DNA of 60,771 bases, counting the filler. It is 6 parts of 6 records of this genome, joined end to end, with 100 filler letters (N's around TTAATTAATTAA, not from the genome) between each part and the next. Parts side by side here need not be neighbours in the genome. Positions count along the whole stretch, not along the records: positions 34,337 to 40,628 come from SRR31156797_27767; 5 more parts are not named here. One strand, written 5' to 3'. A model generated the notes under the pieces. That model was not told the origin of the DNA. It did not search any database and saw only the letters and a list, made by a program, of their open reading frames with translations. Made by a program: the position numbers and the translations under genes. Numbering within the stretch: the stretch's first letter is position 1; each line of letters opens with the position of its first letter. Below, piece after piece: positions 1-60,771 of this stretch.

Positions 1-247
1 TTATGCAAGCAAAGTACGCTTAATCCGGAATAACCTAATAAACTGCAATCAAAGGCTTTTGTTGTGAATAATAAGCAAAAATCTTATCTGGAAGAAGGGG
101 GCTGACTATAGAGTTATCCATAATTATTTACCCATCTTTTAACGTTCTATGCCGCAATGGATTTACATCAGAGGCTGATCTGGTATACTCTGATTTTTTC
201 ATAGGAAATTTATTTCCAAAGCCTTCAATGCAATATCTATCATAATC

Positions 248-1864
248 ATGTTTTTTTTCTTTCGTATTATTCCACTGCTCGCGCTTATCTTTGCTATGGG
301 CTTAGTTTCTACAGACCAAGCTAAGGCGGATACACCGCAATATGATCTTGTCTTTGCCTGGGACAAGGATCTTAACAGTGTCTTGGATTACAAAGAAGAG
401 CTGGAGGTTCTTTTTGAGTCAGATACCAGCAAGCACCTTAAAATTGTAAAAAGAGACAACGAGTATGGTGTAATTTATGATTGCAACGCATCGGTTAAGG
501 CCATCCTTAAGGTGATCGTCAAGTATGGCACAGTCCTACAGGACGCAGGGTTGGATCAGGCTTTCGCAGTTGAGGACAAGGGCTATCATGAGTTATTTAA
601 TGTCAGTTATGGCTATGGCCCCAACTTGGACGCCATGAAAAATAACTATCAAATAATATATACATACCTTGGAAAATCCGTCGGAAAAGATCTCTATATC
701 GAACAAGACGAGAAGGAAAATTATATGCTGGTCTACCGTCGAAACGGTGATCGTTCTTCAACCTCGATCGTAGCCAAACGGCACGGTCGTTTGCTTCGTA
801 AAAAAGGGATAAAAACAACCATCGCTGAAGAGTTCAACAATCCGGTTGTCTATGGAGAGTCTACTTACCTCCATGGAGAGGACGAACTGCAGCTGGAAAT
901 CTTAAAAAATCAGGTTGCAGAGCTTCCGGCAGTTAGCGCGCAAGAACCTATCTCGCCGACGATACTGCGGCCTGTAAAGATAAAGGTTGCTGTCCATGGA
1001 GATACTTCAAAGGCATCAGCCACTGTTATTAAAGTTCCCGATCCAGAATCACCCAAAATCACTGCTGAACTCCAGGGGAGCTCTAACTCGCGCATCGAAA
1101 AAAAAGTTGAAAAGTACATCAAGCAGTTACGCCGAAAAGGTAAACTTCGTGGTGACGAAAAAACCGGGTGGATGGTTTACGACCTCAACCGTGATATTAG
1201 CCTGGTTGATATTAATGCCAATCAAACGTTTCAAGCTGCAAGTATGATTAAGCCTTTTCTTGCACTTGCATTTTTTCATGAGGTTCGTCAGGGTACACTT
1301 AAATATGGTCCAAAAAGCAGAAAAAATATGGAGGCCATGATTCAACGCAGCAGTAATTCCGCAACAAATTGGGTTATGCGGCAGGTTGGTGGCCCTGCAA
1401 AGTGTCAAAGGCTATTAACACGGCATTACCGCAATCTATTCAAACAACTTCGTATCGTTGAATATATACCTAAAGGAGGTCGTACCTACCGCAATAAGGC
1501 TCTCCCATCAGATTATATCCGCTTTCTTCGCGCTTTATGGAATAAGGAGCTTCCTTATAGCAAAGAAATCAGCCGCCTCATGTCTCTTCCTGGTCGAGAC
1601 CGGCTTTACTATGGAACTCCTATTCCCCAAGGGACGCTCGTTTACAATAAGACAGGAACAACTGCACATCTATGCGGCGATATGGGGATTCTTGCGCCTA
1701 AAACCAGCAATAGTGGAAGGTACCCATATGCAATCGTTGGCATTATTGAGCGCAGCTCCCGCCCCTCTAATTACAAACAGTGGATGCGGTCCCGGGGGAG
1801 GGTAATCAGGCAGGTTTCTACACTTGTTTATGAAGATTTAAAAAAGAACCATACATTACTATAA
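248..1864 (+). CDS. Secreted serine hydrolase (class A beta-lactamase-like/PBP-A domain) with long N-terminal extension
   Basis: Signal peptide; C-terminal domain has SxxK (ASMIK), SxN (SSN) and KTG (KTGT) motifs. Confidence 0.8.
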   Translation: MFFFFRIIPLLALIFAMGLVSTDQAKADTPQYDLVFAWDKDLNSVLDYKEELEVLFESDTSKHLKIVKRDNEYGVIYDCNASVKAILKVIVKYGTVLQDAGLDQAFAVEDKGYHELFNVSYGYGPNLDAMKNNYQIIYTYLGKSVGKDLYIEQDEKENYMLVYRRNGDRSSTSIVAKRHGRLLRKKGIKTTIAEEFNNPVVYGESTYLHGEDELQLEILKNQVAELPAVSAQEPISPTILRPVKIKVAVHGDTSKASATVIKVPDPESPKITAELQGSSNSRIEKKVEKYIKQLRRKGKLRGDEKTGWMVYDLNRDISLVDINANQTFQAASMIKPFLALAFFHEVRQGTLKYGPKSRKNMEAMIQRSSNSATNWVMRQVGGPAKCQRLLTRHYRNLFKQLRIVEYIPKGGRTYRNKALPSDYIRFLRALWNKELPYSKEISRLMSLPGRDRLYYGTPIPQGTLVYNKTGTTAHLCGDMGILAPKTSNSGRYPYAIVGIIERSSRPSNYKQWMRSRGRVIRQVSTLVYEDLKKNHTLL

Positions 1865-2235
1865 GCGTCGTCAATAAATCTCAACAAAAAGTTTGATCAT
1901 TCTAATTTCACCTTACGTGCCGTCTGTGAACTGAAACCCCAGGTACCCAGTGCCTTTTTTTTACATATTGTTCCACATGCCCAGGCATAACAAACAGTCC
2001 CAATCATAAGTACCCCAATATCGGATCAGCACTACTAAATCTGACCTATACACAGGCTTTATAATACTTTTCCCTACCTGTAACCTGCGCAAAAAATCCT
2101 TTGTTCAGCAATAGGGTAAGTGAAAAACGTACCCGCCTTATCGGAATAAATGTCTTTGTCTACAAGCCAATCACCATGTCAGGCTTGAACAAATCCATAA
2201 GAGATATTTGGGATGGATGATGGTGTCACTTTATT

Positions 2236-2264
2236 GATGACGAGGCCCAACGAGCCTCGTCATC
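2236..2264. terminator. Inverted repeat, likely terminator
   Basis: gatgacgaggc-N7-gcctcgtcatc between convergent genes. Confidence 0.55.
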
Positions 2265-2309
2265 TCATTTGCTTTGATTACTGTCACTGGTCTTTCTTTC
2301 TGCAAAAGA

Positions 2310-2966
2310 TCAGTGACGTCCCATCATGTAGAATTCGTCATCCGGGCGAATCGCAGCAAAGTTCATCATTCGATTGGAGAGGTTAAAGAAAGAGGTGATA
2401 CCAGCAATGTCCCAAATGTCTTTGTCCGAGAAGCCGTGAGGTCGCAGAGTTTCAAAATCTTCTTGGTTAATGGAGCGGGAATCATTCGTCATCTTCATTG
2501 CAAAATCAATCATTGTTTTCTGGCGAGCGGTGATATCTGCTTCTTTGTAGTTCACTGCAATCTGGTCTGCAATGGTTGGGTTCCCTGTTGCAACCCTAAG
2601 CGCTGCTCCATGTGACTGTACACAATAGGAGCAGCCATTATGGTTGGAATGAGCAATAATGAGCATTTCCTTTTCAGGTGGTGTCAGACCGCTTTCTTTA
2701 CCCATCAGGGCATTATTGTAAGCCAGGAAAGCGCGGAATTCATCTGGACGATGGGCTAGGGCAACCAGAACATTTGGGATAAAGCCTAATTGCTCTTTGA
2801 ATCCAAGGATGTTTTTCTTAATGTCTTCCAGTTCCCTGATGCGGAATCTCTTTTTTCTGAACATGTTACGGAATGTGCACTTATTGTGGGTGCAACCCAA
2901 GGTTATTTGTATCAGCAAACTGTTCGCCTCTGTCCAAGGACGGTATACTCTTCCCTCGTATTGCAT
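2310..2966 (-). CDS. Chimeric ORF: radical-SAM N-terminal fragment fused to AhpD-like peroxidase-related enzyme
   Basis: Begins MQYEGRVYRPWTEANSLLIQITLGCTHNKCTFR (radical-SAM N-terminus), then GFIPNV..AHRPDEFRAF..CSYCVQSHGA (AhpD/CMD family). Start moved to ATG 2966 behind AGGT RBS. Confidence 0.75.
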   Translation of the reverse strand: MQYEGRVYRPWTEANSLLIQITLGCTHNKCTFRNMFRKKRFRIRELEDIKKNILGFKEQLGFIPNVLVALAHRPDEFRAFLAYNNALMGKESGLTPPEKEMLIIAHSNHNGCSYCVQSHGAALRVATGNPTIADQIAVNYKEADITARQKTMIDFAMKMTNDSRSINQEDFETLRPHGFSDKDIWDIAGITSFFNLSNRMMNFAAIRPDDEFYMMGRH

Positions 2967-2982
2967 TGCGTTTACCTGTTGA

Positions 2983-3792
2983 TTAGTGTGCTGTTTCAGC
3001 CAATAATGCCTCGATAATCCGAACAGTTTCATCACATTTTTGCGGGTTAAGAGCATCGGGGTGTGGAGAGGAAAATTGACCAATATCGTTGTCAAAATAT
3101 CTGCCTGAAGCATGCGCAAATTCATCTGAAAGTGCCGCACGACAAAGAATATCCGCACCGATACGGAGATCGCCTCCGGCCACCCCGTAAGCCTCTTGCA
3201 CTATCTTGCTGCCAAGCATTGACTTTGGGTTAACCGCGATGATAGCTGGACCGCCATCACCCAGGGTAAGAGCCACCTGGCGAGACCACATGGTAAGGGC
3301 CAGTTTGCTTTGCGCATACGCCGCACCATCAGACAAGTCCGTGCCTCCTTTAAGGGCTGCCAGATCAACTGGAAATTGCGCAGCAGAAGAGAGATTGATA
3401 ACCCTTGCGGATGTTCCAAGGAGCGGCATAAGCCGTTTTGTCAGCAGGTAGGGGGCAATAGTATTAACCGCAAAGCGCGCATCAAGCCCCGCCTGTGTCA
3501 TGACATTGGGTACGGCATACACTCCTGCGTTATTAATGAGCACATCAAGTGTCGTATGCTTTTTTGCAACGGCCTTTGCAAAAGCCTCTACATCAGTCAT
3601 GTTTGAGAGATCAGCCAGGTAGCTTTGAATGTTGCCGCCACCTGGTATGGCAGAGAGTTCTTCTTCTAGCTTCTCTAGTTTGTCAGTGTTACGTCCGTGC
3701 ACTAAAACAGTGTGGCCTGATGAGACCAACATTTTGGCTGTTTCCAGGCCAATACCGTCTGTTGCTCCGGTAATAAGAATTGTTTTATACAT
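2983..3792 (-). CDS. SDR family NAD(P)-dependent oxidoreductase
   Basis: TGATDGIG, NNAG and YAQSK motifs; start at MYKT behind GGAG RBS. Confidence 0.93.
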   Translation of the reverse strand: MYKTILITGATDGIGLETAKMLVSSGHTVLVHGRNTDKLEKLEEELSAIPGGGNIQSYLADLSNMTDVEAFAKAVAKKHTTLDVLINNAGVYAVPNVMTQAGLDARFAVNTIAPYLLTKRLMPLLGTSARVINLSSAAQFPVDLAALKGGTDLSDGAAYAQSKLALTMWSRQVALTLGDGGPAIIAVNPKSMLGSKIVQEAYGVAGGDLRIGADILCRAALSDEFAHASGRYFDNDIGQFSSPHPDALNPQKCDETVRIIEALLAETAH

Positions 3793-3869
3793 AGTGCTGT
3801 CTCCTTGTTTTGTTTGCATGCAGCTGCCTGTTTGTTTATTTCAGTAAACTGTAACAATGTCTCTGTTTG

Positions 3870-3918
3870 TTGATAATAGGCGTAATAATCGAATCAGTTT
3901 TTAGAATATATTGATAAT
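3870..3918. promoter_or_regulatory. Putative LysR-regulated control element, copy 1
   Basis: ttgataat-N14-aatcagtt-N11-ttgataat; same motifs and spacing recur at 4044-4092. Confidence 0.5.
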
Positions 3919-4043
3919 GGGAGCGTCCGATCAGTATTAATCCCTTAGTATCGCCTTATATTTTAGGTGGCCTAAAATCCTGAAAATAGAGTTGACTAGC
4001 TTTTTTTGATTGCGTGTCACTACTATAATTGCCAAAGTCTGTA

Positions 4044-4092
4044 TTGATAATTGGGTAAAATTTATAATCAGTTGATAGTTTTTGTTGATAAT
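4044..4092. promoter_or_regulatory. Putative LysR-regulated control element, copy 2
   Basis: ttgataat-N14-aatcagtt-N11-ttgataat immediately upstream of lysR. Confidence 0.5.
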
Positions 4093-4097
4093 TGAAG

Positions 4098-5003
4098 ATG
4101 AATATTGAACACCTCAAGCTTTTTATACGGGTCGCGACGACCAGCAACATCAGCCAGGCAGGGAAAGAACTCGGGCTGTCACCCGCGGTGGCAAGTGCGC
4201 ATATAAACAAACTGGAACAAGAGCTTGGCATTCGGCTGGTTCATCGAACCACACGGAAAGTTTCACTGACAGAAGAGGGGATGGCTTTTCTGCCTCACGC
4301 AGAAGCAGTGCTCGATAGTATTGAGGCCGCTCGAGCCTCTGTCGGAGCCGGGGACCCTTTGCCGAAAGGCCTTTTGAGGGTCACGGCGCCTGCTTCTTTT
4401 GGCCGTATGCATCTGATACCTGCATTAAAGGGCTTTTTATCTCGCTATCCTGATCTGGTTATTGATTTACGGCTGACAGATACAATTGTTGATTTGGTTG
4501 AAGGCGGTTTTGATATCGCTATTCGTAATGCAGATCTTAAAAGTTCAACCTTGATTGCACGTAAACTTGCATCTGATAATCGTATTGTCTGTGCGTCACC
4601 TGATTATCTTGCACAATTTGGTGAGCCCCGTTTACCCAAGGACTTGCGTAATCATCAATGCATTAATTTGGTCGGTCTTGAGAGCTGGGTGTTTGATACA
4701 CCAGATGGCCAGGTAAGTATTAAAACAAAGGGGCGTTTTCGCACCGATCACGGAGAAGCCGTCCGGGATGGCTGTGCAGACGGGTTAGGTATTGCGATGA
4801 GTGCCACATGGAGCGTCTATAAACACCTTGAACGAGGGGATTTGGTGCAGGTATTGAAAGACTACCCTTTGGCTTCCGAGGCTGCTATCTGGGCGGTTTA
4901 TCCTAGCTCGAGGCTTTTAGCTCCAAAAGTAAGAGCATTTATCGACTATTTGGGAGAGTGTTACGGGAGTCCTCCATACTGGGACCATAATTTGAATGAA
5001 TAG
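4098..5003 (+). CDS. LysR family transcriptional regulator (CrgA-like)
   Basis: N-terminal HTH (LEQELGIRLVHRTTRKVSLTEEG); CrgA-like effector domain ending APKVRAFID. Confidence 0.95.
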   Translation: MNIEHLKLFIRVATTSNISQAGKELGLSPAVASAHINKLEQELGIRLVHRTTRKVSLTEEGMAFLPHAEAVLDSIEAARASVGAGDPLPKGLLRVTAPASFGRMHLIPALKGFLSRYPDLVIDLRLTDTIVDLVEGGFDIAIRNADLKSSTLIARKLASDNRIVCASPDYLAQFGEPRLPKDLRNHQCINLVGLESWVFDTPDGQVSIKTKGRFRTDHGEAVRDGCADGLGIAMSATWSVYKHLERGDLVQVLKDYPLASEAAIWAVYPSSRLLAPKVRAFIDYLGECYGSPPYWDHNLNE

Positions 5004-5280
5004 CTATATGCCTTTTGACAAAAGGTAACTCCGTTCTTATCAATGTTTTGTTTTTAAAACTATTTAACGAATTAAAAACAACCTTGCCTTATCCACGATC
5101 TATAGCTGTTCAGCCATCCTCCAGATGTGCACAAGCAAGCTGGGTTCCTATAAGTATGCTAAATTTTCTCGGCAGATCGGGCGCAGTGGTAAACGCATAT
5201 TTGGGGTGTGCTGTTGAATTTAGATTTGTTTTCTAAGGCAGGAAGTGATTATTCATAAGTATTACAAAAGGACTAACAAT

Positions 5281-6159
5281 ATGAAATGGCTCGTCATACT
5301 CGACCCGATTGAAGGGCTTATAGAAGCAACAGATACCTCACTTGCCCTTATCAAGCAGGCACGATCCCAGGGTGTAGAGGTCGACACATCCACCATGGAT
5401 CTTCTCTATTTTTCCGGCAAGGCGCTGGTTATAGGGAGGGCAGAAGACGGGGAGGATCACTGTCGGGGATTGGACGAATACGATCTCATTTTTATGAGAA
5501 AGGAGCCGCCCTACGATCTCGCCTTCCATTATGCCACTCAACTGCTCTCTTTGACCAATACCCCGGTGGTAAACAGCCCGGAATCCCTGCGCAATTTTAA
5601 CGAAAAGCTGATAGCTCTGCCTTTCTCAGCCCACATGCCTCCGACTATGGTTGGCTCAAACCAGGAACTGATAGGGACGTTTATCAAAGAGCACGGGACC
5701 TGTGTGATTAAGTCTCTGGACAGCTTTCAGGGAAAATCGGTAAGTCGGATAGAACCTGGACAGGAAAGACTGGTGGAGGATTTCACAGGTGGGGGAGTCT
5801 ACCCCGTAATGGTGCAGAAATTTCTTGAGAGGGTTTATGAGGGAGATAAACGCGTCATCATGCTGGGTAAAAAGGTGCTGGGGGCAGCAATGAGGAAGCC
5901 AAGGAGCGGCTATCATGCCAATTTTGCCAGCAGCGATGCGTTGAAAACACGACTCACTTCCCGTGAGCAAAAAATTATTGACGAGGTCGGGCCGTGGATG
6001 GTCGACCAGGGCATACACTTTTCCGGTCTTGATTTTATCGGGGAGCACCTCACCGAAATCAATATCACCTGTCCTACGGGCATCATCCAGATATCTAAGC
6101 TGGACGAGACGGACCTGCCGCATCAGATTGTTGATTATTTTATTCAAATGTCGAGGTAA
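5281..6159 (+). CDS. gshB: Glutathione synthetase-like ATP-grasp ligase
   Basis: DTSLAL, MRKEPPYD, NEKL, GDKR, GLDFIG..LTEINITCPTG motifs of prokaryotic GshB. Confidence 0.8.
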   Translation: MKWLVILDPIEGLIEATDTSLALIKQARSQGVEVDTSTMDLLYFSGKALVIGRAEDGEDHCRGLDEYDLIFMRKEPPYDLAFHYATQLLSLTNTPVVNSPESLRNFNEKLIALPFSAHMPPTMVGSNQELIGTFIKEHGTCVIKSLDSFQGKSVSRIEPGQERLVEDFTGGGVYPVMVQKFLERVYEGDKRVIMLGKKVLGAAMRKPRSGYHANFASSDALKTRLTSREQKIIDEVGPWMVDQGIHFSGLDFIGEHLTEINITCPTGIIQISKLDETDLPHQIVDYFIQMSR

Positions 6160-6169
6160 GACTGACGCA

Positions 6170-7084
6170 ATGAATGCCCTTTCTATAACCAATTTACAAA
6201 AAACATACGCCAGCGGATTTCAAGCGTTAAAAGGTGTTGACCTGAAGGTCCCCAAAGGAGAGTTCTTTGCTCTGCTTGGTCCAAACGGTGCCGGGAAAAC
6301 AACCACTATTGGGATAGTTACCTCTCTTGTGACAAAGAGCGAAGGCAAGGTAGAGATTTTTGGAGTCGATATAGATAAGGACTTTTCCCGAGCCAAGAAA
6401 CTTATAGGTGTGGTTCCCCAGGAGTATAATTTTTCTATTTTTGAAAAGGTACAGGACATCGTCACCCAGCAGGCAGGTTATTACGGTATACCTAGGGGCA
6501 AAGCTCTGGTTAATGCAGAATATTATCTGCGTAAGCTTGGGCTATGGGAGAAGCGAGACAGTGCCGCCAAAGAACTTTCCGGGGGGATGAAAAGAAGACT
6601 TATGATAGCAAGGGGGCTTGTCCACGAGCCTGAATTGTTGATACTGGATGAACCTACCGCAGGGGTGGATGTCGAGCTGCGGCGCGGCATGTGGGACTTT
6701 CTACTAGAGCTCAACAGCCAGGGGAAAACCATCATCCTCACTACTCATTATCTGGAAGAAGCAGAGCAGCTCTGTAACACCATAGCCATTATAAACGGTG
6801 GCAAGATCATCGAAAATACAGATAAGAAGACTCTTTTAAATAAGCTGGACCATGAGACGTTTGTGTTTGAGGTCGACTCAATGGAGAGCAAAGAGGAAAT
6901 TCCACCGTTGACAGGAACCAGCTTCGAGACTGTTGACGCGACCACCCTGGAGATAACCAAGTCGAAAGAGCAGTCCATGAGCGCTATTTTTAATCATCTT
7001 GCAGCAAGTCATATAAAGGTTCAGTCCATGCGAAATAAATCTAACCGGCTTGAAGAACTGTTCATGGAGCTGGTGGAACAATGA
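6170..7084 (+). CDS. ABC transporter ATP-binding protein (YadG-like)
   Basis: Walker A GPNGAGKT, LSGGMKRR signature, ILDEPT; start moved to ATG 6170. Confidence 0.93.
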   Translation: MNALSITNLQKTYASGFQALKGVDLKVPKGEFFALLGPNGAGKTTTIGIVTSLVTKSEGKVEIFGVDIDKDFSRAKKLIGVVPQEYNFSIFEKVQDIVTQQAGYYGIPRGKALVNAEYYLRKLGLWEKRDSAAKELSGGMKRRLMIARGLVHEPELLILDEPTAGVDVELRRGMWDFLLELNSQGKTIILTTHYLEEAEQLCNTIAIINGGKIIENTDKKTLLNKLDHETFVFEVDSMESKEEIPPLTGTSFETVDATTLEITKSKEQSMSAIFNHLAASHIKVQSMRNKSNRLEELFMELVEQ

Positions 7085-7848
7085 AAGAGAACCTGATATC
7101 GCTTGGCACAATAGCTAGAAAGGAAATCATCCGGATTTTTCGTATTTGGATACAAACATTGGTACCTCCGGTCATAACCTTGAGCCTCTATTTCATTATC
7201 TTTGGCAGCTTTATCGGCTCTCAGTTGCGAGATATTGAGGGGTACAGTTACATGGCATTTATCGCCCCTGGGCTAATTATGATGTCTATTATCACTAACT
7301 CTTACACCAATACTGTTTCCTCTTTTTTTAGTGCAAAGTTCCAGCGCAATATAGAGGAACTACTGGTAAGTCCGACCCCAAGTTGGGTGATCATACTCGG
7401 CTATGTTGCAGGAGGCATGGTGCGGGGATTAAGTGTAGGGCTTCTTGTATCCTTGGTTAGTCTTTTATTTATCAGGCTGCCGATCCATAACATCTTTTAC
7501 ACTGTACTTTTCGGCCTGCTCACTAGTTTTGTATTCTCGTTGGCCGGGATGATCAACGGGGTATTTGCCAAAAAATTTGATGACATTTCCATTATCCCCA
7601 CCTTTGTCATCACTCCTCTTACATATCTGGGGGGAGTTTTTTACTCTTTGAGCCTTCTTCCCGGCTTCTGGCAGACGGTATCGAAAGCGAACCCCATCGT
7701 TTATATGATCAACGGGTTTCGTTACGGTTTCCTGGGTATCTCCGATATTAGTGTCTCAACCGGGTTGACCATGCTGATTTTCTTTTCAGTGGTGCTTTTT
7801 TCAGCGAACATTTATTTGTTGAGGAAAGGGGTTGGGGTAAGGAGCTGA
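7081..7848 (+). CDS. ABC-2 transporter permease (YadH-like)
   Basis: RIWIQTLVPP, SSFFSAKFQRNIEELLVSP, YLGGVFYS; ATGA overlap with the ATPase gene. Confidence 0.93.
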   Translation: MKENLISLGTIARKEIIRIFRIWIQTLVPPVITLSLYFIIFGSFIGSQLRDIEGYSYMAFIAPGLIMMSIITNSYTNTVSSFFSAKFQRNIEELLVSPTPSWVIILGYVAGGMVRGLSVGLLVSLVSLLFIRLPIHNIFYTVLFGLLTSFVFSLAGMINGVFAKKFDDISIIPTFVITPLTYLGGVFYSLSLLPGFWQTVSKANPIVYMINGFRYGFLGISDISVSTGLTMLIFFSVVLFSANIYLLRKGVGVRS

Positions 7849-7881
7849 GAAGTTTTAGAGCTGCAATATTGATGTACAATT

Positions 7882-7921
7882 AAAAAAACACTCCGGCTTA
7901 GAACAGCCGGAGTGTTTTTTT
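7882..7921. terminator. Bidirectional intrinsic terminator
   Basis: aaaaaaacactccggct-N6-agccggagtgttttttt between convergent genes. Confidence 0.9.
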
Positions 7922-7937
7922 ACGCGTTACTTGATTA

Positions 7938-8561
7938 TTAAAAAGTCTTTACAAATTCAATACCTTCTTTTTTGTAACCGGCTATAAACTCGGGAAGATT
8001 GGATACCTTATCAATAAGCTGTTCTACATTTTTGCCAAGTGTAATGTCTATACCAGGGAAAGCTTTCCCCCAACTTGAGTAGATTGTTGCCAAGTAGTCC
8101 ACAATTGTTGGTTGGTCACCCGTAATAAATTCTTTCTTTTCTAATTCCTTGTCAAGAATTGCCCATAAACTTGAAATAGATGGTGCTAGTTGTTTGAGTA
8201 TGCTGCTTTTCTCATTATCACCCAATTCTACTCTGTACAGCATCGCAAACATCTTCCCGTAAGCAGGATGGAGTGTTGCATAATCAAACATCATCAACCT
8301 GAGAAATTCAGCTTTTTTTGAAAGTTCAGCCGGTAACATTGGTGAATTGTGTTTTTCAAGAAGGTAAAGAACAATTGCTGCCCCTTCTGTGATAATTTGG
8401 CCATCAGGCAATTTTAATGCTGGTACCTGGTTAGTTGGCACAAGCTCAGAATAATTTGGCACGTCTTCGCGTTTAACCAGTGTATATTCAAGGCGTAGTT
8501 TTTCCAAAAGGACTGTTATGGCAGAAGAACAAGACCCGGGAATAGTATAAAGTGTATACAT
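7938..8561 (-). CDS. Glutathione S-transferase family protein
   Basis: YTIPGSCS, NQVPAL..ITEGAAI..YL, GDQPTIVD motifs (beta-class-like GST). Confidence 0.9.
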   Translation of the reverse strand: MYTLYTIPGSCSSAITVLLEKLRLEYTLVKREDVPNYSELVPTNQVPALKLPDGQIITEGAAIVLYLLEKHNSPMLPAELSKKAEFLRLMMFDYATLHPAYGKMFAMLYRVELGDNEKSSILKQLAPSISSLWAILDKELEKKEFITGDQPTIVDYLATIYSSWGKAFPGIDITLGKNVEQLIDKVSNLPEFIAGYKKEGIEFVKTF

Positions 8562-9171
8562 GGTATCTCCATTTGTGTGTGGCTAGCTGTGTAGATTCTG
8601 AACAATCTATGGCGACGTCAGATTCGTTAGTTCGATAACTATGAATCAGTTATTGAGTCATCGAAATCTTACAGTAACCATTGTTTATTGTCGCACAACC
8701 GGTCTACAGGTTTGTCAACCTTTTGGGAAAAAATTGAATTCAATTCAAGAAATGTCAGATTTTTTGGTTTGTGCCAGCTTTGAAAGCAAAAGACATCGAA
8801 TGAGAAGGTAGGCTGCGTTAAGCAAAAGCATTGGGATGATATAACGATGCTGCAGTTCCAGGGTACAGTCATGCTCAAAATAAGAATGACTGTCTTTTCG
8901 CTAAATCGACAAATAATTTTTCATAAAAAAAGGGGTTTTTTAAAGTCAAGTGAGGAAAATCCATCTCTTATCCTAGCCCCTGATCTCAGCAACGTAACGT
9001 TCAAACTCTTTTTTATTGTTGAATATCACAAATACAAACCCGTAACTCTAACCATGAACACGTAATCTAGGTTACGTATATGTAATTCGACACATCGATA
9101 ATCTCTCTAGATTTTCGATAAGAGCTCGGTATGTTAACATTTTATAACACGGTATATTTTTTGCTTAACAT

Positions 9172-10416
9172 ATGGAAACATACAACCAATACAGCAAAAC
9201 GCATATGCCACCTAGAATACATCATACTTTCAGTATCCTGCTTCTAATCTTCTGTGTTTTGCTACCTCATCATTTAGGAGCAGCTCAAAAGCAAGAGCAT
9301 GACCTACAAATTGATTTCACATTTGATACTCAAGCCATTACCGGTAAACAAGTAACTGGGTACCGATTATATAAAGATGGGATTCTAGCGTGTGTCTCAT
9401 CAAGCCCTGTTGACTCTCATATTTTTACATGCACCATCCTGAGTGAACCTGGTACATTCAACTTCACCATGTCGGCACTTTTTGACGATCAGAGTGAGAG
9501 TCCTGAATCGCCCCCCTTTTCTTATACAGTATCAGGAGATCTAAAACCTTTGGATGCTGTGATAAATGTAAGTGCATTACAGGGCTTTTCAGTCACCCTC
9601 GACGCCAGCAATTCCACCGGGCCTATTAATAATTTTCACTGGTCTTTTGGTGATGGCTCTTCAGCAGAAGGTGCTATAGTTCAACACACCTATCAGACTC
9701 CTGGTAACCATGCCGCAACTCTCACTATATCTGATACTAGCGGAAATAGTAGCCAAGCAAATAGAAATATAACGGTGAACGCGCCATCATCGTCAAACAA
9801 CGAACTTCCAACGGCAGTGATTTCTTCTTCAAGGGCAATTGGAGACGTACCATGTTCAGTTCAATTTTCGGGAAGTGATTCCACTGCAAGTAATCCACCT
9901 ATTCTATCATATGAATGGGATTTTGGGGATGGCAGCAGTGGGCAGGGAGCCAATATAGCCCATACGCTTACCGCGGCAGGTGCTTACAATATCACGTTAA
10001 CTGTAACTGACAGTGCAGGTCTTCGTGATTCAATCAGTACACCTGTTATAGTATCTACAGCAACCGGCAGCGATAGCGATAATGACAATCCCATTGCTGT
10101 TATTTCACCTTCTCGTATTTCAGGCAAAGCACCTTTTACGACCTCCTTCAGTGCTGAGAAATCACTCGATTCAGACGGTCATATTACCAACTATCTATGG
10201 CAATTTGGCGATGGAACAAGCGGGAGCGGTGTTTCTGTGCAGCATACCTTTACTCAACCAGCCAAATATACTGTAAATCTTATCGTGACCGACAATCTTG
10301 GAGTATCGTCTAGCACAACAACTGTTATTTCAGTCGTTTCAGAAGAAAAAAAGAGAGGAGCAGATATTTTACCAATACTCTATATGTTACTATTACCTCC
10401 TTCGACCGATCAGTAG
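9172..10416 (+). CDS. Exported PKD-domain protein (three PKD repeats)
   Basis: Three WxFGDG motifs, hydrophobic N-terminal segment and hydrophobic C-terminal tail. Confidence 0.9.
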   Translation: METYNQYSKTHMPPRIHHTFSILLLIFCVLLPHHLGAAQKQEHDLQIDFTFDTQAITGKQVTGYRLYKDGILACVSSSPVDSHIFTCTILSEPGTFNFTMSALFDDQSESPESPPFSYTVSGDLKPLDAVINVSALQGFSVTLDASNSTGPINNFHWSFGDGSSAEGAIVQHTYQTPGNHAATLTISDTSGNSSQANRNITVNAPSSSNNELPTAVISSSRAIGDVPCSVQFSGSDSTASNPPILSYEWDFGDGSSGQGANIAHTLTAAGAYNITLTVTDSAGLRDSISTPVIVSTATGSDSDNDNPIAVISPSRISGKAPFTTSFSAEKSLDSDGHITNYLWQFGDGTSGSGVSVQHTFTQPAKYTVNLIVTDNLGVSSSTTTVISVVSEEKKRGADILPILYMLLLPPSTDQ

Positions 10417-10880
10417 TTTTAAGAGCACATAACTCTAAAAACCTTGGTAGCTGAACGAAAGAAGTACCTCCTCTTGAGGGGCAATTGCAGGTTGAGTTTT
10501 TTTGCTACCATCTTGTAAAGTTCAATTTCTATTCCAGGCATTTTATCATCAAAGGTCGATTACCATTAAACACATTAAACTTATCAACGAATCTGAATTA
10601 TTTTTCTACAATTATCCAAGCCAACCAATAGAAAAATGAAATGACAAATCTACATCCTCCTCAAACTTGGCGGAGATTAACGTGGCAGAACTTTCCAGTA
10701 AAGCCGTTCATCATTGGTACTGTAGTTCCAATTTTCTGACAGTTTTCGATTATAAATGATCCCGGCATTTTGGACAAAGTTTCTGTATTATTGGGAGGGT
10801 GTTGTGAACTGGTTTTGTCAAGTTTTTTGGATGCAACGTTTTGGAATAACAATATTTTTCAGTTTTCTTTCAGTCGCTAA

Positions 10881-13160
10881 TTAGATAGCTAAAGCTTCTA
10901 GCCTCGCGTAAGCAGCAAGCAGCACCATTTCTCCATGGTCATCAAAGAGCACGGTGAGGCGCCCCTGCTTCTTGTCCGTGATCGCAGTGACAGTCCCGGC
11001 GCCAAAGGTGGGATGGAAGACCATCAGGCCTTCACAGATATCTAATATCGTAAGAAATTTGGGCTGCTCTGTGGGGGAACTGGTTGTTGCCTTTTTTTGA
11101 ATTAGTTTCGTTTTGACTCCAAGAGCCTGAAGGTAACTCTCAGCCATAAGCACTTCATCGGCTGCAAGGTTCTTACCTTTAGATTTTTTAGACAATGAGC
11201 TGCCAAGGGCCCTTGAAAGACCAATATTTGCTTCATACAAGAACCTACTGGCCCGAAGAGTCCCGGTAGGTAGTTTACTAAAATTCTGTGTTATGTTTCG
11301 TTTCAGTTTCGCGTCCGTGGGATGAATGCATGCGACCTTTTCTATCCCCCGGGTTAGAGCCACGTAAAACAGCCGCCGCTCATCCTCAAGGCTGCCATCT
11401 TGTTCCCGCTCCTTATAAAATGGAAAACTATCATTTTCAAGCCCTGGCAGAATGACGAGAGGCCACTCTAGCCCTTTTGCTCTGTGGATGGAAGTAAGGA
11501 GAAGAGTTTCTTCATGTAAACCATTTGTTTCCTGCTGCAACTCATTTACCTTATCAATCAAACCTACCATTGTCAGATTATGAATGGTGGCAAAATTGAT
11601 AAAGGCTTTGCAGGTTTTTACTCTGTTTTCGGCAGTTGCAGCGCGGGCGGAAAAAGAGTGATAAAACTCATATAGTTTGAGCTTCTCCACAAGTTTATTA
11701 AGAAAAGGTCCTGCCATCCCTGACCGACCGTGGATTTGGAGCCATCTCCAGGTTTCAGCAGCCTCACGAAACCGCTTCTTTATAAATGGTGGAACCTCGC
11801 CGTTACACCATTCATTGAGTACTTCTCCACCCTTGTTAAGATCCTGGCTGATGGTAGTCGCAAGAGTCGTAATTTCTTCTCTACGAACCCCAAGATGTGG
11901 CTGGGAAAACATCGCTTCCAATTGCTTCTGGCGATTTTCGGAAGGATCGTCAGCAAGGACTCCAAGCCCTAGCTTGAGGTACCCCATTAAGGCAGTAATT
12001 TCTTTACAGTCAAATACATCGGCACCGCCCTCAAGGCGATAAGCAATACCTGCCTCCAGTAGAGCAAGCTCCACCGGAACCGTCTGTGCAAATAGGCGGA
12101 CAAGAACCGCTGCTTCCGTGAGGGATCTGCCGGCAGCCTTCCAGGCAACAATCTCCTGCAACACACCTTTTCCACTTTCCTCCTCAATGCAGGAAAGTTC
12201 CGTATGGCTAGTTGATTCGTGGGAAACGCATATCTTTTTGTCACGCTTCCTATTGTTTGCGATCAAGTGATTGGCAGCAAGCGAGACCTGGTGACCATAG
12301 CGAAAGGTATAAGAAAGCTGGTAATTCGTAGGGTTTGTAAAGTCCTTTGCAAACTGTTTCGTTATATATTCCGGCTGGGCCCCTCTCCACTCATAAATAC
12401 ACTGGTCGACATCGCCTACAACCATAACCTTCGCCCGCGTTCCCGCTACGGTCTTAATGAGTTGCTGCTGGCATTCATTAATATCCTGATATTCATCAAT
12501 AATGATATGCTCGACCCTATTGGTTACCCATCTCGAGAGGTCATCGCTACCAAGCATTGCCATCAATGGCTCATATATTAGATCCGAGAAGAAGCGGATT
12601 CGCTCTTTTTTTCTGGCCGCCTCAAATTTTCGAAATGCTTCAGGAAAAAAATGCAGACGGGAAGAAAAGTCGAGTTCACGAAAAATATTTTGAGGCCCTC
12701 GAACTGTAGACTTTACCAGGTCAACGAAATTGAGAAACTCTCCAATCTCGTCTCCCATGAGAAAACCATCCTCTTCTCCTGAATCACGGTAGGCTTCGTT
12801 TGCTACTTTTCTGGCAATTTTTTCCTGAATGTAGTCTTCGGTTACAAGTCGGTATTGGGGCAAGGCGCCCTTTTGGGAGAAACTCTTTACCAGGCGCAAG
12901 CCAAAGGAATGGAAGGTACGAACTTCTGGTAGAGGTTTATTCAGGTGAGAAAGGTGTTTTTCCATCGCCTCTTGAAAGGCATCACGGGCAGAACGGTTAA
13001 ACATCAGGATCAGGATGTTTTCGGCCACAGCACCAGACTTCAGTAGATGACCAAGCCTTGCCACCATTGTAGTGGTTTTACCAGAACCTGCAACTGCGCT
13101 AACACGGGCATGCCCGCCGCTATGTTCTACTATACGTAATTGTTCGCTGGTCAGGTTCAT
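10881..13160 (-). CDS. UvrD/Rep/PcrA family SF1 helicase
   Basis: AVAGSGKT, IDEYQD, VGDVDQCIYEWRGA, SIHRAKGLEW, ERRLFYVALTR; C-terminal Tudor-like HPTFGAG. Confidence 0.95.
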   Translation of the reverse strand: MNLTSEQLRIVEHSGGHARVSAVAGSGKTTTMVARLGHLLKSGAVAENILILMFNRSARDAFQEAMEKHLSHLNKPLPEVRTFHSFGLRLVKSFSQKGALPQYRLVTEDYIQEKIARKVANEAYRDSGEEDGFLMGDEIGEFLNFVDLVKSTVRGPQNIFRELDFSSRLHFFPEAFRKFEAARKKERIRFFSDLIYEPLMAMLGSDDLSRWVTNRVEHIIIDEYQDINECQQQLIKTVAGTRAKVMVVGDVDQCIYEWRGAQPEYITKQFAKDFTNPTNYQLSYTFRYGHQVSLAANHLIANNRKRDKKICVSHESTSHTELSCIEEESGKGVLQEIVAWKAAGRSLTEAAVLVRLFAQTVPVELALLEAGIAYRLEGGADVFDCKEITALMGYLKLGLGVLADDPSENRQKQLEAMFSQPHLGVRREEITTLATTISQDLNKGGEVLNEWCNGEVPPFIKKRFREAAETWRWLQIHGRSGMAGPFLNKLVEKLKLYEFYHSFSARAATAENRVKTCKAFINFATIHNLTMVGLIDKVNELQQETNGLHEETLLLTSIHRAKGLEWPLVILPGLENDSFPFYKEREQDGSLEDERRLFYVALTRGIEKVACIHPTDAKLKRNITQNFSKLPTGTLRASRFLYEANIGLSRALGSSLSKKSKGKNLAADEVLMAESYLQALGVKTKLIQKKATTSSPTEQPKFLTILDICEGLMVFHPTFGAGTVTAITDKKQGRLTVLFDDHGEMVLLAAYARLEALAI

Positions 13161-13665
13161 TAGAGTCTAGCCTGGATATGATATAATAAATAGGTGCAGA
13201 TTTGTTGTGAGGCAGGGCAAGGCTGAATATTTCAGCGGGTGTATGTAAATCTGGTCAAAGTGAAATCAAACATACTACACATAGGTTGTCTGGCGATCTA
13301 GTTTATTTTTCCACAAAGACAGGTATGAGGTATTGAAAATTACAATTTGATCATTGCTTCCTCCGCCTGGCAGGCTTAGCTCGACCACCTGTAGGCTCAA
13401 GGGACTGAGACCATACCAGCAGGCAGAGGATTCAATTCAATAAAACGTCAACACGTTGCCAGATATTCTGCTGGTGAGATGATGCTGAATTTAAAACGCC
13501 CTTACCTGAGACTGCCGGATAACCCTTTCAGTTACGACTGGCCATAGATCCTTGTATTGGCTACCTGTTTTTCACTTTTATCTTTCCTCTTTGTCGACAT
13601 TTATTTTATTTCGAGTTAGAGAATAATGAGTAGTGTAGAGCAATCAAAAACGAAAGGGGTGGTGT

Positions 13666-14724
13666 ATGAAAAAACTGATTAATGATGTTGATAATGTGGT
13701 CAGGGAGCAGCTGGAAGGTATGGCGTTGGCCCATCCGGAATTGACAGTAAAATATGAACCCTATTATGTATACAGGGCGGATGCACCTGTGAAAGGCAAG
13801 GTTGCCATTATCTCTGGCGGCGGTTCCGGACATGAGCCGATGCATGGTGGTTTTGTTGGTCCGGGAATGCTTGACGGGGCATGTCCTGGAGAGGTCTTTA
13901 CCTCCCCAACTCCTGATCAGATGTATGAGTGTGCAAAAGCTGTAGACAGTGGTGACGGAGTGTTGTTTCTGGTGAAAAACTATACCGGAGATGTAATGAA
14001 CTTTGAAACTGCTGCAGAGCTCGTCGCAGCAGAAGGAATCAACGTACAGAATATATTAGTAGATGATGATGTTGCAGTGAAAGATAGCTCATATACTGCT
14101 GGGCGTCGCGGTGTAGGTACCACTGTACTTATGGAAAAAATAGTTGGTGCTGCAGCAGATGCCGGATACAACCTTGAGCAATGTGCTGATCTTGCTCGCA
14201 AAATAAACCAGTATGGGCGTTCTTTTGGCGTTGCCTTGAGCTCATGTACTGTTCCTGCAGCTGGTAAGCCTACCTTTGAGCTGGCTGAAAATGAAGTGGA
14301 AATGGGGATAGGGATCCATGGCGAACCAGGTACCCATCGTATGGAAATTCAATCCATCGATGAGATGACCAAGTATGCTGCTGAAAATATCATTGATGAT
14401 CCTGCATATACCCGTACTGTGCGCGAGTGGGATGGTGAGCAATGGGTGGATAAGGAGCTTACTGATACGCCTTTTGCAGAAGGAGACAAGGTCATCGCTT
14501 TTGTCAACAGTATGGGCGGTACTCCTCTTTCAGAATTGTATGCTGTGTACAGGAAGTTAGACGAGGTGTGCAAAGCAAAAGGTGTAATCATTGCGCGTAA
14601 TCTGATCGGGCCTTACATCACCTCCCTTGAAATGCAGGGCTTTTCCATTACTCTGCTCAAGGTAGATGAAGAAATGCTGAAATTCTGGGATGCACCGGTG
14701 AAAACACCTGGACTCACCTGGTAA
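13666..14724 (+). CDS. dhaK: PEP-dependent dihydroxyacetone kinase subunit K
   Basis: MKKLIND, GGGSGHEP, KNYTGD, GIGIHGEPG. Confidence 0.97.
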   Translation: MKKLINDVDNVVREQLEGMALAHPELTVKYEPYYVYRADAPVKGKVAIISGGGSGHEPMHGGFVGPGMLDGACPGEVFTSPTPDQMYECAKAVDSGDGVLFLVKNYTGDVMNFETAAELVAAEGINVQNILVDDDVAVKDSSYTAGRRGVGTTVLMEKIVGAAADAGYNLEQCADLARKINQYGRSFGVALSSCTVPAAGKPTFELAENEVEMGIGIHGEPGTHRMEIQSIDEMTKYAAENIIDDPAYTRTVREWDGEQWVDKELTDTPFAEGDKVIAFVNSMGGTPLSELYAVYRKLDEVCKAKGVIIARNLIGPYITSLEMQGFSITLLKVDEEMLKFWDAPVKTPGLTW

Positions 14725-14742
14725 TCACACAGCGAGGATACT

Positions 14743-15369
14743 ATGTCCATGGATAAATCCCAGCTGATTGCCTGGTTGGAAAAATTGAATACAGTGTATA
14801 CGGATAAGAAAGAGTATCTCACTGAGCTTGATGCAGCCATCGGTGATGCTGACCACGGTATCAATATGAATCGTGGTTTTAAGAAAGTAATGGAAAAGCT
14901 CCCTGTAGTACAAGAAAAAGATATTGGAACCATTTTAAAGACCGTCGGTATGACTCTGATGTCGAGTGTGGGAGGTGCCAGTGGGCCGCTGTATGGTACT
15001 TTTTGGATGAAAGGCGGCATGTTGTTGGCCGATAAGGAAGAGCTGGAGACCGATGACTTTCTTCGGTTTATAAAAGCTGGTGTGGAGGGTATTCTGACCC
15101 GTGGCAGGCCTGAAAAAGGGGACAAAACCATGTATGATCTATGGGCACCTGTACTCGAAAAAATGGAGGCCGAGGCTGCTGCAGGTAGTGAGCTTACTTC
15201 CATGATTGAGACTATTCTGCCTGTTGCTGAAAAGGCCTTGGCCGATACCATTCCTCTTCAGGCGAGAAAGGGGAGGGCCAGTTATCTTGGTGAGCGAAGC
15301 ATCGGGCATCAGGATCCAGGAGCGACCTCCTCCTTTTATATGCTGGAGACGTTGCAGCAGGTATTGTAG
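14743..15369 (+). CDS. dhaL: Dihydroxyacetone kinase subunit L
   Basis: LDAAIGDADHG, GGASGPLYG, KGRASYLGERSIGHQDPGA. Confidence 0.97.
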   Translation: MSMDKSQLIAWLEKLNTVYTDKKEYLTELDAAIGDADHGINMNRGFKKVMEKLPVVQEKDIGTILKTVGMTLMSSVGGASGPLYGTFWMKGGMLLADKEELETDDFLRFIKAGVEGILTRGRPEKGDKTMYDLWAPVLEKMEAEAAAGSELTSMIETILPVAEKALADTIPLQARKGRASYLGERSIGHQDPGATSSFYMLETLQQVL

Positions 15370-15397
15370 TCCGCTGCATATGCAATAGAAAGTATTC

Positions 15398-15431
15398 ACG
15401 CTCCGAAAGGTCACTTTCGGAGCGTTTTTTT
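15398..15431 (+). terminator. Terminator-like hairpin between dhaL and dhaM
   Basis: acgctccgaaag...ctttcggagcgt followed by a T run. Confidence 0.7.
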
Positions 15432-15452
15432 ATCCAGACAAGGTGTGATTCA

Positions 15453-17951
15453 ATGATAGGCATTGTGGTAGTTTCCCATAGTCAAAAACTTGCTGAAGGT
15501 GTTCTTGAACTGGCTTCCCAAATGACTCAAGGCAGAGTTGTTATGGTGGCTGTTGGCGGTATTGATGATCCTGAAAATCCTATCGGGACTGATCCTATGC
15601 AGGTGATGAGCGCCATTGAAGCTGTTGCAGGGCAAGCAGAAGACGGCGTGTTGGTAATTATGGATCTAGGCAGCGCACTGATGAGTGCTGAAACTGCTCT
15701 TGAATTTCTTCCCGATGAGGTTTGCGAAAAGGTAATGCTCTGTTCCGCACCCATTGTTGAAGGAACCGTCGCTGCAGCTGTACAGGCTTCTGTGGGGGCT
15801 TCGCTTCAGGAAGCAAGTACAGAAGCAGGGAATGCTCTACAGGTAAAAATTCAGCAGTTAGCTCCCGTCACGGGTGAGACTATTCAGCCGTCAGTTCACG
15901 AGCTGGAGCAGAGTCCGGTAGACGGGGATGCTCTTGAGCTTGAGCTGGTCATCCACAACAAGCTTGGCTTGCATGCGAGGCCTGCGGCAAATCTAGTTGC
16001 AACGGCAGGAACCTATACAAGCAGTATCCAGGTTCGTAAGGGGGGAGAGGTCGCATCAGCCAAAAGTATAAATCAGGTGGCCCTGCTTTCTGTCAAACAG
16101 GGGGATACTATAACCTTGACGGCATCAGGAGTTGATGCGGATGCAGCCCTTGCAGCACTTAAGACGCTTCATGAAGACCATTTCGGTGAAAGTGATGACG
16201 ATGTGTGCATCGTTCCAGCAACAGTAGATAAAGCACCTGAAGAGATAGCAGGCGATGACACTTTTAAAGGAATTGCTGGGTCGGACGGGTATGCTCTGGG
16301 AAAGGTTCTATCGTATGAGACAACGCTTCCTGAGGTTAAGTGTCGGAGCGTAAATGATGTGGAACAAGAGTTGGTTAAGCTTGAAAATGCCTTGGGAAAA
16401 GCGATAGCAGATATCAAGGAACTGGAACGACAAGCTGAAAGGGCATCAGGAAAAAGCAGCAGTGAAATATTTAAGGCCCATGCTCTTATCTTAGAAGACC
16501 GAGATTTGTACGATAAAGCTGCTGCAAGTATCAGAGGAGACCGGCTATCATCTGAGTATGCCTGGCACAGTGTTATTTTAGATACCGCAGAAGCTTATCG
16601 AAATCTTGACAGTGAGTATATGCGGGCCAGGGCAGCTGATGTAATTGACTGTGGCACCAGGGTGGTGCACCTCCTCTTAGGAGAAGTAAAAGCAGGATTG
16701 CAACTGAAGCAACCTGCGGTTGTTGTTGCTTATGACTTGGCTCCTTCTGATGTGGTCGGCCTTGATCCAGAGTTGGTTTTGGGTATTGTTACAGAACTTG
16801 GCACAGTTACCTCCCATGCCGCAATTATATGCAGGTCGCTGGGTATACCTACTGCGATGGGAGTCCCGTTTGCTTTAGCAAGTAAGGCAGAACGCATAGG
16901 GTTGGACGGGTACACCGGTACTGTTTGGATGGACCCTGCTCAGCAGTTGAGTGAGGAGATCAATGCTAATCGAGCTGCCTGGCTGGATGCACGTGAGCAG
17001 GCAAAGAGTAAAGCAAAGCAGCCCGCCGTGACCAAAGACGGCACGAATGTGCCGGTAATGGTTAATATCGGGGTACCTGCTGACGCCGCAGGGGGGGGTG
17101 AGTTTGGAGCACAAGGAGTGGGATTGTTCCGAACAGAGTTTCTTTTTCAGGATCGTGAGCAGGCCCCTGACGAGGAGGAGCAAACTGCAGCGTATGTCGA
17201 GGCCGCCAAGAGTATGCACGGGTTACCGGTCATCATCAGGACTCTTGACATCGGTGGGGATAAACCTGTTGTATACCTTTCAACTAAGGAAGAGGAAAAC
17301 CCGTTTCTTGGTGAGCGCGGTGTACGTTTTTGCATGGCACGCCCTCACCTTTTTCGCACCCAGCTGCGTGCATTGCTGCGGGCGGCAGCAGATGAAAATA
17401 TTTGGATCATGTATCCCATGATTTCTTCAGTTGAAGAGTTTAAAGCGGTGCTAGCTCTGCAGAAAGAAGTGAATGATGAGTTATTTCAGGAAGGGATGAT
17501 TGGGGCCAAGCAGGTGAAAACGGGCATCATGATAGAGGTGCCTTCAGCCGTAGCCGTTGCTGATAAACTCGCAAATATTGCTGATTTTTTTAGTATTGGC
17601 ACCAATGACTTGACGCAATATGTCATGGCTGCTGATCGTGGTAATATTGCAGTTGCAAAATTGTGTGATAGTCTTGATCCTGCGGTGTTGAGGATGATTA
17701 AACAAACCTGCGATGCCGCACATCAAAAAGGAATTGAGGTTGGAATGTGTGGTGAACTGGCAGCTAAGAGTTTTGCTGTACCGTTGCTGCTTGGCCTTGG
17801 GTTGGATGAACTGAGCATGAGCGGGCCAGCAATCCCTGAGGTAAAACAGGCAATACGTAAGGTAACCTTGGGTGAGTGTGCAAGTTTGGCAGCACAGGCG
17901 CTGGCTGCCGACTCGGCAGCGGAGGTGCGTCATTTAATAGGTATTTCATGA
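15453..17951 (+). CDS. dhaM: DhaM-HPr-Enzyme I multiphosphoryl transfer protein
   Basis: MIGIVVVSHS/MDLGSA (EIIA-Dha), GLHARPA (HPr), TSHAAI, GLFRTEF, FSIGTNDLTQY, GMCGELA (full EI). Confidence 0.93.
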   Translation: MIGIVVVSHSQKLAEGVLELASQMTQGRVVMVAVGGIDDPENPIGTDPMQVMSAIEAVAGQAEDGVLVIMDLGSALMSAETALEFLPDEVCEKVMLCSAPIVEGTVAAAVQASVGASLQEASTEAGNALQVKIQQLAPVTGETIQPSVHELEQSPVDGDALELELVIHNKLGLHARPAANLVATAGTYTSSIQVRKGGEVASAKSINQVALLSVKQGDTITLTASGVDADAALAALKTLHEDHFGESDDDVCIVPATVDKAPEEIAGDDTFKGIAGSDGYALGKVLSYETTLPEVKCRSVNDVEQELVKLENALGKAIADIKELERQAERASGKSSSEIFKAHALILEDRDLYDKAAASIRGDRLSSEYAWHSVILDTAEAYRNLDSEYMRARAADVIDCGTRVVHLLLGEVKAGLQLKQPAVVVAYDLAPSDVVGLDPELVLGIVTELGTVTSHAAIICRSLGIPTAMGVPFALASKAERIGLDGYTGTVWMDPAQQLSEEINANRAAWLDAREQAKSKAKQPAVTKDGTNVPVMVNIGVPADAAGGGEFGAQGVGLFRTEFLFQDREQAPDEEEQTAAYVEAAKSMHGLPVIIRTLDIGGDKPVVYLSTKEEENPFLGERGVRFCMARPHLFRTQLRALLRAAADENIWIMYPMISSVEEFKAVLALQKEVNDELFQEGMIGAKQVKTGIMIEVPSAVAVADKLANIADFFSIGTNDLTQYVMAADRGNIAVAKLCDSLDPAVLRMIKQTCDAAHQKGIEVGMCGELAAKSFAVPLLLGLGLDELSMSGPAIPEVKQAIRKVTLGECASLAAQALAADSAAEVRHLIGIS

Positions 17952-18126
17952 TCGTTTTTAGGTGATCTTGATTGAATACCTAATTTATCAAGGTACTCTT
18001 GTGAGAGTATTTATGCAGCTTGAGAGATAATATTCAAATGCTGTTTCTTTCGCAAAAATCCCTTACGCTTCATCGTCAATCTCAACCTTTCCTGCTGCGC
18101 AAAAGAAGTATGTTAAAAGGGTAATT

Positions 18127-18501
18127 TCAAGAGGCTGTCCACTTTCTTATTTTCTTCATGCTCTCAGAAACCATAAAGTACCAATTCGTTAATCGGCTAT
18201 GATAGTTATGAGTATAATTTTCAAAGAGGCGGAGGGTTTGTTTATCCTTTGCAAGCAGTGCCAGCTTTAAGCCTATTACCCGTGAAGAAGCAATATGGTC
18301 TTGCATGGATAAAATGCCTACATCACAATCGGTTATTAGTGACTCCGATATTCCTGATGCATCCCAAATTACGTAGTTAATACTTTCGACCCTTGGGTTT
18401 TCGTAAAGTTCGCAATTAGCGTTTTTATTCACTTCACAATCAAATATTCCTGTGAATTGAATCACTACACCATTTTCTTCCCAGATGATTTTGTATGGCA
18501 T
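18127..18501 (-). CDS. Hypothetical protein
   Basis: 124-aa ORF (MPYKIIWEENG) behind GGAGG RBS. Confidence 0.7.
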   Translation of the reverse strand: MPYKIIWEENGVVIQFTGIFDCEVNKNANCELYENPRVESINYVIWDASGISESLITDCDVGILSMQDHIASSRVIGLKLALLAKDKQTLRLFENYTHNYHSRLTNWYFMVSESMKKIRKWTAS

Positions 18502-18701
18502 GTTCCCTCCTTGCAAGTTTCTAATCAGATATCATATGCATTTCGTGCGCTACCTAACAACTGGTTATTTTCTGCATACAATCATTGTAACTCCAGTGGC
18601 ATTAACTTTTACACTGTTTTTATTATGGGAGGAGAACCGGTGGACAACTATGCTTTCATGGTAAAAAAGGGAGTTGCTGGGGCTCTGTAAATGGTTATAG
18701 A

Positions 18702-19367
18702 TCATGTTTTGCTTAAGTATTTGTTTTTCAAAATATAGATACTCACTAAGAATACCCAGCATGGAAATATAAAGCGAATTTCAGCTATTTTAGCTGCCAA
18801 GAAAATAAAGGAAATTGCAATAACATAGGTGGGGAATATTATGAAGCGAGGCATTATATTCGCCATGCGCCATATTGTTGCAATTGATAACATGTATACA
18901 CCAATTATACGCAGGGTGTAGTCGGCAAGAATCTCTTTCATGAAAGAATGGCCAAAAATAAATACAATAGTGCTATTAGGCATTACTTCTTCAACAGTTA
19001 AAGACGTCTTAAGTAATGCCCCAAAAGCTGCACCCCAAACGAAAAAAAGGGCCACAATTAGTATCGCACTCCCAATGAAAGCGGTTGAAAAGAAACGATC
19101 TTCCTGATCATCCAACCAGTCACGGAGAACAGCCGTAAACCATAAAAATGATATGCCAATGAACGGTACCAAGTTCAAGAAAAACGATGCTCTATTAGAG
19201 TTTCTCTCTAGCCACTCTTTATTGATAATGCCAGCATCTCCAGTTACAGTGCCCTGGAAGAATAACATAACTGTTATTATCAGAATGGAGAAAATGATAC
19301 CATTAATAGCCGCAGCACGTGGTGATCTAACTTTGGCAAGAGTACGTTCAATTTTTGTTGTTGGCAT
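18702..19367 (-). CDS. Hypothetical multi-pass membrane protein
   Basis: 221-aa ORF with about six hydrophobic segments. Confidence 0.75.
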   Translation of the reverse strand: MPTTKIERTLAKVRSPRAAAINGIIFSILIITVMLFFQGTVTGDAGIINKEWLERNSNRASFFLNLVPFIGISFLWFTAVLRDWLDDQEDRFFSTAFIGSAILIVALFFVWGAAFGALLKTSLTVEEVMPNSTIVFIFGHSFMKEILADYTLRIIGVYMLSIATIWRMANIMPRFIIFPTYVIAISFIFLAAKIAEIRFIFPCWVFLVSIYILKNKYLSKT

Positions 19368-19783
19368 TTTATTTAGGGCTTTATATTCTTAGTTTATTAT
19401 CGCTTTGTAGAATGTTTAACAAAGAAGTACTCTTTCTCGTACTGGTAAATTACCAAGAAGCACTTTTTTTATAGACAACCAGCATGTTTTCCGTGACGCA
19501 CACCTTAAAAAAAAACTAAAAGTGACCGGCTGAGGCTGTTTGGAGGTTACCTGAACTATGAATGGCTCCTCAACCACGGTACGAACTTTTACATAAGATT
19601 CATTATTTATCATATCCTTCTTTTTTTAGTCCTGGGTTTGCATTGCCAATCCGTGGCAGTTGCCACGCTCTTCTCTTTCATGCAATTTCCTTATTTGCTA
19701 CAAATTTCCTGCACAATGTACCTGTATGTTTTCCTGCAACATAACAACAAAGTTCGGTTGATTGACCGGAAAGGAGATTTGAA

Positions 19784-20050
19784 ATGATACTGCAAAAAGT
19801 AAAAAGTCTTGTGATCATAATGACTTTATCAGCTGTTCTCCCTGCAACAGGTTGCACAGCAGGTAATAAGCAGCGACCACAGGGGCCGCCACCAGAGGCT
19901 ATCGCAGCATGTAAGGATAAAGCTGTCGGAGACACTGTTCAATTTTCTGGAAGAAGGGGGGAGACAGTAGAAGCAACCTGTCAGGAAATTGAAGGCCAGA
20001 TTGTGGCTGTGCCTGAAGGTATGGAAGGCGGACGACCTCCCAAAGAATAA
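19784..20050 (+). CDS. Small exported/lipoprotein, Pro/Gly-rich
   Basis: Signal with ATGC lipobox-like site; GPPPEAIAAC...ATC motif; GGAG RBS. Confidence 0.75.
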   Translation: MILQKVKSLVIIMTLSAVLPATGCTAGNKQRPQGPPPEAIAACKDKAVGDTVQFSGRRGETVEATCQEIEGQIVAVPEGMEGGRPPKE

Positions 20051-20120
20051 CAAAAACAGTTGCTGATACCGTGTCTCATTATTTTGGTGCCGGTATCAGC
20101 AAAACACGCGAGATCTGTCA

Positions 20121-20336
20121 ATGAGTATTGAAGATATAAAAGGGTGTATTGGCTGTGGCATCTGCGTCAAAACCTGTCCTACGGATGTTCTTCGCCAAGA
20201 CGTGAAAACAAAGAAAGCTTTCATAAAATATCCGGCTGACTGTCAGATATGCCATCTTTGCAGAATGTATTGCCCCGTTGATGCCATAACAATTTCTCCG
20301 GAAAAATCCATTCCGGTTGTTGTTTCCTGGGGGTAA
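20121..20336 (+). CDS. 2[4Fe-4S] ferredoxin
   Basis: CIGCGICVKTCP and CQICHLCRMYCP. Confidence 0.93.
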   Translation: MSIEDIKGCIGCGICVKTCPTDVLRQDVKTKKAFIKYPADCQICHLCRMYCPVDAITISPEKSIPVVVSWG

Positions 20337-20338
20337 AG

Positions 20339-20980
20339 TTGACATCAAATACAAATAATAAAATTGTATGGCAATCAATTGCCATTTCCACAGGAATGCC
20401 CTTGCTCATTTGGGCAATGGGTACTTTTCCTGAACGTTCATTATTAAAAGAATCACTTTCCATTATCACTATTTTGGCTTTTTTTCAGATGATTGGACAG
20501 TTTTTTTGGACACGCTCGAATAGATCTGCTGTTACACATCTAAAGATGAACAAAGTATTGAAATATCATAAAATAATCGGATATGTATTTTTCATTATTC
20601 TGTTGTTCCATCCCTTTTATTTGGTCGTGCCAAGGCTTTTTGAGTCGGGTGTTGCTCCTGTTGATGCTTTTGTTACCATCATTAGTACCCTCAACCAGGG
20701 GGTGGCACTTGGAATCATCGCATGGTGTTTGATGCTTGCATTGGGAGTAACATCTCTCGTGCGTAAAAAGCTGCCTATGAAATATAAGACCTGGCGGTTT
20801 TTTCATGGCATGCTGGCAACGCTTTTTATTTTGATTGCCCTCTGGCACGTCATTGATCTTGGACGTCACTCCACCCTTGCCATGTCAATTTTAATCAGTG
20901 TGCTGGCTGCAGGCGGGGTTTTGTTCCTTTTGAAAACCTATATTTTAAAAAAAAATGGAAAGTCCGCGAGGCATAAATGA
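20339..20980 (+). CDS. Ferric-reductase-like transmembrane (heme b) protein
   Basis: Paired His in TM helices (YHK..FHP; WRFFHG..WHV). Confidence 0.8.
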   Translation: MTSNTNNKIVWQSIAISTGMPLLIWAMGTFPERSLLKESLSIITILAFFQMIGQFFWTRSNRSAVTHLKMNKVLKYHKIIGYVFFIILLFHPFYLVVPRLFESGVAPVDAFVTIISTLNQGVALGIIAWCLMLALGVTSLVRKKLPMKYKTWRFFHGMLATLFILIALWHVIDLGRHSTLAMSILISVLAAGGVLFLLKTYILKKNGKSARHK

Positions 20981-21687
20981 CAAGTTCTACTAATAAACAA
21001 GACATGTCCCGCCGAAAGTTTATGGCAATTGCCGGCGGTACCGCAGGGATTGCGGCAATGGCAGCAATGGGATTCTCCCCTGAGCAGGGTGAGTGCCGCC
21101 CCAATATCCCTGCAATTGATATTGATAAAATAATCAGTGTTGAAAATGAAACAGATGTGCTGGTTATCGGTGGTGGAATGGCAGGATTGTTTGCCGCTGT
21201 CAAGGCACACGATGCAGGCTCTAAAGTTATGCTTGTTTCCAAAGGCCGTTTGGGGGCATCGGGGCAAACTCCTTTTGCAAAAGGAATATTTGCATTTAAC
21301 CCTGACTCCGCAAAAATAGATCTCGATGCATTCGTAGATTCCGTCTCTCGCTCTGCATTGGGCACGAATAATCAGGTGTATACCCGGCAAATGGCAGAGC
21401 ATTCCCTTGCCCGTGTCAATGAACTGAAGGACTGGGGATTTTTCGAATCACCTCTTTACAACAATAGTTTTAACAAACCCATTCAGGAGAGAAATATCTT
21501 TGTCAAAGAGAGGGTCGTCATTACCCATCTCATTAAAGAATACGGCAGAGTTGCAGGTGCGGCAGGGTTCAGTATGGATGAAGGGGAAATTCATTTTTTG
21601 AAAGCTAAAAGTGTGATTTTGTGTACTGGGGCTGGCGGTTTCAAACCCAATGGGTTCCCCATTTGTGATCTTACCCACGACGGCACT
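20977..21687 (+). CDS. Tat-exported FAD-binding flavoprotein (SdhA/FrdA/AprA superfamily), 3' truncated
   Basis: SRRKFM twin-arginine signal; DVLVIGGGMAG; ILCTGAGG; runs into the gap. Confidence 0.88.
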
Positions 21688-21787
21688 NNNNNNNNNNNNN
21701 NNNNNNNNNNNNNNNNNNNNNNNNNNNNNNNTTAATTAATTAANNNNNNNNNNNNNNNNNNNNNNNNNNNNNNNNNNNNNNNNNNNN
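21688..21787. other. Artificial contig spacer
   Basis: N44-TTAATTAATTAA-N44. Confidence 0.99.
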
Positions 21788-21977
21788 GAATAATCATCTT
21801 CTCCAGCATTCGAAAGGCTTCCCACCCGTTTTCAGCCACGTAACGGGGGATAGGGGATCCGACCCGCCCTTCAAGAACCTGATCCGTATCCACCAGCTCA
21901 AGGCCCATGGAATCCGCCAGGGTTTTCCCCACCACACTTTTTCCGCTGCACCGATATCCGATTAAAACAATATTCAT
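21788..21977 (-). CDS. aroK: Shikimate kinase, 3' truncated
   Basis: MNIVLIGYRCSGKS..GK.LA..DTD..GWEAFR.LE. Confidence 0.9.
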
Positions 21978-21997
21978 GTCATTGACCCGCAAATTTC

Positions 21998-22040
21998 AAA
22001 AAAAAAAGCCGTGGAAGCTTTTGAAGGCGACCACGGCTTT
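21998..22040 (-). terminator. Attenuator terminator upstream of aroK
   Basis: Minus strand aaagccgtgg-N16-ccacggc followed by 10 T, ending about 20 nt before the aroK start. Confidence 0.8.
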
Positions 22041-22062
22041 GAAAATGATAAAAAACAGCATC

Positions 22063-22128
22063 TCAGACCATGGACGGACCTCCGCGAAAATAAAAATAAA
22101 AGCCCTGCCATGGTCGGTTTAAACACAT
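22063..22128 (-). CDS. Putative aromatic-amino-acid leader peptide MCLNRPWQGFYFYFRGGPSMV
   Basis: 21-codon ORF translated by hand, with Trp plus an FYFYF cluster, directly upstream of the terminator and aroK. Confidence 0.8.
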   Translation of the reverse strand: MCLNRPWQGFYFYFRGGPSMV

Positions 22129-22219
22129 TGTTCCGCTGTTTCCTTTTGTTCAAATTAGAGTATGAAAAGTAATAGAAATCATTTGGAAGACTTTGTCAAG
22201 AAAAAAAATGGAATCCTTA

Positions 22220-25200
22220 TCAGTCCGGTAGGTTTAAAACGGATGCAGCGGCTCCATGATCACGTTTTTCCCTCAATCCGGGATGAAACAGCGAATAGAC
22301 CGCCGGAATGAGTACCAGGGTGATCAGCGTTGATCCGGTAAGCCCCCCCACGACGGCCCGCGCCAGCGGTGCCTGGGCGTCCGCCCCCTCACCGATGCCC
22401 AGCGCCAGGGGGAGCAGGCCCAGGATTGTCGTCAGGGTCGTCATGAGAATGGGCCTCAGCCTCCGCCTTCCGGCTTCCGAAAGGGCTTCGCCGACGGTCA
22501 TTCCGGTGCGAACCAGTTGTCCGGCCTGATCCACCAGAAGTACGGCGTTGTTGACCACGATCCCCCCCAACATGATGCACCCGATGTAGGACTGAACATT
22601 CAGGGTGGTTTTGGTCAAAAAGAGCGTAACCAAGACCCCCACCGCCGCCAGGGGTACGGAAAACATGACCACCAACGGATCCCTAAACGACTCGTATTGA
22701 CAGGCCAGCACCATGTACACCAGAACCAGGGCCAGCACCATGGAGACGGCCAGCTCCCGGAAGGCCTTCCGCTGCTCCCGGAAATTGCCGGCCACCATGA
22801 GGTCATACCCCATGGGACGGGGTATCCGGTTGAGCCGGGTCTGCACCTCCCGGGCCACGGAGCCCAGGTCCCGCCCGGCCACATTGGCCTTGACCCGGAA
22901 CATGCGTTGCTGATCCTTTCGATCGATCAAAAGGGGGCCCCTTCCGGCCCGGGTCACCACCAGGTTCCTAAGCGCCACCTGCTCGCCGCCCCCGGTGGCC
23001 AATGTGAGGTTTAAAATTTCGTCCAGAGACCGTTTTTCCGCATCTTTCAATTGCACCAGAATGCGATAGGAATTCCCGCCCGATCGGTACTCCCCCGCCT
23101 TGGAACCGGCCACCGCCGTTTCCAGGAGCTGGGTGACGTCTCGCACGGTGAGACCCAGATCGGCGATTTTGCTTCGGTCCACCCGGATCTCCTGCTGGGG
23201 AACACCCGCGTCGAGACTGGTCTGAATATCCGTAATCCCGGGTACATCCTTTATCTCTTCCGATACCCGCTGAACCAGGGTGCCCAGAACCGCCAGATCG
23301 AACCCCCGAATCTCGATGGTCAGCCCTTCATTACCGCCCAGGATCCGCTCCAGCAGAAACTGACCCTGCGGTGCACGGACACGGACCTCCATGCCCGGAA
23401 TCCGATCTTTTAACCGACGGCGCAGGTCGCCGGCGATTTCAACATTGGAACGATCCCTTTGCGCTGCCGGCACCAGGCTCAAGACGATCTGACCTTCGGC
23501 GCCCGATTTGGGTCTCCACCCGGACCTCCCCACATCGACCAACGATGCCACCGCTTCCGGTACCGCCCCATAGACGATCTCTTCCATTTTCCGGGTCTGC
23601 TGATCCACCAGTTCCAGCCGGGTACCGATTTCCATCTTTCCGCTAATCCGGACTGCACCTTCGTCGCTGGGGGGGATAAATTCACTCCCGATCAAAGGAA
23701 GCAGCAACAGGCTTGCAGCCAGCAGTGCGGCGGACACAAAGACCGTCACCAGTCGGTGGGCCAGAACCGTTCTCAGCAGACCCAGGTATACATTATCCAG
23801 GCCCAGGAAAAAGGCGTTGGAAAAAGAAATCAACCTTTCAAACCGGACCTTCCGTTTTTCCTGGCGGGTAAGGGTTGATTTGAGCAGCCTTGAAGCCAGC
23901 ATGGGGACCAGGGTCAGGGAAACCGCAAGGGAACAGATGAGGGAAAAGATGATCACATAGGCCAGTTCCTTAAAGAGAATCCCCGTCACCCCTTTGACGA
24001 ACACCAGGGGCAAAAAAATCACCAGGGTCGTGATGGTACTGGCGAAAATGGCCTTTCCCACCTCCCGTGCCCCTTTCACCGCGGCAACATGAGGTGTCTC
24101 GCCGTTCTCGCTGCTGCGGCGGAAAATATTTTCAAGCACAACAATGGAGCTGTCCACCATCATGCCGACCCCCAGCGCCAATCCGCCCAGGGTCATGAGG
24201 TTGATGGTAAATCCTCCGAAGTACATGAGCGCAAAGGTGGCAATGATGGAGATGGGAATGGAGAGGGAGATGGCCACGGTGGTTCTCAAGTTGCGTAGAA
24301 AAAAAAGGAGTACCAGGATGGCCAAGCCCCCACCGTAGAGAACCGACCGGGCCACGTTCCGGATGGAGCGTTCGATGAAGTTTCCCTGATTACTCACCGG
24401 AACCATGTGAATCTGGGGATAGGCTTCATTGGCCGCCTTGACCTCCGCCAGGACCCGTTTGGAGACTTCCACCGTATTGGCGTTGGCCTGTTTGCGGATG
24501 GCCACCAGGATCCCCTGCCGGCCGTTGACCCGGGTCAAGCGTGTCAGCTTTTGGTAGGTGTCTTTGACGTCCGCAATCTGGTCGAGGGTGACCGCGGCCC
24601 CGTCCCGCCTAACAATGACCGTATCCCGAATCTGATCCAGGCTGGTAAATTCGGCGGGCGCCCGAAGGGTCACCTCGTACCGCCCCTGTTCTATTTTTCC
24701 CGCGGGGAGATCCAGGTTCGCGTCTTTGATGGCGGAAATCACGCCATCCATGGTGAGCCCCAGGGCTTTGACCCGATCCGGATCCAGCTCGATGCGAACC
24801 TCCCGGTGGAATGCCCCCCAGGTGTCCACCTGGGCAACACCCGGAATGCGGGCGAATCGGTATCGGACCTGAACATCGATCAGTTCGGTGAGTTCCACCG
24901 GATCCAGGTTGCTGGAAATGCCCAGGATCACCACAGGAAAACTGGCAATGTCGAACTTTCGAACCCGGGGTCTGACGATGTCCTCGGGGAGTTCGCTGAT
25001 TTCATCTTCCAGCATGCCCTGAACGTCGATGGCCGCGGTGTCGATCTTCGTTCCCCAAACGAAGCGGACGCGCACACTGCTGTTCCCCTCCGACGATGTG
25101 GACATGATCTCTTCCACGCCGGGCACCGTGGCAACAATTTCTTCAATGATCCGGGTGACCAGCCGTTCCATCACTTCCGGACTGGCGCCCTCGTATGCGG

Positions 25201-25345
25201 TGCGGATGGTCAGGCTCGGCATTTCAATGTCGGGGAGCATGTCGATCTGAAGCCGGCTCAGTGAAACGGCGCCGATGATGACAATCATCAGGGTCACCAT
25301 TGATGTGAAGATGGGGCGCCGAACGCTCATTTCCGGCAGGTTCAT
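22220..25345 (-). CDS. RND efflux permease (AcrB/MdtB family)
   Basis: 1041 aa; [26 protein letters not shown]. Confidence 0.96.
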
Positions 25346-26571
25346 GTGATGGGCTCCTCAGAGGGACCGGTTTCCATTTCAGGTTTCATCTCGGGAATGG
25401 TGACGGCCGAACCGTTCTTTAAGAGCTGTTGCCCCAGGGTGACCACCCGGCCGGACAACCCTTCCCCTTCCACCTGCACCCTGGCCCCCTCCCGAATGCC
25501 CAACTTTACCTTACGCCACACAACCGATTTTCCATCCTCACTCACAACAAAGAGCCCCGGTTGTTTATCACGGGTGACCACAGCCTGTTCCGGCACAATG
25601 GTGGTTTCAAGCACCCGTTTCAACACCACCGTTGCCCGAACGAACATGCCCGGTTTGAGCCGGTGTCCGGGATTTTCAATGATCATCTCCACCCGGGCCT
25701 GGCGCGTGGCTTTTTGAAAGATGGGAGCGATACGATCGATTCTGCCGAAAAAGGCCGCATCCAAATGGGCATCGGTGGTGAGGGATACGGTCTGTCCCGG
25801 CCTCAGATGGGCGTAATCTTTTTCGGTCACATATACCACGCCCAGAATGGGGTCCAGTTCAACAATCAACAGCAGGGGTTGGTTGGCGGCCACCGTCTGA
25901 CCTTCATCGTAATAGCGTTCAGCGACAATGCGATTATCATCGCCTCCGGTCCAACTGGCCGTGATCCGGGTGTATCCCAGTCGGATTTTAGCGGTTTCGA
26001 GCGATGATGCCGCTTTGGTCCGTTGCGCTTGGGCAACCTGAAGTTGGGCTTTTTTGGCCATTTTGTTGGCTTTAAGCATATCGAATTCGGAGTCCGATGC
26101 GATGCCCCGCTTGAGCAGTTTCCGGGTCCGTTCAAACTCCCGATCGGCGATCTCAAGGGCGCTCTTCGCCATGACCAGATTCGCTTTTGCCACCACCAGA
26201 TCGGCTTGGGCCTGTGCCACCGCCTGGACATATTCGGCGTTGTCCAGTTCGCCCACAACCTGTCCCTGTTGGACCTTGTCCGAAATGTTGACCAGAAGCT
26301 TCTCAATACGTCCGCTGACTTTCGGTGCCACCACGAAATCGGCCAACGGTTCCAGCGTGCCGCTGAAGGTTCGCTTCAGCACCATGGGACCGGTTTCGAT
26401 CAATGCCGTTTCTACGGGTGATGACCGTGCTCCATCACCTGGGTTGCTACTTTGATCAGAATCCTGAAATTGGCCAAAGATCAAGCAGCCTGCTCCTGCC
26501 GCGGCCCCCAGTAGCAGTACCAGAATAAAAATTTTAAGCCCTCGCCTTTTCATGCCGGACGATCCTTTCAA
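25342..26571 (-). CDS. RND periplasmic adaptor (membrane fusion protein)
   Basis: N-terminal TM, lipoyl/coiled-coil hairpin, LKPGMFV; overlaps the permease start. Confidence 0.93.
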
Positions 26572-26615
26572 GGTTTAGGAGAACATGCACCGTTCCGGAA
26601 TACGGAATGATGCCG

Positions 26616-28886
26616 TCATTTACCCTGCTTCGGGGACGTTTTATGAGATGGTAGCTTTTCAGGCCGCATCTCCTCCACGGAGGTGATGGCCTCCTCCTCA
26701 AGGACGCGCCACTTTCCATGGTCTTTAGAATAGTAGTAATACCACATCAAGCCCGCGGCCATCAGCGTCCCCAGAAGGATGGCATAGAACCGCCATGACC
26801 GCTTTTTCATGGCATAGGGGTCATTTTTGAGGGAACGGCTGGCGCCCGGGGGCAGGACCGCAATTTGCGTCAGCACGGCCCCAAAGGGAATATTGATCTT
26901 TGCCCTTGTGTTCACGGCCCACCCGCATGCATCCAGGATGGGGCCCAGGTTTCGCCGCCTTAGATTAAGATAGCCATTGATTACTGAAGGACCTGATATC
27001 ACGAGTATAATACCAACGATCGCAAGGGGTACCTCCCACCAGCTGAGCTCTATCAATCCCGTCACCATCGAGGCAATGGCAGTGCCGATGGCGCCGATGG
27101 CAAGCCCGATGGCCGCGAATACGCCAGCGAACTTGGCAATGTCGAAGCCTTGACCCGTCAGACCTTTTTTCTGGTCGGGCTCTTTCAAGACGCCGGTGAC
27201 CGATTTGGAGACATTCGCCTGAAGCTCCTTGTCACGGGCCGTGGTCATCTTGGCAATTTGAGCTGAAATGAACTGGGCAATGCGCCTATAGGGCGACCAA
27301 AACGCCTGCCTGAGACTGATGGAATGTTCAATCAGCTTAACGATAACGGCATCCCAGTCCCGGCCTTTACGATCGTAAAACAAACCGTTGCGGCCCACCC
27401 TGAGGTTGTCCGAACTCCCGTTTGTGAAAGCCGCGGCGATGGTCAGTTTTTCAGCCGTCCCTTTCCGGGTACACTCGCAGTAAGCAAGATAGGTTTGACT
27501 CAGTTGGGCCAGGGTACTGTGTTTGTTTAAATCATTGACTTTGACGCACAAATCGCAACTGCGGGCATCCAGATAGAGGGTTCCGGCCTGAAAGACCGAC
27601 TTCTTATTGGGCGTATAAAAATCGTAAAGGGAAACAAAATTCTTCAAAAGCGTGTGGAGGTCCCGATAATACCGAACGAGCCTGTCCACGGAGGAAACCG
27701 CTTCAGCCTGGGGCGCCAACGCTTCATCTTTCTCGATCAGGGCCATGAGCACAGCCTTGCCTTCGCCTTCAAGAATCTCCCGAACCCTTTCGATGCCAAG
27801 GGATTCAACCGCCGCGCCTTCCTTCCGGGCAATCCATTCCTCATATGCTGAAAAGTTTGTACAAATGCTGTTCCAGTCTTCTATATCGATGCTCTCTTTT
27901 TCACCTAAGAGCGGCGTTACGATTTCTAAAGAGAGTTTTGTCAGCGTCTCAGACCAGGCGGGGTTTACGCCCGTTTTGAGCGGCAGCGGTTTTCCCGCCT
28001 CAATGGCCGCCAGCGGCATGGCGGAGATCTCCTCTTTGCCGGCAACGGAAAGGTCTTTTGTGGAAAGGGCCGCCAGGGCTTCTTGCTGCGGGTTCATGGC
28101 GCCGGTTGCGTCCGGATCGAACTCCACGAGGCGGCAGCGTGTGAAATAATCGTTCACTTTTCCCCTGATCAAATGGAAAATTGAGGCGGCATCATGGGTT
28201 TTATCACCGTAGGGAAGAATCTTTGCCGCATCATCATCCGCCAGTTTCCACCAACCGGCGCAAGCCTCTGCTTCGGAGAAGAAATCATCGACCTTTTCTC
28301 TTGAGACACCCGGCGCTCCGCTACGGTCATTTTCAGATCCCATGCATGTAATGATATCGTTAATAACGCTTTTTACAGCCTCATCATCGGCCGAATCGGC
28401 CGGGACAATGCCGTCGCCGTTGAATCGTGTTTCGGCAAAGATCTTCGCTGTGTCGGCGGTATCCTCAGGTGTTATTTCCACATCCTCCGCCTTACCAAGA
28501 TTCAGAAGGATCTCTTTGGCGGACGAAAGGATGTCTTTCCCCTCCGGAGACGCATCGTTAATGGCTGAAAGCGGCAGGGAGTCAGCACCGTCCATGAGAT
28601 CATCCGGGTTCTTGAGAAGGGATCCCGCCCATTTGACCGCGGCAATCATCTCCGGCGCACGGATCCGGCCGTCTCCATCCGTATCGATCAATGCAAGTGT
28701 TTTCTCATCGAATTCGAGTCCTTTGGCCGGGCAGCTCAAAGCGGCCCACAGTTTCTGATCAAGCTGATCCAGGGCCATCAGATCGGCGCCGCTTCTGAGT
28801 GTTACCTGGTCAAATCCGCCCAGCCTGACAAAACGCCAACGGTGTGTTGAAGGGGCTCCTTCATTTGCCTGTCCATTCGAAATCAT
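26616..28886 (-). CDS. Large hypothetical protein with EF-hand-like loop and C-terminal TM helices
   Basis: DTDGDGRIRAPE EF-hand loop; about three hydrophobic helices near the C-terminus. Confidence 0.8.
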   Translation of the reverse strand: MISNGQANEGAPSTHRWRFVRLGGFDQVTLRSGADLMALDQLDQKLWAALSCPAKGLEFDEKTLALIDTDGDGRIRAPEMIAAVKWAGSLLKNPDDLMDGADSLPLSAINDASPEGKDILSSAKEILLNLGKAEDVEITPEDTADTAKIFAETRFNGDGIVPADSADDEAVKSVINDIITCMGSENDRSGAPGVSREKVDDFFSEAEACAGWWKLADDDAAKILPYGDKTHDAASIFHLIRGKVNDYFTRCRLVEFDPDATGAMNPQQEALAALSTKDLSVAGKEEISAMPLAAIEAGKPLPLKTGVNPAWSETLTKLSLEIVTPLLGEKESIDIEDWNSICTNFSAYEEWIARKEGAAVESLGIERVREILEGEGKAVLMALIEKDEALAPQAEAVSSVDRLVRYYRDLHTLLKNFVSLYDFYTPNKKSVFQAGTLYLDARSCDLCVKVNDLNKHSTLAQLSQTYLAYCECTRKGTAEKLTIAAAFTNGSSDNLRVGRNGLFYDRKGRDWDAVIVKLIEHSISLRQAFWSPYRRIAQFISAQIAKMTTARDKELQANVSKSVTGVLKEPDQKKGLTGQGFDIAKFAGVFAAIGLAIGAIGTAIASMVTGLIELSWWEVPLAIVGIILVISGPSVINGYLNLRRRNLGPILDACGWAVNTRAKINIPFGAVLTQIAVLPPGASRSLKNDPYAMKKRSWRFYAILLGTLMAAGLMWYYYYSKDHGKWRVLEEEAITSVEEMRPEKLPSHKTSPKQGK

Positions 28887-29152
28887 CTGGTTTTCCTTTT
28901 TAGCAGCACATCAAACCGTTATCTTTTCTTTCAAAAGAGCACATAACACGCTGAAAATAGAATATTTTTAAGATAGCACTATAGAGAAGTGAGATGTATG
29001 GGTCAAGAAAAAACACAAAGCTGCATGTCGATCACTTCCAGCCTGCGCGGCTTCATCCAAGACAAATACCCCACATGTGGTGTTCTTTTCGTTTGACCCA
29101 CGAACCGATTCCTTACTATAGTCTCCCCATGAAAGAAGCCATGCCCTAAATT

Positions 29153-32100
29153 ATGCCGAAATTCATTGCCGACCTCCATATCCATTCCCGCTTCTCCCGG
29201 GCCACTTCAAAAACCCTGGATCCCGAGCATCTAGCCCTTTGGGCGCAGAAAAAGGGGATCAAGGTTGTGGGTACCGGTGATTTTACCCATCCCGGGTGGA
29301 TACGGGAATTACAGGAAAAACTGATCGAAGCGGAACAAGGTCTTTTCCGTTTAAAACCGGAGCTTGCGGAATCCATCAAACCTGCGATTCCGGATTCATG
29401 TCAGGATTCCCCGAGGTTTATGCTCACCTCTGAAATCAGCTGCATCTACAAGAAAAACGGTAAAACCCGGAAAGTGCACCATCTCATCCTCCTGCCTGAT
29501 TTTGATTCGGTTCTGAAGCTGAACAGGAGACTGGAACAGATCGGTAACATCCGCTCCGACGGCAGGCCGATCCTGGGGCTCGATTCCAGGAACCTGCTGG
29601 AGATGGTTCTGGAAACCAGTGATCGGGCATTTTTTATTCCGGCCCATGTGTGGACGCCCTGGTTTTCCCTCTTCGGCTCCAAATCCGGATTTGACGATAT
29701 TGAGGAGTGTTTCGAGGATCTGACACCCCATATCCACGCTTTGGAAACGGGACTCTCTTCCGACCCGCCCATGAACCGGCTACTGTCTCAACTGGATCCA
29801 TATGTTCTGGTGAGCAATTCCGACGCCCACTCACCGGCCAAACTGGGCCGGGAGGGCAATCTCTTTGAAACTCCCCTTGATTATGACGCCATGGTCGGGG
29901 CCATGACCCATGGCCAGGGATTTTCAGGGACCATTGAATTTTTCCCGGAAGAAGGGAAATACCACCTGGACGGGCATCGCAAATGCAGGGTCCGTCTTCA
30001 CCCCGGAGAAACCAAATCCCTAAACGGGATTTGCCCCGTCTGCGGAAAACCGGTCACCGTGGGGGTTTTTCATCGGGTTGACGATTTGGCGGACAGGGAT
30101 CATCCGAAAATATCAAAGGTTTTTTTCAGTCTCATCCCGTTAACGGAAATCCTGTCGGAAATCCATGGGTGTGGACCTGCCACCAAAAAAGTGACCCTTA
30201 TTTATGAAGATCTGATCAACAGGCTGGGTCCCGAACTCCATATCCTCATGGATGCGCCCCTGGAAGAGATAGAGCAGACCGGCGGTATCCTTCTGTCCAA
30301 GGCCGTTGATCGCATGAGGCACAACCAGGTAATCCGCCGGGAAGGGTATGACGGTGAATATGGCGTGATTCGTCTTTTTGAGGAGGGTGAAAAGGACGAA
30401 CTGCTCGGCCAGCGAGCATTATTTAAAACAAAGCCGAAAAAACAAAAATACCGTAAAGCGAAACCGAAGAAGAAGAAAACAACACTTAACAAAAAAGATC
30501 CTGATCCACAACCGATCCTACCCTTGGCGGATCCCATCCTCGATCCCCTGAACCCGGAACAGAGAGAAGCCGTCATTCATGGAAATGGCCATCTCCTGAT
30601 CGTAGCGGGGCCCGGAACGGGGAAGACCATGACCTTGACACACCGCATCGCTTATCTCTTACGATCGGGAACCATTGAGCATGGCAATATTCTGGCCCTT
30701 ACCTTTACCCATAAGGCGGCCCGCGAGATGAAAGACCGCCTGCTCAGATTGGAAGCCCATGAAAAGGGGAAGAGTGTTTTTGTCTCCACCTTTCACGGCT
30801 TCTGCCTGCATGTCTTAAAATGCGACGGCCATTATCTGGATCTGCCGGAACCGTTTTCCCTCTGTTCCGAAACAGACACCCGTGTTCTGGCCCAAGAAGC
30901 GGTTTTGGAAGCGGTCAACGGCAAAAACCGGAAGAATACGGTCCGCCGATTCCTGAAAAACCTGCCCGATCTTAAATTAAATTCAGTTTCGGATAAGGAA
31001 CCCGATTCCGCCCTTGACGATCTTTTTTCCGCCTTCACGATTTATCAGGAAAAACTGCGAAATCTCGGAATGCTCGATCTGGACGATCTTGAAGTGGAGA
31101 CGTTGAGACTCTTCAATGAGCATTCCGGTATCCGCCGAAAGTACGCCGTTCAGTTTCCCCATATCTTTGTGGATGAGTACCAGGATACCAATCCGGTCCA
31201 GGTGGAATTGTTAAAAAACATGGTTTACGCCGGTACAAATGAATCTGAAAATACCCGAAGGTCTCCTTCGGAAAACAGTCCTTGCGCCGTTATTTGCGCC
31301 ATCGGTGATCCGAATCAGGCGATTTACGGTTTTCGCGGGGCGGATATTGCCAATTTTCATGGTTTTGCCAATGACTTTCCCCCATGTACGACCATTACCC
31401 TTACCAAAAATTATAGATCGACCCAGAATATCCTCGATCTTTCCCATACACTGATGAACGAAAAACGTCCGCTTCACGGAACAACCGGTTCCGGAGCCCC
31501 GGTCCATGTGGCCCGATGCCGCACACACCTGGAAGAAGCGGAGATGATTATCGAACAGATCGAGAAATTGATCGGCGGAACCACCCATTTCTCCCTGGAT
31601 AGTGAAAGGGTGGCATCCCATGAAGACGGGGAAAATATCGGGTTCGGAGATATGGCGGTGCTATTCAGACTCAACGCCATGGGGGATGCCCTTGAGGAGG
31701 CCTTTTGGAGGGCCGGTATCCCTTTTGTCCGTTCCGGTGAAAAACCGCTCATCGATCAGTATCCGGCCAATATCATCTGGCGCCTTCTTCAATCACTCAA
31801 CCGGCCCGATAATGATTATTACCGAACCTGTTACCTGAACCTCTTAAAGCCTGAAAAGGACGGGGAAGAGATCATAAACCGGATGGATCGTCAAAGGGCC
31901 TTGGGCCACATGATCGACCAGGCGGTTTTGCTGCACGGATTTGATCTCGATTCGGAAGAAATTACCCATGTTCTCGACCGAGTCGGAAAGGTGGCGGAAA
32001 ATTTCAATCATCTTCCGTCTTTTCTGGACGCCCTCGCCCTTGAGCGTGGAATCGACCACCGGAACCTGATGGGTGACAGGGTTTCACTCATGTCCCTTCA

Positions 32101-32404
32101 CGGGGCCAAAGGCCTGGAGTGGCAGGTTGTTTTTATCATCGGCTGCGAGGATCGACTCCTCCCCTGCACGCTCTTTGGGGATCGTGATGACGAAGAGGAA
32201 CGACGGCTTCTCTATGTGGGCCTCACACGGGCCAGACAAAAACTTATCCTTTCACATGCCTCCCGCCGCGCACTGAATGGTCGTCCTCTCCAGATGAAGA
32301 TTTCCCCGTTTCTTGAGCGCTTTTCATCCAAACAGCTTGTTCATTTGGCGCGATCGAAATGGAAGAGAAAACCGAAAGTTCATGAGCAGCTTTCATTATT
32401 TTGA
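29153..32404 (+). CDS. Endonuclease Q (PHP + Zn finger)-UvrD helicase fusion
   Basis: ADLHIHSRFSRATS, GTGDFTHP, PAHVWTPWFS, SNSDAHS, HRKC..CPVC; then AGPGTGKT, VDEYQD, SLHGAKGLEW, ERRLLYVGLTRA. Confidence 0.92.
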   Translation: MPKFIADLHIHSRFSRATSKTLDPEHLALWAQKKGIKVVGTGDFTHPGWIRELQEKLIEAEQGLFRLKPELAESIKPAIPDSCQDSPRFMLTSEISCIYKKNGKTRKVHHLILLPDFDSVLKLNRRLEQIGNIRSDGRPILGLDSRNLLEMVLETSDRAFFIPAHVWTPWFSLFGSKSGFDDIEECFEDLTPHIHALETGLSSDPPMNRLLSQLDPYVLVSNSDAHSPAKLGREGNLFETPLDYDAMVGAMTHGQGFSGTIEFFPEEGKYHLDGHRKCRVRLHPGETKSLNGICPVCGKPVTVGVFHRVDDLADRDHPKISKVFFSLIPLTEILSEIHGCGPATKKVTLIYEDLINRLGPELHILMDAPLEEIEQTGGILLSKAVDRMRHNQVIRREGYDGEYGVIRLFEEGEKDELLGQRALFKTKPKKQKYRKAKPKKKKTTLNKKDPDPQPILPLADPILDPLNPEQREAVIHGNGHLLIVAGPGTGKTMTLTHRIAYLLRSGTIEHGNILALTFTHKAAREMKDRLLRLEAHEKGKSVFVSTFHGFCLHVLKCDGHYLDLPEPFSLCSETDTRVLAQEAVLEAVNGKNRKNTVRRFLKNLPDLKLNSVSDKEPDSALDDLFSAFTIYQEKLRNLGMLDLDDLEVETLRLFNEHSGIRRKYAVQFPHIFVDEYQDTNPVQVELLKNMVYAGTNESENTRRSPSENSPCAVICAIGDPNQAIYGFRGADIANFHGFANDFPPCTTITLTKNYRSTQNILDLSHTLMNEKRPLHGTTGSGAPVHVARCRTHLEEAEMIIEQIEKLIGGTTHFSLDSERVASHEDGENIGFGDMAVLFRLNAMGDALEEAFWRAGIPFVRSGEKPLIDQYPANIIWRLLQSLNRPDNDYYRTCYLNLLKPEKDGEEIINRMDRQRALGHMIDQAVLLHGFDLDSEEITHVLDRVGKVAENFNHLPSFLDALALERGIDHRNLMGDRVSLMSLHGAKGLEWQVVFIIGCEDRLLPCTLFGDRDDEEERRLLYVGLTRARQKLILSHASRRALNGRPLQMKISPFLERFSSKQLVHLARSKWKRKPKVHEQLSLF

Positions 32405-32414
32405 CCGGGAAGTT

Positions 32415-34236
32415 ATGAGCCTTACCAAAACCGGATTTCATCCGATTATCAGTGAGTGGTTTCTTGAAACCTACGGATCACCGACGGATGTTCAGAAAAA
32501 AGCCTGGCCTGAAATCGCTTCCGGCAACCACCTGTTGATCACCGCCCCCACCGGGAGCGGCAAGACACTTTCCGCTTTTCTATGGGCCATCCATCGGCTG
32601 TTGAGCAATGATTGGCCGCCCGGTCGAACCCGTGTGGTCTATGTCTCTCCCCTCAAAGCCCTCAACAATGATGTTAGGCGCAATCTCATCAAACCGCTCG
32701 AGCAATTGAAAGCTAGGTTTCAGGTCGAAGGGGAAGGGTTTCCGGATATTCGGGTTGTGACGCGGAGCGGGGATACCCCTGCCCATGAACGGAGGAGGAT
32801 GCTTCGCACCCCGCCGGAAATTCTGATCACGACCCCTGAAAGCCTCAATATTCTGGTCACTTCCAAAGGAAGCCGCCATATGCTGAACGGGGTGGCTGTG
32901 GTGATTTTAGACGAGGTCCATGCGGTGGCGGGCGGAAAAAGAGGGGTTCATCTCATGATGGCCGTGGACCGTTTGGTCCCGCTCAGTGGAGAATTTCAGA
33001 GAATCGCCCTCTCCGCCACGGTGAAACCCATGGAGCGGATCGCCGAATTTATCGGCGGTTACCGGATGCATGGGGATGTTGATGAACCGGTCTATCAAAA
33101 GCGTCCGGTAACCCTGATTCAGTCGGACATGCAAAAACGGATGACCCTCCGGGTCGATTTTCCGGAAAACGCCGGGGAAAGAATGGTGGATGATTCCCGG
33201 TGGCCGGCACTGATCGAATCCTTCAAGGAGATCATTCACAAAAATCGATCCACGCTTCTCTTCACCAACAGCCGAAGAATGGCCGAGAAAGTTGCCCGTC
33301 TCATCAACGAAGGAGAGCCGGAAGAACTGGCCTATTCCCATCACGGCTCTCTGTCAAAGGAGTTGCGCCTGGTGGTGGAACAAAAGCTGAAACAGGGCCA
33401 ACTCAAAGCCATTGTTGCCACCAACTCACTGGAATTGGGCATCGATATCGGCGATTTGGACCAGGTGGTATTAATTCAGACCCCGCCCGCCATATCATCG
33501 GCCATCCAGCGCATCGGCCGCTCCGGGCACGGGGTGGGAGAGGAGAGCCGGGGTTCATTGTTTCCCATTCACGGTCGCGATTTTGTAAATGCCGCAGTTC
33601 TGGCGCCGTCCGTTATGAAACGGGATATGGAAACCATTGAGCCCGTTCAATGTCCCCTGGATGTGCTGGCGCAAATCATCCTGGCCATGACCGGTATGGA
33701 AACATGGCATATCGATGGACTTTTTGCTTTCCTGAGGACCAACACATCCTTCCATTCCCTCACGCGAAAACAGTTTGACCTGGTCCTGGAAATGCTGGCC
33801 GGAAGATATGCCGGTACCCGCCTTCGGGAGCTGAAATCGCGGGTTTCCTTGGACCGCATCGACAACACCATTCGGGCCAAATCCGGTGCCCTGATGCTCG
33901 TCTACATGGCCGGCGGTACCATCCCGGATCGGGGGTATTTCAATCTGCGGATCCGGGAATCAATGACCAGGATCGGTGAACTGGACGAAGAGTTCGTCTG
34001 GGAACGGCACGTGGGCGAAACCTTTGCTTTCGGACCTCAGACCTGGCGTATCCTGAAAATCACCCACAATGACGTGGAAGTGGCACCCGTGGAGAGACGT
34101 CCCGGCATCATTCCTTTCTGGAGGGCGGAAGCCAGGAACAGGGATTTTCATTTTTCGGAGAAAATCGGGCTGTTTCTGGAGATGGCCAACGGACAACTGG
34201 AACGGGCGGAAACAGACTTCCGCGAACATCTGTTAA
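32415..34236 (+). CDS. lhr: Lhr-family DEAD/DEAH helicase, 3' truncated
   Basis: APTGSGKTL, SPLKAL, TTPESL, DEVH, HHGSLS, SLELGIDIG, GTIPDRG. Confidence 0.92.
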
Positions 34237-34336
34237 NNNNNNNNNNNNNNNNNNNNNNNNNNNNNNNNNNNNNNNNNNNNTTAATTAATTAANNNNNNNN
34301 NNNNNNNNNNNNNNNNNNNNNNNNNNNNNNNNNNNN
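34237..34336. other. Artificial contig spacer
   Basis: N44-TTAATTAATTAA-N44. Confidence 0.99.
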
Positions 34337-34491
34337 AAAACTCCTCCATCCCCTATTCCTAGTATAGAGTATATCATATCTCTTATGCTTCAGAAAAACA
34401 CAATAAGAAAAATATTCAAATTTATACTTTCCCATAACATAAAAAAAAGAGCCCACATATTCAAATGGACTCAAAAATTTTGATTTCAGAT

Positions 34492-35532
34492 TTATCTCAC
34501 ATAAATTATATATGATTCTTCTTTGTAGAAAATTTCTTTTCCTATTCCTGATATAAAACCTGATAGATTAGTTTTTGGGGATAAGATATCAATCTCCCTA
34601 TTGGTACTATATCTGTTATAAGTCACCCCTTTGTAATGCAGAGTTCCTATTTTTTGCTTAACATATACTTTGAAAGAAATTTCCCTTTCAGTTTGACTTT
34701 TTCTACTTTGCTCTACTAAAAAAAGTATTCTGTCAAGCCAGTTATCTTGAAGTAAAAGCTTTCGAACTTTACCACACTCATTCTTAGTAACATTCCCTTT
34801 ATGAATAGCTTTATTTCTAATATGAATAACTTTTTCCTGCTCAATTCTATTTACAAATGTTTTAAAATCAGAGTTTTCTTTTAATCTTTTCATCAAACCG
34901 CCAAAGGTATCCTTCTTTGAGCTTAACTTATATACTCTTTTTAACTCCAGTTCCAATGCTTTTACATAATTGACATAAGTTCCACTGTAATCAAGTTGGC
35001 CACTTGTTTCATTCAGATAAAGATATTCTGCTGTTGCCAAAGCCATTACACTTTCAGGCAGAAGTCTCTTATAAGTTAATTTGATTTTCTTAAAAATTTC
35101 ATCATAACTTCTTTTTTTAAAGGATTTCTGCTTTTTCTCCTCTTCGAATTTTTCTTTTAGTTTAAGAAGTCTCTTATTTTCACTTCTTAACTGCTTATTT
35201 TCATCAGTTAAATTATTTATTTGATTTTTCGCTTTTTTATCATGATGTTTGTCTATGCTAAAGTCCATAAACATATCAGCTATTTCATTTGTATCTCTTT
35301 GATTCAAACCATTATATTTTTCAGTGCTTAGCGAATCTAATTTCAGCTCAAGTTCTGAATTTCGTTTAAGTAGCTCTTTAACTTCATTTTCAAGTTTCCT
35401 AACTTTTCTATCGTTTAAAGGAGAGTTTTTTATCTTCTTCCCTGTTGTTTTTTCTATTTCTTGTTCTTCCTTCTCAATTTCCTCTTTTTCTTTTTTAAGA
35501 AAAAATTGTTCTATATCTCTCATATCATCCAT
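34492..35532 (-). CDS. Coiled-coil protein with putative HEPN domain
   Basis: N-terminal charged coiled coil; DYS..YVKALELEL..RNKAIH (Rx4H); start at ATG 35532 behind GAGGTG. Confidence 0.65.
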   Translation of the reverse strand: MDDMRDIEQFFLKKEKEEIEKEEQEIEKTTGKKIKNSPLNDRKVRKLENEVKELLKRNSELELKLDSLSTEKYNGLNQRDTNEIADMFMDFSIDKHHDKKAKNQINNLTDENKQLRSENKRLLKLKEKFEEEKKQKSFKKRSYDEIFKKIKLTYKRLLPESVMALATAEYLYLNETSGQLDYSGTYVNYVKALELELKRVYKLSSKKDTFGGLMKRLKENSDFKTFVNRIEQEKVIHIRNKAIHKGNVTKNECGKVRKLLLQDNWLDRILFLVEQSRKSQTEREISFKVYVKQKIGTLHYKGVTYNRYSTNREIDILSPKTNLSGFISGIGKEIFYKEESYIIYVR

Positions 35533-35676
35533 CGTTTTCACCTCTCTAGTATATATTTTCTATAATTAACTATTTATTATTTTTCATATATAAATGTTAT
35601 CATAAAAAAATTAAATTTGAAATAGAAAAATTCAAAGAAAGACAATAATTTTATTCATATAGTTTCCTTAAAAACT

Positions 35677-35871
35677 TCACTCACCTAATATTTCATTAAC
35701 TCTAGTACTAGAAAATTTCCCTGATTTAATTATAAATTCTGAGATACACTCAATACATGTCGCTGTATCTACTGCTTTTTCATATAAGCAAAAGTGTCTA
35801 TGTGGACAAAAATTCCCAACGGCAATCACTTCCAACACATCAAAATAGATATCACTAATTTCATTATTCAT
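35677..35871 (-). CDS. Small Cys-rich hypothetical protein
   Basis: 64 aa with CPHRHFC..TCIEC; overlaps the XRE gene stop. Confidence 0.65.
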   Translation of the reverse strand: MNNEISDIYFDVLEVIAVGNFCPHRHFCLYEKAVDTATCIECISEFIIKSGKFSSTRVNEILGE

Positions 35872-36193
35872 TGAAATTCCTGCCCTCTATCCGCTCATCA
35901 AATGTCATATAGTTGCTTCCTTTCAAGAAAAATCCCGTAATATCACAACTATCGATATAACCGGCAAGCATATATAACATTAAATAGTGAATTCCCAATG
36001 CTTCAGCTAATTTATTTAAAACCAGAGGATTAATAACACTTAGTTTCCCGTTTTCAAGTGCTTTAATATATTCTTTCCTTACCCCTGCCAGATTTGCCAG
36101 ATGATTAACAGTTAACTCTAGCATTCTACGACGTCTATTAATCTGAAACCCCAATATTTCTCTCGACTCATGTGATACAGTAAATCCTTTCAT
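35864..36193 (-). CDS. XRE-family HTH regulator
   Basis: LTVNHLANLAGVRKEYIKALENG..LNKLAEALG; start MKGF behind GGAGGT RBS (109 aa). Confidence 0.85.
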   Translation of the reverse strand: MKGFTVSHESREILGFQINRRRRMLELTVNHLANLAGVRKEYIKALENGKLSVINPLVLNKLAEALGIHYLMLYMLAGYIDSCDITGFFLKGSNYMTFDERIEGRNFNE

Positions 36194-36267
36194 ACATATT
36201 ACCTCCCGCAATTTTAATTTTGGGGGAAATTGTCCTCTCCATAAATCGTCTATAATAATTTTAGTCA

Positions 36268-36307
36268 AAAAATACTTATGGTCGAGCACACGAAGTACTC
36301 GACCATA
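36268..36307 (-). terminator. Terminator-like hairpin in the XRE gene leader
   Basis: Minus strand tatggtcgagtac-ttcgt-gtgctcgaccata-agtatttttt. Confidence 0.55.
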
Positions 36308-36548
36308 TATCATCAACTATTTACAATCATAATTTATCTGTTATTTATGTATTACAAAAGAAAGAAGATTGCTCTCCTAAAGCTTTAATAACCAACAGAT
36401 TTTTCCACAACAAAATTATATGTACTAAAAAATAGGCAACTCTTCAAAGAGTTACAAAACTGAATGTTTGACAAAAAAACGCCGTTTTCTCACCAAAAAA
36501 CTAGGCTGCTCTACTTTTCAAAACAACATCGTTGTGTTATAATTGTGT

Positions 36549-36627
36549 ATAAGTCGTTACATGGTAGTCTCTTACCGTGTTTCGCAACCGGGCTAGAGTA
36601 TTACCAGTACTCTAGTCCAATTTTTTT
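36549..36627 (+). ncRNA. Candidate ~80-nt two-hairpin sRNA, antisense to the XRE leader
   Basis: TGn-TATAAT at 36535-36543; hairpins acatggta/taccgtgt and gggctagagta-ttaccag-tactctagtcc followed by a T run. Confidence 0.55.
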
Positions 36628-36742
36628 ACTTATCACAATGAATTAAATTAATATTAATTCATAGATTATTATTATATTCAATTGTTATAGAGAACTCATA
36701 TAACTACTCAAGCAGTTATAAGTGACAATTCCCTTTATTTAA

Positions 36743-36772
36743 ATTCTAACACAATTTTATAATGAAAATCAA
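36743..36772 (-). promoter_or_regulatory. Putative sigma70 promoter pointing toward the XRE operon
   Basis: Minus strand TTGATT-N18-TAGAAT with TG extension. Confidence 0.45.
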
Positions 36773-36829
36773 GTGGCATTTTTAGAAAATTTGAAAACGT
36801 TTTTGAAATAAAAAGTGTTTAAAAACATG

Positions 36830-36858
36830 ATCCTCTTCGTTATGAAGAGGATTTTTTT
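36830..36858 (+). terminator. Intrinsic terminator
   Basis: atcctcttc-gttat-gaagaggat-tttttt. Confidence 0.6.
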
Positions 36859-36928
36859 GTTATTTACTAGCATATTTAGAAAAATTGCTTAATTGGGAAG
36901 AATAATAGAACTGAGATTTGAATTTTAT

Positions 36929-37451
36929 ATGGATGGGGAAAATGTGGTAGTTATTCTAAAAAATGAATTAATTCAATATTACTCAAATCTAGTAAATGTT
37001 TACTTTTTAGAGTTAAGGGGTCATCCATCAGAATATTATGCGAAATTTAATAAAAGTATAGAAAGTTAAAAATTTGATATGAACAATCAAATAAAAAATA
37101 ATTGATTATTATTTTAGAGAATAGGCAAGCAAGAATAACAGGTAGCCCTGATATCATTAGAAATAGTATTGATAATTTTAATAACTGTCTTAAATATGAA
37201 AGTGATATAAAAACAAAAAATATGAAGAAGCTTTAAACATTTCTCCTAGTTTTAGATTATCTCATTATGTTAAAGGGAGTTTATATTTTCTATTAGGCAA
37301 TGAATCTAAAGCAAAAGAGTCTTTTAATAGATATAAGGACAAGTCGAAAACTTACTTTAGGGACATTGAAAAATGTTTACAAGAAAATAATTTCGAAGAT
37401 CATGATATAAAATTAATTAAAGGTTTTTTTGATAATATTCAAAATAAATAA
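36929..37451 (+). pseudogene. Degraded TPR-protein gene
   Basis: Start-less frame 37206-37451 reads KYEEALNISPSFRLSHYVKGSLYFLLGNESKAKESF (TPR-like); upstream frames broken by stops. Confidence 0.5.
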
Positions 37452-37614
37452 ACTTATTAATTATGCTCAAAATAAAACTTGTAAGAATATACATTAGATT
37501 AAGCAAAAAAACATTTCGAAATCCCAATTAAACATAATTAATTTTGTAAATTATCAAGCTAGTGAAATCATTACGTTATTAACAAAACGCGCGGTGTTAA
37601 TTTTAACTTACTTG

Positions 37615-37643
37615 TTGACAAACAACTTTGAAAAAAGTATAAT
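37615..37643 (+). promoter_or_regulatory. Consensus sigma70 promoter of the sRNA
   Basis: TTGACA-N17-TATAAT, perfect consensus. Confidence 0.9.
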
Positions 37644-37649
37644 AATTTT

Positions 37650-37760
37650 AAGAACATAAACAGCGAGCGTCTAGTCAACGTGAGCTTTGAACAAAACCGA
37701 ACGTGTATGAAATTTGGTAAAAAAGTCATGGAACCGCAGAAATGCGGTTCTTTTATTTTT
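37650..37760 (+). ncRNA. Candidate antitoxin/antisense sRNA (~110 nt)
   Basis: Lies between a consensus promoter and a terminator, no credible ORF; 37702-37721 is complementary to 37855-37875. Confidence 0.8.
37731..37760 (+). terminator. Intrinsic terminator of the sRNA
   Basis: gaaccgca-gaaa-tgcggttc-ttttattttt. Confidence 0.9.
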
Positions 37761-37774
37761 TGAATAAATTTAAC

Positions 37775-37802
37775 TAGACCTTTTTGATTAATATGTTACA
37801 AT
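37775..37802 (+). promoter_or_regulatory. Putative promoter of the peptide/5S-like transcript
   Basis: TAGACC-N16-TACAAT with TGn extended -10. Confidence 0.6.
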
Positions 37803-37888
37803 AGTTTCTGTAGGGAGTGACTCCCCTGCAATATAGCAAGACTGACTATCTTGCTTTACCAAAATTTCATACACGGAGGTGAAGCGTA

Positions 37889-37963
37889 ATGATTGAATCA
37901 ATCATTGGTGGCTTAATAGCTGCAGGTATCGTTGAAATAATACGTTACTTTTTAACTAAGTAG
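37889..37963 (+). CDS. 24-aa hydrophobic peptide MIESIIGGLIAAGIVEIIRYFLTK, candidate type I toxin
   Basis: Translated by hand; strong GGAGGTG RBS at 37875-37881; single TM-like helix with basic/aromatic C-terminus. Confidence 0.75.
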   Translation: MIESIIGGLIAAGIVEIIRYFLTK

Positions 37964-37985
37964 GCTTCGCCTCGTAAGGAACCAA

Positions 37986-38087
37986 TGGCAATTAGGAACA
38001 GGTGATCCACCCGGTAACTATTCCGAACCCGGAAGTTAAGCCCTGAACTGTGACGATACTACGCAAGTGGGAAAATAACTTTTGCCA
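37986..38087 (+). rRNA. Divergent orphan 5S rRNA or 5S-like RNA
   Basis: Conserved core cacc-ggt..ATTCCGAACCCGGAAGTTAAGCC; helix I tggcaa/ttgcca; helix II cagg/cctg; loop-E-like gacgatac/gaaaata; ctac-GCAA-gtgg tetraloop; no 16S/23S nearby. Confidence 0.75.
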
Positions 38088-38092
38088 AACAG

Positions 38093-38139
38093 AAATATAC
38101 CAAAATTATACCTCTAGTATAATTTTGGTATATTTTTTT
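38093..38139 (+). terminator. Long-stem intrinsic terminator
   Basis: 19-bp perfect inverted repeat aaatataccaaaattatac-ctcta-gtataattttggtatattt followed by a T run. Confidence 0.85.
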
Positions 38140-38255
38140 ATAATACTTAATTTAAAAACATCAAATAAAAAAATAGCCTGACTAAAATTAAATTTTAATC
38201 AGACTATTCTTAATCGCTCTTGAGGCGGGGTAGTTGATTGAAAAGAGTAGGATAT

Positions 38256-38555
38256 TCATTTTTCAGAATATATCTCTTTTGCTCTTTCCACCATCTCTTG
38301 CCAATTATTAAATTCTGTATTTTCAGCTACATAAATATCTAGTTCTTCCTCGTCAATATCCTCTAACTCTTCGAAATTTTCCATATCATATCTTATTCCT
38401 GTCAAAAACTCTTCTGTTGAATAGAAGTCAGTATGATCTTCGAAAAATTCATCATTTAATAAAGATTCAATAGGAATTCTTTCAAATAATTGCTCTTTTA
38501 TTACTTCCAAGTCATCTCTTAAATCACTTAAATCTCGCATACTCAAGATCATCAC
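38256..38555 (-). CDS. Small acidic hypothetical protein
   Basis: 99 aa, Asp/Glu-rich, ends T.F.NWQEM..A; AAGGAG RBS; downstream hairpin at about 38167-38208. Confidence 0.8.
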   Translation of the reverse strand: MMILSMRDLSDLRDDLEVIKEQLFERIPIESLLNDEFFEDHTDFYSTEEFLTGIRYDMENFEELEDIDEEELDIYVAENTEFNNWQEMVERAKEIYSEK

Positions 38556-38896
38556 TCCTTTAAATTTTTTAAATTAATAAATCATACGCAAATAAAAATT
38601 TTGATCTAATATAAATGCCTCTTCAAGTTAGTGGATATTGCTTTTAGATGATAAATTATTTCTAGAAAACTTTTTCAAAGTTAAACGATATTTTCATCAT
38701 TTACTTCCTATTGTTGTAGTTGCTTACTCCTCTATATATCAATCATACGTCATTTTATAAGTGATTATCAATAGATTTACTTCTATAGTTTTCATAAAAA
38801 AAATTTTAGTGAATTATACTTTAAAATTTGACTCAAAGCTGAAAACTGTTTACAATATATTTAATGATAAATATCAATAATAAATTTGGGGGGAAA

Positions 38897-39148
38897 ATGA
38901 ACGAAAACAAATTAAAATCGTATCATGTTCAGGCTCAAGTAACTATAGATCTTGAGCTTAAAGCGGAAGATAGCCACGATGCTAAAAAGAAGATGCTACA
39001 ATGGATAGAGGAGAATAATACTTTGGCTACAACATGGGATTGGAGCTTAGAAACTGAAGGTCCTATGGAGGAAGAAGCTTTAACTGAAAGTGAGAGAATA
39101 AAAGAGGCAGCGGCAGAATTGGATAAGAGGTATAAATCTGAGTTTTAG
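38897..39148 (+). CDS. Hypothetical protein
   Basis: 83 aa from MNENK behind a G-rich RBS; TTGACT-N17-TACAAT promoter at 38828-38856. Confidence 0.7.
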   Translation: MNENKLKSYHVQAQVTIDLELKAEDSHDAKKKMLQWIEENNTLATTWDWSLETEGPMEEEALTESERIKEAAAELDKRYKSEF

Positions 39149-39353
39149 CAATAGTTGAGTTACACACAGAAGAAGCTATATTTCATTTATAAAGTAGTTA
39201 AAATGATATTCACAAATGAAAAAAATTTAACAGGAAAGAGTTACTCAAAATAGTATACAGTATTTAAGAGTTGGAATATTACAATTTTTAAAACTACCTT
39301 ATGCTAAAAAATATTTATTGTAAGAATCTGATAATAAATGAAAGGAGATAACA

Positions 39354-40097
39354 ATGAAATATTCATTTTTAACTATAATTTTTATATTCTTTTCATCAAT
39401 CCTACCTGCTCAAGAAACTATAACAGTAGCTTATTTTAATAATTATCCGCCATTTTCTTGGGAAGAAGAAGGAAATATGAAGGGTATATTTATTGATATT
39501 TTAAATGAAGCTTTAACTGAAAATATGGGTATTTCTGTTTCTCATAAAGGTTTCCCCTGGGCAAGAGCTCAGAAATTTGTTGAAGATGGAAAGATCGACG
39601 CATTTTTAACTGTACCTACTCCAGAACGTAAAAAATACACAGAAGTGAGTAAGGAAATTATCGTTAAATCTAAAGTTTCATTGTTTGTACCATCAGGACA
39701 TTCAAAAACTGAGGAAATAAAAAACATAAAAACTTTAGAGGAGTTAAAGCACTTTAAAATGATTACTTACTTGGGTGATGGAGTTGCAAAAAATTTATTT
39801 CATGACTGGAAAAACATTTACTACACAAACACTCTAGATAAATGTTTATTTGTATTAAAAAACGGAAGAAGTGATCTATTCTTACAATCATCTGAGCTTA
39901 CAAATTACAGAATAATTCAACTTGGATACCAAAATGATATTATTGAACTACCCGCTCCTATGGAGCCAGTTTCGTATCATTTTATGATTGGTAAGAAGTC
40001 ATCATTTATAAACATTCTACCGGAATTTGATCAGGTTATTAGAAAAATGAGAGAGGATGAAATAATTGAGAAAATATACAATAAACATATCCGTTAA
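39354..40097 (+). CDS. Family 3 solute-binding protein (orphan)
   Basis: Signal peptide; YPPFSW, GIFIDIL, FPWARAQ, PTPERK motifs. Confidence 0.9.
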   Translation: MKYSFLTIIFIFFSSILPAQETITVAYFNNYPPFSWEEEGNMKGIFIDILNEALTENMGISVSHKGFPWARAQKFVEDGKIDAFLTVPTPERKKYTEVSKEIIVKSKVSLFVPSGHSKTEEIKNIKTLEELKHFKMITYLGDGVAKNLFHDWKNIYYTNTLDKCLFVLKNGRSDLFLQSSELTNYRIIQLGYQNDIIELPAPMEPVSYHFMIGKKSSFINILPEFDQVIRKMREDEIIEKIYNKHIR

Positions 40098-40217
40098 TAA
40101 AGAAGCTTAAATTATAAAAATCCATGTTAACTAATAAATTTTCCAAAATTTCTTGTTTTTAGTATCTTCTAACTTTATAATAAATATAAGAATAAATCAA
40201 AAATATAGAGGTGAAAA

Positions 40218-40601
40218 ATGAGAAAAATAGATATTTATACGATAGAGGGAAAAGAAAATATAGAAGTGGGACCAGATTGTGATGAATGTGTCAGTAATAA
40301 AACTTGCGATGGTGATCTTTGCCCTCCAATGCTAAAGGACATAACTGATTTTATAAATGAGCTGGAGGAACTGAATCTGCTTACTCTAAATATATATAAA
40401 CTCAAAAAAGATAATCACTCGAAAATCGCTAAAGAACTAGAAATCTTAATGAAAAAAAATAAGCAAACATCTAAAATAACAGAAGAAAACATAGAAGATT
40501 TTTTGGATAAATATAATCCAATCATAGCTGTAAATGAAAAAATGACATTTTTTAGAACGATACCAAGTATAAATAGAGTAATTGCTGAGTTAGAGAAGTA
40601 A
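40218..40601 (+). CDS. Hypothetical Cys-containing protein, possibly thioredoxin-like fold
   Basis: CDEC..C..C cluster; PIIAVNEK..IPS C-terminus; GAGGTG RBS. Confidence 0.65.
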   Translation: MRKIDIYTIEGKENIEVGPDCDECVSNKTCDGDLCPPMLKDITDFINELEELNLLTLNIYKLKKDNHSKIAKELEILMKKNKQTSKITEENIEDFLDKYNPIIAVNEKMTFFRTIPSINRVIAELEK

Positions 40602-40628
40602 TCTATAATGAATGTTGTAAATCTTGGC

Positions 40629-40728
40629 NNNNNNNNNNNNNNNNNNNNNNNNNNNNNNNNNNNNNNNNNNNNTTAATTAATTAANNNNNNNNNNNNNNNN
40701 NNNNNNNNNNNNNNNNNNNNNNNNNNNN
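40629..40728. other. Artificial contig spacer
   Basis: N44-TTAATTAATTAA-N44. Confidence 0.99.
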
Positions 40729-41447
40729 ACCCATTTGTCATAGTTTTCCAGGCTGGTGGTTCTGAGCATCATCTCTTCGATCCAGTCGGTGGCGGCCCAG
40801 CCGGTGGCGGCGCCGGACTCGATTCCGACGGCCCAGGGGCTGTCTCCGTCGGAGATGATCATATCCTGAAGGGCGGTCAGCTCTTCCCAGGTCTCGGGGA
40901 CTTCATAACCGGCGGCATCGAATTCCTTCTTGTTGTACCAGACCAGGGACTTACCGTTAACACGGCCCCAGATACCGGCCATGATGGGGCCGTCGGGGGA
41001 TTCCATGGTGGCCATGTCCAGCCAGCTTTCGATGTAGTTAGACTTAACCTTGTTCATGTCCAGGGCTTTGTTCAGGTCTACAACATATCCCTTGGCCACA
41101 AAGTTCTTCAGGAGACCGGGCTGGGGGAAGTCGACGATGTCGGGTGCGTTCCCGCCCTCGATGCTGATGCCGATGGAGGCTTCAAACTCTTTGGAACCCT
41201 CATACTGAATGTCGATGCCCGTCATCTCTTCGAAGGCCTTCACGGAATTTTCGAATTTTACGGCGTCGTTGTCCACAAAGGGACCGGCCATGGTAACGAC
41301 CTTGCCTCTGACCTCTGCGTAGGGATCGTCGGCTTTCTGCTCAACGGCGGGTGCGGCAGCTGCGGGCTCTTCCTTTTTCTGGCAGCCCGTGAGTACGAAG
41401 GATGCAATCAGCAGAACGGCGATTGCAAGCAAACCTAGTTTCTTCAT
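40729..41447 (-). CDS. Sugar ABC transporter substrate-binding lipoprotein (AglE-like), 3' truncated
   Basis: LTGC lipobox; PDI..FPQPG, KSLVWY, IESGAATGW.ATDWIEE. Confidence 0.88.
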
Positions 41448-41495
41448 GTCTTTCTCCTTATCTTTTCAGTCCCTGAGGGACTGAGGAATACGTGT

Positions 41496-42506
41496 TTATG
41501 TCGTTGAACGTTCGATCATGCTTACCTGGAGGTTGATCCTCTGTATAGTCTCGCTCTTCCCCGACAAAAAATCCAATAATAATCCTGCGGCCACTCTTCC
41601 CGAGTCCCCCAGGTGCTGGCTGATCGTGGAAAGCTCCATCCACTGCGCCGTATCTATATCGTCGAATCCCAGGACCGCCGTCTGTTCGGGTATGGAGATT
41701 CCCCTTTCCCGGGCGGCCCGGATAAAACCTATGGCCTGGAGATCGCACATGGCGAAGACCGCTCTGGGGGCCTCGTGTCTGCTCAGGTACTCTGAAAACA
41801 CTCTTCTGGCATCTTCGACGGTGGTATCGGCATAAACCATATTGTCTTCAGTCAGACGGTGACCGGCGGCGGCAAGGCCATCCACAAAGCCCTTCTGACG
41901 CATTTCGGAAGGATGGCAGCTATAGGAGAGTTCCCTGTTCCTGTCGCCCATAAAGAGGCAGGGCAGATAGTCTTTCCTTATAAAAAGCTCCGCCGCCAGA
42001 CGGCCTCCGGCGTAATCGTCCGCCAGTACCCGGGAGTAGTTCTCATCGTCCGACTCCACCATCACCACCGGCAGTTCGGAGGCCTGAAGGGTTCTGTGCT
42101 GCTCCTGGCTCAGGCTGACGGACATGAGAATCAGCCCGTCGATCCTGCGCGTGAAGGGAACGGAATTCAGGTATTCGTCAAGCTGTTCGGGACTCTCGAT
42201 GGTATAGATGACGACCTCGTAGTTCTGCTCTTTCAGAGGGGCGATGGTCCCTCTGAGCCGTTCCACGAAGGACGGGGCGGGGAAGAAGGGGGTGAGGACG
42301 CCTATGCGCCCCACCCGGCGGATCTGGCGGCTGCCGGCGTTGCCCTGGCGCACATAGTCGAGGGCCTCCACGGCTTCGGCTATCTTCTTGCCCGTTCCCT
42401 CTCCGACTCTGGTCGGATCGTTTATATAACGTGAGACGGTGGTAATGCTGACGCCCGCCTCTGCGGCGACGTCGTATATGGTTGCTCGTTTTCTATCGTT
42501 TCTCAT
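41496..42506 (-). CDS. LacI family transcriptional regulator
   Basis: ATIYDVAAEAGVSITTVSR HTH; LGFDD..LSTISQ. Confidence 0.95.
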   Translation of the reverse strand: MRNDRKRATIYDVAAEAGVSITTVSRYINDPTRVGEGTGKKIAEAVEALDYVRQGNAGSRQIRRVGRIGVLTPFFPAPSFVERLRGTIAPLKEQNYEVVIYTIESPEQLDEYLNSVPFTRRIDGLILMSVSLSQEQHRTLQASELPVVMVESDDENYSRVLADDYAGGRLAAELFIRKDYLPCLFMGDRNRELSYSCHPSEMRQKGFVDGLAAAGHRLTEDNMVYADTTVEDARRVFSEYLSRHEAPRAVFAMCDLQAIGFIRAARERGISIPEQTAVLGFDDIDTAQWMELSTISQHLGDSGRVAAGLLLDFLSGKSETIQRINLQVSMIERSTT

Positions 42507-42523
42507 AATTGCTCTAAAAAGGT

Positions 42524-42553
42524 ATGAAAGAACTTTTATGAAAGTACTTTCAT
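42524..42553. promoter_or_regulatory. Tandem palindromic operator upstream of the LacI gene
   Basis: Perfect atgaaagtactttcat (42538-42553) overlapping imperfect atgaaagaacttttat (42524-42539). Confidence 0.7.
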
Positions 42554-42704
42554 GAGCTCATGATAGCACTGTCGCCAGGGATCTGTCAAATTAATGTTTT
42601 CTGTTTACCCGGGCGCAAAGCTCTTCCCATAAGTTATTATTTCTTAAACGCACTGAAGTGTGATAACATCTGTGGAAAGGACAGACGAATTAATCAGGAG
42701 ACTC

Positions 42705-45700
42705 ATGAAGAAAACTGTCTTGTTTCTGCTTTTTTATACTTTAGCCTTCTCCCTGTCCGCCCAGGTCAACGGAAGCGGCAGACCTTCCATTCTCATCCTC
42801 TACTCCTATCATCCCGGCAACGACTGGGAGGACAGCGTGCATCATGCTCTGATGGACGAGCTGAAAAAAAACCTCCCCGGAGCCCGTCTGCATGTGGAGT
42901 ATCTGGATACGAAGCGCTTCGATCCCTCCTCCCGTGAGGAGACCAATCTCAGGCTTCTGGAGAAGTACGATGAACAGCCCCTCTCCCTGATTGTAGCCGT
43001 GGATGATAACGCCCTGGCCTTTCTGGCCGGTCCCGCATCCGGGTTTCGTCCCCGCCTGCCTGTGGTTTTCTGCGGGGTGGGGGATTACGACTCTCTGAAA
43101 GACGGCATCCGCCGTCCCCATACGGGTGTGGTGAGCCGCATCAATCTGGCCGGTACCCTCGATCTGGCCTACCGGCTCGTCCCCGGCTTGAAAAGGGTCT
43201 ACGTCGTTGCCGATTCGACCCCGACGGGCCGGGGGGCGGAGCGGATGGTTCGGGAGCAGTCCGGAGATCTGAGGGGAAGCCTGGCGTCCCTTGACTTCGA
43301 ATACTGCGATTCGGACGCGCTCTCCACGGATGAACTCCTTCATAAAAGCGCCGATTTGGACTCGGATACGCTGATGCTTTTCGTCATCTGGAGCAGGGAC
43401 GGCCGGGGGGAGTATATCTCTGAAAAGGAATTCCTTGCCAGACTCAAGGCAAGGAGCTCCGTCCCCGTTTTCAACCTTATGCACAAGCGTACCGGCCTGC
43501 TGGGGGGACGGGTTAGCTCCGGCGAGACTCAGGCCTCTTTAGCGGTCCGAAAGATCCGGGATATTCTGGGGGGAATCCCCGTCGCTTCCATTCCCGTAAC
43601 GGACAGGGACACAACTTCCTACGTCGTCGACGCCGAGAGGTTGGTCTTCTGGAAACTGGATAGGAAAGCTCTGCCCGCGGGGACGGAACTCCTGGGGGAG
43701 CTTCCCGAAGAAACGGAGGGGCCGCTCAGGTTCATAGCTGTGGGCGCCGCCGGCCTTTCTCTTCTTCTGGCCCTAGCCCTCGTTCTGCTCCTCTCAATCT
43801 ACAGAAGGAGCGTCCGGACCCTGCGGGGGATCGAGAACGCCAGGGCCGTTCTGTCGGAGACCATCGAGGAAGCGTTTGTTTCCGCCGATGCCGCCGGTCG
43901 GATCCTCATCCTTAATCCGGCGGCGGCCCGTTTGTCGGGCCTGACGCAAAACGATGCCTCGGGCAGAGCCCTCGCCGAGGTCCTGGCGCTGGAAGCCCAC
44001 GGTCGGGGGGGAGGGGACGCTCATCCCGTCGAGCAGGTCCTGAAGGGAGAGAGGGACGCCTTCAGCTGTGAAAGCATGGTCCTGGTCAGGCCGGACGGAA
44101 AGAGGATCCCCATCGAGGCTTCAGCCGTCCCGCTGACCTCCCATGCCGGAGGAGCCCCCGCGGAGGGGGTCTTCTTTCTGTTCAGAGACGTCTCCCATGT
44201 GGAGAAAATGCAGGAGATCCTCCATAACGAGCAGAGGAGACTGAGGGACGCCCAGGCCATGGCCATGATCGGTAACTGGGAGTACAATCCCGAGGCCGGC
44301 GAATACTGGTATTCCCGTGAGGTCTACACCCTTACGAAAACCGATCCCGCCCGGCAGCCCCCTCCCGGGATCCTTGATTTTATGAAGAGGTTTTTACCGG
44401 ACTGGCATCACGGCGATCCCCTTCCCGCATCCCTTCTGAACGGAGACTACGGGCTTAAATCGCTGGTGACCGTCCCCGGGAGGGACGGCGGCAATTCCAT
44501 CCTCCATCTTATGGCGCGGATGGCCCGGAATCCGGATAACGGAGGGATGATCGTAACCGGAATCCTGCAGGATTTCTCAGAGCTGATGGAGGCGAAAGCG
44601 GCCTTGAAGCTGAGCCAGGAACAGCTGAGGCAGGCGGCCCGCATGGAAGCGGTGGGAAAGCTGGCCGGAGGGATAGCCCATGAGTTCAACAATCTTCTTC
44701 AGATCATACTCGGTTACGGTCAGCTGCTTGCGGACGAGGTCGATGAAAAGCTGCTCCAAACCTATGTGGAGCCCATACTGAATACGGCCGGCAGCGCAAG
44801 AAACCTGACGCGTCAGCTTCTGCTGTTCAGCCGGAAAGAGAATCTGGACATGAAGCCCACGGCCCTCTCCTCTCTCGTCAAGGGACTGGCCCCTCTTCTC
44901 TCGCGCCTGATCGGCGAGGATATTCAGCTGGAATATGACCTGGAATGCGAAAGGGACTGGGTTGTCGTGGACAGGCATCAGATAGAGCAGGTGATCATCA
45001 ATCTCTGTCTCAATGCCCGGGACGCCATGCCCGGAGGAGGGATGCTGCACCTCTCCCAGGACAATCGTAGCTTCGTGCTGCCCCAGCCGGGGGTCGACGG
45101 TCTGATCCCATCGGGAGCATACGTCCACCTCTGCGTCAGCGACAGCGGAACGGGGATCGGCGAGGATATTCTGCCTCAGATCTTCGATCCTTTTTTTACG
45201 ACGAAACAGCAGGAGAAGGGAACGGGGCTCGGCCTCTCGCTCGTCTACGGAATCATACGTCAGCACAAGGGGTTTCTCAATGTCGAGACCGACCGGAACA
45301 AGGGGACATCCTTCCATATCTATCTTCCCAGGGAGGAGCTTCTTCCTGCTAAAGCGGATGAGTTAATGGATCAGCCAGGAGTGGAACGACTGGACGGCGG
45401 AATCGTATACATGGCGGAAGACGATCCCATGGTCCGCCAGCTTACCGAGATCATGCTGAGAAACAGCGGCTTCCATATAGAGAGTTTTGTCAGCGGCAAG
45501 GAGCTCGTGGGCAGGCTGGACGAGGGCAGGATCGGGAATATCGATCTGTTTCTTCTGGATGTTATTATGCCCGATATGGGAGGGGTGGAGGCATTCCATA
45601 AACTCAGGTCCATGGGCTATGATAGGCCCGTGCTCTTTATGAGCGGATATACGGAAGAGAAACTCCGGAATCTGAAGGATCTTGAGAACGCCTCTCTGAT

Positions 45701-45767
45701 CCGCAAGCCCTTTACCATGAAAGACCTGGTCGGGCGGATACGCGAAATGATCAATTCCACGCCATGA
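42705..45767 (+). CDS. Hybrid sensor histidine kinase (periplasmic sensor-PAS-HK-REC)
   Basis: ILYSYHPG sensor, TM, PAS, LAGGIAHEFNN, NARDAM, GTGLGL, C-terminal REC LLDVIMP. Confidence 0.93.
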   Translation: MKKTVLFLLFYTLAFSLSAQVNGSGRPSILILYSYHPGNDWEDSVHHALMDELKKNLPGARLHVEYLDTKRFDPSSREETNLRLLEKYDEQPLSLIVAVDDNALAFLAGPASGFRPRLPVVFCGVGDYDSLKDGIRRPHTGVVSRINLAGTLDLAYRLVPGLKRVYVVADSTPTGRGAERMVREQSGDLRGSLASLDFEYCDSDALSTDELLHKSADLDSDTLMLFVIWSRDGRGEYISEKEFLARLKARSSVPVFNLMHKRTGLLGGRVSSGETQASLAVRKIRDILGGIPVASIPVTDRDTTSYVVDAERLVFWKLDRKALPAGTELLGELPEETEGPLRFIAVGAAGLSLLLALALVLLLSIYRRSVRTLRGIENARAVLSETIEEAFVSADAAGRILILNPAAARLSGLTQNDASGRALAEVLALEAHGRGGGDAHPVEQVLKGERDAFSCESMVLVRPDGKRIPIEASAVPLTSHAGGAPAEGVFFLFRDVSHVEKMQEILHNEQRRLRDAQAMAMIGNWEYNPEAGEYWYSREVYTLTKTDPARQPPPGILDFMKRFLPDWHHGDPLPASLLNGDYGLKSLVTVPGRDGGNSILHLMARMARNPDNGGMIVTGILQDFSELMEAKAALKLSQEQLRQAARMEAVGKLAGGIAHEFNNLLQIILGYGQLLADEVDEKLLQTYVEPILNTAGSARNLTRQLLLFSRKENLDMKPTALSSLVKGLAPLLSRLIGEDIQLEYDLECERDWVVVDRHQIEQVIINLCLNARDAMPGGGMLHLSQDNRSFVLPQPGVDGLIPSGAYVHLCVSDSGTGIGEDILPQIFDPFFTTKQQEKGTGLGLSLVYGIIRQHKGFLNVETDRNKGTSFHIYLPREELLPAKADELMDQPGVERLDGGIVYMAEDDPMVRQLTEIMLRNSGFHIESFVSGKELVGRLDEGRIGNIDLFLLDVIMPDMGGVEAFHKLRSMGYDRPVLFMSGYTEEKLRNLKDLENASLIRKPFTMKDLVGRIREMINSTP

Positions 45768-45799
45768 TTCCTGTTTCATCCCAAAAAGGAGATTTATAA

Positions 45800-46537
45800 A
45801 TGGAGAGAACAGTCAGCTCCTATCACAGCATTATGGAGAGTATGAAGACCGGAGAAGGGACTCTTTATCTTTCCAGAAGCAATAAGCGCATCGCCGAGCT
45901 GGAGAGAACGGCCGGACAGAAGAATATAAAGGTTAAAAAGATATCCCCCGCCGAGATGGATAGGATGAGCGGTAGCGAGGGCCACAAGGGCGCTCTTTTC
46001 GTTGAGAAGGTCAGGCCCTCGGAGAAGAGCGGTTCCCGCCGTTTCAGCGATCTGAAAAGCTATCTGAAGGAGAAGGGGGCGGAGGAACAGCAGCTGGTCC
46101 TTATGCTGGACGGCATCACCGATCCCCACAACCTGGGGGCCATTCTCAGATCGGCGGATCAGTTCTCCGTTGATCTGGTGATCCTGCCGGGTCACAGAAG
46201 CGCTTCGATCAACGCCACGGTGGCCAAGGTTTCGGTGGGAGCCCATGCCTGGGTGCCCACCCTTCAGGTGAACAACGCCGCCAGGGCTCTGGAACAGCTC
46301 AAGGGCGAAGGCTTCTGGATCTACGGCGCCGATATGGGCGGAGACACGGCGGCCCGGACCGATCTGACCGGCCGGACCTGCCTGGTCATGGGCTCGGAGG
46401 GGAAGGGGATCTCCCGGCTCCTGAAGGAAAAATGCGACACCATGGTCAGCATCCCCATGGCGGGTCATGTGGATTCCCTGAACGTCTCCGTGGCCGCGGG
46501 AATCCTAATGTATGAGGTCGTCCGCCAGCGAGGCTGA
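45800..46537 (+). CDS. rlmB: 23S rRNA G2251 2'-O-methyltransferase (SPOUT)
   Basis: LDGITDPHNLGAILRSA, MGSEGKG, IPMAGHVDSLNVSVA. Confidence 0.92.
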   Translation: MERTVSSYHSIMESMKTGEGTLYLSRSNKRIAELERTAGQKNIKVKKISPAEMDRMSGSEGHKGALFVEKVRPSEKSGSRRFSDLKSYLKEKGAEEQQLVLMLDGITDPHNLGAILRSADQFSVDLVILPGHRSASINATVAKVSVGAHAWVPTLQVNNAARALEQLKGEGFWIYGADMGGDTAARTDLTGRTCLVMGSEGKGISRLLKEKCDTMVSIPMAGHVDSLNVSVAAGILMYEVVRQRG

Positions 46538-47689
46538 TATCCTCTCCAGCCCCTCTCTCAGAAGGGAGCGGGGGCAGCCGTAGTTCAGGCGGAAGAAGCC
46601 TTCTCCCCCCCGGCCGAACCAATCGCCTTCCACAAGGGCGATCTTTCCCTTTTTCAGCAGACGGTCCTCTACGGTTTTGGGGGCCAGCCCCGATTCCCGG
46701 AAATCCAGCCAGCCGATAAAGCCGGCGTCCGGTCTCATCAGCTTGACGCTGGGGAGGTTTTCACTCAGGTACTCTTCGATCATCCTGATGTTCTCCCGCA
46801 GGTAGATCTTCAGGGCGATCAGCCACTCCGATCCCTCCTTGTAGACGGCCTCCCCGATGGCCAGGGCCAGGGCGGAGCCTTCCTGCTGACAGAAGGCCAG
46901 CTGTATGTCGTGGTAGGCCTTTCTTTTCTCTCTGCTTCCGAAAATGGCCACCGACAGCTTCTCTCCGGCGATGTTGAAGGTCTTGGACGGGGCCATCAGG
47001 GTCATCGCGTTGGCCGCGGCCTCGCCCGAGAGAGAGGAAAAGGGGATGTGAGGCCTTTCTCCCAGGACAAGATCCCCGTGAATCTCATCCGAGATGACGA
47101 AGACGCCGTGCCTGCGGCAGATGGCATCCAGCCTTTCCAGTTCCTCCCTCTCCCAGACCCTGCCGCCGGGATTGTGGGGGCTGCAGAGCAGAAGGAGCCG
47201 GCAGCCGGGCCGGGAGGCCTTGGCTTCCAGGTCCTCGTAGTCCATCTCATAGCGGCCGTCTTTGAGGATCAGCTGATTGACCAGGGGCTCCCTGTTCTGA
47301 CGGACGATCATATTGCGGAAGGGCTGGTAGACCGGCTCCTGGAGGATGACGCCCTCCCCTTCGGATGAAAAGAGGTGGACCCCCATGCTCATGGCTCCGA
47401 CAATGCCGGGGGTGAAGCAGACCTTGTCCATGGAAACGGACCAGTTGTGCTCCGACTCGGCCCAGCCCTGCCAGGCCTTGAGGAAATAGCGGTCCGTGGC
47501 GGGGTAGCCGAATATGCCGTGATCCGCCCTTTCCTTGAGGGTTTCCGCCACGATCGCGGGAGAGGCGAAATCCATATCCGCCACCCAGAAGGGGAGCATG
47601 TTGTCGCTGCCGAAGCGGGCCTGCAGGACCTGACGGTCCCATTTGGCTGCGTTGCTTTCCGTTCTGTCAATAATCTCGTCAAAATCCAT
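46505..47689 (-). CDS. MalY/PatB family PLP-dependent C-S lyase
   Basis: WVADMDF, CSPHNPGG, SDEIH, APSKTFN, RLNYGCPR. Confidence 0.93.
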   Translation of the reverse strand: MDFDEIIDRTESNAAKWDRQVLQARFGSDNMLPFWVADMDFASPAIVAETLKERADHGIFGYPATDRYFLKAWQGWAESEHNWSVSMDKVCFTPGIVGAMSMGVHLFSSEGEGVILQEPVYQPFRNMIVRQNREPLVNQLILKDGRYEMDYEDLEAKASRPGCRLLLLCSPHNPGGRVWEREELERLDAICRRHGVFVISDEIHGDLVLGERPHIPFSSLSGEAAANAMTLMAPSKTFNIAGEKLSVAIFGSREKRKAYHDIQLAFCQQEGSALALAIGEAVYKEGSEWLIALKIYLRENIRMIEEYLSENLPSVKLMRPDAGFIGWLDFRESGLAPKTVEDRLLKKGKIALVEGDWFGRGGEGFFRLNYGCPRSLLREGLERISASLADDLIH

Positions 47690-47745
47690 TATTCGGCTCC
47701 TTGCGTCTTTATCCCTTCCGGGTCGTTTTTCCGTACGATCTTCCG

Positions 47746-47920
47746 TTACAGGAATCCTTCGATTATACTCAATCCGATCATGCTGGTCAGGGCGGCCAGG
47801 CTGGTGCTTATCATGATGATCAGGGCCGCCAGCTCTCCGTCGTTATCCATGGCCTCGGCCATTATATGGCTGGAAACGGCGGTGGGCGCTCCCATTATCA
47901 GGAAGATCATCCCCAGCTCC
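47746..47920 (-). CDS. AEC family transporter, C-terminal fragment
   Basis: Hand translation ELGMIFLIMGAPTAVSSHIMAEAMDNDGELAALIIMISTSLAALT..GFL*. Confidence 0.75.
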
Positions 47921-48020
47921 NNNNNNNNNNNNNNNNNNNNNNNNNNNNNNNNNNNNNNNNNNNNTTAATTAATTAANNNNNNNNNNNNNNNNNNNNNNNN
48001 NNNNNNNNNNNNNNNNNNNN
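47921..48020. other. Artificial contig spacer
   Basis: N44-TTAATTAATTAA-N44. Confidence 0.99.
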
Positions 48021-48377
48021 GTGGACCGCCAGGGCGGGCGCCGCTACTACGGCGACTGGCTGATAGAGCTCTTTCCCGGTTCAGCCCTGAGGGCTTTGCG
48101 AGAGACAAAGGAACTCTCCCGCTATGAAGCGGGGGACAGCCATATCGAGTTCCGGGTGAAAGCCGACGCCCAGTGCTTCGAAACGGCCCTGGCGTCCATG
48201 TTCGCCAAATACGCCCGGGAGCTCTGCATGAAGGCCTTCAACGGCTACTGGCAAAAACGCAGCCCCGAACTGAAGAGGACCGCGGGCTACTACAGCGACG
48301 GCCAGCGCTTCATCAAAGAGCTGAAGGAACAGCATCTCTATCCGGAAGATTCGGATATGATCCTCCGCCGGAAATAA
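48021..48377 (+). CDS. RNase HII-like protein, C-terminal fragment
   Basis: KAD....ALASMFAKYARE..GY motif resembles RNase HII; 5' truncated. Confidence 0.55.
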   Translation: MDRQGGRRYYGDWLIELFPGSALRALRETKELSRYEAGDSHIEFRVKADAQCFETALASMFAKYARELCMKAFNGYWQKRSPELKRTAGYYSDGQRFIKELKEQHLYPEDSDMILRRK

Positions 48378-48382
48378 AACGC

Positions 48383-49777
48383 TTACGGCCCTTGGTAGTA
48401 GTCGGCCATGGCCAGGCCGGCGGCGATGCTCCGGAAGGGATCCCACTCCTCAACGCATCCGGGGAAGCGCTCCTCCAGGATCCGTCTTACCGAGGGGATC
48501 AGCGAGGATCCGCCGGTGGACACGACCCTGTTCACGCGGTCGATTCCGTTCCGCGCCAGCAGATCCTCAATGGTCACGGGAATCTCCTCCAGAAGGGAGG
48601 CCATGGCCCGGTTCAGATCCTCCCGGTTCAGCTCAAGCTCAAGATTGATACCCGGATAGGACAGAACCGTTTTCTCTTTATGGCTCAGTTCCTTCTTGGC
48701 CTGCTCTATCAGCTTGAGGAGGGTAAAGCTGCCGTTGCTGCGGATAAGCCTGTTCAGCCGGTCGGCCTTCCCGGCGACCTCGCCCCCCGTCAGAAGAGCC
48801 CGGCTGATCTCCTCCAGATAACGGGCCTGGTTGAGCAGGTGGGTGCTCTGCCAGTTCAGAAGATACTCCTCGAACAGAGAGAAGGGAAAGGGATAGCTGG
48901 AAAGGCTTCCGTCATCCTTCCTGAAGGGGATCTCCGACGCCGATCCGAGCAGGGGGAAAACAGACTTGCGATACAGCTCCCGGTCTATCCAGTCTCCCGC
49001 TCTTGTGATCCCCGCCGTATCCAGAACGCGGAACTCCCGTCCCCTGCCTTTCTCCAGCAGGGCGAGGTCCAGGGTTCCCCCGCCGAAGTCGAAGACCAGC
49101 ATGCGCTCTCCCTCCGCCAGCCTGTGATCCTCCAGATAGCTCCAGGCCGCCCCGACGGGCTCTTCGAGAAAGCGGGGCGCCGGGAATTCCGCCAGCCTCA
49201 GGGCCGTCTCCATGCGCCTGAGGGCCCGCTCGCCCTTCCGGTCGTCGCTGCCCTGATACCGTACGGGCCGTCCGATGCAGACGGTGGGAAAGGAGTAGCC
49301 CTGGTTCTCCCAACGCATCCTGATCTGCCCCAGAAGCATGTTCAGAAGGGCCTCCAGGCGAAAGGATTTCCGGAACACCTTGAAGCGCTTGTCCTCATGT
49401 TCTCCCAGGTACATCTTCAGGCCGCGGAAGAGGCGCCCCGGCTGATCCTTGTCCACACGGGCATGGAGACGGGCCGTAAAACTCCGGTCCCGTTCTATGA
49501 AATAGTCCCGGTCCATCTCGCCCATATGGACCTCGATGGTTCCGACCTCCACCTCCGAAAGGCGGATCTTCCTGTCCGTATTGTCCTCAAGGTAGCGCTG
49601 CAGGGCCCGGCTTCCCGTCTCGTACTCGCCGTCCCTGTGGAGGTAGAGGGCCGAGGGCATAACCGTCCCCCGGTCCAGTCCCGTATCGATGCGTATATAA
49701 TCAAGATTCTGGCCGTCATAGACGGCCAGGGTGGTATTGGAGTTCCCGAAATCCAGTCCGGCGCCGATCTTTTTCAT
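48383..49777 (-). CDS. Hsp70-family protein (YegD-like)
   Basis: GLDFGNSNT, IGRPV, EEPVGAA, FDFGGGTLD, TGGSSLIP. Confidence 0.9.
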   Translation of the reverse strand: MKKIGAGLDFGNSNTTLAVYDGQNLDYIRIDTGLDRGTVMPSALYLHRDGEYETGSRALQRYLEDNTDRKIRLSEVEVGTIEVHMGEMDRDYFIERDRSFTARLHARVDKDQPGRLFRGLKMYLGEHEDKRFKVFRKSFRLEALLNMLLGQIRMRWENQGYSFPTVCIGRPVRYQGSDDRKGERALRRMETALRLAEFPAPRFLEEPVGAAWSYLEDHRLAEGERMLVFDFGGGTLDLALLEKGRGREFRVLDTAGITRAGDWIDRELYRKSVFPLLGSASEIPFRKDDGSLSSYPFPFSLFEEYLLNWQSTHLLNQARYLEEISRALLTGGEVAGKADRLNRLIRSNGSFTLLKLIEQAKKELSHKEKTVLSYPGINLELELNREDLNRAMASLLEEIPVTIEDLLARNGIDRVNRVVSTGGSSLIPSVRRILEERFPGCVEEWDPFRSIAAGLAMADYYQGP

Positions 49778-49931
49778 AGTATCTGTTCATAGCAGAAAGG
49801 AGAGAAAGGAACAATCCTCTCCTTTCCCTCCGCCCCGGCTCCCGGGAAAAATAATTTCCTATGTACAAAGCGTGAACTAGGATTATAATAGCCACACACT
49901 AACACACTACGCATTCCACAGGAGATTCGTT

Positions 49932-51665
49932 ATGGAAGAAAGAGGCTGGGCCTGGCTGGACCAATACAAAGACCATTACAAGGGTGAGTGGCCCACCATC
50001 CCCGAGATGTTCGAGATCTCCCGTATGCGCTTCGGTGAGAAGAACTACTTCAGCGCCTACCATCCCAAAGAGGTGCACTACAGCTTCAATGAGGTGGACC
50101 GGCTGGTCCGTAACACCGCGGCCTACCTCCTCTCCCTGGGAGTCAAGAAGGGCGACAGGGTCGCCATGACCGGAAAGAACTCCCCCGCATGGGGAGCGGC
50201 CTACCTCTCCGTCCTGAGGCTGGGAGCGGTTATCGTCCCCCTGGACTACCAGATGGAGACGGAGACCGTCGACAAGCTATTGGGCTTTGTGGAAACCGAC
50301 ATCCTGTTCGTGGACAAGGAACGCTACGACGAGCTGGGGAACGGCATCATCAAGACCAGGATCTCCCTCTCGCCCGATAGGGATAATTTCATCTTCGATC
50401 TGCCCGCCTCTGACGCGGAGCTTCCTCCCGGACCTTCCTGCGACGATATGGCGGCCATACTCTTCACCTCGGGCACCACAGGCAACGAGAAAGGGGTCAT
50501 GCTCAGCCACACCAACTTCATCACAGACGCCCTGCAGGCCAACAAGCCCTTCCTGGATGTGGTCCCCGACGACATCCTCTACGCCCTGCTGCCCCTGCAC
50601 CACAGCTACTGCATGACCGCGGTCTTCCTTGAATCCCTGACCATCGGCTGCGAGCTTGTCTTCGCGGCGGGACTGTCGGTCTCCCAGATGATGAACGACC
50701 TGAAGAAGGGAGGCATTACGGTCATCATGGGGATCCCCCTTCTCTACAACAAGATCCTCAAGGGGATGATGAAGCAGGTCAGATCCAAGGGGCTGGCGGT
50801 TCACCTGCTGATCGGATTCCTGATGCGCCTCAGCGGCTTCGTCAAGAAGACCTTCGACGTGAACATAGGCAAGAAGCTCTTCGGCAACCTGCTGCTGAAG
50901 AAGGCCAACCTCTACAATATCAATGTCCTGATCTCAGGCGGCGGCCCCCTGGCCCCCGAGACCTTCCAGCGCTACCAGGAGCTGGGGCTCAACTTCGTCC
51001 AGGGTTACGGCATGACCGAGACCGCCCCCATCTCCACCCTCAACCCCGCCCACGCCTTCAACGTGAAGTCTGTGGGCAAGGTCTTCCCCCTGGTGGATAT
51101 GAAGATCCTGGATCCCGATGAGGACGGCATCGGCGAGATCGTTCTCAAAGGGCCCATCTGCTGCATGGGCTACTACAAGAACGAGGAGGCCACGAAGGAG
51201 CTCTTTACAGAGGACGGTTACCTGAGGACCGGTGATCTGGGCTACCTGGACAGGCACAACTACCTCTACCTGACGGGCCGGGCCAAATCCCTGATCGTCA
51301 CCGAGGGGGGCAAGAACGTCTTCCCCGAGGAGATCGAGGATCACTTCCAGCTCTTTCCCCAGATCGAGCAGATCCTGATCGTTAGCTATATCGCCAATGA
51401 AGAGACCCGGGGCGAGGGCATAGAGGCCCTCATCTATCCCAGCAGCGAGCACTACGATTCCCAGAGCATCAGCAATGAAGAGAGCATCAGAAAGGATATC
51501 ACCGAGGTGGTTCATGAGGTGAACAGGGATCTTCTGGCCTACAAGAGGATCTCAAAGATCCGGATCCTTGGGGAGCCCATGGAGATGACCACCACCAAAA
51601 AGATCAAACGCCCCCGTGTGATCGCCTCCCTGAAGGAGATGGAGGACACGGGCTTTCCCGCCTGA
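49932..51665 (+). CDS. Long-chain fatty acyl-CoA ligase (AMP-binding)
   Basis: FTSGTTGNEKG, QGYGMTE, RTGDLG, GGKNVFPEEIE. Confidence 0.93.
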   Translation: MEERGWAWLDQYKDHYKGEWPTIPEMFEISRMRFGEKNYFSAYHPKEVHYSFNEVDRLVRNTAAYLLSLGVKKGDRVAMTGKNSPAWGAAYLSVLRLGAVIVPLDYQMETETVDKLLGFVETDILFVDKERYDELGNGIIKTRISLSPDRDNFIFDLPASDAELPPGPSCDDMAAILFTSGTTGNEKGVMLSHTNFITDALQANKPFLDVVPDDILYALLPLHHSYCMTAVFLESLTIGCELVFAAGLSVSQMMNDLKKGGITVIMGIPLLYNKILKGMMKQVRSKGLAVHLLIGFLMRLSGFVKKTFDVNIGKKLFGNLLLKKANLYNINVLISGGGPLAPETFQRYQELGLNFVQGYGMTETAPISTLNPAHAFNVKSVGKVFPLVDMKILDPDEDGIGEIVLKGPICCMGYYKNEEATKELFTEDGYLRTGDLGYLDRHNYLYLTGRAKSLIVTEGGKNVFPEEIEDHFQLFPQIEQILIVSYIANEETRGEGIEALIYPSSEHYDSQSISNEESIRKDITEVVHEVNRDLLAYKRISKIRILGEPMEMTTTKKIKRPRVIASLKEMEDTGFPA

Positions 51666-51667
51666 TC

Positions 51668-52396
51668 CTACTCCCCGGGATCCTGGCCCAGATGCTCGGC
51701 GATCCTCCGGCGGACCAAACGGCCCATGGCCTTGGGATTCTCCGCCTCGTCGGGCGAAACGGGATCCAGGATGGAGATGGTCATGGGATAGACCCTGTAG
51801 TAGCGGATGGTTCCGTCTGAGAACACATCCCGGGATCCGGAGATGGCAATGGGAACGACGGGGGCGCCGGTCTTTTCGGATAGCAGAAAGGCCCCGTCCC
51901 TGAACTTCCCCAGCTTACCGTCCCTGGAGCGGGTTCCCTCGGGGAAGATCATGATAGAGCTTCCCCCCTTGAGCAGAGCCTCCGCGCCTCTCATCATCCT
52001 GATCTGACTCTTGGGACTCTTCCGGTCGATTCCAAGATACCCGTTGAGCCGCATGTTCCAGCCCAGAAAGGGAACCCGCATGATCTCCGATTTGGATACC
52101 CACTTGAAATGCCTGAAGAGACGGTAGAGGATCACGATATCCATCATGGAGGAGTGATTGGGGCAGTAAACATAGGAGGCCCCCTTCTCCAGTTTCTCCC
52201 TCCCCTCGATCTTCACCTTCAGAAAGGGATTGCACCAGGTATAAAGGGAGCCCCAGAAGCAGGAATATATATGAAGGACCTTTCTGTTCCTGTCGAAGGG
52301 AAGGGTTAGCAGCCATATCAGCAGGGCGGGAAAGAACATAACGACCATGGTCAATCCGAAGAAGATCCAGAAAAGTATTGTTCCGATCAGATACAT
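51668..52396 (-). CDS. plsC: 1-acyl-sn-glycerol-3-phosphate acyltransferase
   Basis: NHSSMMD (HxxxxD), IDR, FPEGTRS. Confidence 0.88.
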   Translation of the reverse strand: MYLIGTILFWIFFGLTMVVMFFPALLIWLLTLPFDRNRKVLHIYSCFWGSLYTWCNPFLKVKIEGREKLEKGASYVYCPNHSSMMDIVILYRLFRHFKWVSKSEIMRVPFLGWNMRLNGYLGIDRKSPKSQIRMMRGAEALLKGGSSIMIFPEGTRSRDGKLGKFRDGAFLLSEKTGAPVVPIAISGSRDVFSDGTIRYYRVYPMTISILDPVSPDEAENPKAMGRLVRRRIAEHLGQDPGE

Positions 52397-52417
52397 ATTT
52401 ACACCTCAGCCTATAGT

Positions 52418-53638
52418 CTATGTGGGGCTTTCCGTCCTCTCAAGACGGCCTGATTTTCGTCCCGGCAGTGTCAGGGTAAAGAAGAAACTGAAGACGCCGA
52501 ACAGGGCGGCGGCGGAGAACAGGATCTCCACGCCCAGGCGCTTCCAGAGCAGACCGCCCAGAAGGGCGATGACCACCGAGATAAGATGATTCACAGAGAT
52601 ACCGGTGGAAAGGGTTCCCGTCAGCTCTTCCTGGGAAGCGCTCAGGCTTCTCACATAGATGGCCCGGGCGATGCCCACGGAGAAGAGCATGGCATCCAGG
52701 ATAAAGACGATGCAGATGACCCGGAAGGCCCAGACCCCCGGAAAAAGATGGTGGGCGAAGGCGTACAGAAGGCAGAGGGCCACCAGGAGCAGGGAGTCCA
52801 GCAGGAGCACCAGCTTGTAGCCCAGCCTGTCGACAAGGCGTCCCATCAGAGGGTTCATAAAGATATTGGCCAGGGAGTAGATACCGTAGAGGGTCGCGAT
52901 CAGCTTGGTATCGGCTCCGTAGTTGAGGATCAGCACATAGGGGGCGAAGGTCATAAAGACCTGCTTCCTGGCACCGAAAAAGATCTCCAGAATATAATAC
53001 TTGCTGTATTTGGGCATGAACATCAGGCGCTGCCGTTTGACATGGCCTTCCGAACGGTCGAGACGGAGGGTGAAGGCAAGTCCGGCGACGGTAAAGGCGG
53101 CCCCGAGAACGAAGATCAGACGGAAAATCATATCCTTTTCCATCCTGTGGAAGCCGAGGAAGACCAGGGTGACCAGGTAGAATCCGATCACCTGGCCGAT
53201 ATTGCCGGCGCTGCGTGCCACCCCCATGGCCTCGCCTTCCTTGCCCGGCCGGGCGGAGTGGATGCTGATGGACTGGCGGACGGGCATCATAAGATGCTCC
53301 CCCGTACTCCAGAGCACGATAAAGGTTACGGCCAGCCAGCGGGCATGTACGGCAAAGGCCAGCCCGGCCATTCCCAGAAGGGAGATGAAGAAGGCCAAGC
53401 GGATGATTCTGTTCTCAGGGATCCTGTAGAGCAGGGCCAGCATAAGGAAGAGGAGGAGCCCCGGCAGCTCTCTCAGGAACTCGACAACCCCTCTTCCGAA
53501 GCGATCGATTACCAGAATTTCCGCCAGAAAATTATTCAGGGTTCCCGTGTAAAGTCCGCAGGAAACCCCGAAGATGAACATACTGAAAAGAAAAGATTTG
53601 ATATGAGGCGATTTAAACACCTGTTTCGTCTTGATCAT
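52418..53638 (-). CDS. MFS transporter
   Basis: About 12 TM helices; GRLVDRLG motif. Confidence 0.88.
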   Translation of the reverse strand: MIKTKQVFKSPHIKSFLFSMFIFGVSCGLYTGTLNNFLAEILVIDRFGRGVVEFLRELPGLLLFLMLALLYRIPENRIIRLAFFISLLGMAGLAFAVHARWLAVTFIVLWSTGEHLMMPVRQSISIHSARPGKEGEAMGVARSAGNIGQVIGFYLVTLVFLGFHRMEKDMIFRLIFVLGAAFTVAGLAFTLRLDRSEGHVKRQRLMFMPKYSKYYILEIFFGARKQVFMTFAPYVLILNYGADTKLIATLYGIYSLANIFMNPLMGRLVDRLGYKLVLLLDSLLLVALCLLYAFAHHLFPGVWAFRVICIVFILDAMLFSVGIARAIYVRSLSASQEELTGTLSTGISVNHLISVVIALLGGLLWKRLGVEILFSAAALFGVFSFFFTLTLPGRKSGRLERTESPT

Positions 53639-53680
53639 GTATCATGGTTTACACCATTAAGCCGAAACAGGCAATATTGG

Positions 53681-54046
53681 CTACTCCAGTTCGTAGGGCC
53701 AGCGGCGGATGCCCCCGAAGTCCTGCACATTGGTGTACCCGGCAGCCTTCAGCGCCCGCGCGGCCTGGCCGGAACGGTTCCCGCTGCGGCAGTAGACGAT
53801 GATCAGGTCGTCTTTCTCCGTCCCTTCCGGGAGAGCAGCGGGAAGCTCGTAATGGGGAATCAGTCGGGCCCCGGGGATATGCCCCGCATCGTATTCTCCC
53901 CGTGTTCTCACATCCAGAAAAAGATAGTCTGCCGTTTCCTTTTCAAGGAGAACCTTCAAAGTTTCAGGCTGTGTATAATCCGCAGCAGCCGCTCCGCTCA
54001 ATGCCGTAACAAGGGTTAATATGGTTATCAGTAATAAACGTTTCAT
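53681..54046 (-). CDS. Exported rhodanese-like protein
   Basis: LDVRT..EY..GHIPGA, YCRSGNRS. Confidence 0.92.
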   Translation of the reverse strand: MKRLLLITILTLVTALSGAAAADYTQPETLKVLLEKETADYLFLDVRTRGEYDAGHIPGARLIPHYELPAALPEGTEKDDLIIVYCRSGNRSGQAARALKAAGYTNVQDFGGIRRWPYELE

Positions 54047-54169
54047 TGTTTACCTCCGTCCTACATTATCAATATATACAATTTAATATATATTAAATGC
54101 GAAAGCAAATTCTATTTCCTCCTAAGCTTGACAGAAGGATGTTCGGCAGGCTATTGTTCGACTTAACGC

Positions 54170-54228
54170 GCCGGCGTGGTGAAATTGGTATACACGGCAG
54201 ACTCAAAATCTGCTGGCAGCAATGCCGT
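54170..54228 (+). tRNA. tRNA-Leu(CAA), 3' truncated by the contig end
   Basis: gccggcgtggtgaaattggtatacac; anticodon arm gcaga-ctCAAaa-tctgc; long variable arm; TTGACA at 54128. Confidence 0.9.
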
Positions 54229-54328
54229 NNNNNNNNNNNNNNNNNNNNNNNNNNNNNNNNNNNNNNNNNNNNTTAATTAATTAANNNNNNNNNNNNNNNN
54301 NNNNNNNNNNNNNNNNNNNNNNNNNNNN
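54229..54328. other. Artificial contig spacer
   Basis: N44-TTAATTAATTAA-N44. Confidence 0.99.
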
Positions 54329-55665
54329 TCGGCAGCAAGGGTCTGGGGGAGGGTGAAGGTGAAGGTGGTGCCGGCGGTGGGGTTGGGGCGGGCCTCGATG
54401 GCGCCGCCGTGACGCTCGATGACCTCTTTGGCGAAGGCCAGGCCCAGGCCGGTCCCGTCCCGTTCGGTGGCCCGCGCGTTGGGGGCGCGGTAGAATTCCT
54501 CGAAGATGTGCGCCATCGCCTCTTCGGGAATCCCGATCCCCGTATCGCTGATCGTCACCCGGACGAACGGCCCATCGTCGCTGACCTCCAGCGCGACCTC
54601 GCCCCCTTGCGGCGTGTACTTCACTGCGTTGAACAGCAGGTTCGTCAGCGTCTCTTCGATCAGCACCGCCTCGCCCGGCAGCTCGTCGGCCGACGTCGTG
54701 ATCGTGTGGCTCACCGCGATCGCCTTGGCCCGCGCGCCGTTCTGGATCGCCGCCAGCGCGTTGAAGATGCAGTTCTTCAGTGAGAACCGTTCGACCTCCA
54801 GCTCGCCCGTCAGTTTCATCCGCGTCAGTTTGAGCAGGGCCGTGATGAACGCCATGCACTTGACCGTCCGCCGGTGCGCCCGCTCGGCCAGATCCGCCTG
54901 CTTGTCGTTCAGCGCGCCCACCGTCCCGTCGATCACGATCTCCAGACAGCTTTCGATCGCCGCGAGGTGGCCTTTGATATCGTGCGTCAAGCGCAGCACG
55001 TACTGGTTCTTGAGCTGATCCTTCTCCTCCAGCAGCGTGTTGGCCCGCTCGTAACTTTCCTGCTGGATGCGCAACTGCTCGCTGATCGAGCTGGTCATGT
55101 AGACCACCAGATACAAGGTCACGATGAAGACGAACAGGAAGCCGAACACGAAGATGGGACTGTCATACAGCCCGTGGTCGGCGAAGCCCACGATCGCATA
55201 GTGCGGCAGGACACCCAGGCCTTCCAGGACTACTACGCCCCCGAACAGCAGCACCGCCAGCGTCGCCTGCACGTAGCTCTGCCACTTCGAACGCAGGATG
55301 CTCACCAGGATCATGTGGAAGACGAAGAAGAACGAGAACGGGTTCTCGATCCCCCCGGCGAAGTGCAGGATCGTCGTGAGGATCAAAAGGTCCGCCGAGA
55401 TCTGGAACGTCAGCATCCAGCCGATCCGACGCGGTGACGGCGTCTTGCCCGCCCACGTCCAGTACCGCAACAGATCGTACAACACGAAGTTGTAGACCAG
55501 CAGGACCCCGGTGATCGTATACAACGCCGTGCGCGCCAGCGTGATAGACATGAACCGACCGGCCACAAAGGTGGCGAACCCCAGCATCGCGATCGCCACC
55601 CAGCGCAGTCGGACCAACCAATACGCCCTCTGGATGAGGTTCGTACTCTTGAGCAGGTTTTCCAT
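54329..55665 (-). CDS. Membrane sensor histidine kinase, extreme 3' end truncated
   Basis: Multi-TM N-terminus, THDIKG H-box, NAVKYT, DTGIGI, GTGLGL. Confidence 0.92.
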
Positions 55666-55671
55666 ATGGCC

Positions 55672-56067
55672 CTACGACTTCGGGATCAGGCTCGCCACCT
55701 TCTCCAAAAGCACATCCGGCTTCACCGGCTTGTCGAGAAACGCCTCGACCGGCAGCCAGGCGTCGTCCCCGGCGGTCGACTTGAAGTCAAGCCCCGTCTT
55801 GTCTTTCACCGCCGTCAACATCAGAATGGGAATGTCCTTGTACTCGGCGTTGCCCTTGAGCTGCCGCGCAAACTCGAACCCTTCTTGCGAGGTGCGCATC
55901 ATCACGTCGAGAATGATCACGTCCGGCCGCTCCGCCTGCACCTGCGCCAGACCCAGGCTGCCGTCGGCCGCACTGGCCACCTCGTACCCCTTGTTCTCCA
56001 GAACCACACTCATCGCCTCGGTGATATCAGGATCGTCGTCAATGATAAGAATCCTGCCGTGTCCCAT
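55672..56067 (-). CDS. Single-domain response regulator
   Basis: ILIIDDD, ILDVMM, MLTA, DKP. Confidence 0.93.
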   Translation of the reverse strand: MGHGRILIIDDDPDITEAMSVVLENKGYEVASAADGSLGLAQVQAERPDVIILDVMMRTSQEGFEFARQLKGNAEYKDIPILMLTAVKDKTGLDFKSTAGDDAWLPVEAFLDKPVKPDVLLEKVASLIPKS

Positions 56068-56212
56068 TGCTTGCTCCTTAGACTTGCGTCTTGCCCTTCC
56101 ACTCGGTCTCGGGTGACAATACTATCTATAGCCCCCGCCCACTAAAACGTCAACTACACGCTGAGCCTTTTCCCCAGTCCAAATCGCGGCCTGGTCAGTA
56201 CCGCCGACGATG

Positions 56213-56674
56213 CTAAGTGCCCAACTCGGAGAGGAGTTCCGAGAGATAGTGCTCCGTCCGGTCCAAGAGCACGGGACTGAGACCCTGTCGCGGCTCGACC
56301 ACCTCGGGCTCAATGCCGAAGAGGATCACATCCTCCGGGCCTTGGCCCAGTTGCTCGGCCAGCGACAGAATGCGCAGTAGATCGGCATCGTGCAGTGACT
56401 GATGGGCCAGGACTTTCGTACTGCGGACCTCGTCAGGCGTGAAGCGCCTGATCGTGCCCGGTTCCTGTCCCATGAACGCACAGTCAATGAAGATCGCCCT
56501 GGCCCGGCCCTCAATCAGATGCAAGAGGGACATGCCGCCGGTCCCGGCGTCGAGGAAATCGACATCCGGGTACGACGCAGCACACCGGGCCAGCCGTTCG
56601 ATCAAGTGCACGCCGATTCCCTCGTCCGCCATCAGCGGATTCCCGAGACCCAGCACCACCGTCGGTTTCTTCAT
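56213..56674 (-). CDS. [NiFe]-hydrogenase maturation protease
   Basis: LGLGNPLMADEGIG, DAGTGG, SLH. Confidence 0.94.
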   Translation of the reverse strand: MKKPTVVLGLGNPLMADEGIGVHLIERLARCAASYPDVDFLDAGTGGMSLLHLIEGRARAIFIDCAFMGQEPGTIRRFTPDEVRSTKVLAHQSLHDADLLRILSLAEQLGQGPEDVILFGIEPEVVEPRQGLSPVLLDRTEHYLSELLSELGT

Positions 56675-56683
56675 AGCCCCGTA

Positions 56684-57991
56684 CTACTTGACGAACTGCA
56701 CGTCCAGCATGTGCGTCGAACAGGAAATACACGGATCGTACGAGCGAACCAACATTTCCATCTTCAGTCGGATCGTGTCCTCGCCTTCGTCGATGATCTC
56801 AGGCACGAATTTCTCAAAGTCGTCCTGGATCGCCGCGTGGTTCTGATTCGTCGGAATACAGATGTCGGCGCCGACGCAGTTGCCCTTGCGATCGAACTCA
56901 TACTCATGGAAGAGGATGCCGCGCGGGGCCTCGACGCATCCGCTGGCCTTGCCGGCCTTGGGACTGACCTTCACCTTCTCGTCCTTGAGCCCCGTGGTCA
57001 GCAGTTCGTCGATCATCTGGATGCTGGTCTCGACCACATGCACCGCTTCAACCAACTGAGCGATGTTGTTCATGAAGGGATTGCAGTTGCCCTTTTCCAG
57101 GCTGAACATCTTGGCCACGCCTTGGGCCAACGGCGAGAGCAATTCAGCATTGTTGTTGAAGCGCGCCAGCGCCCCGACGGTGTACGAACTGCGATTCCAC
57201 TTGGTCCACTTGGCGGTCGACTGATCGTTGACGTATTCGTTGGCGACCGTTTGCCAGTCATTGATCGCGACCGTTCCGTCGTAGTCGGTGGACGTGATGT
57301 CACCGTGATAGAACGTGTAGGTGGGCGGATTGTCCTGCTTGAGCGAGACGTACTCGGTCTCCCGCGTGAAATCGGGAATGTTGCCCGCCGCCGAGAGCAC
57401 GGCTTCAGCCACGGCCGTCAGGTCCCCGACGCAATTCTTCAGTTTGTCCAGCAGTTCGCGGAATTGCTTCTCGGTCGGCGTCTTGGTCAGACCACCGGGG
57501 ATCAGCGTCACCGGGTGCGTGGTCCGGCCCGCGATCAGGTCCGACCACTCGTTCGCCAGGCGATGCAGGCGAATCACCGCCAGGACCACTTCCGGCGCCT
57601 TGGCCGCCAGCGGCACCACCGACGGCAACCCGAACAGGTCGGGCGAGACCAGGTAGCCGACGTGCAGCACATGGCTCTGCAACTGCTCGGAGTAGTGCAT
57701 CAGGATGCGGACCTTGTCGGCCTGCTCCGAGACCTTGATCCCCATGGCATTCTCGATCGCCTTGGTGGAGGCCAGCGAATGCGTGATCGAGCAGATCCCA
57801 CAGATCCGGCTCACGATGGTTTGGATGTCTTCGTAGCTGCGCCCGCGCACCATGGCCTCGAAGAAACGCGGCGCTTCGGGCACCTGCCACTCGACCTTTT
57901 CGATCTGACCGTCGGTCGCGTTGACAACGATGTTGCCATGCCCCTCGACCCGGGTCACGTGATGTACGTTTACGTTCACTGTCTTAGCCAT
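56684..57991 (-). CDS. hydA: Group 3b [NiFe] hydrogenase (sulfhydrogenase) alpha/large subunit
   Basis: TRVEGHG, L1 RICGIC, EAPRG, L2 DPCISCSTH followed by a short cleavable tail. Confidence 0.93.
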   Translation of the reverse strand: MAKTVNVNVHHVTRVEGHGNIVVNATDGQIEKVEWQVPEAPRFFEAMVRGRSYEDIQTIVSRICGICSITHSLASTKAIENAMGIKVSEQADKVRILMHYSEQLQSHVLHVGYLVSPDLFGLPSVVPLAAKAPEVVLAVIRLHRLANEWSDLIAGRTTHPVTLIPGGLTKTPTEKQFRELLDKLKNCVGDLTAVAEAVLSAAGNIPDFTRETEYVSLKQDNPPTYTFYHGDITSTDYDGTVAINDWQTVANEYVNDQSTAKWTKWNRSSYTVGALARFNNNAELLSPLAQGVAKMFSLEKGNCNPFMNNIAQLVEAVHVVETSIQMIDELLTTGLKDEKVKVSPKAGKASGCVEAPRGILFHEYEFDRKGNCVGADICIPTNQNHAAIQDDFEKFVPEIIDEGEDTIRLKMEMLVRSYDPCISCSTHMLDVQFVK

Positions 57992-58739
57992 ATATCGTCG
58001 GCTCCTGTCTGCTTCCAAAGAGGATCATCTTGGTCTTGAGATCGTCCAGATTCAAATTGTACTTATCTATGACGTCCTTGGCGGCTTCTACGTTGGGATT
58101 GTCGACGTAACCCCGACAGCCAAAGCATCGAAAACCGTTCGAGGGACAGCGGGCGCCGCATCCGGCGCGAATGATCGGGCCCAGACAGACCTGGCCATCG
58201 TCCCACAGGCACGGATTGCCGTTGGCTTTGCACTCGACACAGATCGGATAGTCCGGAATCTCCGGCGTCTTGCCCATCACGAGCGACCGCACGATGTAGG
58301 TGAACTCCTTGCGATCGATGGGACAACCGTGAACATTGAAGTCCACATCCACCACCTCACCGACCGACTTCGTCGGTTGCGTCGCCAGATGCGGCTTGTG
58401 CGCGTCCTTGCCGTACACGCACTTCTTGACCTCGTTCAGGTCGTCGAAGTTGTTCTTGAGCTTGTTGACCCCGCCGATGGTCGCGCAGGCACCCAGGGCG
58501 ATGAGGACCTTCGCCCGGCTGCGGATCAGCTTGAGACGCTCTTCGTCTTCCAGACGGGTAATCGATCCTTCGATGATCGCGATGTCGTACTCGTCGCTCT
58601 GCTCGCTCATCGCCTCGCGCCATTCGACCACGTCGGCGACGCCCAGCAGATCGAGCAATTCTTCCTCCATGTTCACGAACTGCAACTGGCAGCCTTCGCA
58701 ACAGGCGAAATCGAATATAGCAATCTTCGGTTTACTCAT
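57984..58739 (-). CDS. hydD: Sulfhydrogenase delta/small subunit
   Basis: CCEGCQ, GACA..GG, GCP, CVEC..CLGP..GCGARCP..CFGCRG. Confidence 0.9.
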   Translation of the reverse strand: MSKPKIAIFDFACCEGCQLQFVNMEEELLDLLGVADVVEWREAMSEQSDEYDIAIIEGSITRLEDEERLKLIRSRAKVLIALGACATIGGVNKLKNNFDDLNEVKKCVYGKDAHKPHLATQPTKSVGEVVDVDFNVHGCPIDRKEFTYIVRSLVMGKTPEIPDYPICVECKANGNPCLWDDGQVCLGPIIRAGCGARCPSNGFRCFGCRGYVDNPNVEAAKDVIDKYNLNLDDLKTKMILFGSRQEPTIYG

Positions 58740-58741
58740 TG

Positions 58742-59581
58742 TCAAATCGCCTCCGGCATCGTAGCCAAATCGGAATATCGGAAAACGGGCCCGTCCATGC
58801 AGCAGTAGACGTCGTTGATCTGACAGTGCCCGCACTTGCCCACGCCGCACTTCATCTTGCGTTCGAGGTTCAGGAAGATGTTCCCGTGCGGGACGTCATA
58901 CTCTTCGAGCGCCATCAGCACGAACTTGTACATAATGGGCGGGCCGCAGACCAACAGGACAGCCGACTTTAGATCGGTCTTGACCTTCGAGACCAGCGTG
59001 GTGACCACACCAACGTTGCCCTTCCATTTCTCGTCGGGCTCGTCCAGGGTCTCCAGCATGTCAATGTCGTCACGCTTCTCCCATTCGGCGATCTCTTCGG
59101 TGAACAACCGCTGGTCGTAACACCGCGTTCCCTGGAGGATGGCGACGTCACCATAGTCGGCTCGGTTATCGAGCACGTAATTGATGAAGGACCGCTGCGG
59201 GACCAATCCCAAGCCGCCACAGATGAAGACCAGGTTCTTGCCCTTGGCCTCTTCCACCGGATATTGCCCGTCACCCAGCGGCCCGCGAATCCCCAGCTTG
59301 TCGCCCGCCGTCAGGGTATGTACCGCGTTGGTGACATTACCGATCTTGCGGATCACCAGCTCGAAGCCGCCCGTCTGGGTCGGCGACGAGGTAATGGTAA
59401 TGGGCGCTTCCCCGATCCCCGCAACCGAAACTTCCACGAACTGGCCCGGGACATAGTCGAATTGGCCGTCGTCCATCGAGAGTTGCAGATACTTCTCGGT
59501 GACGTTCATATCGTCGGCCTTGACCACCGTCGCCAGTTGCGGCAGATAGATATCTTTCTTTTCAGAACTACACTGACACAT
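58742..59581 (-). CDS. hydG: Sulfhydrogenase gamma subunit (FAD/NAD(P), 2Fe-2S)
   Basis: PGQF, RGPLG, GGLGL.P, CGPP, CGVGKCGHC..DGPVF. Confidence 0.9.
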   Translation of the reverse strand: MCQCSSEKKDIYLPQLATVVKADDMNVTEKYLQLSMDDGQFDYVPGQFVEVSVAGIGEAPITITSSPTQTGGFELVIRKIGNVTNAVHTLTAGDKLGIRGPLGDGQYPVEEAKGKNLVFICGGLGLVPQRSFINYVLDNRADYGDVAILQGTRCYDQRLFTEEIAEWEKRDDIDMLETLDEPDEKWKGNVGVVTTLVSKVKTDLKSAVLLVCGPPIMYKFVLMALEEYDVPHGNIFLNLERKMKCGVGKCGHCQINDVYCCMDGPVFRYSDLATMPEAI

Positions 59582-59633
59582 TCGTCAAGCTCCTAAGCAC
59601 ATACACACACGCCATTATCCCCCGCGGCACTGG

Positions 59634-60662
59634 CTATCCAATCCCGAGGTCGTCGATCAAACGATTATAGGCACGGACCGGGTTGGCGATGTCCGGCAGA
59701 CACGCCCCAACGCAACGTCCGCAACCGACGCAGGCGATCTGGCCGCCAATCTTGGCCGGCACATATTTGGCCTTGCGATAGAGCCGGTGTCGGAATCGAT
59801 CCGCCCGCTGGTTCCGGAACTCGTGCTCGCCGGCGACCTTGGTGAACCCGTCGAGCAGGCACCCGTCCCAGGCCCGCTCGCGCTGGCCGGTCTTGAGGTC
59901 CCAGTTCACGTCGTCCTGGACGTTGAAGCAGTAGCACGTCGGGCAGACCTGATTGCAGGACCCGCACGAGAAGCACGTCTTGGCCATCTCTTCCCAGACG
60001 GCATGGTCATAGGCCCGATCGAGAAGCTTGGGCAGGTAGGCCGCGTCGCACTCCAGTTCGTGCTTGTTCAGGGACTTTTCATTCTTGGCCCATACGGCCT
60101 TGCGGCTTTCCAGCGCGGCCCCGTCGGCATCGCCGGCCCCGGCCAGCAGCGCCTCGCCCTTTTCGGTTCCGGCCTCGGCCACGTAGGCGCCGCCGATGTC
60201 CGTCAGCAGAATGTCGTACCCGCTCTTCACCACCGCCGTCTTCATGGACGTCGCGAAGACGTTGGCCGAGGGCGTGACCACGTCGCAGGCAATGATGGTG
60301 GCGTTGTTACGCCGCTTCATGTAATGGGTGTCGTAGTTGTCCTGCTGGAACAACTCGTCCATCTGATTGATGGCGATCATGTCGTAGGGATGAACGCCCA
60401 GCAGCACGAACGTCTCGTCTTCATACTCCGAGGTGTACGCCCCGCCGATTTCGAACGTCATCAGCGTTTCCTTCGGGGGCAGGAAGTACTTTTTGGGCGG
60501 CTGGAGCGTGACATCATAGTCCAACCGCAGGTCCTGCGCCGATTCGAGGGGCGCGAAATCGTAACGGTCACCCTTGGCCTGAACACCAATGACGTTATCC
60601 TTTGCGATCAACGCCTCGACCAACTTGCCTAACTCTTCCTTCGTCAGCTTCTTTACACTCAT
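59634..60662 (-). CDS. hydB: Sulfhydrogenase beta subunit (4Fe-4S, AsrA-like)
   Basis: CFSCGSCNQVCPTCYCF, WDGC, CVGCGRCVGAC. Confidence 0.9.
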   Translation of the reverse strand: MSVKKLTKEELGKLVEALIAKDNVIGVQAKGDRYDFAPLESAQDLRLDYDVTLQPPKKYFLPPKETLMTFEIGGAYTSEYEDETFVLLGVHPYDMIAINQMDELFQQDNYDTHYMKRRNNATIIACDVVTPSANVFATSMKTAVVKSGYDILLTDIGGAYVAEAGTEKGEALLAGAGDADGAALESRKAVWAKNEKSLNKHELECDAAYLPKLLDRAYDHAVWEEMAKTCFSCGSCNQVCPTCYCFNVQDDVNWDLKTGQRERAWDGCLLDGFTKVAGEHEFRNQRADRFRHRLYRKAKYVPAKIGGQIACVGCGRCVGACLPDIANPVRAYNRLIDDLGIG

Positions 60663-60771
60663 TGCACAATCCCGGCTCCAAAAGCCTCAAAAACAGTTCT
60701 CAACGAGGTTTCACACGACGTCGCTTCTTTCCTGCTATAAGGTACCGCTCTGTCCTCCTTCACTCACCTAC

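Follow-up and report, generated by a model that had tools for sequence, protein, structure and literature searches.

A small hydrophobic peptide gene, preceded by a putative sRNA gene and followed by a 5S-rRNA-like sequence on the same strand, lies on a 6.3-kb contig at positions 34337-40628 of the window, that is, the whole 60,771-nt stretch of DNA that was analysed. The contigs that make up the window differ in G+C and were put end to end with N runs, which start at 21688, 34237, 40629, 47921 and 54229, and a 12-nt A/T linker, so that sequences on either side of a join are unrelated. The contig that carries the feature has a G+C content of 28.5%, compared with 44-60% for the other contigs. 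The 349-aa protein encoded at 34492-35541 had a named relative in Hypnocyclicus thermotrophus (43% identity), further relatives in a Fusobacteriaceae MAG and in Cetobacterium, and matches in 7 of 190 Fusobacteriota genomes. Judging from these relatives, the host of the contig is probably a member of the Fusobacteriota.

The upstream unit on the plus strand begins with a promoter (P1, 37615-37643) in which TTGACA and TATAAT are separated by 17 nt. P1 matches the sigma-70 consensus at 12 of 12 positions and is the only such site among 16 promoter-like sites in 2 kb. The putative antitoxin sRNA (37650-37758, with the start deduced from the -10 box) is predicted to consist of a 5' stem with a 7-nt loop (37671-37677), an antisense core and a terminator of nine base pairs followed by a U-tract (37730-37751). 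Folded alone, the sRNA was modestly structured (z = -1.71; 8 of 200 shuffles were equally stable). The perfect promoter and the ~110-nt RNA with its own terminator had been described in an initial annotation of this DNA, and their coordinates were confirmed.

A second, weak candidate promoter on the same strand (P2, 37775-37802; 9 of 12 positions, with a TG-extended -10 element) precedes the peptide mRNA. The 5' UTR (37809-37888, as placed by a deduced start) is structured, with one hairpin predicted at its 5' end (37809-37830) and another, with a 7-nt loop, at 37835-37855. The SD sequence (37875-37881) is abutted by the sRNA target, and the ORF (37889-37963) encodes a hydrophobic peptide of 24 aa (GRAVY 1.34). 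The second promoter, the ~80-nt structured UTR and the ORF had likewise been annotated, and all coordinates held, with P2 reaching only 9 of 12. That anatomy was correct at every coordinate but incomplete, because the predicted transcript continues past 37963 to a long hairpin terminator at 38092-38136; a search for terminator-like sites gave none from P2 up to this hairpin. Thus, the 3' half of the mRNA had been left out, namely a distal anti-SD sequence (37964-37973), a degenerate 5S-rRNA-like RNA (37984-38090) and the terminator. The mRNA predicted from P2, with ends deduced in the same way, is ~330 nt long and contains the UTR, the ORF, the anti-SD, the 5S-like domain and the terminator. 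Both this length and the 24 aa of the peptide lie within the size range given for toxin-antitoxin (TA) systems of type I (mRNA of 150-400 nt, protein of 20-60 aa; PMC8594479). The peptide had no match in Pfam, NCBIfam or PDB at E ≤ 10, at a peptide length for which HMM sensitivity is low, and the Rfam scan of the window detected no antitoxin RNA family.

Parts of the region were found, by matches at 85% likeness, on contigs of three RNA sequencing runs from three studies, of which run X1 may share the sample of the window and is not independent. Such contigs show neither strand nor membership of one transcript, and expression cannot be ranked from them. The mRNA region was present on contigs of two runs, which cannot show its strand or ends, and the sRNA region on contigs of none of the three, which cannot show strand, ends or absence. 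The supporting contigs (X4 record 25, X3 record 17 and X3 record 18) come from two studies, are single, have depths of 2.8-5.1 and may include DNA. X4 record 25, the sole matching record of its run, spans 37836-38052, that is, UTR, ORF, spacer and half of the 5S-like RNA, and does not have base 38019. X3 record 17 is a diverged relative with 13 differences across 37875-37973; the three listed substitutions in the ORF are all synonymous changes at third positions (chance ~0.02), and its loose end carries a different 5S-like start at nearly the same distance from the ORF. In X3 record 18, the match covers the 5S-like part, and the loose end contains a stop codon and a different pyrimidine-rich, anti-SD-like tract that complements the SD region of the window at 11 of 12 positions by hand pairing. 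The spacing between the stop codon and the 5S start is kept in these diverged X3 relatives. As far as assembled sequence can indicate, the three contigs support a layout of stop codon, anti-SD and 5S-like RNA.

Predicted pairing of the two RNAs and sequestration of the SD sequence

The sRNA core (37702-37721) and the UTR (37855-37875) had been proposed to form 20 bp with one bulge, and this match proved exact and beyond chance. It contains a perfect 14-nt run. Only one other perfect inverted repeat of at least 14 nt with an arm spacing of 50-400 nt occurs in the whole window. The duplex energy was -46.8 kcal/mol, compared with -27.7 ± 4.1 for shuffled sRNA, and the binding energy in cofolding was -21.2, compared with -5.8 ± 2.5; neither value was reached by any of 300 dinucleotide shuffles of the sRNA. 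Type I TA systems have an adjacent RNA of 60-200 nt that pairs with the mRNA over at least 15 nt, and here the computed pairing amounts to 20 bp.

Recognition through kissing loops had also been suggested, on the basis of two shorter motif pairs (37672-37677 with 37843-37848, and 37724-37728 with 37818-37822). Both pairs are exact complements, and the first falls in two predicted 7-nt loops. However, the assignment of partners is uncertain, as the computed duplex extends 37724-37727 into 37840-37843 and not into the proposed motif partners. Further, the loops are not colinear with the core duplex, since the sRNA loop and the UTR loop are both 5' of their core strands. A kissing start between the two loops is possible in the folding model.

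The SD sequence is predicted to be held twice, by a local helix (37853-37860 with 37878-37885) and by a distal helix in which 37964-37973 pairs with 37876-37885 across the whole ORF. Opening the local helix would take about 3-5 kcal/mol, and in this structure the sRNA target lies in an open loop. When 37964-37976 was included in the transcript, the opening cost of the SD rose from 4.8 to 13.5 kcal/mol, and the cost was 11-13 kcal/mol in the full transcript. Of 6275 windows along the contig, none paired better with the SD region than the distal anti-SD (-19.7, compared with -15.3 for the next independent site). Further, the segment from the SD through the ORF to the anti-SD had a folding z of -3.98, and none of 200 shuffles was as stable. 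By computation, therefore, the SD is sequestered in the primary transcript, as in type I TA systems. A non-translatable primary transcript that is activated at its 3' end has been described as a hallmark of type I loci, and for the aapA mRNA, metastable hairpins, a primary transcript that is silent and its activation by trimming of the 3' end have been described (PMC6733600).

Binding of the sRNA raised the computed opening cost of the ribosome-binding region at all three 3' ends tested (from 4.1 to 15.7, from 10.6 to 22.8 and from 21.3 to 26.6 kcal/mol), and on this basis the sRNA is read as a putative repressor of peptide translation. When the distal anti-SD was present, binding slightly lowered the cost of opening the SD only, from 13.1 to 10.7 kcal/mol. 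It is highly improbable, in our estimation, that the upstream RNA instead acts as an activator or a cis leader, either through read-through and pairing within one transcript or by freeing the SD from the local hairpin. The sRNA core does pair with one arm of the local anti-SD (37855-37860). Further, at two loci described below (G069 and G183) a 5S-like RNA begins within a few bases of an upstream terminator, no separate promoter was seen, and read-through may make the mRNA. In the window, however, a candidate promoter (P2) and a strong terminator separate the two units, and the complex reaches onto the SD and makes the initiation region costlier to open, while in G069 the RNA covers the SD and the start codon directly. 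Activation by the sRNA in the window was rejected, given the reach of the complex onto the SD and the costlier initiation region.

5S-rRNA-like domains beside small hydrophobic ORFs

The 5S-like RNA starts 20 nt past the stop codon of the peptide, inside the predicted peptide transcript, and no promoter of its own was found. It matched Rfam RF00001 over the full model (1-120) with 34.6 bits (E = 3.3e-5); because this is below the gathering score of 38, the RNA was absent from the Rfam scan at gathering scores. It resembles 5S rRNA in its full-length match, its conserved helices and its identity of 64-73% to 37 Fusobacteriota 5S segments, of which the closest (73%) is a short-helix-IV variant of 74 bits in genome G192. 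In contrast, intact Fusobacteriota copies score 58.8-95.9 bits, and the copy in the window has a shortened helix I and is embedded in an mRNA. By E. coli numbering, which we take to apply here, degeneration has affected helix I, loop A and outer helix II, whereas the copy has retained helix III, loops B, C and E and a short, GNRA-closed helix IV. Helix III and loops C and E are presumably the regions of 5S rRNA that contact proteins.

At least 4 of the 190 Fusobacteriota genomes contained a degenerate 5S-like RNA (35-47 bits) beside another small hydrophobic ORF. The 190 genomes were first scanned with a pattern that represents the odd 5S core and allows mismatches, which gave the copies of G064 and G069. 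These copies and that of the window served to build a covariance model, which led to two further copies when run on sets of 151 and 39 genomes. The matches to the model were listed under stricter filters, with 460 further matches, and the number of copies is thus a lower bound. In G064 (locus L186), an SD and a 47-aa ORF with a GTG start precede a 5S-like RNA of 41.1 bits. In G069 (L188), the order is a promoter-like site, a terminated RNA, a 5S-like RNA of 40.7 bits, an SD, a 46-aa ORF with an ATA start and a terminator, and in G183 (L221) a terminated RNA, a 5S-like RNA of 47.1 bits, an SD, a 21-aa hydrophobic ORF and a terminator. In G126 (L237), a very hydrophobic ORF of 55-60 aa overlaps the first 12 nt of a 35.3-bit 5S-like RNA, which is followed by a terminator. 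Thus, the position of the 5S-like domain varies, being 3' of the ORF in three loci, including the window, and 5' of it in two (G069 and G183). The five peptides, which are grouped here by the architecture of their loci, are unlike in length (21-60 aa), and those of G064 and G069 had no NCBIfam match.

A same-strand upstream RNA was present at two of the four other loci. In G069, it pairs with the SD, the start codon and the first codons (cofold -18.8, compared with -5.8 ± 3.1, reached by none of 200 shuffles; in the duplex test against the full target, by 1 of 200). The pairing in G183 was not significant (-10.7, compared with -6.7 ± 3.1; 21 of 200 shuffles), and no antitoxin RNA was identified at G064 or G126. 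The distal lock of the window is not shared by G064, because the best partner of the G064 SD lies inside its ORF. A candidate anti-SD after the G064 5S-like RNA was likewise rejected, as this tract pairs with the end of the ORF. Two further features were observed at these loci. Just upstream of the peptide mRNA in L186, positions 1170-1230 form a hairpin with U-tracts on both strands, which could end a cis-antisense RNA over the 5' UTR. In L237, on the minus strand, a strong SD and a 9-codon upstream ORF occur ~100 nt before the hydrophobic ORF, an arrangement that recalls control by a leader ORF.

As a control, we scanned 111 distinct 5S-core contexts, that is, the fetched Fusobacteriota loci and the window, 59 of them with full flanks, for an adjacent SD-led hydrophobic ORF of 18-60 aa. 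Such an ORF was found in three contexts, the degenerate copies of the window, L186 and L188, and in none of the other 108. The scan covered cores that fit the pattern; L221 and L237, whose cores deviate from it, were read by eye. Including the window, five of the six low-scoring full-length copies examined adjoin a small hydrophobic ORF. The sixth (L240), a 43.1-bit copy without a peptide, has an rRNA-operon context on a 241-nt contig. Among 14 regions examined as possible odd 5S copies, one (L237) was degenerate with a peptide; of seven further regions, six proved canonical, with a contig end truncating five of these.

Searches with other parts of the module gave no homologue of the sRNA or the UTR in the 190 Fusobacteriota genomes, for which few candidates are scored per genome, or in IMG/VR. 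In the 190 genomes, the sRNA DNA matched in three genomes through its terminator part only, the UTR plus ORF DNA matched in eight by what proved chance on reading, the peptide gave weak matches in 42, all within ORFs of at least 249 aa, and a pattern of SD, ATG and 5S gave one chance match. In phages and plasmids, blastn yielded ordinary 5S cores and chance matches only. Five IMG/VR patterns gave no match and one gave 13, none with a 5S match and all by chance; one GTDB pattern gave none and another gave 42, all ordinary 5S genes; and one pattern had no match in JGI metagenomes, where another had three that were judged chance on reading. One of the IMG/VR contigs matched by chance (L167) carries a Pistol ribozyme at 787-855 (63.8 bits).

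In the copies of the window, G064 and G069, 11 of 24 base pairs were changed on both sides, and 94% of cells remained paired, in a count that is biased towards structure as it rests on three sequences with the structure drawn on them from the 5S model. None of 500 shuffles retained pairing as well, slid controls reached 33-53%, and compensatory changes occurred in all five helices. The minimum-energy fold of the window RNA alone differs from the 5S fold. On this comparison, the five-helix 5S fold appears to be conserved in the degenerate copies.

The 5S-like RNA may alternatively be an ordinary extra or decaying solo 5S gene, or a remnant left by integration at a 5S gene, with a TA cassette that adjoins it and shares its transcript, and have no regulatory role. 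It is common for Fusobacteriota to have solo 5S genes driven by a promoter of their own, the closest relative of the window copy is the short-helix-IV variant in G192, insertions in loop C also occur in operon copies, and two relatives from RNA runs do not have the extra base 38019 of the window. We nevertheless consider this explanation unlikely, because the solo copies seen look canonical and have no such ORF, in contrast to the low-scoring copies examined, and because the degenerate copies are whole and not half-site remnants. Further, they keep pairing through compensatory change despite far sequence drift, and diverged relatives have retained the distance between the stop codon and the start of the 5S part. 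Solo, canonical-looking 5S genes with a directly upstream promoter were observed in many Fusobacteriota (L025, L087, L105, L112, L182, L243, L244 and L249). They are often located at conserved chromosomal sites, and some genomes have a helix-I variant copy.

A released 5S-like RNA could also be an effector in its own right and serve as a decoy, either titrating L5/L18/L25 or poisoning 50S assembly; one message would then supply both an RNA inhibitor and a membrane peptide. By the numbering assumed above, the retention of helix III and loops B, C and E beside a degenerate helix I would suit a protein-binding decoy. However, the sRNA aims at the ribosome-binding site of the peptide and not at the 5S-like domain, and depth in the RNA runs was low, although contigs cannot rank expression; we regard such a decoy as quite improbable.

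Proposed circuit, known systems and neighbouring genes

At the TisB/IstR-1, ZorO/OrzO, ShoB/OhsC and DinQ/AgrB loci, the antitoxin gene lies 5' of the mRNA without overlap and within 300 nt, complementarity to the 5' UTR covers 18-21 nt, the peptide has 20-35 aa and the mRNA 200-400 nt (PMC8594479, PMC4041452). The window is alike in its upstream RNA, length of complementarity and sizes of peptide and mRNA. However, these four loci have divergent transcription and antitoxins that do not reach over the initiation site (PMC4147584), whereas in the window both promoters and terminators are on the plus strand and the target abuts the SD. Further, the main anti-SD of the window is 3' of the ORF and is followed by the 5S-like domain, and there is no sequence match to these loci.

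In AapA/IsoA and Ibs/Sib, as in the window, the SD is sequestered over a long distance and a weaker hairpin forms during transcription, with activation by 3' processing in aapA (PMC6733600). The Ibs descriptor places an anti-SD 80-100 nt after the start region (PMC8594479), which also resembles the window. In contrast, the antisense RNAs of these families lie inside the mRNA on the opposite strand, whereas the paired RNA of the window is upstream and separate; and their descriptors in PMC8594479 list no rRNA-like domain. Fst/RNAII and SprA1/SprA1as share with the window a short hydrophobic peptide and a pairing that uses separate complementary segments near the initiation region and not the overlap of the genes, but are convergent with overlapping 3' ends and encode peptides of 25-40 aa (PMC8594479). 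The window matched no family model in Pfam, NCBIfam, PDB or Rfam for Fst/RNAII, Ldr/Rdl or other named toxin families. In type III TA systems, an antitoxin RNA, a terminator and the toxin gene follow each other on one strand, and read-through sets their ratio (PMC8167048). This same-strand order is shared by the window, and read-through may apply to G069 and G183. However, type III systems use a repeat-array RNA and an RNase toxin, whereas the window has no tandem repeats, a 24-aa hydrophobic peptide and an RNA complementary to the mRNA. Thus, the module works like the non-overlapping type I loci combined with the 3'-locked aapA and ibs mRNAs, yet it fails the defining layout of each.

The initial annotation had suggested that a non-overlapping same-strand pair with kissing-loop recognition may be a new family. 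The same-strand orientation in itself has a precedent in print: type I TA genes are described as 'divergent, convergent or parallel' in a review passage that names no example (PMC8167048); elsewhere, type I antitoxins are described as encoded on the opposite strand (PMC12390103). The novel part is the recurrent 5S-rRNA mimic in small-peptide mRNAs. We found no report of a 5S-like element in a toxin mRNA or of a type I TA system in Fusobacteria in a literature search to which subscription journals and bioRxiv supplements were largely external. Until a cyanobacterial candidate in 2025, reports of type I TA systems came only from Proteobacteria, Firmicutes and Tenericutes (PMC12390103). Prediction pipelines assume overlapping or known-family layouts (PMC12390103, PMC8594479), and same-strand loci of Fusobacteriota would therefore be missed.

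The reading of the locus as a type I TA-like pair was supported in part, and gained from the two SD-sequestering helices, the exclusively synonymous listed changes and the second same-strand pair of sRNA and ribosome-binding site in G069. On balance, we favour a type I TA-like module in which an sRNA represses a toxin-like peptide and the mRNA carries a functional 5S-like domain. The computations point to a primary mRNA whose SD is locked, an antisense RNA that targets an open loop by the SD and a conserved 5S fold in the message. In this proposed circuit, P2 would give one ~330-nt RNA in which the SD is weakly held by the local hairpin during synthesis, and once 37964-37973 has been made, the SD would become locked across the ORF, yielding a silent primary transcript. 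The sRNA from the consensus promoter would bind the open loop beside the SD, as the computed pairing suggests, and block initiation, and the 20-bp duplex may be a substrate of RNase III. If the level of the sRNA falls, the peptide would be made and could act at the membrane as a growth-inhibiting toxin.

The 5S-like domain may bind free 5S-binding ribosomal proteins, be excised by the nucleases that mature 5S rRNA, or both. A cut at its 5' end would leave an mRNA that ends ~10 nt past the anti-SD and has no terminator hairpin. Trimming in the 3'-to-5' direction could then remove the lock and free the SD, in a step like the 3' processing of aapA but through an rRNA look-alike. We put this route of excision and trimming forward only tentatively. 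In G069 and G183, where the 5S-like domain is directly 5' of the SD, translation could be gated from the 5' side when this domain is bound or processed. More broadly, and with similarly guarded confidence, mRNAs of small membrane toxins in Fusobacteriota may have acquired 5S-rRNA mimics by repeated fusion; such a mimic would bind free L5/L18/L25 and the 5S-maturing nucleases, activation of the toxin mRNA would read the state of 50S assembly, and the same-strand antitoxin RNA would set the threshold.

The same RNA circuit might control a small membrane regulator that is not toxic and acts, for example, on a transporter or on contact between ribosome and membrane, with the 5S-like domain as a cis sensor; the locus would then resemble a type I TA system in its RNAs only. 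The peptide has no toxin-family match, the peptides beside the other 5S-like copies vary in length and sequence, and at the other four loci an antitoxin was not found in two and pairs weakly in a third. However, two layers of SD sequestration together with a dedicated antisense RNA are typical of toxic peptides (PMC6733600; PMC8167048), and we judge a non-toxic role rather unlikely.

In the type I TA-like reading, the 5S mimic may tie production of the peptide to ribosome assembly and would be a concrete, testable trigger for the 3' activation of locked toxin mRNAs. If true, cis-regulatory RNAs would gain a new class, in which a mimic of rRNA serves as an mRNA switch, and ribosome biogenesis would be linked directly to growth arrest. 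This reading would also assign a function to 'degenerate 5S genes' of low score, which annotation drops, as below the Rfam cut-off, or miscalls as rRNA genes.

No mobile-element genes were recognised on the 6.3-kb contig, IMG/VR contained no relative of the neighbour protein, and an origin of the module from a phage or plasmid was rejected, as it had no support in blastn against phages and plasmids or in the IMG/VR search with the neighbour protein. Exact-sequence lookup of seven window proteins in a collection of 15 billion proteins found none of them. The same contig encodes an XRE-type HTH regulator (35864-36316, minus strand) and an SBP_bac_3 solute-binding protein (39354-40097, plus strand). 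An acidic 99-aa ORF (38256-38555, minus strand) is convergent on the peptide module; it had no family above the cut-off, several variants on contigs of two RNA runs and distant relatives in 9 of the 190 Fusobacteriota genomes. A second sRNA-like unit on the plus strand (36539-36635) comprises TATAAT (36539-36544), which follows a short palindrome, together with two strong hairpins and a U-tract. It had no Rfam match at the gathering score and a folding z of -6.73, with none of 200 shuffles as stable. A contig from an RNA run spans 36473-36635 with five differences, and the promoter stretch 36507-36556 was found again on other contigs of run X1.

Follow-up and report, generated by a model that had tools for sequence, protein, structure and literature searches.

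Why does a stretch of sequence resembling 5S rRNA directly follow a small ORF that looks like a type I toxin gene, and is it a ribosomal gene, the relic of one, or a working part of the toxin mRNA? The DNA analysed here (the window, 60.8 kb) consists of six contigs chained together with N44-TTAATTAATTAA-N44 linkers between them, and the 5S-like element lies on the contig that occupies 34337-40628 (6292 bp, 28.5% GC). The joints of the chain are as follows:

21688-21787, 34237-34336, 40629-40728, 47921-48020 and 54229-54328: N linkers, containing TTAATTAATTAA

The other contigs of the chain have 44-60% GC, and because their GC content is so different they are uninformative about the host of 34337-40628. 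This AT-rich contig may be foreign to the rest of the chain or wrongly binned. A second assembly of run X1, which may be the source of this DNA, contains the identical 6292 bases with 0 differences (possibly with the same reads underneath), and pieces of the contig are also found in an estuary metatranscriptome (run X2) and a sediment metagenome (run X3). Depth in X1 is about 40 contig-wide, with peaks of 335, 236 and 176 at 40427-40628, 35177-35386 and 36437-36646, respectively; other contigs have short pieces in common with these high-depth stretches, which resemble short dispersed repeats of the source sample. The sequence-only reading of this locus had noted that no 16S, 23S or tRNA accompanies the element on its contig, which is true by a gathering-score Rfam scan and a tRNA scan, for the 6.3 kb that the contig spans. 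No tRNA was found in the whole window, nor any rRNA at gathering score; the gathering-score Rfam scan of the window in fact listed nothing.

The putative transcription unit would comprise, in order, a tandem sRNA, a promoter, a 5'UTR, a Shine-Dalgarno sequence (SD), a 24-codon ORF, an anti-SD, the 5S-like element and a terminator:

37615-37643, + strand: promoter of the candidate antitoxin sRNA (TTGACA-17-TATAAT, 12/12 consensus)
37650-37761, + strand: candidate antitoxin sRNA, ~110 nt, with its start placed from the promoter
37703-37721, + strand: sRNA segment complementary to the toxin 5'UTR (predicted duplex)
37730-37751, + strand: sRNA terminator stem, followed by a T run (terminator-like site)
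37775-37802, + strand: candidate toxin mRNA promoter (TAGACC-16-TACAAT, upstream TG, 9/12)
37855-37874, + strand: 5'UTR segment complementary to the sRNA, abutting the SD (predicted duplex)
37875-37881, + strand: Shine-Dalgarno GGAGGTG, 7 nt before the ATG
37889-37963, + strand: 24-codon ORF for a hydrophobic peptide (GRAVY 1.34), candidate type I toxin
37913-37941, + strand: promoter-like site inside the ORF (TTAATA-17-AATAAT, 9/12, TG)
37964-37973, + strand: anti-SD GCTTCGCCTC, immediately 3' of the stop codon
37984-38090, + strand: 5S-rRNA-like element (107 nt, 46% GC, short helix IV, GCAA loop)
38020-38042, + strand: conserved helix III / loop C core of 5S, ATTCCGAACCCGGAAGTTAAGCC
38092-38139, + strand: intrinsic terminator, 20 pairs (20 bp), with its T run reaching 38139 (terminator-like site)

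Both of the predicted pairings in the upstream half of this unit are far better than chance. The duplex between sRNA and 5'UTR (19 nt, -28.5 kcal/mol) was equalled by 0 of 1000 shuffles, as was that between SD and anti-SD (-19.7 kcal/mol; again 0/1000). Two 5' hairpins lie between the toxin promoter-like site and the SD, and the ORF ends with a TAG stop at 37961-37963. When the whole 338-nt transcript 37808-38145 is folded, the MFE structure retains the pairing of SD with anti-SD (z -5.59, 0/100 shuffles), and the 5S-like part forms a domain of its own. The 24-aa peptide has no family match in Pfam, NCBIfam, PHROGs or PADLOC. As modelled, the ORF, the sRNA and the SD/anti-SD pairing make a convincing type-I-toxin-like module. 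The candidate antitoxin sRNA lies in tandem upstream, on the same strand as the ORF and not antisense to it, which is an unusual layout for a type I system.

Is the downstream domain truly related to 5S rRNA? The sequence-only reading had called it 5S-like and had suggested a search with RF00001 (5S_rRNA). That search gave a full-length, collinear match to 37984-38090 on the + strand, covering the model from 1 to 120, with a score of 34.6 bits (E 3.7e-5 in a search of 1 kb, or about 2e-3 by our own scaling to the whole window); the gathering score of the family is 38 bits, so that the element falls below it and is seen with permissive thresholds only. The permissive Rfam scan of 37400-38400 returned 21 weak matches, and the 20 besides 5S are hairpin look-alikes on terminators, with no trace of 23S among them. 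A covariance model of short 5S genes (R1, trained on 10 distinct sequences from the 18 metagenomic loci described below) matches the element over positions 1-109 of 109 with 66.9 bits and an E of 8.8e-17, extending over 37983-38091; this model leans towards the element, because its training set was found with an element-derived pattern, and its next-best match in the 60.8-kb window scores 16.7 bits. The latter, at 11511-11615 (-) on another contig, has an E of 0.021, is without the 5S core and is most likely due to chance. The core 19-mer, CCGAACCCGGAAGTTAAGC, is identical in real 5S genes at 120 or more genome loci from many bacterial and archaeal phyla; since it is common to so many, it proves kinship with 5S and names no donor lineage. 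Likewise, pairwise identities of 68-74% to real 5S from five lineages single out none of them as clearly the closest. Judged by these matches, the element is truly homologous to bacterial 5S rRNA and not a chance resemblance, and the domain proposed earlier is 5S-derived by both models. We also considered a remnant of an rrn operon, which is ruled out for the 600 nt upstream, where there is no LSU match even at E values up to 10.

The anatomy of the element agrees largely, although not throughout, with what had been read from the sequence. The shortened helix IV capped by GCAA is present in the model alignments (4 bp plus the GCAA loop), the loop-E-like strands are intact, and the gap between ORF stop and element, first placed at 22 nt, measures 20 nt with the Rfam boundaries. 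Helices III, IV and V are complete. Helices I-III can form, as stated, with mismatches in helices I and II; helix I retains only 6 of its 9 pairs.

One feature that had suggested a mimic, the short GCAA-capped helix IV, turned out to be shared with genuine 5S rRNAs. Scanning metagenome contigs for the 5S core plus a mini helix IV with a GNRA loop yielded 18 loci (L123-L140). Each has a genuine 5S gene, 108-110 nt long, directly downstream of a 23S gene, and the RF00001 scores of the 18 are 64.1-95.5 bits. The 10 distinct sequences among these short 5S genes show compensatory changes at 16 of 28 pairs. The 5S of Treponema saccharophilum, carried on the rrn plasmid pTSrrn (L142), has the same form: 111 nt, a short GNRA-capped helix IV, and scores of 110.8 bits with R1 and 98.9 bits with Rfam. 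Because a short GNRA-capped helix IV is normal in this class of genuine 5S, it is no mark of a mimic. This also carries a caution for annotation, as genuine 5S sequences (108-111 nt) in which a GNRA loop caps a helix IV of 4-5 bp are common beside 23S genes and should not be taken as a sign of a mimic or pseudogene. In two of the rrn loci with short 5S genes the 23S genes are greatly lengthened (L127 1786-7391, 5.6 kb; L128 1442-5966, 4.5 kb), and a group I intron match is found in the first of these (2662-2912).

A second useful comparison is the 5S of Mesomycoplasma hyorhinis (L145 384-489; 106 nt, 75.0 bits with R1 and 64.2 bits with Rfam), whose helix IV is also short, with a loop that is not a GNRA tetraloop in the alignment. 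This gene is solitary: its neighbours are trkA and whiA, the locus has no 23S, and the record contains no other 5S, which means that an unlinked position alone does not disqualify a 5S gene. It may serve more generally as a yardstick for AT-rich, unlinked 5S genes. Our element shares with the M. hyorhinis, Treponema and 18 metagenomic sequences the same three-way-junction layout and helix III / loop C core, as well as a short helix IV (4-5 bp), a similar loop-E region and a length near theirs (106-111 nt); the GNRA cap it shares with the 18 loci and Treponema. It differs from them in its scores (34.6 versus 64-99 bits with Rfam, 66.9 versus 75-125 bits with R1), in having 6 of 9 helix I pairs and A.A mismatches in helix II, in the lack of a nearby 23S, and in the ORF that ends 20 nt upstream. 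On this evidence the element is a degenerate homologue of the natural short-helix-IV 5S, solitary and outside any rrn operon.

How degenerate it is can be gauged against 32 real bacterial 5S genes aligned to R1, with the element as the 33rd sequence; these reference genes were all chosen for their likeness to the element, and the host's own 5S is not among them. The element's R1 score of 66.9 bits compares with 72-125 bits in 32/32 bacterial genes and 53-74 bits in 8 archaeal ones. With RF00001, its 34.6 bits compare with 64.1-117.3 bits in full-length real 5S genes (69.7-117.3 bits in the 18 full-length ones that share its core); the only real gene below 64.1 is L102, which is cut at the end of its locus and scores 43.1 bits. 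The element keeps 22 of 28 consensus pairs, versus 25-28 in the 32 real genes, and its 6 broken pairs (0-3 in the real ones) include four A.A oppositions and the three outer pairs of helix I. Two of the six are also non-standard in real 5S genes (a C.U in Treponema, L131 and L129, and a C.A in helix II of L143-L145), so that the damage lies mainly in those three outer helix I pairs. A MAFFT alignment had given a count of 14/28 pairs, which we attribute to misalignment; the counts used here come from the model-based alignment. The element has also lost 3 of 31 otherwise invariant columns, while 28 of the real genes have lost none, three have lost 1 and one has lost 3. Its best fold with the 5S pairs (-16.6 kcal/mol) lies 9.2 kcal/mol above the MFE of -25.8 kcal/mol, a gap that is 0-5.0 kcal/mol in the 32 real genes. 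Folded alone, its stability is not unusual (z -1.79, with 11/200 shuffles as stable). On each structural measure the element thus ranks last among the 33 sequences in its likeness to 5S, by a margin that is not wide.

Other comparisons speak against decay. At columns conserved in at least 29 of the 32 genes the element differs in 8 of 48, compared with 10 for M. hyorhinis and 7 for Cetobacterium, and its losses of conserved nucleotides are therefore no worse than those in real 5S of AT-rich bacteria. Its 5S-type fold energy, -16.6 kcal/mol, is practically that of the M. hyorhinis 5S (-16.7 kcal/mol). Finally, the element has 46% GC within a contig of 28.5%, with both flanks equally AT-rich, which would argue for constraint or a recent origin rather than long neutral decay.

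Whether the element is made together with the toxin ORF or separately depends on the signals around it. The strong terminator said to follow immediately is indeed there, as a 20-pair stem and T run from 38092. The terminator scan found no terminator-like site between 37761 and 38092, and with none between ORF and element, a single transcript is favoured; taken together, the promoter and terminator positions favour co-transcription of the element with the ORF. The sequence-only reading had further held that there is no room for a promoter or terminator between the two. The 20-nt gap is in fact too small for a promoter, but within the ORF itself (37913-37941) there is a promoter-like site whose score equals that of the presumed toxin promoter, 37775-37802. 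In this AT-rich stretch such sites are about as frequent as expected by chance (9 sites, against an expectation of 7.1 +/- 2.3), and 37775-37802 is a candidate toxin promoter by virtue of its position. A separate 5S-like transcript could start from the site inside the ORF.

The explanation that we favour, tentatively, is that a type-I-toxin-like mRNA has, as its 3' end, a solitary 5S copy that is decaying and plays only a passive part. Given its location inside the toxin-like transcription unit, we infer that the element is most likely transcribed as the tail of this mRNA. It would have originated as an orphan 5S copy with its own terminator, of a kind that has been reported beside variable islands: a '3+1' 5S is described for Francisella (PMC3479022), and plasticity zone 2 of Helicobacter pylori 26695 is described as flanked by orphan 5S rDNA (PMC1245399). 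As far as these descriptions go, our element resembles those orphan copies and fragments in being solitary and away from 16S and 23S, and perhaps in having variable, island-like surroundings; it differs from them in that, in the parts of those reports on which the comparison draws, they appear as genes, fragments or flanks with no link to a toxin mRNA. The sRNA/toxin cassette would later have come to lie beside the orphan copy, whose present role would most likely be that of a structured 3' end and terminator carrier, presumed passive. The translational lock would be the anti-SD that precedes the element, not the 5S fold, which would be eroding under AT pressure. The GC content and the modest loss of conserved nucleotides described above fit this account less comfortably than do the weakened helix I and the low scores.

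A different account, which we regard as doubtful, is that the element is a working, unlinked 5S gene (or one of several) whose host is an AT-rich bacterium of a divergent lineage. Its promoter would lie within the ORF or further upstream, maturation would release the 5S RNA from the transcript, and the toxin module would lie in its leader or serve to maintain the locus. In favour of this, the element matches 5S from end to end in collinear order, with helices III, IV and V and the loop-E-like region preserved, and the losses at conserved columns and the 5S-type fold energy fall where those of real AT-rich 5S genes do, the latter equalling that of M. hyorhinis, whose gene between trkA and whiA shows that solitary 5S genes exist. 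The promoter-like site at 37913-37941 and the elevated GC content (46% in a 28.5% GC contig) are both in keeping with such a gene, as is the terminator directly 3' of the element, since 5S genes usually have one directly downstream. These points have to be set against the lowest R1 score of the 33 sequences (66.9 versus at least 72 bits), an RF00001 score about 30 bits under that of the lowest intact real 5S measured, a helix I with 6/9 pairs, 6 broken pairs where real genes have 3 at most, a non-5S fold favoured by 9.2 kcal/mol, and the loss of three columns that are invariant in the 32 bacterial genes.

The third account follows a proposal of the sequence-only reading and gives the element a function within the toxin mRNA. 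As an exapted 5S-derived domain, it would be cleaved by the cell's 5S-maturation nuclease or bound by uL18/uL5, so that the mRNA would lose its 3' end or have it remodelled; this would expose the anti-SD to 3' exonucleases and thereby couple toxin translation, or mRNA decay, to ribosome assembly. In a bolder variant the transcript may be bifunctional, with a variant 5S RNA as a second product besides the toxin mRNA. It is the geometry that speaks for this mechanism, which is neat and which we consider unlikely. The anti-SD (37964-37973) sits precisely between stop codon and element, and with this placement cleavage just where the 5S-like fold begins would put the lock at an exposed 3' terminus. 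The element is also a separate domain in the MFE structure of the whole transcript, its GC content is well above that of its surroundings, and its best-kept parts are the helix III / loop C protein-binding core and the loop-E-like region, with helix I weakened. There are precedents for the general scheme in hok/Sok and aapA1/IsoA1, type I systems in which long-range pairing keeps the toxin mRNA locked until 3' processing activates it. Like these, the present locus is predicted to combine a small hydrophobic peptide, a sequestered SD, a complementary sRNA and a structured 3' end; unlike them, it has a tandem upstream sRNA, a 5S-derived 3' domain and a peptide with no match among known toxin families. 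A precedent of another sort is the tufB operon of E. coli, in which tRNA genes are co-transcribed with an mRNA and cut out by maturation nucleases: there too a stable-RNA fold sits on a coding transcript, as it putatively does here, but those tRNAs are fully functional whereas the 5S is degenerate.

Several findings weaken the case for such an exapted domain. The features that had seemed specific to a mimic are ordinary in genuine short 5S genes, and the 20-pair terminator alone would stabilise the 3' end. The arrangement was seen once: no second juxtaposition of a toxin ORF with a 5S-like element was found in our searches of plasmids, phages, and viral, metagenome and genome contigs, and with no relatives found there is no covariation for the element. 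By blastn, the whole contig had no match among plasmids and phages, and the 107-nt element none among phages; among plasmids the element matched 21 records, in each case only through the conserved core of ordinary 5S genes, the best of them being that of Treponema saccharophilum (69% of the query, 75% identity). An exact 36-mer of the element was absent from the viral, metagenome and genome contigs scanned, and shorter patterns were absent from the viral contigs. Two matches to a looser helix-IV pattern in viral contigs were rejected as chance, both being in coding DNA. The 19-mer core in genome contigs led, among the matches listed, only to ordinary 5S genes, and the Ilyobacter, Cetobacterium, M. 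hyorhinis and Treponema records held no orphan 5S-like copies beyond the ordinary genes. The literature searched (articles without their supplements) yielded no system of this kind, that is, no TA mRNA with an rRNA-derived domain. Where 5S rRNA appears in papers on type I TA systems, our guess is that it most likely serves as a blot control.

That the element is a chance resemblance or an assembly chimera is very improbable: its score is under the RF00001 gathering threshold and the metagenome contig is short, but the R1 match (E 8.8e-17) is full-length and collinear, real 5S genes have the identical 19-nt core, the second X1 assembly is identical (if possibly built from the same reads), both flanks are equally AT-rich and, with regard to a chimera, the shared 5S core would be shorter than an assembler word of 31.

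What is new here is the joining of known parts, an orphan 5S copy and a type-I-like module, in a single metagenomic case. If the decaying copy is the passive passenger that we tentatively take it for, the locus is a small curiosity, in which an orphan rRNA copy has been reused as the tail of a toxin transcript. If instead the element were recognised by 5S-processing enzymes or 5S-binding proteins, this would be the first TA mRNA with an rRNA-derived sensor domain, and cell killing or dormancy would then be tied directly to ribosome biogenesis.

The surroundings of the element tell us a little about its host. Its neighbours are an XRE-type regulator and small ORFs without assigned function, and neither an integrase nor an attachment repeat was seen on the 6.3-kb contig. 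The SBP_bac_3 protein points only vaguely to Gram-negative bacteria, and reading TGA as Trp did not lengthen the real-looking ORFs. A 349-aa neighbour had no homologue in viral contigs or plasmids. Adjoining the element is the gene for a 99-aa acidic protein (38256-38555, - strand), with its own terminator at 38169-38211 (-); the protein matches the C-terminal part of phrog_2211 (E 6.6e-14). It has 1 homologue among 5.8 billion proteins, and by that single homologue the lineage is barely sampled.

The X2 contigs cover 37067-37486 and 38214-38723; the part between, 37487-38116, is uncovered and carries no weight either way. One of these contigs matches 37215-37440 and then continues with about 255 letters of unlike sequence, which hints that the neighbourhood may be mosaic between strains. 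The RNA contigs from X2 cover the gene for the 99-aa protein in two sequence variants.
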